Counted from the stretch's first letter, positions 1-64,000 are shown. The stretch: DNA of 64,000 nt from an uncultured Pseudomonadota bacterium (GCA_963745125.1 CAVUWB010000002.1:249092-313091), one strand, 5' to 3'. Notes: generated by a model not told the origin, from the letters alone. Translations and numbers: made by a program.

Positions 1-638
1 AGATACCAGTGGCCAATACCGGCGATGAGTGTCAGCGGCACGGCATGGGCGATATCCGAACCCACGATTTTGACCACGGGCAAGCGTGGATAGAGGAAAA
101 GCAGCGCGATGGTGCCGAGGGCGCCGGCGCCCACCGAGGAGATGGAGACGACGATGCCGACGATGAAGCCGACCAGGACCGTCAGCCAAATAGAGGTATG
201 AAGGCCGAAATCCGGATTGCGCTTCGTGGCGATCGCGACCACCCGGTCCTTCAGGAGCAGGGAGATCGCGCTCAGGAGAAGTGCGACGCCGAGCACGAGG
301 GAGATCAGGGACGTCACGGCTTTGCTGGTCGTGCCAAGGTGAGCGATGACGATCAGCGTGATGATCGTGGCGGGAATGGAGCCGGCGGCGAGCAAGCCGA
401 CGATGCGCCAGTCGATGGACTTGCCGGCGCTGTGGATGGTGGTACCGACGGATTTGGTCACCGAGGCGAACAGCAAATCCGTGCCGACGGCGGTTGAGGG
501 GTGAAACCCGAAGACGAGCATCAGAAGGGGCGTCATCAAGGAGCCGCCGCCGACCCCGGTCAGCCCGACGAGGATTCCCACGAGCAGCCCCGAAACGACG
601 TAGGCGAGCGACACACCCGCTAAACCGAAGCTCGTCAT
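1..638 (-). CDS. TauE/SafE (TSUP) family sulfite exporter, 3' end outside window
   Basis: Manual translation from ATG at 638: MTSFGLAGVSLAYVVSGLLVGILVGLTGVGGGSLMTPLL...AVGTDLLFASVTKSVG; G-x-GGG and AVGTDL motifs, hydrophobic. Not in the ORF track because it runs off the edge. Confidence 0.85.
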   Translation of the reverse strand, partial: MTSFGLAGVSLAYVVSGLLVGILVGLTGVGGGSLMTPLLMLVFGFHPSTAVGTDLLFASVTKSVGTTIHSAGKSIDWRIVGLLAAGSIPATIITLIVIAHLGTTSKAVTSLISLVLGVALLLSAISLLLKDRVVAIATKRNPDFGLHTSIWLTVLVGFIVGIVVSISSVGAGALGTIALLFLYPRLPVVKIVGSDIAHAVPLTLIAGIGHWY

Positions 639-654
639 AAACTTAGCCCTTCAC

Positions 655-758
655 TAGAGCCTGATGACCGGCGGTGGAAAGGACCGGAGGTCTGAATCAG
701 GCGATCAAACAATGGGATAGAGCGGGATGGTGAGCGGATGCGAACCGATCACGCTCTA
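655..758 (+). repeat. RIME-like two-hairpin miniature element (family A)
   Basis: TAGAGC(655)...AAACAA...TAGAGC(718)...GCTCTA(758); same architecture and spacing as 42509-42614. Confidence 0.7.
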
Positions 759-888
759 AACCTCAGCGGTCATACGCTGCCCGCTCGTGCAACGTCAATA
801 AACGCACGGACGATCGTGCAACTAATTTCGTTGCGCCCGGCGGCATCGCGCTCACGTCAAATTCGCTTCGTGCGCAACCCTATGATTC

Positions 889-1836
889 TTACAAGACTTC
901 TGAGTCTGATGTTTGACCTGAACCGCCGACCGAGGCGATGTCGAAGGGCGCGGTTTGGTAGATTTCGTTAATCCAGTTGCTGAAAAGCAGATGGGCATGA
1001 GCACGCCAGGCGTTGGTTGGGCGGCAGGCCGGATCATCCCCGGGGAAGTAATTCCTCGGCACGGGAATGTCCGCGCCGCCGGCCGCGTCGCGCAGATACT
1101 CGTCTTCCAGCGAGGTTGTGTCATACTCGACATGATTGAACATATGCAACATACGGTGTGAAGGGTCGTCGAGCAAACACAGGCCGGTCTCCCGGCTCTC
1201 GGCCAGAACCGTCAGCGCCGAGGAGGATGGGATGTCACGCGCCCGAACCTCTGTCCAGCGTGACACAGGAACGGCGAAATCATCGGAGAAGCCGCGCAGG
1301 TAGGGAGATGTGGGAACGAGGCTCCGGTGAGAAAAGACGCCGAAAGCCTTTCTTGGCAGGTTATACTTCGGCATTCCGTGGAAATGATGGACCGCAGCCT
1401 GAGCCGCCCAACAAAGCGTCAAGGAATGGTGAACGTTGCTTTGCGTCCAATCGAAAATGCGCCGCAACTCCTCCCAATAGCGCACGCCTTCAAATGGCAA
1501 TCGCTCGACAGGCGCCCCCGTGATAATGAAGCCGTCGAAGCGCTCCGCGCGCACATCCACCCAAGGCCGGTAGAATGACGCCATGTGGTCGGCGACCGCG
1601 TTCCGGGCGACGTGGTTCGTGACCCGGACCAGCGTCAATTCCACCTGGAGGGGCGTCGCACCGATGAGCCTGGCTAATTGCGTTTCGGTGCTGATCTTGT
1701 TCGGCATCAGGTTGAGCAAGCCGATCCGCAGCGGCCGGATGTCCTGCCGCACCGCATCGGCTTCGCGCATGACCATGACGCCTTCCGCCTCCAGCGTGCG
1801 CCGGGCGGGAAGATCGTCGGGGATCTTGATCGGCAT
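889..1836 (-). CDS. metA: Homoserine O-acyltransferase, MetA family (probably acetyltransferase)
   Basis: [11 protein letters not shown] start, [24 protein letters not shown], catalytic [24 protein letters not shown]. Confidence 0.95.
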
Positions 1837-1879
1837 AGTGACGTCGTACCCTTCGGATCGCGGGGCAGACGCAGTGGCT

Positions 1880-1985
1880 GAGATCCGTTGATTGCCGGAG
1901 CGGCCACATCCTCCTTTTCGGGAGCACCACCTTGCCCGGATCGGCAGGTTGGCGTCGGGCGTCGCCCCACTCTTGATGCTCGACG
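1880..1985 (-). ncRNA. SAM-I/IV-type riboswitch in the metA leader
   Basis: Minus strand reads GCAUCAAGAG-(P2)-GCCAACC-UGCC GAUCCG GGCA-AGGUGGU-(P4)-GAUG, then hairpin GCCG-CUC-CGGC and CGGAUC, complementary to the P3 loop GAUCCG (pseudoknot); lies directly upstream of metA. Confidence 0.85.
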
Positions 1986-2052
1986 GCTCTTATAAGGTCT
2001 TGCCTGCAGTGACAATGGGGAGGCAATGCCCCTCGGTATCGGGGGGCGTGGG

Positions 2053-2658
2053 ATGATGAACGCTGAGCTACTGCCTTTTCTGGCTTTCGCCATCGTCGCC
2101 TCCGCGACGCCTGGACCGAACAATATCATGGTCCTGGCCACCGCCGCAGCTTATGGGCTGAGGGCCACCGTGCCGCTCATTCTGGGTGTGGCACTTGGCT
2201 TCGGCTTCATGGTGGCCGTCATCGGCCTCGGCGTCGCCCGGCCCTTGGCGGCCCATGCCGCCCTGCACGAGGCCCTGCGCTGGGTCGGGGCGGCCTGGCT
2301 TCTTGTGCTCGCCTGGAAGATCGCGCGCGCCAGGCCGCCATCCAACTCCGCCGCGCCGCGGGCTGGCAGTCCGGTCGGGTTCTGGGGCGCCTGCGGCTTC
2401 CAATGGGTGAACCCCAAGGCCTGGGTGATGGCCCTGGCAACGGCGACGACCTACACCACGCCCGGGCGCGATCTAACCTTTCAGGTCTTGGTTCTGGCCG
2501 CCATCCTTATGCTCGTCAGCCTGCCCGCCGTCAGTGGCTGGGCGCTGCTGGGGGTTCACGCCCGCCGCCATATCCGGTCGCCCAGGCGGATGCGGATCTT
2601 CAATCTCGTGATGGGACTGCTGCTCGCGGCATCGGTCATCCCCGCGGTGCTCGAATAG
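2053..2658 (+). CDS. LysE/RhtB family amino-acid exporter
   Basis: TPGPNN and FQWVNPKAW motifs, about 6 hydrophobic segments; start could be 2026, 2053 or 2056. Confidence 0.9.
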   Translation: MMNAELLPFLAFAIVASATPGPNNIMVLATAAAYGLRATVPLILGVALGFGFMVAVIGLGVARPLAAHAALHEALRWVGAAWLLVLAWKIARARPPSNSAAPRAGSPVGFWGACGFQWVNPKAWVMALATATTYTTPGRDLTFQVLVLAAILMLVSLPAVSGWALLGVHARRHIRSPRRMRIFNLVMGLLLAASVIPAVLE

Positions 2659-2737
2659 TGATCACCGCCGTGGCTTGCCGGGCGGCGCGATCCCGTTTCT
2701 TCTGGTCGATGTCTCAACGGCAGATGAGTACAGCGAG

Positions 2738-3949
2738 ATGACCGAGTTGACCGAGTACCGGATCGCGGTTCCCGACCAGCGCCTCGATGCGATCCGGGAC
2801 GCCCTGGCCCGGTTCGACTGGAGCATCGTGCCGGACCTCGCCGAAGACGGGGATCCGTGGTCCGCCGGAATCTCCACCGCTTTTCTGCGTCGGGTTTGCG
2901 AGCGGTGGGCCACCGGCTTCGACTGGCGCGCGCAGGAGGCGGCCATCAACCGCTTCCCCCAAGCCATGGCCGATATCGATGGGCAGCGCATCCACCTGCT
3001 GCACGAGCGCGGCTCCGGCCCGCGGGATACGGCACTCGTGCTCACCCATGGCTGGCCGGGTTCGATTGTGGAATTCCTGGGCGTTATCGATCGCCTCGCG
3101 CATCCTGAGCGTTTCGGCGGAGAGGCGGCGGATGGCGTGGATGTGGTCGTGCCGGCTCTGCCCGGCTTCGGCTTTTCCGGCCGGCCGCGGGCGCCGATAG
3201 GCCCGCGCGCCATCGCCGCGATCTGGGACAGGCTGCTGCGGGAGCGCCTGGGCTATGAGCGCTACATCGCCCAGGGCGGCGATTGGGGTTCCATGGTCTC
3301 CGCCATGGCGGGCCTCGATCACGCGGTGGAAAAGGGCGGCGGTTGCGAGGGCATCCATCTCAACCTGCTCAGCTGCCGGGTGGACGGAGACATCGAGACT
3401 GACGAGGATCGCGCCTTCGCGGCGCGCTACGAGCCTTTTCAGCGCGACGGGCGCGCCTATGCCGAGACGCATCGCACCACGCCGCAGACATTGGGCTTTG
3501 CGATGGAGCGCAATCCGGTCGGGCAGGCGGCCTGGATCATCGACAAACTTCACGCCTGGGCGGATCTCGGCGGCCGTGAGCCCGATGCGGTATTCGGCCT
3601 GGACGAATTGATCACGAACGTCATGTTCTATGTCGCCAACGACAGTTTCACGACCTCCGCCTGGATCTACCGCGCCGCCGCCAGCGAGGTGTTGCGCGTT
3701 CTGCCGCCTGGAACCTGGATCTCCGTGCCGACAGCCTTCGCCAGCTTCCCCCGCGAACTCCGCCCGCGGCCGCCCCGGGCGCTTCTGGAGAAAACCTACA
3801 ATCTGGTCCAGTTCACCGAGCACGATCATGGAGGCCATTTCGCTGCCCTGGAACGCCCGATTGAGTTTGCAACGGATGTCGCGAACTTCGTCCGCCATAT
3901 TCGGCGTACACGGCGCGTCGTTCCGTCAACGCCCCTCCGCCGGGGGTGA
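2738..3949 (+). CDS. Epoxide hydrolase (microsomal-type alpha/beta hydrolase)
   Basis: FDWRAQEAAIN N-terminal domain, HGWPGS, QGGDWG nucleophile, GGHF catalytic His; likely ATG at 2738. Confidence 0.9.
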   Translation: MTELTEYRIAVPDQRLDAIRDALARFDWSIVPDLAEDGDPWSAGISTAFLRRVCERWATGFDWRAQEAAINRFPQAMADIDGQRIHLLHERGSGPRDTALVLTHGWPGSIVEFLGVIDRLAHPERFGGEAADGVDVVVPALPGFGFSGRPRAPIGPRAIAAIWDRLLRERLGYERYIAQGGDWGSMVSAMAGLDHAVEKGGGCEGIHLNLLSCRVDGDIETDEDRAFAARYEPFQRDGRAYAETHRTTPQTLGFAMERNPVGQAAWIIDKLHAWADLGGREPDAVFGLDELITNVMFYVANDSFTTSAWIYRAAASEVLRVLPPGTWISVPTAFASFPRELRPRPPRALLEKTYNLVQFTEHDHGGHFAALERPIEFATDVANFVRHIRRTRRVVPSTPLRRG

Positions 3950-5044
3950 CAACGCCGCCTCCTGTACGATGTCAGCGGCGAAGAGCGGCAGCTCAGCGCC
4001 GTGACCGTTGGGAGCAGGCCCAAAGTTTGACACGGTGACGCCGAGCAGGCGCACGCCTTTCGCGGTCGGAAGGATGGTTCGCACGAGGTCGATACTCGCC
4101 TGCCGAAGCTGATCATGCCGGGCGACTTCTGCCGGGAAGGTTCGGCTTCGCGTCACCTGCTGGAAGTCGGCGAATTTCGCCTTGACCGTCACGGTCCGGC
4201 CAAACGCCGTCGCTTTTTCGCACCAGGCCCAAACTTCGTCGGCCATGGCCACAACGCCCGCCTCGATCTCCGGCGCCGTTCTCAGATCATGCTCGAAGGT
4301 CGTTTCCGAGCCGGAGGATTTGCGTGGCCGGTCTGCCACCACCGGCCGATTATCCTCGCCATGGGCAATGGCGAGATACCAGCCGGCGGCCTTGCCGAAG
4401 TGCTTGCGCAGAAGCGGCAGCGATTGCGCCCGCAGATCGGCGCCTGTCGCGATACCGAGCGCCTGCATTCGGGCTGCCGTCACCGGCCCCACGCCATGAA
4501 ACTTCCCGACCGGCAATGAGGCGACGAAGTCCGGCCCCATCTCGGGCGTGATGACGAATTGGCCGTTGGGCTTCCGTCGGCCCGAGGCGAGCTTCGCCAG
4601 GAATTTGTTGTAGGAGACACCTGCCGAGGCGGTGAGGCTCGTCGCCTCGAAAATCCGCGCCCGGATTTCGCGCGCGGTGGCGGAGGCTGTCGGCAAGCCC
4701 CGGCGGTTCTCCGTCACGTCCAGATAGGCTTCATCGAGCGCGAGGGGCTCGATGAGATCCGTGTAATCCGCGAAAATCGCGTGGATCTGGCGGGAGACAG
4801 CGCGATACACCTCGAAGCGGTGGGGAACGAAGATGAGATCGGGGCATAGCCGCATCGCCGTGGTGGACGGCATGGCCGAACGCACCCCGAAAACCCTCGC
4901 CTCATAGCTTGCGGCAGCCACCACGCCCCGCTTGGCACCATAGCCCACGGCCACAGGACGGCCGCGAAGCTCGGGCTTGTCGCGCTGCTCCACGGATGCG
5001 TAGAACGCATCCATGTCAACGTGGATGATCTTCCGCATCGGCAT
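3926..5044 (-). CDS. dinB: DNA polymerase IV
   Basis: RKIIHVDMDAFYASVEQRD, ASYEAR, LALDEAYLD, NKFLAKLAS, KPNGQ. Confidence 0.95.
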   Translation of the reverse strand: MPMRKIIHVDMDAFYASVEQRDKPELRGRPVAVGYGAKRGVVAAASYEARVFGVRSAMPSTTAMRLCPDLIFVPHRFEVYRAVSRQIHAIFADYTDLIEPLALDEAYLDVTENRRGLPTASATAREIRARIFEATSLTASAGVSYNKFLAKLASGRRKPNGQFVITPEMGPDFVASLPVGKFHGVGPVTAARMQALGIATGADLRAQSLPLLRKHFGKAAGWYLAIAHGEDNRPVVADRPRKSSGSETTFEHDLRTAPEIEAGVVAMADEVWAWCEKATAFGRTVTVKAKFADFQQVTRSRTFPAEVARHDQLRQASIDLVRTILPTAKGVRLLGVTVSNFGPAPNGHGAELPLFAADIVQEAALSPPAEGR

Positions 5045-5208
5045 GGAAAGACCATAGCACGTCTGGGCGACAAATTGCAGCTGATGCGGCAAAAGCCGCT
5101 ATCCGCCGACAGGAAACCCAAGGGAGCTGGGATCGGTTTCGAGACTTGTTTCGGGTCTGTTAGTGTGCTGAATGTGAGGCTCATCTTATCTTTAAGGAGC
5201 CAGCGGGT

Positions 5209-6318
5209 TTGCCGACAGTGTCGGTTGCAATGACGACATTCAATGGTGCTCTCTATCTTGATGAGCAACTCGATAGTCTGCTTGGTCAACGGCACCTTCC
5301 CGACGAACTGGTCGTGGGCGATGATGGGTCGGAAGACGAGACGCTCGCGATACTGGAACGGTTTGCGCGGAAGGCCCGCTTTCCCGTGTTCGTCAGCAGG
5401 AATGCGGAACGCCTCGGATTCCGGGAGAATTTCATTCGCACGGCGGAGCGTTGTCGCGGTGAGCTGATCACCTTCTGCGATCAGGATGATGTTTGGCATG
5501 CCGATAACCTTTTGAAGGTGGCGACGTGCTTCGAGGATCCTGATGTGCTTCTGACCTTCCACAATGCGCGTATCGTGGATGGCTCGCGGCGCCCGGTATC
5601 CGCTTTCTTCGCGGATCCGCCGGCGCCGGCGCGGTCTTCGCATCTCACCTTGCCTGCGTGGTTCGCGACCTACGGCTTCACACAGACAATCCACCGCAGC
5701 CTTTTACCCGCGACCGCGCTTTGGCACAGCGTCAAGGATTACTTCCGGCCAGACACGGAAATGGGACATGGAGTCTTCTTTTTTCTCCTCGCCACGGGCT
5801 TGGGAACCGTCTGCTATCTGAATGAGGAGTTGGCCGAGTACCGCCTGCATGGGCGAAACACGATGGGCTCCGGAAAACGCACGCGCGCGACCAGGCTGGA
5901 GCGTTGGCACTACCGCCTGGAAAACCGCGCCGACATCTACCGCCATCTCGCGCAAGTCGCCGTGTTGAACGCCGATCTGTTCGCGGCGTTATCAAACATG
6001 ACATTGCTGTCGCCACTTCTTCGCGCGCGTGCGGTGGAGGCGGCGGAGGCTTGGAAAGTGCTGGGCCCCATCTATGCCGAGCGTACGACCTTGTGCTCCG
6101 CCCCTTTCCCTTCGCGTGTCGGGGCTTTCAGCCGGCTATGCAGAAGCGGGGCTTACAGCGAGCGTAGTTTTTGGACGTTCGGCGCGAAGGGGCTGCTGAA
6201 GGACGCCGTTCTCGGCTTGGTACTCGCAGATATCGTGCTGAAATACGGCAGGCCGCCGGCGCCCTCGGCGGACCGCACCTGCCGCCGTGGTCGGCGCAGC
6301 GTTACATCCGCTCTATAG
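5209..6318 (+). CDS. Glycosyltransferase family 2
   Basis: VSVAMTTFNG, DDGSED, FCDQDDVW (DxD), YRLHG; rhamnosyltransferase-like GT2. Confidence 0.9.
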   Translation: MPTVSVAMTTFNGALYLDEQLDSLLGQRHLPDELVVGDDGSEDETLAILERFARKARFPVFVSRNAERLGFRENFIRTAERCRGELITFCDQDDVWHADNLLKVATCFEDPDVLLTFHNARIVDGSRRPVSAFFADPPAPARSSHLTLPAWFATYGFTQTIHRSLLPATALWHSVKDYFRPDTEMGHGVFFFLLATGLGTVCYLNEELAEYRLHGRNTMGSGKRTRATRLERWHYRLENRADIYRHLAQVAVLNADLFAALSNMTLLSPLLRARAVEAAEAWKVLGPIYAERTTLCSAPFPSRVGAFSRLCRSGAYSERSFWTFGAKGLLKDAVLGLVLADIVLKYGRPPAPSADRTCRRGRRSVTSAL

Positions 6319-6377
6319 TTTTGATTAAGAACGCAATCTTCGGATCAGGTGATTGGACCTGATCCGATATTGCTCTA
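6300..6377 (-). repeat. Truncated RIME-like element (family A) between convergent genes
   Basis: Minus strand TAGAGC(6377)-hairpin CGGATCAGG/CCTGATCCG-AATCAAAAC-TAGAGC(6315); its terminal TAG is the stop codon of the flavoprotein gene. Confidence 0.65.
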
Positions 6378-7571
6378 ACGCGCGAAATGTCTCGTCAAAT
6401 GCCGTGACGTGAATTTCGCGCCCCAGGCGAAGCGTAGCAGCGGCCCGAAACTATTGGCGGCCGAAGGCCCGACGAAATACAGCTTTGGCACCGACGATTC
6501 AAAGAACCGTGACAGGCGCGGCGTGCTTTGCACCTCCGCGATCCGCGCGCGAATTGTCTCATCCAGAAATTCCAGGCGCTGAAGATCGACCTTATAGCCT
6601 GTCCCCGCGAGAATGTGGTCCGCGATGATTTCCTCCCGGTCGCCGTCGGGCTTGACGAAGGTGGCGGCGACCTTATCCCCGCGCGGTTCCGCATGCTGAA
6701 GCGCCATCTGGACGCGAATAGGAACCTTCCCTTCGACCAGCCGGCGGCTCACCCATCCCGCTGAGGGGCCGAGATGCCCGCGCGTCACCCGCAAGCGGAA
6801 ATGCTCCGGCATTCGGTGAAACACGGTCGGGAGATCGGAGGCCATGCGAGACCGCCAGCCAAGCCCGAGCCCGGACCGGGGTTTCAGAATCCTCGAATAG
6901 GCCAGCTCAAGCCCGCGCTTTTTGTCGGGTGGGTGATTGAACCAGATCTTCGGCCGCCGGGTCATGATTTCCACCTCGGCGCCCGCTTCATGCAGCAGCC
7001 CGGCTGAATCCACGGCCGATGAGCCCGCTCCCAGAACGAGGAATTTGCGCCCGGCCGGATTGGCCATCGCATGCGGCTGGGAGGTGTGGGACGCGAAACG
7101 CGGAGGCAGGTGTCGGAGTTCGGGCGGAAGATAAGCATAATGCGTGATGCCGACGGCAATGATGACATGGCGCGCGTAGATTGCCTCATCGTCGTCCAGA
7201 CGAAGCAGGAAGCCGCCCGGTTCCGCCGTGATTTTTGCGACGTGCCGGGTATCGAGGTCCGGCAGCAGGCGCTGCTGAAACTCGCGCCCATAGGCATAGA
7301 ACACTTCCACCGGTATGGGCACACCGACATCGGCATAGGCGTGGCCATGCCGCTTGCAGAAGTCCCGCAGACGATTGCGCTGATGAGGATCAAATATATC
7401 GGAGGCAAAACCCTCCGATTTGAGATACATGCCGGTCGGCATGTGGCTTTGCCACACAGCCATCGGCGAGCCAAATATTTTAAAATCAACCCCGCGACCG
7501 GAGAGATAAGCCCCGAGCGACAGGCCGTATGGCCCTGCTCCCACGATCGCGAAGTCTATCCAATTCGTCAT
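6375..7571 (-). CDS. FAD/NAD(P)-dependent oxidoreductase (two Rossmann folds)
   Basis: IVGAGPYGL, VLGAGSSAVD, AGTGYK, LYFVG motifs; start likely 7571. Confidence 0.85.
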   Translation of the reverse strand: MTNWIDFAIVGAGPYGLSLGAYLSGRGVDFKIFGSPMAVWQSHMPTGMYLKSEGFASDIFDPHQRNRLRDFCKRHGHAYADVGVPIPVEVFYAYGREFQQRLLPDLDTRHVAKITAEPGGFLLRLDDDEAIYARHVIIAVGITHYAYLPPELRHLPPRFASHTSQPHAMANPAGRKFLVLGAGSSAVDSAGLLHEAGAEVEIMTRRPKIWFNHPPDKKRGLELAYSRILKPRSGLGLGWRSRMASDLPTVFHRMPEHFRLRVTRGHLGPSAGWVSRRLVEGKVPIRVQMALQHAEPRGDKVAATFVKPDGDREEIIADHILAGTGYKVDLQRLEFLDETIRARIAEVQSTPRLSRFFESSVPKLYFVGPSAANSFGPLLRFAWGAKFTSRHLTRHFAR

Positions 7572-7709
7572 TATATCGATTACCCGCGTTCTACCCTTCA
7601 AAAGTCACAGCCCGTCATGTTACCACTATTTTCATGATCCGCTTGTTCAGGCACAGAGTGTTGCAAACGCCCGCCCTGGATCACCTTCCGGAAGGTCTCT
7701 CACTGCGGA

Positions 7710-9068
7710 ATGGCTAGCCTTAAAATCCTCATAGTGGCGACAACATGGTGGCCGTCGGCGGCCTATCTAGCCATGGCATTCGATCGAGCCGGCGCAACCG
7801 TATATAGTCTCACCCCGACCGGCAATCCAGTTCGCAAGCTCAACTTCGTGAAGGGCGTGCTGACCTACTCCGCGCGCGATCCGGTTAAATCATTAGTGGC
7901 AGCCACTACAACTTTTGAGCCATCAATGATTATCCCGATGGATGATCGGGCGGTGAGCCATATCCATTTGCTCTATTCGCGATGCGAAGCCTTGAGCCCG
8001 GATCTCGCGCGGACTATTCGATCCGTGATTGAGCGGTCGCTCGGCTTGGCCGCCGGCTACGGGATTAGCGGAACGCGCCATCCGTTTTTGGAGGCGATGC
8101 GGGGCAGGGGCATCATCACGCCCCCTGGCGCGGAACTGCTGTCCGTGAGGGACGTGAGGGCCTGGTGTGCCTCGCAGCCGCCGCCTTGGGTGATCAAGGC
8201 GGAAGGCAGTTGGGGTGGCTCCGGGGTTCTGATCGTGGAGACCGTGGCGGAGGCTGAGAAGGCGTATGAGGAGCTATCCGCGCCTCTCGCGTTTCATAAG
8301 GCGCTCCGCTTCCTGCTCGTCGATCGCGACCCCTTCACGCTGGCGCGATTTCTCCGGCGGAAGCAACGGAATGTGATGGCGCAAGCCCATATCCGAGGCA
8401 CGCAAGTAACCTGCATGGCCGCCAGTTCGGAAGGGCGGCTTCTGGGCATCGTCATCGCCGAGGTCCTTTCAACGCAAGGCCGGGTGGGGGCTTCGACTTT
8501 CTTGCGTTTGACCGATAACCCGGACATTGAAGCGGCCGCTTCGGTCGTGGCGAACCATCTCGGTCTCTCGGGGTTTTTCGGGCTCGACTTCATCATGGAA
8601 GACGAAACAGGCCGCTGCCTGTTGATCGAGATGAACCCCCGGGCGACGCAGTTGGGTCATATACGCCTCCAAGGCGCTGATCTGGCAACGCGACTGTGCG
8701 CGGCCACGGGTATGGATGTTTCGGCATCGGATCGTCTGCCGGATCATTCGGAGCTGATCGCGGTTTTCCCCCAATGCCTCCGGTTTGCCGAAAGCGCCGG
8801 GGGCGACTGGGAATTCGCGCATGAGGACATTCCCTGGAGCCAGCCGGATCTGGTGCGGGAATTGCTGCGCCTCCCCTGGACCAGGCGCGGTCTTCTGGCA
8901 AGGCTGGAAGCGCTCATTCGCCGCAATGAGGCCTTCGGATCGGCGATCGAGCCGCGCCGTATTCGCGAGATCCACGCGGAGCTTGAGCGGCGGCACCGGC
9001 AAGCCGCGTTGCCGGATCAATCAGCCTCGGCGGCTCAGGGGCGTGCTGCGGTCGATCTCAAGCGGTAG
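7710..9068 (+). CDS. ATP-grasp domain protein
   Basis: PWVIKAEGSWGGSGV loop, QAHIRG, SGFFGLDF, LIEMNPR (E-x-N-x-R). Confidence 0.85.
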   Translation: MASLKILIVATTWWPSAAYLAMAFDRAGATVYSLTPTGNPVRKLNFVKGVLTYSARDPVKSLVAATTTFEPSMIIPMDDRAVSHIHLLYSRCEALSPDLARTIRSVIERSLGLAAGYGISGTRHPFLEAMRGRGIITPPGAELLSVRDVRAWCASQPPPWVIKAEGSWGGSGVLIVETVAEAEKAYEELSAPLAFHKALRFLLVDRDPFTLARFLRRKQRNVMAQAHIRGTQVTCMAASSEGRLLGIVIAEVLSTQGRVGASTFLRLTDNPDIEAAASVVANHLGLSGFFGLDFIMEDETGRCLLIEMNPRATQLGHIRLQGADLATRLCAATGMDVSASDRLPDHSELIAVFPQCLRFAESAGGDWEFAHEDIPWSQPDLVRELLRLPWTRRGLLARLEALIRRNEAFGSAIEPRRIREIHAELERRHRQAALPDQSASAAQGRAAVDLKR

Positions 9069-9070
9069 GT

Positions 9071-11884
9071 TCAGATCACCGCGCCCACAAGCTCGGCGGC
9101 GGCCTTCGCCGAAAGCGGCCTCGCGAAGAGGAAACCCTGAACCGCGTCCGCATCGGCGGCGAGAGCGATGTCCAGATGTGCCTCGGTCTCGATCCCCTCC
9201 ATCACGACCAGCATTCCGGCGGAGTGGGCAAGCATGACCATGGACCGTATGAACGTGATGGTGGTGGCGCTCCCCCCGGCGTCTTCAAGAAAGCTGCGGT
9301 CGAGTTTGACGATATCTGCGGGAAGGCGGCGAAGGTAGGAGAGGGACGAGTAGCCCGTGCCAAAATCGTCGACAGCCACGCGCACGCCGAGATTGCGAAC
9401 ATTGGCGAGAACGTAGGAGGCTGCGGCGTCGGTCAACATGCTCTCGGTCACTTCCAGGCACAATGCCGAGGCCGGGAAGCCCTCTGCCTCCAACATCTCC
9501 GCGAGGCTTGCGCAGAATTGCGGTTGCGCGAGTTGTGAGGCAGAGACGTTGACCGCCAGTTGAAAATCCGGATGCGGGCAGTTCTGCTGAAGAATGCGCC
9601 CCTCGCGCAGTGCTCTTGTTAGCACCCAATCGCCGAGCGGAAGGATGAGGCCGGATTTCTCGGCCAGGGGAATGAAGGAATTGGGCGCCATCCACCCCAG
9701 CCGTGGATGGCGCCAGCGCAACAGCGCCTCAAATCCCGCGAGCGCGCGCGTGCCGGAGACAATTGCGTAGACGGGCTGATAGACCAGAGCAAGCTGGTCG
9801 TCGCTGCTGAGCGCCTTGCGCAACTCGCGGTCCAGCTCGAACTGCCCGGTCGCCCGGTCGTGGAGTGACGCTTCGTAAAGCATCCAACGGTTGCCACCGC
9901 TTTGCTTCGCCGCGTACATCGCCATATCCGCCGCGCGAATCAGATCCCCTTCGAGCTGATCAGCTGTCGCGATGCCGATACTGGCGGAGAGGTAGCAGGG
10001 GCGGCCGTCGATCTGGAATGGCTCCTCGATGATCCGCCTGATACGATCGGCGATCGCGGTGAGTGTGCCCCGATCCAATCGCTCGTAGAGCAAAACGAAT
10101 TCGTCTCCACCGAGGCGCGCCACCATGTTGCCGAGCCCGGCACAGGGCAGCAGGCGTCGTGCGACCTCGACCAGCAGCCTGTCTCCGGCGGCGTGTCCCA
10201 GCGTGTCGTTCACAACCTTGAACCGGTCCAGGTCCAGAAAGAGCAAGGAGGTCGTGCTGTCGTGCTCGAACTCCGCCAGACGTTCGAGCAGCAGGCCGCG
10301 ATTGGGCAGCCCGGTCAGGCTGTCGTAGTATCGGAGGTTCGCGAGTTCCTCCTTTGTCCGCCGTGCTTTTTCCGCAGCGATCGCGCGCCGGAGTTCGTAT
10401 GCGATCGCTTCGTCGGCGGGCGACAAAGGGGCGGAGCGACCCCTTACGATCTCCTTCCATGCGGCAAAGGATGCACGCGGGGAAAGCCGCCCGCTATCCG
10501 CCTTGAGAGTGGCATGTTCGGCCGGGTTGCCGCCCCAGGTGACCGTTCGGGAGATCTCGGGCCGGAACCACAGGATCGCGTCGCCGGCGCCATGGTCGAG
10601 AGGCAGCAGCAGCGCGCCGCTGCCACGGCTCATGCAATCGGCCAGTTCCGGGTAACGGAGTGCGATGTCCTCTACTGCCAGAACATCGCCGCCGGCCGCG
10701 GCGGAGAGGATCTTCAGGGCACGTTCCGCCTTGGCATGCGGCGGTGTGGTCCCAAGGCTGATGAGCGTGCCGGACATGCGAACCAGCGCGCCGCCCGCAT
10801 CCACCAATTGAAGCAACTCGGATTCCGCGGCCGCGACAGTCTCAACGAGAGGCAAGCGCGATTCCAGGCGGCGGGTCAATGTCGCTAACCGGGCGACCCG
10901 TCCCAGACGCTCGGCCTGTATTTCCGCCTCGCCCAGGCGGGCCAGCAGGAGTGACATAACTTGGCCGATGGTCGCGGCGGCGGCGCGCAGCTCCGGGCCA
11001 GCCACGCGCGGCGTTGCATGGTGGCAGACGAGCATCCCCCAAAGCCTTGGCCCGTCCGCGAGGCCGATCGTCAGGCTCGCCGCCGTTTTCATGTTGCGCA
11101 TGTATTCGCGATGGACGGGTGAAACGCTACGCAGCGCGCTGTAAGTGAGGTCCAGCGGTGCCGCGCCCGCCAATGCCGGACCGACGAGAAGGGGGACGGG
11201 ATCGTAGCTCGAATCCGCGATCGCGCCGATCGGGTGGAGCAGGTATTGCCGCCGCGCCTGGGGCGGGATGTCGCTCGCCGGGTAGCAAAGCCCGAGATAG
11301 GGCGCCGCACCCTCCGCGCAGGCTTCCGCGATGACCTCACCATGGCCGTCCGGGCTGAAGCGGTAGGCCATGACGCGGTCATAACGGGTCATGGCCTTCA
11401 GCCCGCGCACGGCGAATTCACAGATTTCGCGGCTTCCTCTCGCTTTATTGAAACTCTCCAGAACCGCGCGCAGCACGGTGACGGGCGATCGCCGGTCGGG
11501 CGCTTTTCGTGCGGGCTCTATGTCGATGCAAATAACCTGGCCTGACCAATGCGCATGCAGGTTGAGCATATAGCCCTTTGAGCCATGCGGCCGGCGGATC
11601 GGCTCCAGGGGCGGCCCGCTCTGGCTTGCCGAGGCCAGAAGTGCGCGGCATGCGGTCTTGCCAATAGCGTGCTTGAGCGGGCGCCCGAGAACGTCCTCCG
11701 CCGCGATGCCGAGGATGGCGAGAAGGTTGGCGCTGGCATGGGTGACGAGCAGCCCGTCCACATCTGCGGCGATGACGGCGCCGTGTGGTTGGATTGCGCC
11801 CGGAATATGGATCGGCTCCCGCTCACAAAGAGACAGGTCAAGCTCCTGCCGGGCGGTGAGCGGCAGCTCAGCGCGCTCGCTCAT
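9071..11884 (-). CDS. Bacteriophytochrome with GGDEF and EAL outputs (PAS-GAF-PHY-GGDEF-EAL)
   Basis: LSLCEREPIHIPGAIQPHG (biliverdin Cys), YDRVMAYRF, PASDIP, SPVHREY, WFRPE, PRASF; RLGGDEF; EALLRW, DDFGTGYSS, EGIET, QGFLF. Confidence 0.93.
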   Translation of the reverse strand: MSERAELPLTARQELDLSLCEREPIHIPGAIQPHGAVIAADVDGLLVTHASANLLAILGIAAEDVLGRPLKHAIGKTACRALLASASQSGPPLEPIRRPHGSKGYMLNLHAHWSGQVICIDIEPARKAPDRRSPVTVLRAVLESFNKARGSREICEFAVRGLKAMTRYDRVMAYRFSPDGHGEVIAEACAEGAAPYLGLCYPASDIPPQARRQYLLHPIGAIADSSYDPVPLLVGPALAGAAPLDLTYSALRSVSPVHREYMRNMKTAASLTIGLADGPRLWGMLVCHHATPRVAGPELRAAAATIGQVMSLLLARLGEAEIQAERLGRVARLATLTRRLESRLPLVETVAAAESELLQLVDAGGALVRMSGTLISLGTTPPHAKAERALKILSAAAGGDVLAVEDIALRYPELADCMSRGSGALLLPLDHGAGDAILWFRPEISRTVTWGGNPAEHATLKADSGRLSPRASFAAWKEIVRGRSAPLSPADEAIAYELRRAIAAEKARRTKEELANLRYYDSLTGLPNRGLLLERLAEFEHDSTTSLLFLDLDRFKVVNDTLGHAAGDRLLVEVARRLLPCAGLGNMVARLGGDEFVLLYERLDRGTLTAIADRIRRIIEEPFQIDGRPCYLSASIGIATADQLEGDLIRAADMAMYAAKQSGGNRWMLYEASLHDRATGQFELDRELRKALSSDDQLALVYQPVYAIVSGTRALAGFEALLRWRHPRLGWMAPNSFIPLAEKSGLILPLGDWVLTRALREGRILQQNCPHPDFQLAVNVSASQLAQPQFCASLAEMLEAEGFPASALCLEVTESMLTDAAASYVLANVRNLGVRVAVDDFGTGYSSLSYLRRLPADIVKLDRSFLEDAGGSATTITFIRSMVMLAHSAGMLVVMEGIETEAHLDIALAADADAVQGFLFARPLSAKAAAELVGAVI

Positions 11885-12266
11885 CGCGGTGTCATGAGAG
11901 GTCTGAGCAAAGTAGGATCAATCACACAATGTAAAATCTTTCTGTTATAATATTCTAAGTCGGGAAATGGTCGTTTCTTCCTTTATTCAAATCCACTTGA
12001 ACATTACCCTGCGAGGACGGGCGGCCGAAGAGAGGTATCGATGCATACATATGACAAAGTCTGTAACCAGGAAACGATCTTTCGCTTCCAAAAAATCCCC
12101 GGTGGCAATGTCGCGGCCTTTGCACTTCAAGGATAACGATGGGGCCGCGCGGCAGCCCACCTTACAGGGGCGCGGTGAGCGCTCTCAGCAGCGAAAATGG
12201 AGTATTTCGTGCCTTTTACGGGTGTAATAGGAAGAAATAACTCTCCAGCTATGGCCCAGAACTCCC

Positions 12267-13964
12267 GTGTCGGCGGCATCCTCGGCCGAGGAGTTGTTCG
12301 CGCGCTGTCTGAGGGAGTCACGGTTAGGTGACATGGACGTGGCTGCGGCGACCGCGAAGCTGATCATCGGCGGCTCGCCTCGCGAGGCAAGCGCGGAACT
12401 ACGGCTCGATGCGCGGCTGCGGCTGATATGGATCGAGTTTCAAAACGGGCAGAATGCGGCCGCCCGTGAAACCTCGGAAGCGGCCATAGCCGAGGCCTGC
12501 GCGATCGGGGACCGTGCGCGAGAATCGATCGCGCGATCGCTCTATGCCCGCGTGCTCGCGGAAGGCGCCGATGGTCAGGCGGCCGCCAATGAGGTGGTCG
12601 CGGCCCTCAAATTGGCCTGCGCCGTCGACGATGCGCTCGCCCATTCGATCGCTTGCGGCAATCTCTCCCGTCTTTGCGCACGCCAGGGCCTGTATGAGAC
12701 GGCGGTGGATTTGGCCCGGCAGGCGGTCGAGCAGGCCGAACGCTCGCGCGACGCGGAGGCGATCGCTCTCGCGATCTCCAACTACGGCTCTCTGCACGCG
12801 GATTACCTGTACCGCTATCGCCCCGCTTCGGAGGCGCAGAGAAAGGACTATCTGACGATCGCCATCAACGAGAGTCGCCGTGCCGTTCTCATCGCCCGGG
12901 CTCACGGGGATGGGGAGATGCAGCGCCGCGCGGGCTATAATCTGAGCGAGTTCCTTCTCACCAGCGGCGATTTGCCCGGGGCGGAGGCGGCGATGCAGGA
13001 GACCGATGCCGCGGTGGGCACGCCCTCCCGTCGTGCGCGGGTCCATGGGGGGCATGCGAAGGCGCTTCTACTATTGGGACAAGGCAACCCCGGGGCGCTT
13101 GCGGCGCTCGAAGAAAATCTTGAGCGATGCCTGGCCTATCCGTTCCCGCAACTCGCGATGTTCGCCTCCGAACACCGCTCCCGTCTGCTGGCCGAGGCAG
13201 GCCGCTATCGGGAGGCTTATGAGGAGCATCGGCGCTTCCATGAACTGTTCAAGCGCCACAGCCGGCAGGATCAAAGCTGGCATGTGCAGTATCGCATCAT
13301 TCTGCATCAGATCGAGGAAATGCGGTCGCTTGCCTCGGTTGAAAGTGCCCGAGCCGAGCGGCTGGCTTTGGAACATGAAAGCCTCAGTTCCGAGGCAAAG
13401 CGGCTGTCCCGTGAATTGCTTGAGGATGCGCTGACGGGGCTCGCCAATCGGCGCCGGCTCGATCAGTTGCTGGCGGAATTGGGGGTGGCCGGCATGCCTT
13501 ATGCGATCGCGATTTTGGATCTCGATCACTTCAAGCATGTGAATGACAGGTTCTCGCACGCGGTCGGCGACCGCGTTCTTCGCGAAGTGGCAGACATACT
13601 AGGCATCGTTTTGGAAGAGCAGGAGCGGCTGAGCGTCCGGCTCGCGGTAAGGCTGGGCGGGGAGGAGTTCGCCATCGCACTGGCATCCGCGGGCGCGGTC
13701 ATCACCATGGCCGAGGCGCGGGCGATCTGCGAGGCGGCGCGGCGGGCGATCGCCACCCATCGCTGGGAAGCGATCGGCCTCGGGCTGCGGGTGACGGCGA
13801 GCCTGGGCCTTGCGACGTTCGAAGAGGCACCGGACGCGGTGGGGCGGATGTGGATCGCCGATGCCCGGCTGTATGATGCGAAGCACGGCGGCCGGGATCG
13901 CGTCGTGTCAGACGATGCGGGCCGGGCCTCGCGCTTGTCGGATTTCGCCCGACCCCGTGCATGA
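12267..13964 (+). CDS. Diguanylate cyclase with helical (TPR-like) N-terminus
   Basis: DALTGLANRR, DLDHFKHVND, RLGGEEF, LYDAKHGGRD; long Ala-rich helical N-terminus. Confidence 0.88.
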   Translation: MSAASSAEELFARCLRESRLGDMDVAAATAKLIIGGSPREASAELRLDARLRLIWIEFQNGQNAAARETSEAAIAEACAIGDRARESIARSLYARVLAEGADGQAAANEVVAALKLACAVDDALAHSIACGNLSRLCARQGLYETAVDLARQAVEQAERSRDAEAIALAISNYGSLHADYLYRYRPASEAQRKDYLTIAINESRRAVLIARAHGDGEMQRRAGYNLSEFLLTSGDLPGAEAAMQETDAAVGTPSRRARVHGGHAKALLLLGQGNPGALAALEENLERCLAYPFPQLAMFASEHRSRLLAEAGRYREAYEEHRRFHELFKRHSRQDQSWHVQYRIILHQIEEMRSLASVESARAERLALEHESLSSEAKRLSRELLEDALTGLANRRRLDQLLAELGVAGMPYAIAILDLDHFKHVNDRFSHAVGDRVLREVADILGIVLEEQERLSVRLAVRLGGEEFAIALASAGAVITMAEARAICEAARRAIATHRWEAIGLGLRVTASLGLATFEEAPDAVGRMWIADARLYDAKHGGRDRVVSDDAGRASRLSDFARPRA

Positions 13965-14092
13965 ACGCACCGGCCGAAGCCCAGCGTTCCGAGCAGGGGT
14001 GATCGGCCGCCGCCGGACGCGGCCACCATCTTGCCCGCCGAATTGCGGTACACTATCTCCCAGGAACAAGCGTGATTTCGCCAAGCCAGGAC

Positions 14093-14638
14093 ATGTTCTT
14101 GGATAGTAAGGGGGCGACCTTGGATGCTCGGTGCGATTGCTATTGCCTGCGTCAGGCCACGCGCCGGGTCACCCAGCTCTATGACCGCGCGCTCGCGCCG
14201 CTGGGTCTCCGTTCGACCCAATATACACTGCTGAGCGAGATTGAACGGCTTGGCCCCATTTCCCTGATCCCCCTGGCCGAAGCCATGGTGATGGACCGGG
14301 CAACGCTCGGCCATAACATCCGGCCGCTGGAGGCGCGCGGCCTCATCACGATTGAGATTGGGCAGGATCGCCGCAGCCGGGAAGTGTCGCTCACCCGGCC
14401 GGGCAAGGATCTGCTGGCAAAGGGAGCGCAGCTTTGGCGCCATGCCCAGCAAAGCTTCGAGCAGGCGATCGGCCGGGATGAGGCGGCCCAGCTGAGAGCG
14501 GATCTTCAGCGGGTCGCCACGGCCGATTTTCGCGAAGTCCTGAGAGGCGGGGCCTTTCCGCTTACGCTGGCACCTTCTCCCGCTGCACAGCCTTCCGGAC
14601 CCCGATGCTCCGAACGATCGTGTAGAAGGCGGGGGTAA
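14093..14638 (+). CDS. MarR family transcriptional regulator
   Basis: CYCLRQATRRVTQLYD, MDRATL, DRRSREVSLT wing; C-terminal tail overlaps the convergent RND gene. Confidence 0.88.
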   Translation: MFLDSKGATLDARCDCYCLRQATRRVTQLYDRALAPLGLRSTQYTLLSEIERLGPISLIPLAEAMVMDRATLGHNIRPLEARGLITIEIGQDRRSREVSLTRPGKDLLAKGAQLWRHAQQSFEQAIGRDEAAQLRADLQRVATADFREVLRGGAFPLTLAPSPAAQPSGPRCSERSCRRRG

Positions 14639-17600
14639 AGAGCAGCCCGAAGCCGGTCACGCCCAGCATGCCGAAGAAGACCGCGGTGCCGAGCGATTGG
14701 CGCATTTCGGCGCCCGCGCCCGTCGCGACCACCAGCGGCGCCACGCCGAGGATGAAGGCGAAGGAGGTCATCAGGATGGGGCGAAGGCGCGTCCGCGCCG
14801 CATGCACGGCGGCGTTTGCGGCGGTCGCTCCCTCCTCCTCGGCCTGGCGCGCGAATTCCACGATCAGGATCGCGTTCTTCGCGGCAAGACCGACCAACAC
14901 CACGAAGCCGATCTGAGCCAGGATGTCGATCGGCATGCCGCGCAACAGCAGGCCGCTGACCGATGCCAGCAGGCACATCGGCACGATGAGGATCACCGCC
15001 AGCGGCAGTTTCCAGCTCTCATACTGCGCCGCGAGAACGAGAAAGACGAAGAGCGCGGCGGCGGCGAAGACGAGAAGCGTCGGCGTGCCCTTCTGCTCCT
15101 GCTGGAAGGCGAGGTCCGTCCACTCGAACCCGATGCCGGATGGCAGCACCTGATGCGCGAGCTGTTCCATCCGCGTGAGCGCGGTGCCGGTGGCGACGCC
15201 CGGTGCGGCGGTGCCCATGACCTCGGCCGCGGGGAAAAGGTCATAGCGCGGCACGCGATACGGGCCGGTCGTGTGCTCAAAATGCGCGACCGTGCTGATC
15301 GGGACCATCTGGCCGGCGGCGTTGCGGACTTCCAACTGGCTGATGTCGCCGACATTGGTGCGGAACCGGCCGTCCGCCTGGGCGATCACCTCATAGGTGC
15401 GGCCCAGATAGTTGAAGTCGTTGACGTATTGCGAGCCCAGATAGATTTGCAGCGTGTCGAAGATATCGGTGGGCGTCAGCCCGACCTTCTCCGCCTTCTC
15501 GCGATCGATGTCGAGATAGACGGAGGGTGTGCGGGTGCTGAACAGGGTGAAGACGCCCGCGAAATGCGGGTCCGCGTTGGCGGCGGCGACCAGCGTCTGC
15601 GCGGCCTTTGCCAGCGCATCCGGCCCTAGCCCCGCTCGGTCTTGCAGCATCATCTTGAAGCCGCCGGCACTGCCGAGGCCCGGCACCGGCGGCGGCGGGA
15701 TGGTCAGCACGAAGGCCCCCTGGATGACGGAGAGGCGCTGGCGGAGATCGGCGAGCACCGTCGCGGCCGTGACACCCGGCAGGCTGTGATTGTAGAGCGA
15801 GGGTAGGCCGCTGAAGATCGTGCCGGCGTTGGAGGCGACCGTGAAGGTTGTCGCATCAAGGCCGGCGAACGGCGCCACATGCTCGATCCCGCGTGTCTTC
15901 AGAATGATGTCCGTCGCCTGCTTCACCACCGCTTCCGTGCGATCCAGCGTCGCACCCGCCGGCAACTGCACCACCGTGATCAGATAGCCCTGATCCTGCT
16001 CCGGGATGAAGCCCGTGGGCGCGCGGGAGAACTGGAATGCCGCGAGGCCGATCAGGCCGATATAGACGGCAAGCACAAGGCCCAGCATCCGCACAAGGCG
16101 CGCGGTGAGCCGGCCGTAATCATCCGACAGCCGCTCGAACCCCCGATTGAACGCCGCGAAACCGCCCCGCACCAGCCGCACGGCGATCGTCTGCCGCTGC
16201 TTGTCTTGAAGCTGGTGCGGCTTGAACAACACCGCGCAGAGCGCCGGGCTCAGCGTCAGCGAGACGAGGCAGGAGATGACGGTAGAGGCCGAGATCGTCA
16301 CCGCGAACTGGCGGAAGAACTCGCCGGAGATGCCGGAGAGGAAGGCCGACGGCACGAAGACGGCGCAGAGCGCGATGGCGATCGCGATGAGCGCGCCGCC
16401 CACCTCATCCATCGTCCGATGCGCGGCCTCCTTCGGCGTCATGCCGAGGCGGAGGTTACGCTCGACATTCTCGACCACGACGATCGCGTCATCTACGACG
16501 ATGCCGACCGCGAGCACGAGGCCGAAGAGCGACAGGTTGTTGAGCGATATGCCGACCGCTTCCAGGATGACGAAGGTGCCGATGAGCGAGACCGGAATGG
16601 CGATGACCGGGATCAGCGACGCGCGCCAGGTTTGCAGAAAGACGATGACGACGCAGACGACCAGAAGGATCGCGATGAAGATGGTCTTGATCACCTCATC
16701 GACGGATTTGGCGACGAAGATCGTGGGGTTATAGATCACGCGATAGCTGACGCCGGGCGGAAAGCTTTGCGCCAGCGTCTGCATCGTCGTCAGCACCTCA
16801 TGGGCGACTTGCAGCGAGTTGGCACCCGGCTGCGAAAAGATCAGCAGAGGCAGACCGTCCAGCCGGTCCATATAGGCGGCGGAGCCATAATCGGCGGCGC
16901 CGATCTCGACGCGGCCGATATCCCGCAGGCGCGTGACGCGGCCCTCGCTGTCGGACTTGATGAGGATATTCGCGAATTGCTCCGGCGTGGAAAGCCGGCC
17001 CAGCGTCTGCACATTGAGCTGGAATGCCTCATGCGTCGCGACCGGCGGCTGGTTGAGGATACCGGCGGAAACCTGCACGTTCTGCGCGCGGATCGCCGCC
17101 AGAACCTCGCTTGCGTCGAGGTTGCGCGCCGCGATCTTGTCAGGGTCGAGCCAGATACGCATCGCGTAGTCGCGCCCGCCGAAAAGCTGCACGTCACCCA
17201 CGCCCTGAAGCCGGGCAAGGCTGTCCTTCACATGCAGCGTTGCATAGTTCGAGAGGTAGAGTTCGCTGCGCGACTGATCGGGCGAGATCAGATGAACGGC
17301 GAGCAGGATGTTCGGCGTGGATTTCCGCACCTGAACGCCCAGCTGCTGCACGTCAGCGGGCAGTCGCGGCAGGGCATCCTCGACCCGGTTTTGCGTCAGC
17401 ATCTGCGCCACGTTGAGGTCGGTGCCGATGCGGAAGGTGACGGTGATGGTGAGCTTGCCGTCGCCCGTCGATTGGCTGCTCATATAGAGCATGTTCTCGA
17501 CACCGTTGACCTCCTGCTCGATCGGGGTCGCCACCGTATCGGCGACGACCTCGGCCGAGGCGCCGGGATAGGAAGTCGTGATCTGCACGGTGGGCGGCAC

Positions 17601-17720
17601 GATCTCGGGGTATTGGGCGATGGGCAGGATCGCCAGCGCGCCGAGGCCGATCAGCGTCAGGAAGACGCTGAGGACGGTCGCGAGGATTGGCCTGTCAATG
17701 AAGACGTGCGTGAGGCGCAT
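14562..17720 (-). CDS. RND efflux permease (AcrB/MexF-like)
   Basis: 1052 aa; GIVVDDAIVVVENVER, KNAILIVEFA, RLRPILMTS. Confidence 0.96.
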   Translation of the reverse strand: MRLTHVFIDRPILATVLSVFLTLIGLGALAILPIAQYPEIVPPTVQITTSYPGASAEVVADTVATPIEQEVNGVENMLYMSSQSTGDGKLTITVTFRIGTDLNVAQMLTQNRVEDALPRLPADVQQLGVQVRKSTPNILLAVHLISPDQSRSELYLSNYATLHVKDSLARLQGVGDVQLFGGRDYAMRIWLDPDKIAARNLDASEVLAAIRAQNVQVSAGILNQPPVATHEAFQLNVQTLGRLSTPEQFANILIKSDSEGRVTRLRDIGRVEIGAADYGSAAYMDRLDGLPLLIFSQPGANSLQVAHEVLTTMQTLAQSFPPGVSYRVIYNPTIFVAKSVDEVIKTIFIAILLVVCVVIVFLQTWRASLIPVIAIPVSLIGTFVILEAVGISLNNLSLFGLVLAVGIVVDDAIVVVENVERNLRLGMTPKEAAHRTMDEVGGALIAIAIALCAVFVPSAFLSGISGEFFRQFAVTISASTVISCLVSLTLSPALCAVLFKPHQLQDKQRQTIAVRLVRGGFAAFNRGFERLSDDYGRLTARLVRMLGLVLAVYIGLIGLAAFQFSRAPTGFIPEQDQGYLITVVQLPAGATLDRTEAVVKQATDIILKTRGIEHVAPFAGLDATTFTVASNAGTIFSGLPSLYNHSLPGVTAATVLADLRQRLSVIQGAFVLTIPPPPVPGLGSAGGFKMMLQDRAGLGPDALAKAAQTLVAAANADPHFAGVFTLFSTRTPSVYLDIDREKAEKVGLTPTDIFDTLQIYLGSQYVNDFNYLGRTYEVIAQADGRFRTNVGDISQLEVRNAAGQMVPISTVAHFEHTTGPYRVPRYDLFPAAEVMGTAAPGVATGTALTRMEQLAHQVLPSGIGFEWTDLAFQQEQKGTPTLLVFAAAALFVFLVLAAQYESWKLPLAVILIVPMCLLASVSGLLLRGMPIDILAQIGFVVLVGLAAKNAILIVEFARQAEEEGATAANAAVHAARTRLRPILMTSFAFILGVAPLVVATGAGAEMRQSLGTAVFFGMLGVTGFGLLFTPAFYTIVRSIGVRKAVQREKVPA

Positions 17721-17767
17721 GGTGGAAGTCCTTGGGAACTTCAGGAGAGAGACGGGCGCGGGCGTGC

Positions 17768-19024
17768 TTAGTCTTGCGCGTCGGCCGCCGGGTCGAAGGC
17801 GATCGTGCCGGCCTGGGCCGTCACTTTCGTTCCGGGCATGGCGTGCATGAGGCCGTCGATGATGACCCGATCCGTCTGCGCGAGGCCCGAGCGGATGACA
17901 CGCAGGCCACCGCTGAGATCACCGATCTCGACGATCTTCGGCACCACGGTCCCGTCAGGGGCGACGGTCATGACGAGATCCTGCGATTGATCGGGGATGA
18001 CGGCGGCATCGGGGATCAGCAGTGCGGGTGAGGGCGGCGCGATCGCGAGGCGCACACGCGCGAATTCCCCCGGCACCAGAAGCAAGTTCGGATTGTCGAT
18101 GGTGGCGCGCGCCAGAATGGTGCCGCTCGACGAATCTATTGTATTATCAATGAAGTCGAGTGTGCCGTGGCCGTTGAAACGGCCGTCATCGCCGAGGCTG
18201 AAATCAACGCGGCTCGACAGCGGGCCGGGGTTGTTTGCCCGCGCCTCAGTGAAGGCGAGGTAATCGGACTCGCTCAGATGGAAGTTGAGATAGATCGGGT
18301 TGAGCGAGACGAGGGTGGCGAGCAGCGTCGTGCCGCTGGTGCCGCCCCGGCTGCCGGTGACGAGGCTGCCGACAGAGACCTGATGCGCGCCGATCCGGCC
18401 CGTGAACGGCGCGGTGACATGCGCATAGTCGATGTCGAGTTCCGAATCCGCGAGTTGGGATTGGGCCTGCGCCAGGCTTGCTTCCGCCGCTCGCTGGTCC
18501 GACGTCCGCTGATCGAGATTCTCCGTCGTGCCGAACTGGGTGTTCTTGAGCTGCTGCGCGCGCCACAGCTCCGTGCCGGAAAAGGCAAGCCTCGCCTCCA
18601 CGCTTTGGATCTGCGCCTGCTGCTCCGCTGCCTTGATCGCATAGGGGCGCGGATCAATCAGGAAGAGCAGCTCGCCCTGATGGACGATGTCGCCATCCTT
18701 GAAATCGATCTGCGTCAGCGTGCCGCCGACTTGCGGCCGCAACTCCACCCGGTCGACGGCCGCGAATTGGCCGAGAAAACCGGCCCATTGCCCCACATCG
18801 CGGCGAAGCGGCGTGCTGACGGTGACGAGTGGTGGGGCCGGCGGTGGCGGCGCCGCGCTCGCGCCGCCTTGCCTCATCGTGGCCCATACGCCCCCGATCG
18901 CGAGTGCCGCGACCAGGAGAACGCCGAGACGTGGCGCGCTGAAAAGCCGGCGCGGGCGCACGCTTTCGCGAGCGATCGCGCCCGCCAGGGGGGGGACTGA
19001 GTCCGATTCCGAGATTTTGGTCAT
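17768..19024 (-). CDS. RND periplasmic adaptor (membrane fusion protein)
   Basis: N-terminal TM, VELRPQVGG, IDPRPY, APFTGRIG, DNTIDSSSGTI; directly upstream of the RND permease. Confidence 0.93.
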   Translation of the reverse strand: MTKISESDSVPPLAGAIARESVRPRRLFSAPRLGVLLVAALAIGGVWATMRQGGASAAPPPPAPPLVTVSTPLRRDVGQWAGFLGQFAAVDRVELRPQVGGTLTQIDFKDGDIVHQGELLFLIDPRPYAIKAAEQQAQIQSVEARLAFSGTELWRAQQLKNTQFGTTENLDQRTSDQRAAEASLAQAQSQLADSELDIDYAHVTAPFTGRIGAHQVSVGSLVTGSRGGTSGTTLLATLVSLNPIYLNFHLSESDYLAFTEARANNPGPLSSRVDFSLGDDGRFNGHGTLDFIDNTIDSSSGTILARATIDNPNLLLVPGEFARVRLAIAPPSPALLIPDAAVIPDQSQDLVMTVAPDGTVVPKIVEIGDLSGGLRVIRSGLAQTDRVIIDGLMHAMPGTKVTAQAGTIAFDPAADAQD

Positions 19025-19332
19025 GCTGTCCGTTACCGTGGATCACTGCGGGGGCATTTTCCCGCTCGGAGCGCCTTTGCCCATTATGGGCATATAAGCG
19101 CAATCTGCAAGAAGCCTCTGGCTGGAGAATTTTGCTGGCGGAGACCGCGTCAAACCAGCGGATGTTGATGAGAAAAGAGCGCGGTTGCAGGAGTTACGAG
19201 GGTTGTTCCAGCGTAATCGAGCGGGCAACGGTTTGTAACAAAGGCCCGGGCGCGCCGCTCCGGGCATATGCACATATCACATAGTCGGGAAACGTATGGG
19301 GTTCGGCTAAGCGCCGCTGACGGCGGGCGCTT

Positions 19333-19734
19333 TCATGGCGCGGTAACCTTGCTCATCATGACCTCTAACGCACCCGACATCGCCTTGATTCTGGCCGCTG
19401 TTTCATTACCAAGTTGATGGCGCTCCGCGAGCCAGTGCAGGTCGTTGTAGGACAGCCATGTCGTGGCCGAGGCGTCCCGCCAGACCAGCGCTTTGAGCGG
19501 CAAGTCGATACCCATCGTCTGGCGGCTTTCCATCAGCGGTGTGCCGGCAACGGCATTGCCAAAAATCAGCAGGTAGGTCGGCGGCAATGACAGGCCCGCC
19601 GCTACCGCGCCGGCCGCGTGATCGATCTGGGCAAAGACCGTCATGCCATGGCTTAGCACCTCCGCCTCCAGCCGATTGACCGTCTCCTCCGGCCCATAGC
19701 TGCTTTGCAAGGTGATCAGTCCATCGGTCGTCAT
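19333..19734 (-). CDS. DUF302 family protein
   Basis: VFAQIDHA, LLIFGNAVAGTPLM, GIDLPLKALVW. Confidence 0.85.
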   Translation of the reverse strand: MTTDGLITLQSSYGPEETVNRLEAEVLSHGMTVFAQIDHAAGAVAAGLSLPPTYLLIFGNAVAGTPLMESRQTMGIDLPLKALVWRDASATTWLSYNDLHWLAERHQLGNETAARIKAMSGALEVMMSKVTAP

Positions 19735-19763
19735 GGCGCGCACTCCTGTGATCGATGCCTGGT

Positions 19764-21191
19764 TCAGGTGGCGCGCCGCCAGCCACGGCTTCGGGTGACG
19801 GCATCGCTGAATGCCTCGGCCCAGGCGGCCCCGGCATCGCTCTGGGGCGTGAATAGCCTGCCGCTGTCCGGCAGCGAGGCTGAAATCTCCATGCCCGGCG
19901 GACAGGCGAGGGCAGCGGCGCCGAGCGCCGTCAATTCATCGAAATCCCTGCGCAGCACGTCACGCTTCAGGACGTCGGCAAGAAATTGGGAGAAGTAGTC
20001 GCTTCGCGCCACGCCGCCATCGATCCGGATCGCGCCGGCGATCGGCGATTGGCGATCGATCTCGCCGATCACCTCGGCGGCGCATAGCGCGATACCTTCC
20101 AGCACCGCCTGCACCATGTCGCGGCGCGTGGTGCCGCCGGTCATGCCGATCCAGACGGCCGCCGCGCTCCGGTCCCAATAGGGGCAGGCGAGGCCGGATA
20201 GCGCCGGCACGAAGGCGAGCCCCCTGGCAATCGCGGGTGGCTCGGCGAAGGCGCTCAACTCGGCCACATCCGTGAACAGGCCGAGTTGCCCGGCCCATTC
20301 CACAGCGGCACCCGCATCATAGACGCCGCCATCCACGGCATAGGTGGTTTGGCCGTCGAGCCGCCAGGCGGCGGTGGGCAGCAGGCCACGCTCCGGCCGT
20401 TTGACGATCGCCTCCCCGGTCACCGCGAGGGCGAAGGCACCCGTTCCGAAGGTGATCTTGGCGTCACCTGGGGCGCGGCAGCCATGACCGTAGAGTGCGG
20501 CCTGCTGGTCAACGACCGAGGCGCGGACGGGCCCGTTCGCGACGCTGCCGAAATCCCCCGCACTGTCCAGGATCGTGGGCAGGCACTCCCCCGGCACGGC
20601 GAAAAGATCGCAGAGCGCCGCATCCCAAGCGCCGGTCTCAAGGTTCATGAGCGAGGTGCGGGAGGCGGTGGTCACATCGGTCACGAACCGGCCGGTCAGA
20701 TGATGCAGGAAGAAGGCATCCGTGGTGCCGAGGCAAAGCCGCCCGGCGGCGCCGGCCGCTTTTACCTCGGGCAGTTCTTGCAGCAGCCAGGCAAGCTTGC
20801 TCGCGGAGAAATAGGGGTCGAGCGGCAAGCCCGCCCGCGCCAGCGTTTCGGCCTGCGCGCCGGCCGCCGCCAGTGCCGCAATCGTTGCGGCCGTGCGGTT
20901 GTCCTGCCAGACGATGACCGGGGAGAGCGGCTGCTTTGTAACCCTGTCCCAGGCGAGGCAGCTTTCGCCCTGATTGGCGAGGCCGATGGCCTGGGCCTTG
21001 CCCGCCGCCTCCAGGCAGGCGCGCAGATTGGCCAGCAACTCCAGCGGGTCATGCTCCACCCAGCCGGGCCGGGGAAAGCATTGGCCATGCCGAACGGCAT
21101 GGACGATGCGCGGCGCGGTGCCGGGTTCCAGCACCAGGGCGCGCGTGCTCGTCGTGCCCTGGTCCAAGCCGATGATCCGCCCGGCACTCAT
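19764..21191 (-). CDS. FGGY family kinase, glycerol-kinase-like with altered substrate site
   Basis: DQGTTSTR, GWVEHDP, WQDNRT, YFSASK, TDVTTASRT, DQQAAL, TFGTG; NQGES instead of GlpK NQRET. Confidence 0.9.
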   Translation of the reverse strand: MSAGRIIGLDQGTTSTRALVLEPGTAPRIVHAVRHGQCFPRPGWVEHDPLELLANLRACLEAAGKAQAIGLANQGESCLAWDRVTKQPLSPVIVWQDNRTAATIAALAAAGAQAETLARAGLPLDPYFSASKLAWLLQELPEVKAAGAAGRLCLGTTDAFFLHHLTGRFVTDVTTASRTSLMNLETGAWDAALCDLFAVPGECLPTILDSAGDFGSVANGPVRASVVDQQAALYGHGCRAPGDAKITFGTGAFALAVTGEAIVKRPERGLLPTAAWRLDGQTTYAVDGGVYDAGAAVEWAGQLGLFTDVAELSAFAEPPAIARGLAFVPALSGLACPYWDRSAAAVWIGMTGGTTRRDMVQAVLEGIALCAAEVIGEIDRQSPIAGAIRIDGGVARSDYFSQFLADVLKRDVLRRDFDELTALGAAALACPPGMEISASLPDSGRLFTPQSDAGAAWAEAFSDAVTRSRGWRRAT

Positions 21192-22417
21192 GCGATGATC
21201 TCGGCGATGATGGTCCCGGTCTCACCGGCAATGCGCAGCGCCGTGAGGGGGATCAGAATCCGCCGCTCCGGCAGGGCGGAGATCGGCCTCTCGAACAAGG
21301 TGCGGTCACCGTGGCGCAAGCGCAGCCGCCCCGAGACAGCGTGCGCCGCGCGCAGCTCCAGACCCTGCTTGCCGAGGCGATTATCGGGTGCGGCGAGGCG
21401 CTGCGGCACGACCAGCTTCACCCCGGTTCCGGCCTCGACTTCCAGACGCGGTGCTGGCGCGGGCAGCCGGCCGTCCAGATCGGCCAGGAGGCAAAGCGCG
21501 ATTCGCCGACCTTCGCGAAAGCTCCAGCCCGCCGTTTCCACGGCGCGCAGAATATTGCCGGCGGCGAAATAGGCGGGGTCGGAGCAGCGGCCGAACTGAT
21601 CGATGGCGGGCCCCTGGCTCGCCGGGTCCAGCGCCAGATGGCTCGCGCGGATGAGCGATGCCTCGGGCAGGAATTGCCCGGTCAGCAGCACGCCGTCACA
21701 GACGATGTCGCGCACCACGCCGTCCCCCGCACGCCGGACGGTCACGGCTTCAACCCGTGCCGTTCCGTGGATGGCTTGGATCTCGCGGCCCAAGAGCAGG
21801 GGAATGCCCAACAGCCGGGGCAGGAGCGTGAGCGGAAAGCGGGCGGTCGGGCGGTTATTCGCCTCAATGACGGCGGCGGGCCAGATGCCATGAGTGCGGC
21901 AGGTGGCGATCGCCGAGAGGCTGACCAACTCGGTGCCGAGAATGACCGGGCGGTGGAAGGGGATGAGTCTGTGCAGGTTGATGTAGGCTTGCAGCGCCCC
22001 GGTATTGAGGACGCCGAGCGGCCGGTCGCCCGACAGCAGCCGCGCCGAGCGGGGCGTCTCCCGCACGCCGGTTGCGACGAGCACGCGCCGCGCCTGGATC
22101 TGTTGCCGCCCGTCCGGTATCGCGATCTCCAGCAGGCCGTCCGGCAGCAGCCGCGTGACGCTCTGAAGGCAGCGCATCTGCACGCCCGCCGCGCGCGCCT
22201 GCTCCACCAGCCGCCGCGCATAGGCCGGCCCGGTCATGATGCGGCCGAATTCCCGCAGCCCGTAGGGCGGATGCGCGCAATGCCGTGGCACGCCGCCGGC
22301 CTCGCTCTCGCGTTCCAGCACGACGACTTGGTGAATACCGCCTTGGCGGAGCGCAATCGCCGCCGAGAGGCCCGCCGGCCCGCTGCCGATGATGGCGATA
22401 TCGACGGTCTCAGGCAT
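21188..22417 (-). CDS. FAD-dependent pyridine nucleotide-disulfide oxidoreductase-like subunit
   Basis: IIGSGPAGL, GGVPRHCAHPPYG, ATGVRE, FAAGN; overlaps both neighbours (translational coupling). Confidence 0.85.
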   Translation of the reverse strand: MPETVDIAIIGSGPAGLSAAIALRQGGIHQVVVLERESEAGGVPRHCAHPPYGLREFGRIMTGPAYARRLVEQARAAGVQMRCLQSVTRLLPDGLLEIAIPDGRQQIQARRVLVATGVRETPRSARLLSGDRPLGVLNTGALQAYINLHRLIPFHRPVILGTELVSLSAIATCRTHGIWPAAVIEANNRPTARFPLTLLPRLLGIPLLLGREIQAIHGTARVEAVTVRRAGDGVVRDIVCDGVLLTGQFLPEASLIRASHLALDPASQGPAIDQFGRCSDPAYFAAGNILRAVETAGWSFREGRRIALCLLADLDGRLPAPAPRLEVEAGTGVKLVVPQRLAAPDNRLGKQGLELRAAHAVSGRLRLRHGDRTLFERPISALPERRILIPLTALRIAGETGTIIAEIIA

Positions 22418-23819
22418 CGGCGGGGCCGATCGCGAGTGGGGTGGTAAAGCGGCCCTCGGTCAGCGCGGCAAGGCGGGCGCCGCAATAGAAGCCCTGGCAG
22501 CGGCCCATGCCGGCGCGGGTGCGGCGCTTCAGCCCGCCGATATCGCCGGCGGGAAGCGGGCCGGCGAGGGCCGCTTCGATCTCCCGCTTCGTCACCAGCT
22601 CGCAATGGCAGATGATCTCGCCATAGCCTGGCTTGGTCCAGTCCCGGGCCTCATGTTCGGCGAGGACGGGCAGAGCGGCGCAGGGCCGGCTGTCGGCCGC
22701 CGCGCGAGGCTGCGGGCGGTGCCGGTCGCCATACAGCGTCGCCACATGCTGCGCGATGCCGAGCGCGCCGGTCAGGCCCGTGGAGCGGATACCGCCGGCC
22801 ACAATGAGATGGCGCGCCGCGTCTTGGCGGATCTGGTAGTCGGCGTGCTCCGTCGCCGGCCGCAGCCCGGCATAGGTCGCGGTGACGGGCATGCCGGCCA
22901 AGGCGGGAAGAATGGCGCGGGCCTTGGTGATGAGCTGTTCCATCACCTCTCGTTCCACGGTCGCGCGGATACGGTCCGTCTGCTCCTCCGCCGTCGGGCC
23001 GACGAGAAGGTTGCCGAAGATGGTCGGCGTCAGCACGATACCCTTGGTGCGCTCCGTCGGCACGGGCAGGATGATCGCTGACAGCAGAGGTGCGGCGGCC
23101 TTGTCGAAGACCACGAACTGGCCTTTGCGCGGCCGGATGCCGAAGGCGCGCCCCGCCTCCAGCCGGTCATCGACGATATCGCCCCAGAGGCCGGCGGCGT
23201 TGATGACCGTCTCAGCCGTGACCGGGTCCTTGTTCGTCTCCAATGTCCAGATGTGCCCATCGAACCGGCCGGAGAGCACCTCCGTCTCCCGCAGCACGGT
23301 CGCCCCATGGGCGATCGCTTGGTGGATATAGGCGAGGGGGGTGGACCAGGGATCGATGAGATATTCGCCCGGCACCAGCAGCCCGCCCAGCACATTGGGC
23401 GAAAGATGCGGCTCGCGCGCCAGCACCTCGGCGGGCGTGAGCGGGCGCACATCGGCGACGCCGTTCTTCCAGGCTTTGGCGGCGATCTGGTCGAGCTTGG
23501 AGACTTCATCCTCGGTCCAGGCTGCGAGGATTGCCGAGCTTTGCAGGAGCGGGAGGCCCAACTCCTCCCGGATGCCGAGAAATTCGGCGTAGCCCGCCTG
23601 AACGCACTGCCATTCAAGGCTGCCGCTGGGCGCATCGAAGCCGGTATGCAGGATCGCGCTATTGCCCTTGCTGGCCCCGGCCAGAATGTCGGCCGCTTTC
23701 TCGATGACGGTGACCCGCGCGCCCATCAGGGCGAAGCGGCGGGCGATGGCGCAGCCCACAACACCCGCGCCAATCACCGCGACATCGAACCGGACCGCCG
23801 ATGTCATGTCTTGATCCAT
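22410..23819 (-). CDS. DAO/GlpO-like FAD dehydrogenase with C-terminal BFD-like [2Fe-2S] domain
   Basis: VIGAGVVG, SKGNSAILHTGFD, KGQF, GNLLVGPTA, AGLRP, GIRSTGLT, ICHCE...GMGRCQGFYC. Confidence 0.9.
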   Translation of the reverse strand: MDQDMTSAVRFDVAVIGAGVVGCAIARRFALMGARVTVIEKAADILAGASKGNSAILHTGFDAPSGSLEWQCVQAGYAEFLGIREELGLPLLQSSAILAAWTEDEVSKLDQIAAKAWKNGVADVRPLTPAEVLAREPHLSPNVLGGLLVPGEYLIDPWSTPLAYIHQAIAHGATVLRETEVLSGRFDGHIWTLETNKDPVTAETVINAAGLWGDIVDDRLEAGRAFGIRPRKGQFVVFDKAAAPLLSAIILPVPTERTKGIVLTPTIFGNLLVGPTAEEQTDRIRATVEREVMEQLITKARAILPALAGMPVTATYAGLRPATEHADYQIRQDAARHLIVAGGIRSTGLTGALGIAQHVATLYGDRHRPQPRAAADSRPCAALPVLAEHEARDWTKPGYGEIICHCELVTKREIEAALAGPLPAGDIGGLKRRTRAGMGRCQGFYCGARLAALTEGRFTTPLAIGPADA

Positions 23820-23896
23820 CCATCCGGAGATCTGGTGTCACGCAACGGGTTGCTCAAGCCGGCGGTGCGGCTTGAACAACCCGTCTTGTGGCGGTG

Positions 23897-25435
23897 TCAG
23901 ACTTCGCCCACGGCCCTTTCCTCGGCCGCGATCTCCTTGGCGCGGGCGGCAACCGCGGCGGCGCCGATCGGCGGCCCGGGGAAGTGCTTCCGCGCGACGC
24001 CGAACCAGATGATCGCCAGCAGAACGATCAGCCCGATGAAGTAGTTGTCGAGGATATCATTGGGCGGCCGCGTTCCGATGTAGATGATCACCAGGCCACC
24101 GACCAAGCTGACGATCGCGAGCGGCTTCGACAGAACACCGAGGCGGAAAGGCCCGAACTCCGTCCAGCGCGACCCTTCCGCGAAAAGCCCCGCCGCGATC
24201 GGCATCGTGTAGGAGATATAAAGGAACATCGCGCAGCCGGCTGCCAGCGCCGCGAAGGCGGGGGAGTAGAGCGTGGCGGCGATCGACAACACGGCTGTCA
24301 GCCAGATCGCGGGTACGGGCGCGCGGTGGCGGGAGCTGACCTGACGCCAGAACTTGTGGCCCGGCAGGCCACCGTCGCGGGAGAAGGCGTAGACCATGCG
24401 AGAGGTGGAGGTGACACCGGCCAAGGCACACAGATAGTTCGCGAGCACGATGCCGATATAGAGGACATCCTTCATCAGCGGATTGACCGGAAGGGCAGCG
24501 AGCAGGTTGAGGATAACGTTGCTGCCGTCGGCTGCCGCCTTCGTCTGGTTCGGCATGGCGAGGATGAAGGCCCCGGCCATCGCCAGGCCGAAGACTGCCG
24601 ACCAGATGATGGAGTTGAGCATGCCCTTCGGCACGTTGTGCCGTGCGTCCACCGTCTCCTCCGAGGTATGGGCGGAGGCGTCGAAGCCGGTCACGGTATA
24701 GAGGGGGTAGAGCAGGGCGAGCAGGAAGAGGTAGAAGGGGCTTGTGCTGGCCGGCACGACACTGCCACCCGGCGCGCCCGAATAATTGTGGAAGCTCACC
24801 AGCCGCGACAGATCGATATGCGTCGCACCGACAAGCATGGAGAGCGTCAGCAGGACGGCGACGACCAGAATGAGATAGCCGGAGAAGTCGATCAGCCTCG
24901 TCGTGGTCTTGATACCGAAGTGATTGAACAGCGCTTGCGACAGGGTGATGATGACGACGGCGATCGTCTGCTGCTCAAGCCCCCAGCTTGACGTGTTGAT
25001 GCCGAAAATATTTCCGAGAATGAGGCCGGTGAAAAGAAGGTAGACGCCGACGTTGACGGAGGCGATGACGAAGATCAGGCCGAGCATGTTGAACCAGGCG
25101 GTGGCCCAGCCCCAACCGCGCCCGCCGAGGATGGAAGACCAGTGGTATAGACCGCCCGCCGTGGGATAGGCGGAGGCGATCTGCGCCATCGACAGGCCGA
25201 CGATCAGCGCAAAGCTGCAGCCGACGATCCAGCCAAGGATGGTGGTGAGGCCGCCGCCGGTGCTGAACCCGACCTGAAAGGAGGTGATGCCGCCGGCCAA
25301 GATACAAATAATTGAAAACGATACAGCAAAGTTGGAAAAGCCGCCCATCCGGCGCGACAATTCCTGCGCATAGCCCATCTTGTGTAGTGTTTCCGAATCC
25401 GCGGCAAGTATATCTTTGTCCGACTGGCTAGACAT
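23897..25435 (-). CDS. APC superfamily amino acid/amine permease (GABA/choline-type)
   Basis: MGYAQELSRRMGGFSNFA, YPTAGGLYHW, GFDASAHTSEET, SRMVYAFSRDG; about 12 TMs. Confidence 0.92.
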   Translation of the reverse strand: MSSQSDKDILAADSETLHKMGYAQELSRRMGGFSNFAVSFSIICILAGGITSFQVGFSTGGGLTTILGWIVGCSFALIVGLSMAQIASAYPTAGGLYHWSSILGGRGWGWATAWFNMLGLIFVIASVNVGVYLLFTGLILGNIFGINTSSWGLEQQTIAVVIITLSQALFNHFGIKTTTRLIDFSGYLILVVAVLLTLSMLVGATHIDLSRLVSFHNYSGAPGGSVVPASTSPFYLFLLALLYPLYTVTGFDASAHTSEETVDARHNVPKGMLNSIIWSAVFGLAMAGAFILAMPNQTKAAADGSNVILNLLAALPVNPLMKDVLYIGIVLANYLCALAGVTSTSRMVYAFSRDGGLPGHKFWRQVSSRHRAPVPAIWLTAVLSIAATLYSPAFAALAAGCAMFLYISYTMPIAAGLFAEGSRWTEFGPFRLGVLSKPLAIVSLVGGLVIIYIGTRPPNDILDNYFIGLIVLLAIIWFGVARKHFPGPPIGAAAVAARAKEIAAEERAVGEV

Positions 25436-25785
25436 TGGTGCGACCTCTCGAAGAAAATACGTCTTTCACGAATAGAAGCGATGATTACTGTGGGTTAATC
25501 ATCCAAGGCTGCGTCGTATCGAAATCTCTGCCGCTCGCGTTGAAAGGCAGCCAATCCTGCGCGCACCCGACCGTTCGGGCACGCCGAACGGTCGATTCAA
25601 TGCCCATTCAGTCATCTACTTGACACAATTCAGCGATGCAAGCTTCTTATTGCCTGCGCGATGAGAGCGCGGCGACCGGAGCTGGAGGAACCTCGGGTCT
25701 TAATTCCACGCTAAAACAATGAATTAGGGAGGAATAGGAAGCCGATGGCGAACTCATTCCGATCTAAATATTTTCGGAGCTGGCT

Positions 25786-26559
25786 TTGGGCCCGACGGAG
25801 CGACGAAACGCTATCTTGGACATGAGCCGTGCGGGTGCGAGCCTGGCGGTGGAGGAAATCGCGGATCGCTTTGGCGTATCGCGTGAAACCGTTCGCCGCG
25901 ATCTTGCCCGGCTGGACGATGCCGGCCTGCTGCGCCGCGTCCATGGCGGCGCGGTGGTACCACGCTTGAGCAACGAGCCGCCCTTTCAGGAGCGGCAGAT
26001 GCTGAATATGGAGGCGAAGCGGCGCATCGGTCTGGCCGCCGCTGCCCTTTTCGAGCCGGGTGACAGCGTGATGATCGATACCGGTAGCACGACCGAGCAA
26101 TTCGCCATGGCGCTGGCCGCCAAGACCGATATCACCGTCATCACCAACTCGAATCGAATAGCGATGGCGATCTCGGCGGGGCCGGGGAAAAATCGCATCT
26201 TCGTTCTGGGGGGCGCTTTTCATACCGAGACCGGCCAAATCCTGGGGTCTCTCTGTATCGAGCAGTTGGCGAATTTCAGTGTCGATCACGCCGTGCTTGG
26301 CGTCGGCGCGCTGAGCGCCGATGGCTGCCTGATGGATTATGACGTGGACGAAGCCGCTCTGGCACGGGCCATGATCGCACGGGCGCAGACGGTGACAATC
26401 CTTGCGGACCACTCGAAATTCGATCGCCGGGCCCTGATTACGATCTGTCAGCTTGAAACGGTGACGAAACTCGTGACCGATCTGGCACCCTGCGGCGCTT
26501 TCGCGGATATGCTGGCCGCATCCCGGGTTGCGGCCATCGTTGCGGCCGACGCCGCTTAA
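25786..26559 (+). CDS. DeoR/GlpR family transcriptional regulator
   Basis: FGVSRETVRRDL HTH, RVHGGA, IDTGSTT, ITNS, ADHSKF; divergent from the permease operon. Confidence 0.93.
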   Translation: MGPTERRNAILDMSRAGASLAVEEIADRFGVSRETVRRDLARLDDAGLLRRVHGGAVVPRLSNEPPFQERQMLNMEAKRRIGLAAAALFEPGDSVMIDTGSTTEQFAMALAAKTDITVITNSNRIAMAISAGPGKNRIFVLGGAFHTETGQILGSLCIEQLANFSVDHAVLGVGALSADGCLMDYDVDEAALARAMIARAQTVTILADHSKFDRRALITICQLETVTKLVTDLAPCGAFADMLAASRVAAIVAADAA

Positions 26560-26748
26560 TCGGTCCGCCCCGGTGCGGGCCGATTGCCAATACGAAATTC
26601 AGTTCCGTAGAAGATCTTTGGGGAGCGCCCGACAGAGGCAAGCATCGATATAGCAACGTATAAGTGGTTTCATGATTGAGGAGTTGGAATGTGCTGCGCG
26701 CCGCCCCACAATGGGCCGGACTTCGTAACCTTCCAGGGTGGGACCATT

Positions 26749-28098
26749 ATGGCATTGCGCCGAAATCTGGGGCTGATGGAGGTGGTCGGCCTCTCCTTGT
26801 CGATGATCGCGCCAACCACGGCCATGGCCTTTAACGTCACACTGGCGGCGGGCGTCGCTGGTGTCGCGGCGCCACTGGCCTTCGCCATCAGCACCGTGGT
26901 GCTGGTGATTGTCGGGCTCTCCTTCCTGGTTTTCGCGCGCCGCATATCCAGTGCAGGCTCTGCCTACGCCTATATCACGGCGGAGTTCGGACCCTGGGTC
27001 GGCTTCGTCGCCGGTTGGGCGCTTCTGCTGACCTACACCGCCTTCGGCTCGGGCATCGCCGCGCTTGTCGGCGTCTTTCTGGACGCGGCACTGGGCAACT
27101 ACCATCTCGCCTTTCCGAAACTCTGGGTTCTCCATGGCACGCTCGCCATCCTGCTCGCCGCCTATCTCGCCTATCGGGACATGCAACGCGCGACCCGGCT
27201 GATGCTGGTGCTGGAAGCGACGTCCGTCCTGGCCATCATCGTGCTCGGTGTCATCATCCTCGAACAGGTCGGCACTAAGGGGGGCCTCTCCCTCGCGCCC
27301 TTCATGCCGGACAAAACCGCTGGCTGGTCCGGCGTCGGCTTCGCCCTCGTTTTTGCCGTGCTCTCCTTCGCCGGATTTGAAGGTGCGGCGACTTTGGGCG
27401 AGGAAGCGGCGCGCCCCAACCTCGCGATCCCGGTGGCTGTGGTCGGGACGGTTATCCTGGCCGGACTCTTCTTCGTGTTCACCGCCTATGCTCAGGTCAT
27501 TGGCTTCGGACTGGGGAATATGAAGGCGCTGGCCAACGCGGCAGCGCCGCTCAATGACTTAGCCCTGCGCTATGTCTCGCGTGATTACGCGACGGTGCTT
27601 GACCTCGCGGCGACGATTTCCGCATTCTCCTGCGTGCTCGCCTCGCTGAGCGCCGCCGCGCGGATGCTTTTCGCATTGAGCCGGGCAGGGCTCGCGCCCG
27701 GTCTCGCCACCACGGTCCCGCAATACGGCACGCCCGGGCGTGCCGTCATCGCCATAGGCGCCGCCATGCTGGCCGGTGTTCTGATCTGGGCGCCCTTTGT
27801 CGGCGGCAGCAATTACTACGGCGATTTAGGCACGATCGGCACGCTGCTCCTTATTCTCGTCTATATGGCAGTAACGGCGGCGGCGGCGCGGTACGCGATC
27901 AGGCAGCGTGACTTCGTCTGGGCGATCTTCGGGGCGCTCGGCGCTGTTTTCATGCTTTGGCCGCTCTACAACTCGGTCTATCCGGTGCCCGCCTTCCCCG
28001 GCAATCTATGGCCCTATGCCGTGGTCATCTATCTGGTGATGGGTGTCGGGCTGCTGGCCTTCCGGCCGAGCCTTGGGCATGCGCCACTGACAGATTGA
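26749..28098 (+). CDS. APC family amino acid/polyamine permease
   Basis: SAGSAYAY, SFAGFEGAATLGEEA, ARMLFALSR, YGTP; start likely 26749. Confidence 0.9.
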   Translation: MALRRNLGLMEVVGLSLSMIAPTTAMAFNVTLAAGVAGVAAPLAFAISTVVLVIVGLSFLVFARRISSAGSAYAYITAEFGPWVGFVAGWALLLTYTAFGSGIAALVGVFLDAALGNYHLAFPKLWVLHGTLAILLAAYLAYRDMQRATRLMLVLEATSVLAIIVLGVIILEQVGTKGGLSLAPFMPDKTAGWSGVGFALVFAVLSFAGFEGAATLGEEAARPNLAIPVAVVGTVILAGLFFVFTAYAQVIGFGLGNMKALANAAAPLNDLALRYVSRDYATVLDLAATISAFSCVLASLSAAARMLFALSRAGLAPGLATTVPQYGTPGRAVIAIGAAMLAGVLIWAPFVGGSNYYGDLGTIGTLLLILVYMAVTAAAARYAIRQRDFVWAIFGALGAVFMLWPLYNSVYPVPAFPGNLWPYAVVIYLVMGVGLLAFRPSLGHAPLTD

Positions 28099-28354
28099 TC
28101 GGTCAATGTTCCGTCGCGTCGGCACTTAATTACGGTTTTAGATACCATTTTTTGCCAATGCGGCCACAACACTTGATGCGCCAACGGGAATTCATTATGA
28201 TCTACGGCGCCATTCGTGAGATGAAGCGCCAGGAACTGTATGTCTGACGCTGTACTGTAACAATGTCCGAAGATATTGTGCTGCCCTCAGCGTTAAGTGA
28301 TCACAACAAATCGCGCGATCGCTCTATGCTTTCGCAGAAATTTGGAGGTTCGCA

Positions 28355-30793
28355 ATGGGTTCCCCCGATGCCGGCACTGTATCAAAGTCCATAAGCGCCT
28401 ACGGTTCAGCGCGCTCGACAGTCGGCGGCCAGCCGCTCACCGCCGACGAATTGCGGCGCATGCAGCGTTATTGGGAAGCCTCGCTCTATATGTCGGCCGC
28501 GATGATTTACTTGCGGGACAACCCGCTCCTGCGGGAGCCGCTCAAACCGGAGCATATCAAACGGCGTCTGCTCGGGCATTGGGGTTCCGACCCCGGGATG
28601 AGCCTCATCTACATCCATCTCAATCGGCTGATTAAGAAGTATGATCTCGACGCCATCTTTCTGGCAGGCCCCGGCCATGGCGCGCCGGCCATCATCTCCA
28701 ACGCCTATCTGGAGGGTGGCTATTCGGAGGTCTATAGCGACATCAGCGAAGACGAAGAGGGTTTGCGCCGCCTCTTCAAGCAGTTCTCCTTCCCCGGCGG
28801 GATCGGCAGCCATTGCACGCCGGAAACGCCCGGCTCCATCCATGAGGGCGGTGAACTCGGCTATTCGATCTCGCACGCCTATGGCGCCGCATTCGACAAC
28901 CCTGATCTGATTGTCACGGTCATGGTCGGCGACGGTGAGTCCGAAACCGGGCCGCTCGCCACGGCCTGGCATTCCAACAAATTTCTCAACCCGGTTCGCG
29001 ACGGCGCCGTGCTGCCGGTGCTTCATCTGAACGGCTACAAGATCGCCAACCCCACCATCCTTGCCCGCGTCACCCATGATGAGGTGGAGCATCTTTTTCG
29101 CGGCTACGGCTACGAACCCTATTTCATCGAAGGGTCCGATCCCGAGACGATGCACCAGGCGGTCGCCGCGACACTGGAACACTGCATCGAGGAGATCCGC
29201 CGCATTCAGAAGGAAGCCCGGTCGGGGAAGGCAGAGGAGGTCACGCGGCCCCGTTGGCCGGTGGTGATCCTGCGCAGCCCCAAAGGCTGGACCGGACCCC
29301 GTGAAGTCGATGGTCACAAGGTGGAAGGATTTTGGCGTGCCCACCAGGTTCCGCTGGCGGAGGTCCATGAAAAGCCCGAGCACCTCAAGCTGCTGGATGG
29401 CTGGTTGAAGAGTTACCGGCCGGACGAGTTGTTCGACGCCGAAGGGCGCTTGATGCCGGAACTGCGCACGCTCGCCCCGGAAGGGGCGCGCCGCATGAGC
29501 CGCAACCCGCACGCGAATGGCGGCTTGCTGCGCAAATCGCTCCGCATCCCGAACTTCCGCGACTACGCGGTGGCGGCGGAGGAACCGGGCACGGCCCTTT
29601 TCAGCCCAACCGAGACTCTCGGCCAGTTTCTGCGGGATATCGCGCGCGCCAATCCACAGAATTTTCGTGTCTTCAGCCCGGACGAGAACGCTTCCAACCG
29701 ATTGACCGCAATCTACGAGGCCACAAAAAAGGTGTGGCTTGGCGCCTACTTTCCCGAAGATGCGGATGGCGGCGAATTGGCCCTGGATGGCCGGGTGATG
29801 GAGATGCTCAGCGAGCACACACTTGAGGGCTGGCTTGAGGGCTATCTGTTGACAGGACGGCACGGCTTCTTCTCGACCTATGAAGCCTTCGTCCACGTCA
29901 TCGATTCGATGTTCAACCAGCATGCCAAATGGCTGGAGAAATCGCGGGAGCTATCGTGGCGCGCTGAGGTATCCTCGCTCAACCTGCTGATCACCTCCAC
30001 GGTCTGGCGGCAGGACCACAACGGCTTCACGCATCAAGACCCCGGCTTCTTGGATGTTGTCGCGAATAAGAGCCCGGAGGTCACGCGCATCTATCTTCCG
30101 CCTGACGCCAACTGCCTCCTCTCCGTCGCAGACCACTGCCTCAGAAGCCACGACTATATCAACGTGATCGTGTCCGATAAGCAGCCGCATCTTTCCTACC
30201 TCGACATGGATTTCGCGGTCCGGCACTGCACCAAGGGTGCGGGCATCTGGCCATGGGCGAGCACTGACCACGACGTCGAGCCGGATGTTGTGATGGCCAG
30301 TTGCGGCGATGTGGCGACGATGGAAGCCTTGGCGGCAACCGCGTTGCTGCGCGGGCACTTCCCTGATCTGAGGCTGCGCTTCGTCAATGTCGTGGATCTG
30401 TTCCGCCTGCTGCCGGAATCGGAGCATCCGCATGGGTTCTCCGATCGTGACTTCGACGCGCTTTTCACATCGGACAAGCCGGTCATCTTCAATTTCCACG
30501 CCTATCCCTGGCTCATCCACCGACTGACCTATCGCCGGACCAATCATGGCAATATCCACGTCCGTGGCTACAAGGAAAAAGGCAATATCAACACGCCGAT
30601 GGAACTCGCCATTCAGAACCAGGTCGATCGGTTTACCCTGGCGATCGACGCTATCGACCGCGTGCCGTCATTGCGGATGAGAGGCGCGCATGCGCGGGAG
30701 ACGCTCAAGAACCAGCAGCTCGATTGCCGTCGCTACGCCTATGCCGAGGGCATCGACCCGCCCGACATCGTCAACTGGACGTGGTCGGTCTGA
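28355..30793 (+). CDS. xfp: Phosphoketolase (xylulose-5-P/fructose-6-P)
   Basis: [28 protein letters not shown] (TPP), [19 protein letters not shown]. Confidence 0.96.
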
Positions 30794-30808
30794 CCCGGAG
30801 CGCGGCGC

Positions 30809-31981
30809 ATGGCGGGTGATCTGATCGGCGTCATCAATGCCGGCTCATCCTCCGTCAAGTTCAGCGTTTTCGAGGGTGAGCAGGCAATCCTCACGGCGCA
30901 GGTCGATGGCATTGGCGCTGATCCCAAAGCCACGGCCAGCGGCCGGAATCATGAGCCGGTCGCACCCCCGGAACTCGGCGAGACCCCGCCGAAAACGCCG
31001 AGCGACGCAATCCCCGCTATCCTGCGGTGGTCGGCGGCGTCGCTCGGCGGCCGAGGCCTCGCGGCGTTGGGTCATCGTGTCGTCCACGGCGGCGCGCATT
31101 TCCTCCGCCCGGTTCGCATCACGCCGCAGATCCTGTCGGAGCTGGACAGTCTGATCCCGCTTGCGCCGTTGCACGAACCTTTCAGCCTCGCCCCGATCAA
31201 GACAACGCTGCGGCTGCATCCGGACCTGGCGCAGATCGCCTGTTTCGACACGGCTTTTCATCACACCATGCCGGAGGTGAACCGTGTCTTCGCACTGCCC
31301 TACGCCTACGCCGAGGAGGGTGTGCGGCGCTACGGCTTCCATGGGCTGTCTTACGAATATATCGCCTCCGTCCTGCCGCAGCAGGCGCCCGAGATTGCAG
31401 CAGGCCGTGTCGTCGTCGTCCATCTCGGCAACGGATGTTCGGCCTGCGGCATGGTGAAGGGGCAGTCGGTTGCGACGACAATGGGCTTCACGGCGCTGGA
31501 CGGCCTGCCGATGGGGACGCGCTCCGGCGCGCTCGACCCGGGAGTTATTCTCTATCTTCTCATGCAGAAACGCATGACACCGGAGGCGATCAGCGATCTG
31601 CTTTACAAGAAATCGGGCATGCTTGGCCTGTCCGGCCTGTCCTCCGATTTTCGGGCGCTGCTATCAAGCGACTCTTCCCGTGCCCGTCTCGCGATCGATG
31701 TCTTTTGCCGGGAGACGGCGCGCCACATCGCGGGCTTGGCGGCCGCGCTGGATGGGTTGGATGGCGTGGTCTTCACGGCGGGGGTGGGCGAAAATGCCGC
31801 GCCCGTCCGGGCAGCGATCGCGCGCGCCTGTGCCTGGATGGGCCTGTCTCTCGACGAGACCGCCAATGCGGCGCATGCGGCTCGTATCAGCGCGGCGGGC
31901 AGCCGCATCGCCGCCTATGTCATCAAGACCGATGAGAACCGCATGATCGCGCGACATGCGCGCGCGATCCTCCAAACGTAA
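30809..31981 (+). CDS. ackA: Acetate kinase
   Basis: INAGSSSVKF, GHRVVHGG, FDTAFH, RYGFHGLSY, HLGNG, MGTRSG, FTAGVGEN. Confidence 0.95.
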   Translation: MAGDLIGVINAGSSSVKFSVFEGEQAILTAQVDGIGADPKATASGRNHEPVAPPELGETPPKTPSDAIPAILRWSAASLGGRGLAALGHRVVHGGAHFLRPVRITPQILSELDSLIPLAPLHEPFSLAPIKTTLRLHPDLAQIACFDTAFHHTMPEVNRVFALPYAYAEEGVRRYGFHGLSYEYIASVLPQQAPEIAAGRVVVVHLGNGCSACGMVKGQSVATTMGFTALDGLPMGTRSGALDPGVILYLLMQKRMTPEAISDLLYKKSGMLGLSGLSSDFRALLSSDSSRARLAIDVFCRETARHIAGLAAALDGLDGVVFTAGVGENAAPVRAAIARACAWMGLSLDETANAAHAARISAAGSRIAAYVIKTDENRMIARHARAILQT

Positions 31982-31985
31982 CGAC

Positions 31986-34442
<2,457 letters not shown>

Positions 34443-34479
34443 GCCGAGAATCACTCCAGGATGCGGGGATTAGATCCCA

Positions 34480-35674
34480 TCATAGCAATTCTTGGCGCTT
34501 TGGCCTAGCGAAACCAGGGTTCGGCGTCAGACCGGCCGCCATGCACAGGCTGAATTCAGCGCGGTCCCGCAACAATGCCAGCGGTTCCGCATCCACCCCG
34601 GTCAGAAAGACCTGGCAGCGCATGTTCAGCAGCGCCTCCAGCAGGGCGGCGCGATGGCTTTCGTCCAGATGCACCAGCGGCTCGTCCAGCAGCAGCCACG
34701 GCCCGAAGCCCCGGGCCTCGGCGATCGCAAGCGCATGGCCGAGCACCACGCCGAGCAGCAGCGCCTTCTGCTGCCCGGTGGAGGCCAGCGCGGCCGGCCG
34801 CCCGCTCGCGAGGTCCGCGAGCGCCAAATCGGCCCGATGCGCGCCGAGCGAGGCGGAGCCCGCGGCGGCGTCGGCGCGCCCGCGCCGCCGCCAAGCGCCT
34901 CGCGCAGCCAGTCCTCGACCGCCAGGGCCGGCGACCGGTCCAGCCGGTCGGCGATCGGGCAGATCAGGGAAAGCCGCGCCGGCGGGAAAGGGGCGACGGC
35001 GCCGCTGGCCAGCAGCGCATTCAGCCGGCCCACCAGGGCGCGCCGTGCCGGCGGTCGCGGCGACCGCGTGCCGCGCCATGCCGTCCTCCAGCCCGGCGAG
35101 CCAGGCGGGTTCGGCCCGGCCCTCCGCCAGCAGCCGGTTGCGCCGGGCCATCGCGGCGTCGTGGGCCGCTACCTCACGCGCATGGGCGGGGTCCAGCGCC
35201 CACACCAGCCGGTCGAGGAAGCGGCGCCGCCCGCTCGGCGCTTTCGCCGAACAGCCGGTCCATCTGCGGGGTGATCCAGGAGATCGCGATGTGCGCGGCA
35301 ATCTCCGCCTGGCTCGCCGCGCGCGCCATCCAGCCGCAGGACACGCGCCGGTCGCCCGCCCTCGGGCGGGCTGCCGGTGCCGATCAGCAGCGGCTCCGCG
35401 AGGTCGGGCGTCGTCGCCCGCGCGGCGACGGCCCAGCTCGTCCCGCCATCGGGGCGGAGGCGCGGAAACTCGGCGACCCGCGCCTGGCGCAGGCCGCGCC
35501 CCGGCACCAGCAGCGAAATCGCCTCCAGCAGGTTGGTCTTGCCGCTGCCGTTCGGCCCGGAGATCACGGCGATCCGCGCCGCTTGGGCGCCAACTCAGCG
35601 CCGCGTAGTTGCGGAAATCGGTGAGCGTCCAGGCGCGTGAGGCGAAACGGCGCCTCCGCTGATGTCTCAGACAC
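34480..35674 (-). CDS. recF: DNA replication/repair protein RecF (multiple frameshifts)
   Basis: LTDFRNY, GPNGSGKTNLLEAISLL, RRRFLDRLV, GAHRADL, STGQQKALL, LLLDE in successive frames; ends approximate. Confidence 0.9.
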
Positions 35675-36801
35675 GCATCGGCATCAGCACATACAGCGCG
35701 CTCGCATCGCCCGCGTCCCGCACCACGGTCGGGGCCGAGCCGTCGGCGAACAGGAACTCCACCTCGCCGCCGATCTGGTCGGTGATGTCGTTGAGGTAGC
35801 GCGCCTGGAAGCCGATCTCCAGCGGGCGCGGCGTTATAGTTCGACGCGGTCGCCGTCCAGCTCCTCGGTCGCGGTGCCCTGCTCCGGGCTGGCCGCCGAA
35901 AGCGTCAGCAGATCGCGCGTCCAGCGACAGCTTCACCGGCCGCGACCGCTCGGACGAAATCGCCGCGACGCGCGCCACCGCGTCGGCGAAATCCTTCTTG
36001 CCGACGCGCAGCACCTTGTCGTTGTCGCGCGGGATCACCCGCTCGTATTCCGGGAATGTGCCGTCGATCAGCTTGCTGGTCAGCCGCATGTTGCCGAGCG
36101 TGAACTGGATGCGCGTGTCGGACAGCGCGATCTCGACATCGCCGCTGACCTCATCCAGCAGCTTGCGCAGTTCGTTGACCGTCTTGCGCGGGATGATCAC
36201 GCCGGGCATCGCGCTCGGCCCCGTCGGGCAGCGGTTCCTCCACGCGGGCGAGGCGGTGGCCGTCGGTCGCGACCGCGCGCAGCACCTTCGCGCCGTCGGC
36301 GCCCTGTCGGCCGCGTGCAGATAGATGCCGTTGAGGTAGTAGCGCGTTTCCTCGGTGCTGATGGCGAAGCGGGTGCGGTCGATCAGGCCGCGCAGCAGCT
36401 GGGCCGGCAGGCGGAAGGCGTGCGGCAGGGTGCCCGCCGTCATCGACGGGAAATCCTCGACCGGCAGCACCATCAGGCTGGTCGTATAGCGGCCGGCCCG
36501 CAGCGCCAGCTGCGCGTCGCCGCCCGGATGGTCGAGCTCGACCTCGGCGCCCTCGGGCAGCTTGCGCACGATTTCATACAGCGTCGCGGCCGGCGCGGTG
36601 CAGGCGCCGTTGCGGCGGTGGTGGCCGCGCACCTCCTCGACGATGGCGATTTCCATGTCGGTCGCGGTCAGGGTCAGCGTGCCGTCCCGCACGCGCGATC
36701 ATCACGTTGGCGAGGATGGGGATGGTGTTGCGCTTTTCGACCACGCTCTGCACATGGGCCAGCGCCTTCATCAGCGTGGCGCGGTCGGCCTTGAACTTCA
36801 T
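35667..36801 (-). CDS. dnaN: DNA polymerase III beta clamp (multiple frameshifts)
   Basis: SVVEKRNTIPILANV, ATDMEI, STEETRYYLNG, SKLIDGTFPEYERVIP, LYVLMPMRV. Confidence 0.95.
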
Positions 36802-36879
36802 GGTCTAACCTCGGAGAGCCTGAAAAGGGCGGGCAGATTAGCAGTAAGCGCCCAGCCTACAAGCGCCCTCGGCCATTCT

Positions 36880-38366
36880 TCAGTTTTCGAGCATCCGCCG
36901 CAGCAGTTCGACGTCCTCGGCGAAGGCGGCGTCGCTTTCCATCAGGCTGCCGACGCGGGAGACGGCGTGCATGACGGTGGTATGGTCGCGGTTGCCGAAT
37001 TTGCGGCCGATCTCCGGCAGGCTGCGGCTGGTGAGCTGCTTGGCCAGATACATCGCCACCTGGCGCGGCCGCGCCACGTGCGCGGGCGCGGCGGGCGGAG
37101 GACATGTCGGTCAGGCGGATGTTGTAGTGCTCGGCGACCTTGCTTCTGGATTTCCTCGATCGTCACGCGGCGGTCGTGCGCCTTCAGGATGTCGTGCAGC
37201 ACCTCCTGCGTCGGTCTCCAGCGTGATCGGGCGGCTGAACAGGTTGGCGTGCGCGACCAGCCGGTTCAGCGCGCCTTCCAGCTCGCGCACGTTGGAGGTG
37301 ATCTTGTGGGCCAGGAACTCCAGCACCTTGGCCGGCACCGCGACGCCGGCGCGCGCGGCCTTGGCCTCCAGGATGGAGATGCGCAGTTCGAAGGTGGTGG
37401 CGTGCAGGTCGGCGACCATGCCGCAGCCCAGCCGCGTGCGCAGCCGGTCCTCCAGCCCCGACAGGTCGGAGGGCGACTTGTCGGCGGAGACGACGATCTG
37501 CTTGCCGGCATCCACCAGCGCGTTGAAGGTGTGGAAGAATTCTTCCTGCGTGTTGTCCTTGCCGATCAGGAACTGCAGGTCGTCGATCATCAGCACGTCG
37601 ACGCTGCGCAGATTGTCCTTGAACTCGATCGTGGACTGGCTGCGGATGCGCCGCGATGAAGCGGTACATGAATTTTTCGGCCGACATATAGGCGACGGAG
37701 ACCGGCGGCGCCGACCGTCGCGGCGCCGGTGCAGCTCCCAGGCGATGGCGTGCATCAGATGCGTCTTGCCGAGGCCGACGCCGCCATACAGGAACAGCGG
37801 GTTGAAGCCCGGCGATGGCCGGGCTGCTCGGCCACGCGGCGGGCGCAGGCATAGGCGAATTCGTTCGGCTTGCCGACGACGAAAGTCTCGAAGGTGAAGC
37901 GCGGATCGAGCCCGACGCCGTCGCCGCGCCCGTCCAGCCCGTCATCGGTCGCCGTGAGGTCGGCTGGCTCCGCAATGATGCCCGTATCGGCGCCGGATGA
38001 TGCCGTGGCGGCCACGCTCGCGATGGGGGGTGACATCGGCGTCGTCAGCCCTTCCGGCGCACGGCCGACGCGGATATCGACGCGCCGCACGCGGCTGTTC
38101 TCCGATTGCCACAGCGCCGTGATGCGGTCGCCGTAATGGCTGCGCACCCAGTCGCGCAGGAAGCGCGTCGGCAGCAGCACCGTCACCTCGTCTCCGTCGC
38201 AGCCGCCGAGGGTCATCTGCCGCAGCCAGGTGCGGTATTCGACCTCGCCCACTTCACTTTGCAGCCGGGCGCGGACGCGGCTCCACTCGCCTGACAAGTC
38301 GGCCGGCGTGGTGGATTCGGGGGGCGCCACCTTTACGTCGGATACGGCTCTCAACTGTAGCTCCAT
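36880..38366 (-). CDS. dnaA: Chromosomal replication initiator DnaA (multiple frameshifts)
   Basis: [65 protein letters not shown]. Confidence 0.95.
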
Positions 38367-38716
38367 GACGTGCCAAACCATCTGACATCGCAAGGCTCCG
38401 CTTCCAAGAAGCGAGACTACGACAGCGAATTTCTGAAAACGAGGGTCGCGATCAGCGCCCCCCGTGTGAACTTCATGACAGGCACGTTAGGTCACAGCGG
38501 GGGGTCTAGGCAACCAGAATTCAAAGGCGCCGCAATATCGCGACGCCAATGTGAAAATTGGCTGAAAGTATATTTTCGTATAGAGAGGATGCGGTTGGGT
38601 CGAGCCACAGCATTCATCCAAATACGGACGCCGGGCTATTGCGACTTCGTCAACGATGGCGGTTATGACTATTCTTAGTCATGACCGCCTGGATATCATT
38701 ACGGAGCAGACAAGCC

Positions 38717-38753
38717 AAAAAGTCGGAAAGCCCAGTAAAACGGGGCCTTCCGA
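38717..38753 (-). terminator. Putative intrinsic terminator of rpsT
   Basis: Hairpin TCGGAAAGCCC / GGGGCCTTCCGA followed on the minus strand by CTTTTT, about 15 nt after the rpsT stop. Confidence 0.6.
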
Positions 38754-38768
38754 TGGTCAGGCAGCAAT

Positions 38769-39035
38769 TTAGACCGCAATTGCCTTGATACGGCTCGACA
38801 TGCGGGAGATCTTGCGGGAGATCGTATTCTGATGCGCGACGCCTTTATTGGCAGCGCGCTGAAGAAGCGGCTGGGCAGCCTTGAGGGCGGCCTGGGCCAC
38901 GTCCTTGTCGCCGGCCGCGATGGCTGTCTCTACCGACTTGATCACGTGGCGCATGCGGGTACGGCGAGCGACGTTGCGCGCGGTGCGCTTTGCGGTCTGG
39001 CGTATACGCTTACGGGCGGAGTCAGTATTGGCCAT
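38769..39035 (-). CDS. rpsT: 30S ribosomal protein S20
   Basis: [13 protein letters not shown]...[15 protein letters not shown], 88 aa basic protein. Confidence 0.96.
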
Positions 39036-39203
39036 GGTCGAGCGACATCCAAAAATCGTTAATGCGGGTGCGGAGGAAAGCGGGCACCCCCGGTGAGGGG
39101 GCCTGTCTAGATAGGGGGCGGCGGTGAGTCAAGCACGCCGAGGCGGCCCGAAAGCGCCCCAGATTTGCGTTTCCTTGGGGAAAGGCATTGACGGGATTGG
39201 GCT

Positions 39204-40050
39204 TCAATGCTGCGTGCGGGAACAGAAAAACGTGCTGCGCCCCGATTGGACGATGCGGGTAATCCCGCCGCACTCCGCAGGCCCCGGGCAGCGTTCGCAG
39301 GCGATGCCCGTTCGGCCATAAACCTTCCATGCGTGCTGAAAATAGCCGAGTTCCCCATCCGGCTGGACATAGTCCCGCAGGCTGGAGCCGCCGGCCGCGA
39401 TCGCCTCCCGCAAGGTCTCCTTGATGGCGGGGACAAGCCGGGCGGCTCGCGCGCCAGGCACCGAACCCGCGAGCCGCCGAGGGCTGATTCCGGCGCGAAA
39501 CAGCGCTTCCGACACGTAAATATTGCCGAGACCGGCCACGATCCGCTGATCGAGCAGGGCCGCCTTGATTGGTGTCCGCCGGCCGGCCAGCGAGGCCGAA
39601 AGGGTCGCGGCCGTGAAGGTTTCATCCAGCGGTTCCGGCCCCATATCCCGAAGGAGGGGGTGCGCGTCTTCTTCCGCGGTCGGCATCAGATCCAGAAGGC
39701 CGAAGCGGCGCGGATCGATAAACCCGATGCGCCAGCCCTCCTCCGTCTCCATGATCAAATGTTCGTGCTTTTCCCCATCCGGCGTATTCGTGCCAGGGAG
39801 GCGTATCGCCATGCGGCCGGACATGCCCAAATGGATCAGCAGGCTGTCGCCGCCGGATAGTCTCATCAGGATGTATTTGCCCCTGCGTCGGAAGCCGATG
39901 ACCGCGCGCACCGGTCAGCCGCGCCGCGAGGCCGGAGGGGATCACGCGCCGCAGATCCCCGCGCGAGAGGGCGGCGCGGCGGATCAGCCGGCCTTCCAGC
40001 CGCGCGGCCAAGCCGCGCATCACGGTTTCGACTTCAGGGAGTTCCGGCAT
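39204..40050 (-). CDS. mutM: Formamidopyrimidine-DNA glycosylase (one frameshift near 39905)
   Basis: [33 protein letters not shown]-terminal Cys-containing zinc-finger region. Confidence 0.95.
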
Positions 40051-40079
40051 ATGTCGCGCCATCGTATAGGGGACGGGCG

Positions 40080-40847
40080 ATGAGCGACAAAGCCATGATA
40101 GACGAAATTCCGGCGGACCAGACCGATTTCGGCTTCCGCGCCGTGCCGCGTGCCGAGAAGAAGTCTCTGGTACGGGATGTCTTCGCCAGCGTGGCGCCGC
40201 GCTATGATCTCATGAACGATCTCATGTCGCTCGGCATTCACCGCGTCTGGAAGCAGATTTTCACGACGCTGCTCGATCCCCGGCCGCGCCGCCGCCTGCT
40301 CGACCTTGCCGGCGGGACCGGCGATATCAGCTTCGGCTGGCTCGCAAAGGGTGGCGGCCCCGCCATCCTGTCGGACATCAACCCCGCGATGCTGGAGGTG
40401 GGGCGGGACCGGGCGATCACGCGCGGCTATCTCGGCGACCTCACCTTCCTCGTCGCCGACGCCGAGGCTCTGCCGATCCCCTCCGGCAGCATCGACACCG
40501 TCTCCATGGCCTTCGGGCTGCGAAACTGCACGGATAAGGCAGCGGTGCTGGCCGAAGCGAAGCGCGTGCTGCGGCCGGGCGGCCGTTTCCTCTGCCTCGA
40601 ATTCTCCCGGCTTGAGGTGGCGGCCCTGATTCCGCTGTACGAGGCTTGGTCTTTCAAAGTCCTGCCGCGTCTCGGCCGTGTTTTCGCGGGTGATGCGGAA
40701 AGCTATCAGTATCTGGCGGAAAGCATTCGCATGTTCCCGGATCAGCAGGCGCTGGCCGGGATGATGCGGTCCGCCGGCCTCTCCCGCGTCGCCGTGCGCA
40801 ACCTGTCCGGCGGCATCGCCGCCATCCATTCCGGCTGGAAGCTATGA
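40080..40847 (+). CDS. ubiE: Ubiquinone/menaquinone C-methyltransferase
   Basis: [35 protein letters not shown]. Confidence 0.95.
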
Positions 40848-42065
40848 CCCTCGCGGGCCGGCGCATTCTGCTCATCATCGCGGGCGGTATCGCCGCGTAT
40901 AAGGCGCTGGAACTCATCCGCTTGCTGCGGAAAGAGGGCGCCGAGGTGCGCTGCGTGCTGACCGCCGGCGGCGCGCAGTTCGTCACCCCGCTGTCGCTTC
41001 AGGCGCTGTCGGAGGACCGCGTTTATACGGACCTCTTCTCGCTGACGGATGAGAGCGAGATGGGGCATATCCAGCTTTCCCGCGCCGCGGATCTGCTGGT
41101 GGTCGTTCCGGCTTCCGCCGATATCCTGGCGCGGATGGCTGCGGGCTTGGCGAGCGACCTCGCCACCACGCTGCTGCTGGCGACGGATAAGCCGGTGCTG
41201 GTGGCGCCCGCCATGAACGTGCGGATGTGGACCCACCCCGCGACGGTCGCGAACATGGCCGTGCTCAAGGCGCGCGGCGTCACCGTGGCCGAGCCCGAGG
41301 AGGGGGCGATGGCCTGCGGCGAGTGGGGGCCGGGGCGTCTCGCTGAGCCGCCCGCCATCCTGGCGCGGATCGCGGCGATGCTCGGCTCGCTCCCGCTAGG
41401 TGGCGGCGCGCGGCCTCTCGCCGGACGGCATGTTCTGGTGACGAGCGGCCCGACGCATGAGTCGATCGATCCGGTGCGCTACATCGCCAATCGCAGCAGC
41501 GGTCGGCAGGGCCATGCGATGGCGGCGGCGTTGGCGGCATTGGGTGCCGAGGTCACGCTGGTCAGCGGGCCGGTCGCGATCCCTGATCCGCCCCTCGTGC
41601 GGGTGGTGCATGTGCGAAACGGCGGAGGAGATGCTGGCCGCCTGCCGCGCGGCCTTGCCGGCGGTGGCGGCGGTCTGTGTCGCGGCGGTCGCCGATTGGC
41701 GTGTCGCCGCGCCGAGCGCGGGCAAGATCAAGAAGGTGGCGGGCGCCGGGGCGCCTGAACTCCATCTCATCCCGAACCCCGATATCCTGGCGGCGCTCTC
41801 GGCGCCGGGCGCCGACCGCCCGGGCCTCGTCGTCGGTTTCGCCGCCGAGACGGATAATTTGATGGCGCATGCCGCTGAAAAGCGGCGGCGGAAAGGGTGC
41901 GACTGGCTGGTCGCGAATGACGTGTCGGAGAAGGGCGGCATCATGGGCGGGCAGGAGAATGAGGTGCATCTGATCACGGCGGACGGCGTGGAGGATTGGC
42001 CGCGCATGGCGAAGGAGGCGGTCGCCGCGCGTCTTGCCGCACGCATCGCGGCCGCGCTCGCATGA
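40844..42065 (+). CDS. coaBC: Bifunctional PPC decarboxylase/synthetase (one frameshift near 41615)
   Basis: [31 protein letters not shown], then [19 protein letters not shown] in a second frame. Confidence 0.93.
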
Positions 42066-42511
42066 GCGAGGCGACGGTCGCGGTGGTTCGCCTGCCGCAT
42101 GCCGAGGGGCTTGATCTGCCGCGCTATGCGAGTTCGGGCGCGGCGGCGATGGATCTGCTCGCCGCCGTGGATGAGCCTATGGTGCTGCCGCCCGGCGGCC
42201 GGGCGGCGGTGCCGACCGGGCTGCGGGTTGCCCTGCCGGCGGGGCATGAGTTGCAGATCCGGCCACGCTCGGGCCTCGCCCTCAACCAGGGGATTCTGGT
42301 CGCCAATGCTCCGGGCACGATCGATGAGGATTATCGCGGCGAGATCAAGGTCATTCTGATGAACGGCGGTGCCGCGCCTTTCGTGGTCACGCGCGGCATG
42401 CGGATCGCCCAGGCGGTTCTCGCCCCGGTGACGCGGATCGTCTGGCGCGAGGTAGCGGTGCTTGACGAGACGGCGCGCGGGGAAGGCGGGTTCGGCTCGA
42501 CCGGCGTTTAG
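42062..42511 (+). CDS. dut: dUTP diphosphatase
   Basis: [39 protein letters not shown]. Confidence 0.96.
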
Positions 42512-42614
42512 AGCAGATCCCGATCATATGGAATCATCTGATCGGGTGAAGATGCTCGTAAAAACAAAGAGCTAGAGCGGTGACTGTGAGCGTAAGCGAA
42601 TAGGAAACGCTCTA
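42509..42614 (+). repeat. RIME-like two-hairpin miniature element (family A)
   Basis: TAGAGC...CCCGATCA/TGATCGGG hairpin...AAAAACAAAGAGCTAGAGC...GCTCTA; the first TAG is the dut stop codon. Confidence 0.75.
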
Positions 42615-42773
42615 GAGACTGTTGAGACCGCTACTATGGCGGCCATCCGACGCGCCTTTCCGCGCTTCCGGGGCTCATGGCCTCTTACGGCCACTCCGCT
42701 CCGGTTCTCGAAAGCCACGCCGGGTGGCACTGCGTGGCCTCTGGCTCGCCATAGCGCAGTCTCAAACAGTCTC
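42615..42773. mobile_element. MITE-like element (family B) with about 27-bp imperfect terminal inverted repeats
   Basis: Left GAGACTGTTGAGACCGCTACTATGGCG versus right CGCCATAGCGCAGTCTCAAACAGTCTC; no transposase; abuts the family A element at a TA. Confidence 0.7.
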
Positions 42774-42778
42774 GTAGC

Positions 42779-44227
42779 TCACCTGTAGAAATGCGCGACG
42801 ATCATCCGGGGCAGCGTGGCATCCGTCGCCAGGATCGCGGCGAGTGGTGCCAGCCACCAGATCCAGCGGGGCAGGCTTGGCCCCACCCCGCCCGGCAGCG
42901 CAAATAGCAGGACCGGCAGTAACGGGATGAAGTAGCGGCCTTGAATGCCGTCGACGCGATCCATCCCCACAGGTGTCCAGGTCAGATAGAGCGCCACGAA
43001 GATCAGTTCGACACAGCCGAGGATCGCCACCGCCGCCACCGGCACCGTGAACCACCGCTCGCCCGGGGCGCGCGGCTCCGTCACCGTGGCGGTGATCGCC
43101 GAGACGATCGCCGCCGTCCACAGCGTGTAGAGCAGGCGCGGCAGGCGGATCGAAAGCGCGCCGAGAACACCCATGAATTGCAGCCAAAGGGCCGGCAGGG
43201 CCCGCGCATCCGCCGTGAGCGGCAGGAAGGCCGACCACAGGGGGTGGTGCAGCACCACCATGACCTGCGCGCTCGCCACGGCCGACCGGAACAGGCGTTG
43301 CGGGTCGCCGGGCCAGAGCGGACCGGGATGATAGGGTTGCCCAGGCAGCAGTGGGACGGAGACGAGGGCTGCGACCGCGACCGACCATAACAGCCCCGGC
43401 ACGGCGACGAGCGCCGCACCCGCGCCCCGCCGGGCGAGCGAGCGGGCGTCGAACCCGCCCCATTCCACCAGAGGGGGCACCACCAGCGGCAATAGAGCCA
43501 GCGGTAGAAACGGCGGCTTCTGCAGGACGAGCACGGCGAGCGCGGCACAGCCGCACCAGAAGAAGGCATCCCGGCCACCGCCCCCGGCTCTCGTCAGCAG
43601 CGCCACCCCGAGCGCTGCGAGCCCGATCGCCAACCCGTCCTGGCTGACGGAGCCGGCGAGCCAGATCGTCATCGGCAGGCTGAGCGTGACGAGCAGCAGC
43701 AGCCTGCCCCGCCGCGCCAGCAGGAGGGCGAGGGCGCCGAGACAGGCGAAAGCCGCCACATTGGCGAAGCGCGCCAAAATGATGGCCGCGTGAGGTTTCG
43801 CGCCCATCAGAATTGCCGAGCCCAGCCCCAAGGCCGCCGGAATATAGGTGATCGGCGCATAGGCCGCCGTATTGGCGCTGCTGACGAAGCTCGGCTGCGG
43901 CTGCCAGGGAATGCTCCGCACCCAGCCGAGGCGTGCCGCGCGGGTGGCATCGGCTGCCAGCGGCGCGATATCGCCGTTCCCGGCGATCGCCGCCAGCGCC
44001 AGCCCGGTATTGCCGGTGACGCCGGCATCGCGGGCGCCCGTCTCGATGTTCAGCCCGGCCGCCCGATGCCCGATGATCTCGCCATGCAGCAGGCTCGCCG
44101 CCCGCATCACATGGGTCGGCTCGTCCGGCACCTGCCCCGTCGGCACCCGCCAGGCGCAAACGGCCACCAGCGGCATGACGAGAACGAGAAAGGCGAGGGG
44201 GGCGGCAAGCCCTCCGGCACTGCGCAT
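42779..44227 (-). CDS. DUF2142-like polytopic membrane protein (probable GT-C fold glycosyltransferase)
   Basis: PDEPTH after the first TM, Y-x-P-x-x-Y-x-P, SQDG, GIQGRYFIP; about 11 TMs. Confidence 0.75.
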   Translation of the reverse strand: MRSAGGLAAPLAFLVLVMPLVAVCAWRVPTGQVPDEPTHVMRAASLLHGEIIGHRAAGLNIETGARDAGVTGNTGLALAAIAGNGDIAPLAADATRAARLGWVRSIPWQPQPSFVSSANTAAYAPITYIPAALGLGSAILMGAKPHAAIILARFANVAAFACLGALALLLARRGRLLLLVTLSLPMTIWLAGSVSQDGLAIGLAALGVALLTRAGGGGRDAFFWCGCAALAVLVLQKPPFLPLALLPLVVPPLVEWGGFDARSLARRGAGAALVAVPGLLWSVAVAALVSVPLLPGQPYHPGPLWPGDPQRLFRSAVASAQVMVVLHHPLWSAFLPLTADARALPALWLQFMGVLGALSIRLPRLLYTLWTAAIVSAITATVTEPRAPGERWFTVPVAAVAILGCVELIFVALYLTWTPVGMDRVDGIQGRYFIPLLPVLLFALPGGVGPSLPRWIWWLAPLAAILATDATLPRMIVAHFYR

Positions 44228-44287
44228 CGATCGAAACTCCTCGCCTCATGCGCCCGTCATGCGATGGCCGGCCGGGCGTGAGAGCCC

Positions 44288-44454
44288 CTCGTGAGCGAAT
44301 TTGACGTTTGAGTGCCACCCGCCGCGATCTCGTTCTCAAACGTCAAATTCAGAAACTCCACTAGAATCATAGAGTTGCTAGTGATCCTTTGGTTCCGACA
44401 TTTGCCACAGCCGCCGCCGCAGGCGGGATGCAAATGTCGGAACCGGATCACTAG
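44288..44454. repeat. Two-hairpin palindromic intergenic element (family C)
   Basis: Perfect 16-bp inverted repeat GAATTTGACGTTTGAG/CTCAAACGTCAAATTC (44297-44350), linker, then CTAGTGATCC..GGTTCCGACATTTG / CAAATGTCGGAACCGGATCACTAG. Confidence 0.75.
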
Positions 44455-44469
44455 CGACCCCGACGCCCC

Positions 44470-44500
44470 CTGTCATGTTTCAGCAATCTGTCATGTTTCA
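44470..44500 (+). promoter_or_regulatory. Direct repeat CTGTCATGTTTCA x2, Pho-box-like operator
   Basis: 13-bp exact repeat at 44470 and 44488; CTGTCAT is the PhoB half-site; about 110 bp upstream of the ABC permease. Confidence 0.4.
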
Positions 44501-44606
44501 ATAGCAGTAAATGATGGTGACAGGCCCTATCGCGTGGGATAGAGCCCAAGCATCCGAGCGCTTTGCCGCGAGCGGCCCATCAACAATTCAGCCGAAGGCA
44601 CTGACC

Positions 44607-46326
44607 ATGACCGTCCTGGCCTTGCCCGCCTTCGCGAGCGGCCGTCGTGCCCCCAACCTGTGGGATGCGGCTGCCATCTTCTGCGTCCTGGCGATGCTGA
44701 TTCTGATCGCGCATGCCGCGCACGGCACGCTGGCCCCCCTGCCGAAGACGGACACCATCACGCTCGATCCGCGCTGGCTCCCTTATTACGCGCTCAGAAC
44801 GACGATACGGATGTTCGTGGCGCTGGTCTTCTCGATGATCTTCACGCTGATCGTCGCACCCCTCGCCGCGAAAAGCCGGCGGCTCAGCATGATCATCATC
44901 CCGGCGCTCGATATCCTGCAATCGGTGCCGATTCTGGGCTTCCTGTCCTTCACTGTCCTCTTCTTCCTCAACCTCTTTCCCGGCCGGGTCATCGGCGCCG
45001 AGCTTGCTGCGATCTTCGCGATTTTCACGAGCCAGGCCTGGAACATGACCTTCAGCTTCTACCAGTCGCTGACGACGGTGCCGCGCGACCTTGATGAGGC
45101 GACGCGCAGCTTCCGCCTTTCGGCATGGCAACGTTTCTGGCGGCTGGAGGTGCCCTTCGGCATGCCGGGGCTCGTCTTCAACACCATGCTCTCAATGTCC
45201 GGCGGGTGGTTCTTCGTCGTCGCCTCGGAGGCGGTGACAGTGGGCAACACCACCTTTCTGCTACCCGGTATCGGCTCCTACGTGTCCGACGCGCTGCAGG
45301 CGAGCAACCTTCTCGCCGTCTTCTACGCCATCATCGCGATGCTCGTGGTCATTCTGATCTATGACCAGCTGCTGTTCCGCCCCCTCGTTGCCTGGTCGGC
45401 GAAATTCCGCTTCGAGATGACAAGCGGCGGGGAGGTGCCCGACCCCTGGGTGCTCGCCTTGCTGCGGCGGACCCGGCTGTTGCAGATCGTGGGCGACTGG
45501 ATCAGCGATCTCGCGACCGCGATCGGCGGCATGCGGATGCGCCTGCCGATCAACCTCCCGGCCTCCCGCTCGGGGGAGCCGTCTCGCGTGCTCGATATCA
45601 TCTGGATCGCGTTCATCTCCATCCTGGCTCTTCTCGCGGCCTGGCGCATCGCCACTTTCGTTGCCGCATCAATTACATTGGCGCAGTTCGGCGAGGTCGT
45701 TCTCCTCGGCGTCTATACGATGATCCGGGTCATGGCGGCGCTCGTGATCGTGACGCTCGTCTGGGTGCCGATCGGCGTCTGGATCGGGCTCCGTCCCCGC
45801 TGGGCGCGCATCATTCAGCCGATCGCCCAGTTTCTGGCGGCCTTCCCGGCGAACCTCCTGTTCCCGATCGTCGTCATCGTCCTGGTGCGCTACTCGCTCA
45901 ACCCGAATATCTGGCTGATGCCGCTGATGATCGTCGGCACGCAATGGTATGTGCTGTTCAATGTCGTCGCCGGCGCCTCGGCTTTCCCCGGCGACCTCAA
46001 GGAAGTCTCGGCCAATTTCGGCATCCGGGGCCTGTTGTGGTGGCGCCGCGTCATCATTCCGGGCATCCTTCCCTATTACATCACGGGCGCGCTGACCGCC
46101 TCGGGGGCTGCCTGGAACAGCGCGATCGTGGCCGAGGTCGCTTCCTGGGGCAAAACAACGCTGAACGCGGTCGGCCTCGGCGCCTATATCGCCGATGCAA
46201 CCACCGCCGGGAACAGCGTGCAGATCGTCCTTGGCGTCTGTCGTCATGACCGGCTTCGTCCTCACCATCAATCGCCTGCTCTGGCGGCCGCTGCACGCTT
46301 ACGCCGTGCGCCGCACCACCTTCTGA
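44607..46326 (+). CDS. ABC transporter permease with duplicated BPD_transp domains (NitT/TauT type; frameshift near 46240)
   Basis: LDILQSVPILGF, VPRDLDEA, GGWFFVVASE, QWYVLFNV; corrected C-terminus INRLLWRPL ends at TGA 46326. Confidence 0.88.
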
Positions 46327-46354
46327 CCTTCCGCTCCACCGGCAGGAGACGCCC

Positions 46355-47699
46355 ATGGACCAAACCGTGCAGACCGAAGCGCCCCTACTTGTCCGCATCC
46401 AGAAATGCCGGCAGTCCTATCCCAAGGAGTCCTCGGCCGACATCATCATCCTCGACGATGTCGACCTGACGCTCCGCGAGGGCGAGATCGTCGGCCTGCT
46501 CGGGCGGTCGGGCTCCGGCAAGTCCACGCTGCTGCGCATCGTCTCCGGCCTGCTGCGCCCGACGGCGGGCGATGTCCGCTGGCGCGGCCGGCCCATCACC
46601 GGCCCTGTCCAGGGCGTCGCCATGGTCTTCCAGAGCTTCGCGCTGTTTCCCTGGCTGACGGTCGAGGAGAACGTCGAACTCGGGCTGGAGGCACAGGGCG
46701 TCGCCCGGGCCGAGCGCGAGACGCGGGCCGAGGAGGCGATCGATCTCATCGGCCTCGGCGGCTACGAGAACGCCTATCCGAAGGAGATGTCCGGCGGCAT
46801 GCGCCAGCGCGTCGGGCTGGCCCGCGCCCTCGTCGTCCATCCCGACCTGCTGCTGATGGATGAGCCGTTCAGCGCGCTCGACGTGCTGACGGCGGAGACG
46901 CTGCGCACCGACCTGATCGATCTGTGGTCGGAGCGGCGGCTGCCGGTCAAATCCATCCTGATGGTGACGCATAATATCGAGGAGGCGGTGCTGATGTGCG
47001 ACCGCATCCTGGTGTTCTCCTCCAACCCCGGCCGGGTGGCGAGCGAGCTGAAGGTCCGCTTCCCGCATCCGCGCAACCGCCTGGACCCGGCTTTCCGGCA
47101 GATGGTGGACGATATCTATGCGTTGATGACCCGCCGGCCGGTGGAGCATCACAAGGCGCCGGTCGCGGATAAGGGCGCGCCCCCGCCGGTGCAGCCGCTG
47201 CCCGTCGTCGGCACCAACCTCATGGCCGGCCTGATGGAGACCCTCGCCGGCGAGCCCTATAACGGCCGGGCCGACCTGCCGGCGCTCGCCGACGCCTTCC
47301 AGATGGAGGCGGACGAGCTGCTGCCCATCGGCGAAGCCTTGCAGATGCTGCGCTTCGCGGAGTTGGAGGAAGGCGACATCAAGCTCACCGATGCGGGCCA
47401 GCGCTTCGTCGGGCGCGGATACCGACGACCGCAAAGAGGAGTTCGCGGCGGCTCTCCGCGCCCATGTGCCGATCATCAACCAGATCCGCCAGGTGTTGGA
47501 TGAGCGCTGGAACCATCGGGCGCCGGCGCTCCGGTTTCAGGACGAGCTTGAGGATCACATGTCGCCGGACTACGCGGATTCGACGATGCGGACGGTGATC
47601 GCCTGGGGCCGCTATGCCGAGCTGTTCAGCTACGACCGCGAGGCTGACCAGTTCAGCCTGGAGGAGGACGAGGAGGAGGAAGCCCGAAAGACTGATTGA
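46355..47699 (+). CDS. ABC ATP-binding protein with C-terminal AAA-associated domain (frameshift near 47411)
   Basis: [36 protein letters not shown]; C-terminal GRADLP and [10 protein letters not shown]. Confidence 0.9.
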
Positions 47700-47801
47700 G
47701 ACGAGCACGCCGGCGGGTACTCCCCACCCGGCCGCCTCGGGGCGTGGATGACGCGCTTTCGCCTCTCGCCTCGGCGCGGCGGGCTGTGGTAGCCCCGTCC
47801 T

Positions 47802-48971
47802 ATGTCTGGTCCTCAACTCGATCTTACCCGGCTTCGCGCGTCTCGCATCATCTCCGTCGCCCGGCTTGCCTTCAGCCGCCCGGATACGGAGTTCCTCTGC
47901 TTTGGCGAGTCCGACCAGCCGAGCCCGGCGGTGGCGATCACGGCGCTCACAGCCTCTATCGGGCGGGGTGAGACGCGCTACCCCGATGTGCGCGGCCTGC
48001 CGACGCTGCGCCACGCCATCGCCGACTATCTCTCGGGGCTGCATCAGCGCCCTGTGGGGGAGGATCGCGTCGTCGTCACCGCCTCCGGCATGGCGGCGCT
48101 GGCGATCAGCCTCTCGGCCATCGTCCGGGCCGGGGATCGCGTGGTGCTGCATGAGCCCGCCTGGCCCAATGCCGGCAATGCCGCCCGCCTGCACGGCGCC
48201 GAGGTCGAGGCCCTGCCGCTCGATGCGCGGCCTGACGGGCGCTTCCATCTGGATCTCGGCCGCCTCAGCGCCGCACTGGCCGGTGCGCGCTGCTTCATCC
48301 TCAACTCGCCTAACAACCCGACCGGCTGGACGGCGACGCGGGAGGAGCTGCGCGAGATCCTCGCCCTCTGCCGCCGCCACGGCTGCTGGCTGATCTCGGA
48401 CGAGGTCTATTCGCGCCTTGTCTATGACGGGTCGGACGCCGCGCCCTCGATCCTCGACCTGGCCGAGCCGGATGACCGCGTCATCGTCTGCAACAGCTTC
48501 AGCAAGACCTGGGTCATGACCGGCTGGCGGCTTGGCTGGCTCATCGCGCCGCCTGGCGTTCGGGATGAATTGACGGAAGTGGTCGAGATCACCCATTCGG
48601 GCGTGGCACCCTTCATCCAGCAGGCCGGGCTCGCGGCCATCGCCGACCGGGCGACGACAGAGAATTTCCGCGCCCATTGCGGGGAGGGCCGGGCTATCGC
48701 GGCGCGTTTCCTCGCCACGCTTCCCGGCGTGCGCTACGCCTCTCCCGACGGTGCCTTTTATGCCTTTCTCAAGGTCGAGGGCGCCGGTGACAGCCTCGCC
48801 CTCGCCCAAAGGCTGGTCACGCAGCACGGTATCGCGGTCGCCCCCGGCATCGCCTTCGGCGACAGCGGGGAGGGATGGCTGCGCGTCTGCTATGCCGTCG
48901 CGCCTGATCGGCTGACACGCGCGCTTGGCCGCCTGGCCGAGGGGCTGGTCACACGGTCGGCGGCGGCATGA
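47802..48971 (+). CDS. PLP-dependent aminotransferase class I/II
   Basis: NSPNNPTG, SDEVY, SFSKTWVMTGWRLG, GAFYAF, WLRVCYA. Confidence 0.92.
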   Translation: MSGPQLDLTRLRASRIISVARLAFSRPDTEFLCFGESDQPSPAVAITALTASIGRGETRYPDVRGLPTLRHAIADYLSGLHQRPVGEDRVVVTASGMAALAISLSAIVRAGDRVVLHEPAWPNAGNAARLHGAEVEALPLDARPDGRFHLDLGRLSAALAGARCFILNSPNNPTGWTATREELREILALCRRHGCWLISDEVYSRLVYDGSDAAPSILDLAEPDDRVIVCNSFSKTWVMTGWRLGWLIAPPGVRDELTEVVEITHSGVAPFIQQAGLAAIADRATTENFRAHCGEGRAIAARFLATLPGVRYASPDGAFYAFLKVEGAGDSLALAQRLVTQHGIAVAPGIAFGDSGEGWLRVCYAVAPDRLTRALGRLAEGLVTRSAAA

Positions 48972-48981
48972 GGCGGTTCCG

Positions 48982-49671
48982 ATGAGCCTTTGCGCGGTCT
49001 GCGGCGCGGTCGTCCGCCCGGTCTTCAAGGCGCCGGCGCCCGAACTCGCGCCCGATCTGGATTTCCGCCCCGGCGAGCCCGCGCGGTCCACGCTGCGGCG
49101 CTGGGTGACGGAGTGTTCCGGTTGCGGTTCGGCGGCGCCCGATCTCGCCGCCCTCGGCCCGGAGGATGCCGAGGTTGTGCGCGGGGACCCGGAATATGCG
49201 GCGTTGCGCGCCCAGGCGCCGGCTTTCGCGCGGGGCTTTCTGCTCTGGGCGCTGCTTTGCCAGCGCCGCGACGCCGCCTGGGCTGCCGCCGAGGCCCTGT
49301 TGCAAGCTGCCTGGGCGGCTGATGATGCGGAGGAGACGGAATGGGCGGTGGTCTGGCGGCAGCAGGCCGCCGCCATCTGGCCGCATGCCGCCGAAGTTCA
49401 GCCGCGCCTTTGCCTGGTCGATATCTTCCGCCGCGCGGGGGATTTTCAGAACGCGGCGGCGGTGGCCGAGGCGCTGGCGCGGGACGATCTCGATGAAAGC
49501 TCCGCCGCCATTCTCGCTTTCCAGCAGCGGCTTATCGCGGATCGGGAGAGCGGCCGTCAGCTCATGAGCAGCGCGCTGCGGCCACCGGCCTCCCGGCCGC
49601 ATGTGTCTCATCAGCAGGCGCGGCCGGCGCCGGGCGGCGGCCTTTGGCACCGCCTGTTCGGGCGCCACTGA
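48982..49671 (+). CDS. Zinc-ribbon plus helical-repeat protein (DUF2225-like)
   Basis: CAVC...PDLDFRP...CSGC, then LQAAWAADD and DIFRRAGDF helices. Confidence 0.6.
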
Positions 49672-49673
49672 GC

Positions 49674-50396
49674 ATGGCGCCGCATAACAGGCTGGAGCGG
49701 GCGGCGGGCGGCCGCGTCGCCGGGCTGGATGAGGTCGGGCGCGGGCCGCTCGCCGGGCCCGTGGTCGCTGCCGCCGTCGTCTTCCCCAAGGGCGTGCCGA
49801 AGCGGCTGGTGCCGCTGCTTGACAATTCAAAGAAGCTCACGGCGGAGCGGCGGCTCGCCGCCTCGATAGCGCTCTATGCCTCCGGCGCGGCCGAGATCGG
49901 CGTTGCCGCCGCATCCGTGACCGAGATCGAGCGCATCAATATCCTCCAGGCGAGCCTGCTCGCCATGCGGCGCGCGGTGATGCGGCTGCCGAGCCTGCCC
50001 GATCTCGCGCTTGTTGACGGCAACCGGCCGCCGGACCTTCCCTGCGCGGTGCGCTGCGTGGTCGGCGGCGACGGCATCAGCCTCTCGATCGCGGCCGCCT
50101 CCATCATCGCCAAAGTGGCGCGGGATCGGCTGATGACGCGGCTGGCGGCCCGCTTCCCGCATTATGGCTGGGAGCGGAATGCCGGCTACGGCACGCCCGC
50201 GCATTGCGAGGCTATGCTCCGCGCCGGCATTTCTCCCCACCATCGGCGCGGCTTCGCCCCCGTGCGCGCGATTCTGGAGGGCGGCATCCTGCCCCCGATC
50301 GCGGATGCGATCCTACCCAAGATCGTGGATGCCGCGCTGGCGGACTTACCGCCCCCGCCGGGTTCCGATATCGTCCTGACCACCGTAGCCTTCTAG
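49674..50396 (+). CDS. rnhB: Ribonuclease HII
   Basis: [41 protein letters not shown]. Confidence 0.95.
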
Positions 50397-50413
50397 AGCT
50401 TTCGCGATGCTGA

Positions 50414-51544
<1,131 letters not shown>

Positions 51545-51558
51545 GAGACTGTTTGAGA

Positions 51559-52266
51559 ATGAGGGATCGGCTGTCGCCTAACCGCGACGCGCGGCCGGCG
51601 GATGAGCCGGTGGATATTCTCGTGCTGCATTATACCGGCATGCAAAGCGCGGACGCCGCGATCGATCGGCTGTGTGACCCCGCCGCCCGCGTTTCGTCCC
51701 ACTACGTCGTCGCCGAGGATGGCGTGGTCTGGCGGCTGGTGCCGGAGGAAGAACGCGCCTGGCATGCCGGCGTCTCCTTCTGGCGCGGGCATGAGACGCT
51801 GAACGGCCGCTCCGTCGGCATCGAGATCGTCAATCCTGGCCATGAATGGGGCTACCGGCGGTTTCCGCCCGCGCAGATGGCGGCGGTAAGGGATCTCTGC
51901 CTCGGCATCCTCGCGCGCCACCCGATCCCCGCGCGCAACGTCGTCGCCCATTCGGATATCGCGCCCGACCGTAAGGAGGACCCGGGGGAGTTGTTCGACT
52001 GGCCGGGCCTCGCCGCCGCCGGCATCGGGGTCTGGCCCGATTTTCCGGCCGCCGTCGGCGATGGGGCGGTGGATGTCGCGGCGCTGCGGGCGGACCTCGC
52101 CGGCATCGGCTATCCGGTGCCCGCGCCATCGGCGGGCGAGGCGGTTTTCGCCACGCTCCTCCGCGCCTTCCAGCGCCGCTGGCGCCCCGCTGGCATCACC
52201 GGCCACGCGGATGCCGAGACCGCACTGCGCGCCTCGGTGCTCAGGGCGGCGCTCTCTGGCCCTTGA
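51559..52266 (+). CDS. N-acetylmuramoyl-L-alanine amidase (AmpD/AmiD type)
   Basis: LVLHYTGM, VSSHY, RAWHAG, SVGIEIVN, HSDIAPDRKEDPGE, AFQRRWRP. Confidence 0.93.
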   Translation: MRDRLSPNRDARPADEPVDILVLHYTGMQSADAAIDRLCDPAARVSSHYVVAEDGVVWRLVPEEERAWHAGVSFWRGHETLNGRSVGIEIVNPGHEWGYRRFPPAQMAAVRDLCLGILARHPIPARNVVAHSDIAPDRKEDPGELFDWPGLAAAGIGVWPDFPAAVGDGAVDVAALRADLAGIGYPVPAPSAGEAVFATLLRAFQRRWRPAGITGHADAETALRASVLRAALSGP

Positions 52267-52297
52267 CCGGGCGTGGCCGCTGTCGCAATCAGCGCCC

Positions 52298-52706
52298 GCC
52301 AGACGGTTGGACGGCCGCTGCCATGCTCGCGAGGGCCTGGTGGAGGAAAGTCCGGGCTCCACGGGAATACGGTGCCGGCTAACGGCCGGCGGGGGCGACC
52401 CCAGGGAAAGTGCCACAGAAAACAAACCGCCCGCGCCGGCGTCGGCCGCCGCGGGCAAGGGTGAAACGGTGCGGTAAGAGCGCACCGCCGCTCCGGTAAC
52501 AGGCGCGGCAGGGTAAACCCCACCGGGAGCAAGACCGAATAGGGGCGGCCGGCGGCACGGCAGGCAACGCGTCGTGACCGCAGGGACATTCCCGCCCCGT
52601 CGCCCGGGTTGGTCGCGTGAGGCGCGCCGCAAGGTGCGTCCCAGAGGAATGGCCGTCCAGCGCCGCGCAAGGGCGCGGACAGAACCCGGCTTACAGGCCG
52701 TCTGGC
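52298..52706 (+). ncRNA. rnpB: RNase P RNA (class A)
   Basis: GAGGAAAGTCCGGGCTCC, GGAAAGTGCCACAGAAA, GGTGCGGTAAGAGCGCACCG, GGTAAACCCCACCGGGAGCAAG, CAGAACCCGGCTTA; P1 GCCAGACGG/CCGTCTGGC. Confidence 0.97.
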
Positions 52707-52783
52707 CCCTTCGATCGGCGCAAAGCCTTGCGTCGCTTGGGGGATGATCGCCGCTCGGAATTTTTCTGCGAGGCACCACGATC

Positions 52784-52798
52784 GAACAAAATGAGAAC
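52784..52798 (+). promoter_or_regulatory. Alphaproteobacterial LexA (SOS) box
   Basis: GAAC-AAAATGA-GAAC matches GAAC-N7-GAAC with an AT-rich spacer, in the rnpB-mraZ intergenic region. Confidence 0.6.
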
Positions 52799-52904
52799 GA
52801 AACATGTCGGCCGGGCGGCCCGACGCGGCGGCCGGAGAAGCTGCGAACCATTTGTTTTCAAGTGAGAATCATGAGTTTTTGCTAAACGGCGGGACCAAAT
52901 TCCT

Positions 52905-52945
52905 TTGACGCCCAGTTACACCCATGATAACCCATGGCATCCCAC
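52905..52945 (+). promoter_or_regulatory. dcw promoter with four MraZ-type repeats
   Basis: TTGACG (52905) -35, 17 nt, TG-n-TAACCC; CCCA at 52911, 52921, 52931, 52941 (TGGG on the minus strand, exact 10-bp period). Confidence 0.7.
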
Positions 52946-53025
52946 GGTGTGGCGGGTGCGGCCGGGTCGCATCCAGTTTTCAAGTCAACGGAGGCGCTTC
53001 GGCCAACGGAGTGAAAGGGGGCCCG

Positions 53026-53526
53026 ATGACGAACTTTCTCGGGAGCCACCTGAACCGGCTGGACGCCAAGGGGCGCGTATCCGTTCCGGCGTCGTTCCGG
53101 AACGCCTTGAAATCGCTGGACACGAATCAGGAGGGGAGCGTCTCGATGATTCTACGCCCCTCCCACAACTACCCCTGTATCGAAGCCTGGCCGAAGCCCT
53201 TCTTCGATCGGCTGGCGCAGTCGCTGGACCGCTATGAGCTGTTCAGCCGGGAATATGACGATCTGGCCGCCGCCATCTACGGCGAGGCCTATCCGACGGA
53301 TTCCGACAAGGAAGGCCGCATCATCCTGAACGAGATGCTGCTGGCCCACGCCGAACTCACTGACAACTGCATTTTCATGGGGACCGGCCCGACCTTCCAG
53401 ATCTGGGAGCCGGCGGCCGCCCGCCGCCGCGCGGCCGAGGCGCGGCAGAACGTCAATGCGCGCGGCCTCACTCTGCCCGGCAACGCCCAAGCCTCTCAGC
53501 CGCAGCCGGGGAGCACGCCGCGATGA
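53026..53526 (+). CDS. mraZ: Transcriptional regulator MraZ
   Basis: [10 protein letters not shown] and DKEGRIIL repeats, FQIWEP; first gene of the dcw cluster. Confidence 0.95.
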
Positions 53527-54494
53527 CGGCGGCCACGGGCAAGGTGGAGGGCGGCACACATATTCCGGTCATGCTGGCGGAAGTGCTGACCGCGCTCGAT
53601 CCGCAGCCGGGCGAGGTCTATCTGGACGGCACATTCGGCGGCGGCGGCTATACGCGCGCCATGCTGGAGCGGGCGGGCTGCACGATCTGGGCGATCGACC
53701 GCGATCGCGAAGCGATTGCGCGCGGCGCCGTGCTCGCCTCCAGTTTTCCCGGACGGCTGCATCTGATCGAGGGCCGATTCGGCGACCTGCTCAGCCTTCT
53801 CGGTGCGCATGGTGTAGACGGACTCGACGGCGTCGTGCTCGATCTTGGTGTCTCCTCATTTCAGATCGACGATGCCGCGCGCGGATTCAGTTTTCGTATG
53901 GACGGCCCTCTGGATATGCGAATGGGCGGCGAGGGGCCGAGCGCCGCCGACCTCGTGGCGCGCCTGTCGGCCGACGAATTGGCCGATATTCTCTTCAAGT
54001 TTGGGGAGGAGCGGCAGTCGCGCCGTATCGCGCGCGCCATCGTCGCGGCGCGGGCGGAGCAGCCGATCGTCACCACAACGCAGCTTGCCGGCATCATTCG
54101 CGGTGTTTTGCCGCCCGACCGCTCCGGCATCGACCCGGCGACGCGGAGCTTCCAGGCGCTTCGTATCGGCGTGAATGAAGAATTGGTTGAAATAGAGCGT
54201 GCTTTGAATCAAGCGACACGCATACTGCGTCCTGGGGGGCGACTCGTCGTTGTCTCCTTTCACTCGCTTGAGGATCGTATCGTTAAACACTTTATGAACG
54301 ATGCGGCGGGCCAATCGCCCGGCCCATCCCGCCACGATCCGCGCGGCCTGCTGCCGACGGCCGAGGCCCGCTTTGAGTTGGTGACCCGTAAGGCGTTGCG
54401 GCCGGGCACGGCCGAAATCGCCGACAATCCCCGCGCCCGCAGTGCGCGCCTCCGGGCGCTGCGGCGGCTCGCTGTCGAGGAGGTCGCGGCGTGA
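53523..54494 (+). CDS. rsmH: 16S rRNA m4C1402 methyltransferase
   Basis: [50 protein letters not shown]. Confidence 0.96.
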
Positions 54495-55459
54495 TCCGTC
54501 CCTTCACCTGTGTCTGTCTGATGCTCGCCGCCGGATCGGGGCTTTACCTCTATCAGGTTAAGCAGCGCGCCTTCACGCTCGACGCTTCGCTGCGCAGCAC
54601 CTTCCACGACATCGACGAGGCGCGGGACCGCACGCGCATGCTGCGGGCGGACTGGGCGTTGATGAACGATCCGGAACGGTTGCAGGCGCTGGCCGCTCAA
54701 TATCTCACGCTGCAACCGATGCAGCCGGCGCAGCTCGTGACGATGGATCAGCTGGCGTCGACGCTGCCGGCGCCGGTGCCGTTCTCCGCGACACCCGCGC
54801 CGACGGCGCCCACGGCGCCGAAGCCGGCGCCCGTCATCGACCCGACGCAGGGCGTGCCGATGGCCGAGGTGCAGCCACGGCTCATGCCGCATACCGGGCC
54901 GGTGGAGCCGGAGATGGCGCTGGCGCAGCCTCCGGTCGCGGCCGTTGCAGACCCGGCGCCGCCCGTTGTGGCGGCCGATCCGGTGCCGGCTCCGGTCCCC
55001 GCGCCCGTGGCCTCGGTGCCGCTGCCCGCCCCGTCACCCACACCGACTCTGGCCGCCCTCGCGCCGCCCGCCGCGATCGTTGCCGTACCGGAGGCGAGCC
55101 AGGCTCCGGCTGCCCCACCGCATGCCGAGGTGGCGGACGCAGCGCCATCGCCCAAGCCGGCCGCATCGCCGAAGCCTGCACACCACTGGGTCCGCCATCC
55201 TAGCCCGGAGAGCGGGACTTGGCTTGCCGATGCGAACGGAACGCCGTTGCAACCGCACCGGCATACGGCGCATCACCCCTCCGCCGCGCCACGGCAGTTC
55301 TTCGCCGCCAATGTTCCGGCGCCGGTGGCGGACCCCACGCCGCGTATCACGCCGCCGGCCGCGACGGTCATGTACAGCCCGGCTTCGGGGTCGTCGCTCG
55401 GCATGGCGGCATCCGCCGCGCTGGCGCCGCCGCGCCCGCTCTATTCAACCTCGCAGTAG
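54491..55459 (+). CDS. ftsL: FtsL-like cell division protein with long Pro/Ala-rich tail
   Basis: Lies between rsmH and ftsI; N-terminal TM, LYQVK, coiled coil, [14 protein letters not shown]. Confidence 0.75.
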
Positions 55460-55471
55460 GCACGTCGGGTC

Positions 55472-57469
55472 ATGAGCGACGCGCCCCCACCCGATATGAC
55501 GCCGAACAATCCCTGGGGCCCCCGGCCGCGCCAGGGCGGCGGCCTCCCGCATGGCGAGACGGTGCGCGTCACCTCGCCCGATCTGCGCCGCCGCGCGGCG
55601 ATGGAAAAAAGCAAGACAAGGCTGGTCGCAGTCTCCGGCGTCTTTCTTCTGCTGTTTATGGCCATCGCCGGCCGGCTTGCCTTCGCGACCCTGATCAACC
55701 CGATGAAGCCCGCGCCCCGCATCGTCGAGCAATTCGTGCCCGAAGCACCGGCCGCCGTGCCGCCGCCGCCCACCGGGCGCGCCTCCATCGTCGATGAGAA
55801 CGGGCAGATTCTCGCCGTGTCGCTTCCGGTCGCGGATCTCTACGCCGATCCGCGACAGATGATAAACACAGACGCCGTGGCGATGGCGCTGAAGAACGTG
55901 TTGCCGCAGATCAACGAGGCCGATATCGCGCGCCGGCTGGCTTCCGCCAAGGCCTTCGTCTATGTCGCCCGCCAGATCACGCCGGCGCAGGAACTCGCCA
56001 TCAACAACCTCGGCATTCCTGGCCTGTCGTTCCAGACCTCGTATGAACGCCGCTACCCGCTGGGCAATACGGCGGCGCAGGTGCTCGGCGGTGTCGATGT
56101 CGACAGCGACGGCATCGCGGGCGTCGAGAAATACTTCAACGCGCGCCTGAACAACGACCCCACGCCGCTCCGCCTTTCCATCGATGTGCGCGTGCAGACG
56201 ATCCTGCGCGACGAGGTCGCGAATGCGGTGAAGACCTTCACCGCCATCGGCGGCTGCGGCATTGTCGAGGACGCGACGAATGGCCGCATCCTCGGCATGG
56301 TCAGCATCCCGGATTACGACGCGAACGATCTCGCCACGGCGGCCGATGCGGAGAAGTTCAACCGCTGCGCCACGGGCACCTATGAGCCGGGCAGCGTGTT
56401 CAAGCTGCAGACGGCGAGCATGGCGCTCGACGACAACGTCATCCACATGTGGGACTCGTTCAACACCACGCATCCGATTCCGATCGGTCGTTTCCACATC
56501 ACCGATTTCGAGCCCAAGCACTATTGGATGCAGCTGCCCGATATCATGCGGTTCTCATCCAATATCGGCGCCTCGCGCATTTCCGTGCTGGTCGGTAAAG
56601 AACGTCAGCGCGCCTGGCTGCAGAAGCTCGGGCTGATGACGCGCGAGCCCATCGAACTGCCGGAAGCGGCGGAGCCGCAGGTGCAGCCCGAAAGCGCCTG
56701 GGGCCGCGCCACGCTGATGACGGTTTCCTTCGGCAATGGCATCGCGGAGACGCCGCTGCATATCGCCAATACGGCGGTCGCGATCGTCGATGGCGGGATG
56801 CTGTACAAGCCGACGCTGCTGGCGGGTGATCCGGGCGATCCGCCCATCACCGGCACGCGCGTCATGCAGGAATCGACGTCCGACACGCTCCGCCGCATCA
56901 TGCGCCTGATCGTGACGGACGGCACCGGCAGCTTCGGTGAGGTGCCGGGTTATTTCGTCGGCGCGAAGACCGGCACGGCGCAGAAGGTCTCGGTCCACGG
57001 CGGCTACAAGAAGCATTCGAACTACAGCTCCTTCGTCGCGGCCTTTCCGATCTATGCACCGCGCTACGTCGTTTATGTCGCGATCAATTCCGGGCATGCG
57101 ACGGCGGCGACGCATGGCTTCACGACGGGCGGCTATATGGCGGCACCCTCCGTCGCGCAGGTCATCGCCCGCATCGGGCCGATGTTCAACGTGGTGCCGC
57201 GCTTCGACAACGTGCAGGCGATCAACGAGGAACTCGCGATTCCGATGCCCTATCCGGCGCCGTCGGGCGTGGTGCCGCTCGGCCCGAACAATCCGGGCGA
57301 GCCCGACGACATCGCCGATGTCGCGCGGCCTGATCGCAAGCCGGAGCATCGGGCAGCGCCCAGGGTCGCGGGCGATGGCGGATGGGTAGCACCGGCGAAC
57401 GTGGTCGCCACGCTGCGGCACGACGCGATGTATCGCGTCCCGGCGCCGGCCACCGATGCGGCTCGTTGA
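55472..57469 (+). CDS. ftsI: Division transpeptidase PBP3
   Basis: RASIVDENG, RRYP, EPGSVFK (SxxK), SSN, KTGTAQK. Confidence 0.93.
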   Translation: MSDAPPPDMTPNNPWGPRPRQGGGLPHGETVRVTSPDLRRRAAMEKSKTRLVAVSGVFLLLFMAIAGRLAFATLINPMKPAPRIVEQFVPEAPAAVPPPPTGRASIVDENGQILAVSLPVADLYADPRQMINTDAVAMALKNVLPQINEADIARRLASAKAFVYVARQITPAQELAINNLGIPGLSFQTSYERRYPLGNTAAQVLGGVDVDSDGIAGVEKYFNARLNNDPTPLRLSIDVRVQTILRDEVANAVKTFTAIGGCGIVEDATNGRILGMVSIPDYDANDLATAADAEKFNRCATGTYEPGSVFKLQTASMALDDNVIHMWDSFNTTHPIPIGRFHITDFEPKHYWMQLPDIMRFSSNIGASRISVLVGKERQRAWLQKLGLMTREPIELPEAAEPQVQPESAWGRATLMTVSFGNGIAETPLHIANTAVAIVDGGMLYKPTLLAGDPGDPPITGTRVMQESTSDTLRRIMRLIVTDGTGSFGEVPGYFVGAKTGTAQKVSVHGGYKKHSNYSSFVAAFPIYAPRYVVYVAINSGHATAATHGFTTGGYMAAPSVAQVIARIGPMFNVVPRFDNVQAINEELAIPMPYPAPSGVVPLGPNNPGEPDDIADVARPDRKPEHRAAPRVAGDGGWVAPANVVATLRHDAMYRVPAPATDAAR

Positions 57470-58946
57470 TCTGATGCAGGTCGCACCCGTCACCAGCCCC
57501 GGCCGGCCCGGCTTCGGCCGGTTGCCCGGCGCGGTGGATGTCAGCGGCATCACCGCCAACAGCCGGGAGGTGCAGCCCGGCTTCGTCTTCGCCGCTCTGC
57601 CAGGCAGCGCGCATGATGGGCGCCAGTTCATCGCCGATGCCGTGGCGCGCGGTGCTGCCGCCATTCTCGCCCCGCAGGGCACGGATTGGCCGGCCGGCGT
57701 GCCGCCCCGGCCGATGATTCTGGACCCAGAGCCGCGCCGGCGCCTGGCCCAGATGGCGGCGCGGCTTGCCGGCCCGCAGCCGCGCCGCATCGCCGCCGTC
57801 ACCGGCACCAACGGCAAAACCAGCACCGCCGATTTCCTGCGGCAACTCTGGACGCTCGGCGGCCACGCCGCGGCCTCGCTCGGCACGCTCGGACTGATCG
57901 CGCCCGGCATGCCCTGCGGCGCGGGGCTGACCACGCCCGATCCGGTCAGCCTCGCCCGGATCTTGGCGGACCTCGCCGGGGGCGGCATTCAGCATGTGGC
58001 GGTCGAAGCCAGCAGCCATGGGCTCGACCAGTTCCGGCTGGATGGGCTGCGGCTTTCCGCCGGCGCCTTCACGAACCTGACCCGCGACCATCTCGACTAT
58101 CACGGCGGGATGCAGGCTTACGCCCGCGCGAAGCTCCGCCTTTTTGCCGAGCTGCTGCCGCGCGGCGCGCCGGCCGTCGCCGCGATGACGCTGGAGCGCG
58201 GGGTGAGGGAGGCGATGGCCGCGCTCTCCGCCAAGGCCGGGCTGAACTTCGGCACGGTGGGCGAGAGCGAGGGCGATGGCGGCACGATCATTGCCCTGCA
58301 CCGTGCTGTGCCGAGGCCGAGCGGCCAGGTGCTCGCGCTGAGCACCGCCGGCCGCCGTTTCGATATCGATCTGCCTCTGCCTGGTCGTTTCCAGGCCGAT
58401 AACGCGCTTGTCGCCGCCGCCATCGCGCTCATGCTGGGGGAGACGGCGGCGCTCGACCGGATGGGCGGCCTCGTCGGCGTGCGCGGCCGCATGGAGCTGG
58501 CGGCGACCCTCGCCAACGGTGCCGCGGCTTACGTCGATTACGCGCATACGCCCGATGCGATCACCCGCCTGCTCTCGGCGCTGCGCCCGCATGCGGAGGG
58601 GCGGCTGGTCATCGTCTTCGGTGCCGGCGGGGATCGTGACCGTGGCAAGCGCCCGCTGATGGGTGCGGCCGCTCTCGCCGGGGCGGATGCGGTGATCGTG
58701 ACCGATGACAATCCGCGCACCGAGGATGCCGCCGCGATCCGCGCCGAGGTCATGGCCGGCTGCCCGGACGCGATCGAGGTCGGGGGGCGCGAGGCCGCCA
58801 TCGCCGCCGGTCTCGGCCTGCTCGGGCCGGGGGACGTGCTCGTCGTTGCCGGCAAGGGTCACGAACAGGGGCAGACGATCGGGCGCGAGACGCTGCCCTT
58901 CGACGACGCCGAAGTTATCCGCCGTCTCACAGGCAGCACTGTATGA
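57456..58946 (+). CDS. murE: UDP-MurNAc-tripeptide synthetase
   Basis: VTGTNGKTS, EASSHGL, NLTRDHLDYH, DYAHTPD, DDNPR (DAP specificity), AGKGHE. Confidence 0.96.
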   Translation: MRLVDLMQVAPVTSPGRPGFGRLPGAVDVSGITANSREVQPGFVFAALPGSAHDGRQFIADAVARGAAAILAPQGTDWPAGVPPRPMILDPEPRRRLAQMAARLAGPQPRRIAAVTGTNGKTSTADFLRQLWTLGGHAAASLGTLGLIAPGMPCGAGLTTPDPVSLARILADLAGGGIQHVAVEASSHGLDQFRLDGLRLSAGAFTNLTRDHLDYHGGMQAYARAKLRLFAELLPRGAPAVAAMTLERGVREAMAALSAKAGLNFGTVGESEGDGGTIIALHRAVPRPSGQVLALSTAGRRFDIDLPLPGRFQADNALVAAAIALMLGETAALDRMGGLVGVRGRMELAATLANGAAAYVDYAHTPDAITRLLSALRPHAEGRLVIVFGAGGDRDRGKRPLMGAAALAGADAVIVTDDNPRTEDAAAIRAEVMAGCPDAIEVGGREAAIAAGLGLLGPGDVLVVAGKGHEQGQTIGRETLPFDDAEVIRRLTGSTV

Positions 58947-60334
58947 GCGCGCTTTGGACGGCCGAGGATCTCGCCGCGGCGGCGGGCGGCGTCATGACGC
59001 GCCCCTTCGCGGCGAGCGGCGTCTCGATCGATACGCGCACGGTGAGCGCGGGTGATCTGTTCGTGGCACTGCATGGCGAGAACCGCGACGGGCATCTGTT
59101 CGTCTCGGCGGCGCTGGGCGCGGGTGCCGCCGGCGCGCTGGTCGATCGCGATCCCCCGGATGCGGATGAGGACGCGCCACTGCTCCGTGTCGCGGACACG
59201 CTCGCCGGCCTCACCGCGATCGGGGCCGCGGCGCGCGCGCGCTTCACCGGGCGGCTGGTCGCGGTCACGGGCAGCGTCGGCAAGACGACGACGAAGGAGA
59301 TGCTGCGGCGGATTTTCACCGCCGCCGGCCCGACGCATGCGGCCGTCGCCTCCTACAACAATCATTGGGGCGTGCCGCTGACGCTGGCGCGGCTGCCGCG
59401 CGACGCCGCCTTCTGCGTCGCCGAGATCGGCATGAACCATCCGGGGGAAATCGCGCCGCTCGCGCAACTCGCCCGGCCGCATGTCGCGGTGATCACGAAT
59501 ATCGCGCCGGTCCATATCGGCCACATGGGCAGCCTCGACGCGATCGCGGCGGAGAAGGCGGCGATCCTCGCCGGCCTCGCGGAGGGCGGCACGGCGATTT
59601 TGCCGGCTGACAGCCCGCAGCTCGCAATCCTCATCGCCGTCGCCGGCACGGCCCGCGTCATCCGCTTCGGCGCCGGCACGGACGCCGAGGCCCGGCTGCT
59701 CGACGCGAGCAGCGATGCGGAGGGCGTGAACGTCGCCATGAGCCTGCATGGCACGCCGCTGCGCTTCCGCTTGTCGGCGCCCGGCGCCCATATGGCGATG
59801 AACGCGGTGGCGGCCGTGGCGGCAGCGGTGGCGGCGGGTGTCGAACCCCATCACGCTTCCGCCGCCCTCGATGGTTTCGCGGCGCTCGGCGGTCGTGGCG
59901 CGCGCCGCCGCCTCGCTTTGCCGGATGGCGGGGAAGCGCTGCTGCTCGACGAAAGCTACAACGCCTCGGCGCCGTCGGTGCGCGCGGCGCTCGCGGTGCT
60001 CGGGCTGCAGCCGGCCACGCGGCGGGTCGCGGTGCTCGGCGACATGCTGGAACTGGGCGAGGCGAGTGCGGCCGAGCATGAGGGGCTCGCCGGCGATGTC
60101 GCGGCCCATTGCGATCTGCTGTTCGCCTGTGGCCCCGCGATGCGGCGGCTGTTCGACGCGGTGCCGGCGGAGAAGCGCGGGACCCATGCCGCGACCTCGG
60201 CCGAGCTTGCACCCGTGGTCGTGGCGGCGGTTCGGCCCGGCGATGCCATTCTGGTCAAAGGCAGCCTCGGCAGCCGCATGGCCGCCATCATCGCGGCACT
60301 CCCTGTCGGGGCCGAGACGCGGGAGCAGGGCTGA
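58943..60334 (+). CDS. murF: UDP-MurNAc-tripeptide--D-Ala-D-Ala ligase
   Basis: [48 protein letters not shown]. Confidence 0.96.
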
Positions 60335-61422
60335 TGCTTTACAATCTTCTCCTGCCCTTCTCGAACCATCTCCATATCCTCAATCTTATCCGCTACCTGA
60401 CCTTCCGGTCGGGTGCCGCTTGCCTCACTTCGCTCATCATCAGTTTTCTGCTCGGGCCTCGCGTCATCCGCATGCTGCGGAGTTTGCAGAAGCAGGGCCA
60501 GCCGATCCGGCTCGATGGGCCGGCGCGGCATCTGGTGGAGAAGAAGGGCACGCCGACGATGGGTGGCGTGCTCATCCTCAGCGCGCTCACCATCTCGACG
60601 CTGCTATGGACGGATCTCGCCAACCCTTATGTTTGGGCGGCACTCCTCGTGACGCTGGGCTACGGCGCGCTCGGCTTCGCGGATGATTTCCTCAAGGTGA
60701 CGAAGCGGAACACCAAGGGCCTGTCCGGCCGGTTCAAGTTGATCGGGCAGGCGAGCATCGGCCTGCTCGCCTCGATCTGGATCATGGTGCATATCGGCGG
60801 CCCGCTCGGCAGCGGCATCTCGATTCCCGATTTCAAGAATGTGCTGATTCCGCTTGGCATCTTCTTTCCGCTCTTCGGCATGCTGGTGATGATGGGCGCG
60901 TCCAACGCGGTCAATCTCACCGACGGTCTCGACGGTCTGGCGATGGTGCCGACGATCATCGTCGCCGGCGTCTTCGCCCTCATCGCCTATCTCGTCGGCA
61001 ACCGCATCTTCGCGGTCTATCTCGAACTGCCCTTCGTCCAGGGCTCGGGCGAACTCGCTGTCTTCTGTTCCGCGCTCATCGGCGCCGGACTCGGCTTTCT
61101 CTGGTACAACGCGCCGCCGGCCGCGGTCTTCATGGGTGATACCGGCAGCCTCGCCTTGGGCGGCGCTGTCGCCGCCGTCGCCGTCGCGACGAAGCATGAG
61201 ATCGTGCTCGCGATCGTCGGCGGCCTTTTCGTCGTCGAGACGCTTTCCGTCATCATCCAGGTCTTCTGGTTCAAGCGCACGGGCCGGCGCGTCTTCTTGA
61301 TGGCGCCGCTGCACCATCACTTTGAGAAGAAGGGCTGGGCCGAACCCACCATCGTCATTCGCTTCTGGATCGTCTCGATGATTCTGGCGCTCGTGGGTCT
61401 CGCGACCCTGAAGATCCGCTGA
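60334..61422 (+). CDS. mraY: Phospho-MurNAc-pentapeptide transferase
   Basis: [38 protein letters not shown]. Confidence 0.97.
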
Positions 61423-62786
61423 TGGAATTTCCCCGCACCCTGTTCGCCGATTCGCGTTTCGCCATTCTCGGCCTCGGCCGGAACGGCCTGCCCGTGGCGC
61501 GCGCGCTCAGCGCCATGGGCGCCGAGACGTTGCTTTGGGATGACGGCGCACCGGCCCGGGATGCCGCGCGGGCCGAGGGCTTCCAGGTCGCCGATCTGCG
61601 GGAGGGTGATTTCGCCTTCTCGGCGCTTGTGCTGTCGCCGGGGATTCCGCATCGCCTGCCGGCGCCGCACCCCGTCGCCGCCCGCGCCATCGCGGCGGGC
61701 GTGCCGATCCTGAGCGATGCGGAGCTTCTGTTCCAGGCTGTGCGCCGCGCGGGAAGCCAGGCCCGATTCGCCGGCATCACCGGGACGAACGGCAAATCCA
61801 CAACGACGGCGTTGCTCGCGCATATTCTGTCGGAGGCCGGGCTGCCGGTCGCGGCGGGCGGAAACCTCGGCACCGCCGCGCTCGCGCTGCCGCTGCTGCC
61901 CGATCACGGCATCTACGTGCTCGAAATGTCGTCTTACATGTTGGAGCGAATCGCAACTCTCCGCTTCTCTGCTGCGGCAATGTTGAATCTGTCGCCCGAT
62001 CACCTCGACCGTCATGGCAACATGACCGGCTATGCCGATGTAAAGCGTGCGATTTTCGCACGCCAGACAGCGGCCGACGTGGCTGTGGTCGGGATTGACG
62101 ATCCGCTCTCCTCCGCGATGGCCGATGATTTGTCGTCCGGGCCGATGCAGTTGGTGCGGGTCAGCGGCCTGGGTGCGGAGACGCAATCGCCCGCGCTGCC
62201 GGGGGCGCACAACGCCCAGAACGCCGCCGCCGCCACCGCGATGGCGCGTGCCCTCGGCGTCGACCCGTCCACGATCGCGACGGCGATCCGAAGCTTCGCC
62301 GGGCTGCCGCACCGGCAGGCCCGCGTCGGCAGCCATGACGGCACCGTGTTCATCAATGACAGCAAGGCGACGAATGCCGATGCCGCAGCCCGCGCGCTCG
62401 GCTGCTACGACCGCATCGTCTGGATCGCGGGCGGCATCGGCAAGGCGGGCGGCATCGCGCCGCTCGCGCCATTCTTTCCCCGTATCGTCCATGCGGAGCT
62501 GATCGGCCGTGACGCCGGTGTCTTCGCCGAGACGCTGGCAGCCCATGCCGTGCCGCACCGCATTGCCAGCACGCTGGATGCCGCCGTCCCCGCCGCTTTC
62601 GAGCGGGCGCGTGCGCTGGGTGCTGGCGTGGTGCTGCTCTCCCCGGCGGCCGCGAGCTTCGACCAGTTTTCGGGCTTCGAGGCGCGGGGCGACCGCTTCG
62701 CCGCGCTCGTCGCGGCTCTCTCGCAGCCAAACACGACAGCGCTGGGCCAGATCGGGCCGGGCGCGATGAGCGGGAGGGCCGCCTGA
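61422..62786 (+). CDS. murD: UDP-MurNAc-L-Ala--D-Glu ligase
   Basis: SPGIP, TGTNGKSTT, EMSSY, PDHLDRH, NDSKATN, LSPAAASFDQF. Confidence 0.96.
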   Translation: MEFPRTLFADSRFAILGLGRNGLPVARALSAMGAETLLWDDGAPARDAARAEGFQVADLREGDFAFSALVLSPGIPHRLPAPHPVAARAIAAGVPILSDAELLFQAVRRAGSQARFAGITGTNGKSTTTALLAHILSEAGLPVAAGGNLGTAALALPLLPDHGIYVLEMSSYMLERIATLRFSAAAMLNLSPDHLDRHGNMTGYADVKRAIFARQTAADVAVVGIDDPLSSAMADDLSSGPMQLVRVSGLGAETQSPALPGAHNAQNAAAATAMARALGVDPSTIATAIRSFAGLPHRQARVGSHDGTVFINDSKATNADAAARALGCYDRIVWIAGGIGKAGGIAPLAPFFPRIVHAELIGRDAGVFAETLAAHAVPHRIASTLDAAVPAAFERARALGAGVVLLSPAAASFDQFSGFEARGDRFAALVAALSQPNTTALGQIGPGAMSGRAA

Positions 62787-63907
62787 TGCTCGCTCTGTCA
62801 CGGACGGATACCTCAACGCTCGGCCGCTGGTGGTGGACGGTCGATCGCTGGACGCTGCTCTGCATCGGCATGCTCATCGGCTTCGGCTATGTGCTGGTGT
62901 TGGCCTCCAGCCCGGCGGTCGCGCATCGCATCGGCGACCCGCGCGACCTGCTCATCGCGAAGCAGGTGACGTTCCTGGCGCTCGCCGGCCTTATCGTTGT
63001 CGGCGTGTCGCTGATGCAGCCCAAGGGCATCCGCTGGCTCGCGCTGATCGGCACGCTCATGGCTCTGCTGCTGACGGCCTTCACCCTCGTCCACGGTGTC
63101 GAGATCAAGGGCGCGCGGCGCTGGATCAACCTTCCGTTCCTGTCGCTGCAGCCGAGCGAGTTCCTCAAGCCCTTCTTCGCGGTCGTGACCGCCGGGCTGC
63201 TGGTGGAAGCGCGCAATACCGAGAAATTTCCGGGCCGGTTGCTAGCGCTGATGCTCTACGGGCTCATCGCGCTGCTGCTGAAGACGCAGCCCGATATCGG
63301 GATGCTCGCCGTCATCAGCATCGTCTTCCTGGCGCAGCTCTTTCTCGACGGTCTCAACCTGGCGCTCGTCGGCATCGCCGCTGGCGGCCTGGTGGTGAGT
63401 TTCATCGCCGCCTTCTTTCTGATGCCGCATGTGCATGTGCGGGTGGAGCGCTTCCTGCACCCGACCGAGCAGACCGCTTATCAGGCGCTGACCGCCTTGC
63501 AGGCTTTCGGCAATGGCGGGTTGCTCGGGCGTGGCCCGGGTGAGGGCATGGTCAAGGACATCCTGCCCGACGCCCATGCGGATTTCGTCTTCGCCGTCGC
63601 GGGGGAGGAGTTCGGCCTCGTCGTCTGCCTCTTCATCCTCGGCATCTTCGCCGCCATCGTGCTGCGCGGCCTGCTACGCCTGATCGCCGAGAACGATCAG
63701 TTTGTGCTGCTCGCCTCGGCCGGGCTGCTGATGAGCTTCGGCCTTCAGGCCTTCATCAATATGGCATCCTCGCTCGAACTCATCCCGACCAAGGGCATGA
63801 CGCTGCCCTTCATCTCCTATGGCGGCTCGTCCGCGCTATCGGTCGCCGTGGAGATGGGCATGCTGCTCGCGCTCACCCGACGTCGCTTCGCGAGTGACCG
63901 CTCATGA
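62786..63907 (+). CDS. ftsW: SEDS peptidoglycan polymerase FtsW
   Basis: KGARRWI, QPSEFLK, QPDIG, LPDAHADF, PTKGMTLPFISYGGS. Confidence 0.96.
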   Translation: MLALSRTDTSTLGRWWWTVDRWTLLCIGMLIGFGYVLVLASSPAVAHRIGDPRDLLIAKQVTFLALAGLIVVGVSLMQPKGIRWLALIGTLMALLLTAFTLVHGVEIKGARRWINLPFLSLQPSEFLKPFFAVVTAGLLVEARNTEKFPGRLLALMLYGLIALLLKTQPDIGMLAVISIVFLAQLFLDGLNLALVGIAAGGLVVSFIAAFFLMPHVHVRVERFLHPTEQTAYQALTALQAFGNGGLLGRGPGEGMVKDILPDAHADFVFAVAGEEFGLVVCLFILGIFAAIVLRGLLRLIAENDQFVLLASAGLLMSFGLQAFINMASSLELIPTKGMTLPFISYGGSSALSVAVEMGMLLALTRRRFASDRS

Positions 63908-64000
63908 GGGGGCCGCGCGTGATTCCCGTGGTCATCGCGGCCGGCGGCACGGGCGGGCATTTCTTCCCGGCCGAGGCGCTGGCGATGACGCTGGCGGGCC
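63904..64000 (+). CDS. murG: MurG glycosyltransferase, 5' end only
   Basis: MRGPRVIPVVIAAGGTGGHFFPAEAL; ATGA overlap with the ftsW stop. Confidence 0.9.
   Translation, partial: MRGPRVIPVVIAAGGTGGHFFPAEALAMTLAG

Follow-up and report, generated by a model that had tools for sequence, protein, structure and literature searches.

A widely conserved cluster of a GlpK-derived kinase and an FngAB-like flavoprotein pair, a candidate catabolic module for small amino alcohols

Gene content and conservation of the cluster

The window, a stretch of DNA of 64,000 nt, contains six genes between positions 19764 and 28098, recovered with the gene content, coordinates, overlaps and divergent regulator that an earlier note had claimed. 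The minus-strand run starts with the gene of an APC permease (APC1, 23897–25435; AA_permease_2, 177 bits), presumed to import the substrate, and continues with a DAO+BFD flavoprotein (22410–23819), an FngA-like subunit presumed to be the substrate-oxidising FAD dehydrogenase, a second FAD protein of the Pyr_redox_2 family, FngB-like (21188–22417; 57.7 bits), and an FGGY kinase (19764–21191; FGGY_N and FGGY_C), derived from GlpK and presumably acting on amino alcohols. The Pyr_redox_2 gene overlaps both of its neighbors, by 8 nt with the DAO gene (22410–22417) and by 4 nt with the kinase gene (21188–21191). On the plus strand, divergent from this run, lie a DeoR/GlpR-family regulator (25786–26559) and a second APC permease (APC2, 26689–28098; AA_permease, 98 bits).

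Neighborhood comparison showed the gene order DAO, Pyr_redox_2, kinase again in some 35 loci spread over many lineages, with Acidisoma as the closest relative. Since this order recurs and Gly83 is invariant in the kinase clade, the cluster is not a chance arrangement but a real, widely conserved and uncharacterized gene module. Membership of APC2 is doubtful. It weakly matches the ethanolamine permease TIGR00908 (56 bits), no orthologue was found beside the module even in Acidisoma, and the APC genes that L008 and L009 have in the vicinity are only 25–27% identical to it. It is no part of the conserved module.

The description of the pathway as new has to be narrowed, since "FngAB" pairs of this type, lacking FngC, had already been listed for some Alpha- and Gammaproteobacteria, although with no function assigned (Schut, Poole & Adams 2026, PMC13689815). 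A literature search gave no paper assigning a substrate to the cluster. In the P. aeruginosa region PA1485–PA1490, named in the same note as a possible similar cluster, PA1487 is an uncharacterized GlpK paralogue (PMC8151288).

The regulator belongs to the DeoR/GlpR family by its domains (HTH_DeoR, 58 bits; DeoRC, 155 bits) and scored below every NCBIfam equivalog cut-off, that of GlpR included. Among the first 41 related loci, 20 carry an orthologue (37–46% identity) beside the module. The usual effectors of DeoR regulators are phosphorylated intermediates, and the protein is presumed to be a repressor that would respond to one. The divergent intergenic region (25436–25785) contains a perfect 11-nt inverted repeat at 25568–25594, which is not conserved in Acidisoma and is at most a putative operator.

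The kinase and the flavoprotein pair

The best NCBIfam match of the kinase is GlpK (TIGR01311) with 421 bits, below the equivalog cut-off of 590, and both FGGY domains were recognized (162 and 105 bits). Its identity to canonical GlpKs is about 40%, and it shares with them the two-domain fold, the phosphate loops, the catalytic Asp245 and residues Glu84, Tyr135, Trp103 and Phe270, but lacks the stretches matching E. coli residues 64–71 and 229–231, which we take to be the tetramer-interface and FBP-loop regions. The motifs ANQGES, DPYFSA and VDQQAA were read directly in the sequence, confirming that YFS and DQ (VDQQ) are retained and that the Arg of NQRET is replaced by Gly. This Gly occupies position 83 in all 42 members of a monophyletic kinase clade (support 1.0), whereas Arg83 is present in 38 of 38 canonical GlpKs compared. 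The clade-wide changes are R83G, G244V, E303D, S305G and F307Y. A separate canonical GlpK with NQRET is encoded elsewhere in the genome (650 bits against TIGR01311). The altered, GlpK-like kinase of the earlier note belongs to a distinct GlpK-derived clade marked by the loss of Arg83, and coexists with the canonical enzyme.

The specificity signature Arg83-Glu84-Tyr135-Asp245-Phe270 is identical across GlpKs (Zhang et al. 2011, PMC3245297), and four of its five residues hydrogen-bond glycerol (PMC3245297; PMC2680290). Here, it reads Gly-Glu-Tyr-Asp-Phe. In the P. falciparum enzyme, PfGK, Arg83 forms a salt bridge with Glu306 (PMC2680290), and segment 303–307, which also changes in the clade, presumably corresponds to the segment with Glu306. 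The pocket appears to have lost its positive charge while retaining its acids, as judged from sequence alignment and published structures.

The FngA-like subunit combines DAO (PF01266, 212 bits) and Fer2_BFD (PF04324, 34 bits with a cut-off of 26) domains, and scored 200.7 bits against type 2 glycerol-3-phosphate oxidase (NF033460), below the cut-off of 460. The best relative with a solved structure is M. pneumoniae GlpO (4X9M). Residues His58, Lys259 and Arg320 are conserved; Lys259 and Arg320 presumably correspond to the phosphate binders of GlpO, and His58 aligns with the catalytic His51 of MpGlpO. In GlpO, this His deprotonates the C2 hydroxyl, and a His base is common to GlpO and L2HGDH (PMC10726252). 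The proposed sequence of phosphorylation followed by oxidation fits these retained residues. Clade-specific changes include G152E, K69E, F158W and A164Y, by which two invariant acids are gained, and the BFD domain has acquired a fourth Cys. In the FngB-like subunit, the GxGxxG NAD-binding motif is degenerate clade-wide (I-x-G-T-E-L-V-S versus GSGDIG in the canonical FngB of L049), and QC[IV]H is replaced by RHC[GA]H.

A closely related described system is FngABC, the electron-bifurcating, GlpA-type G3P oxidoreductase (P. furiosus PF2005-2007, T. kodakarensis TK1393-1391; PMC13689815), with the same DAO plus BFD [2Fe-2S] FngA, an FngB that is a NOX-like FAD protein, and coupled genes adjoining a GlpK-type kinase. 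The module differs in the absence of FngC, the loss of the FngB GxGxxG motif and a context of amine transporters instead of GlpF. FngC (DUF1667, PF07892) gave no match in the genome of the window, rated 62% complete, and none among the clade loci, while L049, with a glpF-glpK(NQRET)-fngABC arrangement called ancestral, has one.

Transporters and neighborhood of related loci

Of the 44 related loci, 32 encode transporters of amine or ethanolamine type, which belong to four unrelated families (12 APC, 10 TRAP, 7 EutH and 3–5 PotD/F-like ABC), in agreement with the expected link to amine transport. GlpF was present in none of the 44; the link to glycerol uptake or a G3P dehydrogenase (glpF, glpD) expected of a GlpK gene gives way here to amine transporters. 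APC1 itself best matches TIGR00907 (amino acid permease, 2A0304) with 220.6 bits for a cut-off of 598.3, and in 11 other loci an orthologue of it (52–89% identity) immediately precedes the flavoprotein gene.

The window itself has no TRAP system. In the relatives, the module-linked EtoX-family binding proteins are about 70% identical to Csal_0678 (4UAB), a validated ethanolamine binder of the γ-glutamylation pathway (PMC10132767), but they form a separate clade (split support 100/100, branch 0.42) outside that of Csal_0678, which groups with the γ-glutamyl-pathway-linked proteins of the sister clade (647 bits versus 465–470 bits). Fixed changes D221A, T223E and I218F flank the platform Glu220, and three bulky residues became small (F179V, F233A and T178G), which suggests a ligand related to ethanolamine but larger. 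In five genomes, this protein is the sole EtoX homologue.

In some lineages, genes of the known ethanolamine routes are also neighbors of the module. EutBC or EutA-EutBC share its operon or regulon in L029, where just 22 nt lie between them, and in L030 and L037; in L127, genes for a glutamine-synthetase-like enzyme and an aldehyde dehydrogenase form one cluster with it; Peptidase_C26 genes are found nearby in Betaproteobacteria; and a gene of the choline/ethanolamine-kinase family adjoins the kinase in four loci. EutB (PF06751) had no match in the 62% complete genome of the window.

Both known ethanolamine routes resemble the module in part. The γ-glutamylation pathway with EtoX (C. salexigens Csal_0678, Phaeobacter MED193; PMC10132767) shares the EtoX-family TRAP uptake of 10 module loci, the gene types of the L127 cluster and Peptidase_C26, but its binding proteins belong to the sister clade and it proceeds by γ-glutamylation, not by the ATP-dependent phosphorylation and flavin oxidation proposed here. 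The short EutBC operons share the transporter kinds (EutH, APC permease) and the linkage in the three loci mentioned, whereas no B12 enzyme is part of the module itself.

Proposed pathway and alternative substrates

The genes present, the residues changed throughout the clade and the transporters linked to the module were observed directly, and from them we infer a substrate, product, electron acceptor and effector as follows. The cluster may serve to break down, under DeoR control, a small cationic amino alcohol that resembles ethanolamine but exceeds it in size. A C3 aminopropanediol, whether 3-amino-1,2-propanediol, serinol or an N-substituted derivative, is the most likely substrate; this is a tentative reading, though the likeliest of those considered. 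The amino alcohol would enter via APC1 and be phosphorylated at a terminal hydroxyl by the GlpK-derived kinase, in which Glu84 and Asp303, unpaired without Arg83, would be free for the ammonium group. The FngA/FngB flavin and [2Fe-2S] dehydrogenase would then oxidize the phospho-ester at the carbon beside the phosphomethyl group, giving a triose phosphate and ammonium, or 3-amino-2-oxopropyl phosphate, with electrons leaving to an acceptor other than NAD+. The phosphorylated intermediate would release DeoR from the promoter. Conservation is limited to the kinase and the dehydrogenase, so the product must be near central metabolism, which holds for C3 aminodiols. Two further loci favor this reading. 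A Calditrichaceae genome has an R83G kinase of independent origin, with an APC permease at a distance of 83 nt, and a Desulfobacteraceae locus carries a class V aminotransferase in the position expected for FngAB, which would fit removal of the amino group after phosphorylation. Some observations run against a C3 compound: aminopropanediols are not known to be plentiful in nature, which sits uneasily with so widespread a module; the EutBC genes of three loci and the L127 cluster point to ethanolamine itself, as do the five genomes with a sole EtoX homologue; and the catalytic His fits alcohol oxidation, which would turn 3-amino-1,2-propanediol into 3-amino-2-oxopropyl phosphate, no central catabolite. 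The amine-bearing glycerol analogue of the earlier note gains from the transporters, the loss of Arg83 and the absence of GlpF, but competes with ethanolamine and plain glycerol.

Ethanolamine as the substrate of a third, B12-independent route is rather unlikely. The kinase would form phosphoethanolamine, C–N oxidation by FngAB would yield phosphoglycolaldehyde and ammonium, and housekeeping enzymes would lead to phosphoglycolate and glycolate. The EutH and EtoX-family transporters, the five genomes, the EutBC operons and the adjoining choline/ethanolamine-kinase-family genes all fit, and the carbon oxidized in phosphoethanolamine and C2 of G3P hold the same position with respect to the phosphate. 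However, co-expression with ethanolamine ammonia-lyase, as in L029, would set two routes in competition for one substrate, and the binding proteins lie outside the validated clade with changes beside the ligand-holding Glu. Moreover, R83G widens the kinase pocket, while a smaller substrate would need it filled; phosphoglycolaldehyde is no central metabolite and the module has no conserved aldehyde dehydrogenase; and the conserved His would not be needed for amine oxidation. An ordinary second glycerol/G3P system, co-regulated with ethanolamine uptake and recovering the glycerol moiety of phosphatidylethanolamine head groups, is very unlikely, even though no other family matches the kinase nearly as well as GlpK, most glycerol-site residues are retained, L049 retains glpF with an NQRET kinase, and the FngA homologues of Pyrococcus and Thermococcus oxidize G3P (PMC13689815). 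Glycerophosphoethanolamine as a shared source could also explain the linkage to both ethanolamine routes, and a GlpR-like regulator is up in Phaeobacter grown with phosphoethanolamine. Against it stand the loss of the otherwise invariant Arg83 in every clade member, the sub-cut-off kinase score, the absence of GlpF, the charge changes specific to the clade in both FngA and the TRAP binding protein, and the canonical GlpK already present in this genome and, presumably, in the Pseudomonas carriers.

A reversed order, in which the free amino alcohol would lose its amino group to FngAB and the resulting dihydroxyacetone, glyceraldehyde or glycolaldehyde would then be phosphorylated by the kinase, or another polyol or a reductive direction, appears highly improbable. 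Heteromeric DAO plus Pyr_redox_2 enzymes (sarcosine oxidase, opine oxidase, HCN synthase) do oxidize free amines, GlpK-type kinases accept dihydroxyacetone and glyceraldehyde, and FngAB pairs may run in reverse, as suggested by Schut et al. (PMC13689815). But the His base is retained in FngA, as are the Lys and Arg that align with the presumed phosphate binders of GlpO; phosphorylated intermediates are the typical DeoR effectors; and a kinase that has lost a cationic Arg but not the acids is more likely to be the enzyme that handles a cationic substrate.

Phosphorylation as the first step has precedents. Brucella EryA/EryB/EryD follows the same logic, with an FGGY kinase, then a FAD polyol-phosphate dehydrogenase, and a DeoR-type repressor; unlike the module, EryB is a single GlpD-type protein, erythritol enters by a sugar ABC system, and the module kinase is GlpK-derived, not EryA-like. 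Amino-alcohol kinase and O-phosphate phospho-lyase routes of Erwinia and Mycobacterium also phosphorylate first, but with kinases of the APH/choline-kinase fold and a PLP lyase instead of a flavoprotein. It is possible, if doubtful, that the module represents a third use of ethanolamine-class head-group amines, independent of B12 and glutamate, in which the loss of one Arg recruited GlpK as an amino-alcohol kinase and G3P dehydrogenase became a phospho-amino-alcohol dehydrogenase; central metabolism would then receive ammonium together with a C2 or C3 carbonyl compound in phosphorylated form.

The operon and its flavoprotein pair

ORF listing and family scans recovered every gene that the earlier note had placed at the locus. 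The minus-strand operon encodes an APC permease (APC1, 23897-25435), a DAO-fold FAD protein with a BFD-type [2Fe-2S] tail (22410-23819), an FngB-like Pyr_redox_2 flavoprotein (21188-22417) and an FGGY kinase (19764-21191), with overlaps of 8 nt and 4 nt between the three enzyme genes. Divergent from it, on the plus strand, are the genes for a DeoR regulator (25786-26559) and another APC permease (APC2, 26689-28098). The best NCBIfam match of APC1 was TIGR00907, at 220.6 bits against a cut-off of 598.3, while the kinase scored 421 bits against the GlpK model (cut-off 590) and is 84% identical to its closest named relative, from Acidisoma cellulosilytica, so that the source organism probably belongs to the Acetobacteraceae. 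The intergenic region between APC1 and the DeoR gene contains a perfect 11-nt inverted repeat, CGACCGTTCGG-N5-CCGAACGGTCG, at 25568-25594. It was rejected as a conserved operator since it is absent in Acidisoma.

Two further genes border this region. A DUF302 protein gene (19333-19743, minus strand) starts 20 nt past the kinase stop and may be co-transcribed with the kinase; its product aligns with the DUF302 part of an NCBIfam model whose name refers to a CrcB fusion, and it did not cluster with small ORFs 3' of the kinase in the other loci. Directly downstream of APC2, a phosphoketolase gene (28355-30793, plus strand, 1520 bits) is followed by a 390-aa ORF (30809-31981, plus strand). Phosphoketolase is not a conserved neighbour, in other genomes, of the module, that is, the two flavoproteins and the kinase, often with a transporter or a DeoR regulator.

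The architecture of the flavoprotein pair agrees with that of FngAB (Schut, Poole and Adams 2026, PMC13689815). In the FngABC complex, characterised as an electron-bifurcating G3P oxidoreductase, FngA carries DAO and BFD domains, FngB is a NOX-like FAD protein and FngC is a DUF1667 [4Fe-4S] protein; FngAB pairs without FngC were reported in some Alpha- and Gammaproteobacteria, with no function given (PMC13689815). DUF1667 had no match in the genome of the window, rated 62% complete, and was missing from all loci of the clade, the GlpK-derived kinases with Gly in place of Arg83. A fused FngC in the last 90 residues of the FngB-like protein was rejected, as no Cys is found there. The order glpF-glpK(NQRET)-fngA-fngB-fngC of a canonical Chloroflexota locus (L049) is presumed to be ancestral.

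For the DAO subunit, M. pneumoniae GlpO (4X9M) is the best relative with a solved structure. Lys259 and Arg320 of the subunit align with a Lys and an Arg of GlpO that we take to be phosphate binders, and His58 aligns with GlpO His51. GlpO uses this last residue as the base for deprotonating the C2 hydroxyl (PMC10726252). Compared with the Chloroflexota FngAs, clade FngA proteins show the invariant changes G152E, K69E, F158W and A164Y, and an extra fourth Cys in the BFD domain. In the FngB-like subunits, the second GxGxxG dinucleotide motif reads G-T-E-L-V-S clade-wide (L001-L041 and the window), against GSGDIG in L049, and the QC[IV]H motif, to which Schut et al. draw attention, has changed from QCVH to RHC[GA]H. 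Both alterations suggest that the electron acceptor of the pair is probably not NAD+.

A kinase clade without Arg83

The kinase of the window carries the motifs ANQGES, DPYFSA and VDQQAA. Kinases from 80 loci found in a genome-wide scan were aligned with E. coli GlpK (NC_000913). All 42 sequences with 42-74% identity to the window kinase have NQGE[ST], together with V at position 244 and mostly N at 106, whereas NQRET is present in 38 of the 38 canonical GlpKs aligned. Besides R83G, the changes E303D, S305G and F307Y separate the clade from canonical GlpK. Clade kinases also have deletions of the stretches matching E. coli 64-71 and 229-231, which presumably lie in the regions of the tetramer interface and the FBP loop. 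On a long stem, the clade forms a monophyletic group (FastTree support 1.0).

The specificity signature of GlpK, described as identical across GlpKs, consists of Arg83, Glu84, Tyr135, Asp245 and Phe270, the first four of which hydrogen-bond glycerol (PMC3245297). In the P. falciparum enzyme (PfGK), an Arg83-Glu306 salt bridge is located close to the glycerol site (PMC2680290). Since the clade has lost the cationic Arg83 and retained Glu84 and an acid at 303, we infer an anionic, enlarged pocket that would fit an ammonium-bearing substrate, on the assumption that residues 303-307 are equivalent to PfGK Glu306-Ser308.

The replacement of Arg83 by Gly has also arisen independently outside the clade, in a GlpK-like kinase with NQGET from a Calditrichaceae locus (L043:1-2584). 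Its gene is 83 nt downstream of an APC permease and is followed by genes for an aromatic amino acid lyase and an RpiB-like isomerase.

The similar P. aeruginosa cluster that the earlier note placed near PA1485-PA1490 found partial support only: the literature mentions PA1487 as a GlpK paralogue that is uncharacterised (PMC8151288), and the support extends to that gene. Among the homologues that carried a name in the search, many are labelled 'glycerol kinase' or, in the case of canonical FngA relatives, 'glycerol-3-phosphate dehydrogenase'.

Gene neighbourhoods, transporters and the TRAP binding protein

Genes of 44 clade loci were called with a simple ORF and GC3 heuristic and their products clustered. 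FngA and FngB adjoin the kinase in about 35 of the 44 loci (this and the following locus counts include related genomes and hence are not independent samples), most of the others being cut by contig ends. The earlier note had proposed testing whether NQGES-type kinases co-occur with amine transporters, and in most loci they do: amine-type transporters of four unrelated families adjoin the module, and GlpF was found in none of the 44 loci. Orthologues of APC1 occur at 12 loci (Acetobacteraceae, Hyphomicrobium and Betaproteobacteria), EutH (PF04346) at 7 (P. fluorescens group, Serratia and Lutibacter), DctPQM TRAP systems at 10 (Arenicellales, Sneathiella, Donghicola, Spiribacter, Haliangium and Desulfuromusa) and PotD/PotF-like ABC systems at 3-5. 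No transporter adjoins the module at 12 loci, 5 of them truncated; five loci without one (L001, L002, L014, L022 and L035) showed only unrelated genes and no conserved extra enzymes. Among 39 canonical GlpK loci, the only candidate amine transporters were three weak APC-type matches (24-26% identity; L043, L060 and L067), and GlpF was present wherever detectable. These neighbours of the module point to amines rather than glycerol.

At the P. fluorescens-group loci with EutH beside the module (for instance L081:12601-15320), DUF1937 and DUF1989 genes come after the EutH gene.

Among the main sources of carbon and nitrogen in guts, soils and the ocean are ethanolamine and the head-group amines related to it. 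The bacterial ethanolamine routes in the cited literature are the B12-dependent ethanolamine ammonia-lyase EutBC and γ-glutamylation. Two betaproteobacterial loci (L029:1518-12890 and L030:5463-15064) have the order APC1-FngA-FngB-kinase-EutA-EutBC(fused)-B12-binding-domain protein, with a kinase-eutA gap of 22 nt in L029; the fused EutB-EutC proteins are 728-734 aa long and only about 40% identical to standard EutB. Donghicola (L037) carries a DeoR-DctQMP-EutB-EutC operon that runs divergently from the module. In another genome (G258, L127), genes for TRAP, APC1, a glutamine-synthetase-like enzyme and an aldehyde dehydrogenase lie upstream of FngA-FngB-kinase, and in other Betaproteobacteria the module is flanked by Peptidase_C26 and choline/ethanolamine-kinase-family genes. 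A Desulfobacteraceae locus (L039:646-8271) has a class V aminotransferase between DeoR and a PotD-like ABC system with the Gly83 kinase; no FngAB is visible before the contig ends just past the kinase, and this may be an anaerobic version in which transamination replaces flavin oxidation. These linkages firmly tie the module to amino-alcohol metabolism, and they show that it accompanies both known ethanolamine routes and is not simply a replacement for them.

The module-linked TRAP binding proteins scored 465-470 bits (about 70% identity) against Csal_0678 (4UAB/4XF5). Both Csal_0678 and the Phaeobacter EtoX bind ethanolamine, with a Kd of 7.9 µM for EtoX, and both serve the γ-glutamylation pathway (PMC10132767; PMC12410723). 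Five genomes have no EtoX homologue other than the module-linked protein. From 301 sampled genomes of the class, the surroundings of 29 further homologues were fetched (L126-L154). A maximum-likelihood tree of the family separated two clades (support 100/100, branch 0.42). Clade A contains all 13 module-linked proteins and one other; clade B contains 24 proteins, none with the module within 9 kb, and many of their genes adjoin a γ-glutamyl set (RpiR, FGase-type amidohydrolase, glutamine-synthetase-like enzyme, aldehyde dehydrogenase and Fe-ADH). Csal_0678 falls in with clade B, and its score against a member of that clade is 647 bits. At L130, in a 1.4-Mb genome, a clade-A protein has as its neighbours genes for a glutamine-synthetase-like enzyme, an aldehyde dehydrogenase, an Fe-ADH and a class III aminotransferase.

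Glu220 of 4UAB is a ligand-holding residue (PMC12410723). Fixed differences between the clades flank it (S216C, I218F, D221A and T223E) and occur elsewhere in the protein (D99A, T178G, F179V and F233A), in a numbering that assumes a +3 offset from the PDB chain, with chain Glu217 as the published Glu220. From these changes, the clade-A ligand is read as probably related to ethanolamine but larger, or less strongly hydrogen-bonded.

In Phaeobacter MED193, the 'GlpR' MED193_11439 is up on phosphoethanolamine, and the nearby PotA and PotD (MED193_11419 and 11424) are up under phosphorus stress (PMC10132767). This layout resembles the loci that combine a PotD-like ABC system, DeoR and the module (L025 and L039).

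Candidate substrates and distribution

The module is rated as a kinase and dehydrogenase catabolic unit that was apparently retooled for an amine substrate. A cationic amino alcohol would be imported and phosphorylated by the Gly83 kinase, FngAB would oxidise the phospho-ester, and the DeoR repressor would sense the phosphorylated intermediate and control the module. Substrate, product, electron acceptor and effector are all proposed from sequence and gene context. Since the conserved core consists of kinase and dehydrogenase only, the product should lie near central metabolism, as holds for C3 aminodiols: from serinol phosphate, DHAP and ammonium would arise, while 3-amino-2-hydroxypropyl phosphate would give GAP and ammonium, or 3-amino-2-oxopropyl phosphate if the hydroxyl were oxidised. 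A ligand bigger than ethanolamine, such as a C3 aminodiol, processed by phosphorylation and FngAB oxidation, is therefore our preferred reading, held tentatively and with slightly less than even confidence. Such a ligand would fit a kinase pocket that is anionic and enlarged, the additional acids of FngA and a wider pocket in the binding protein.

Ethanolamine itself, converted through phosphoethanolamine and phosphoglycolaldehyde, is favoured by the kinds of transporter and by the link to EutBC. Against it speak the fact that the module would be co-expressed with EutBC, the separate clade of binding proteins and an awkward product, and we consider it unlikely. That the module is a plain second glycerol/G3P system, salvaging phosphatidylethanolamine head groups, seems quite improbable: the signature residue Arg83 is invariantly lost, GlpF is absent, and a canonical GlpK (650 bits, NQRET, AGDQQAA) is encoded on another contig of the window's genome. 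Little credence is given to the two steps occurring in reversed order, or to another polyol as the substrate.

A literature search, which did not cover the name 3-amino-1,2-propanediol, found no substrate assignment for the module. If the amino-alcohol reading is right, the glycerol kinase and glycerol-3-phosphate dehydrogenase labels are probably wrong for this clade. The compact kinase and flavoenzyme module would then give amino alcohols a new point of entry, and would exemplify specificity switching in two well-studied families, GlpK with the loss of its invariant Arg and FngAB with the loss of the NAD site and FngC.

The distribution of the module is patchy: of the 40 relatives sampled around the window's genome, 4 carry it. 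Module loci were found in Alpha-, Beta- and Gammaproteobacteria, as well as in genomes labelled Haliangium (Myxococcota), Desulfobacteraceae, Desulfuromusa and Lutibacter.
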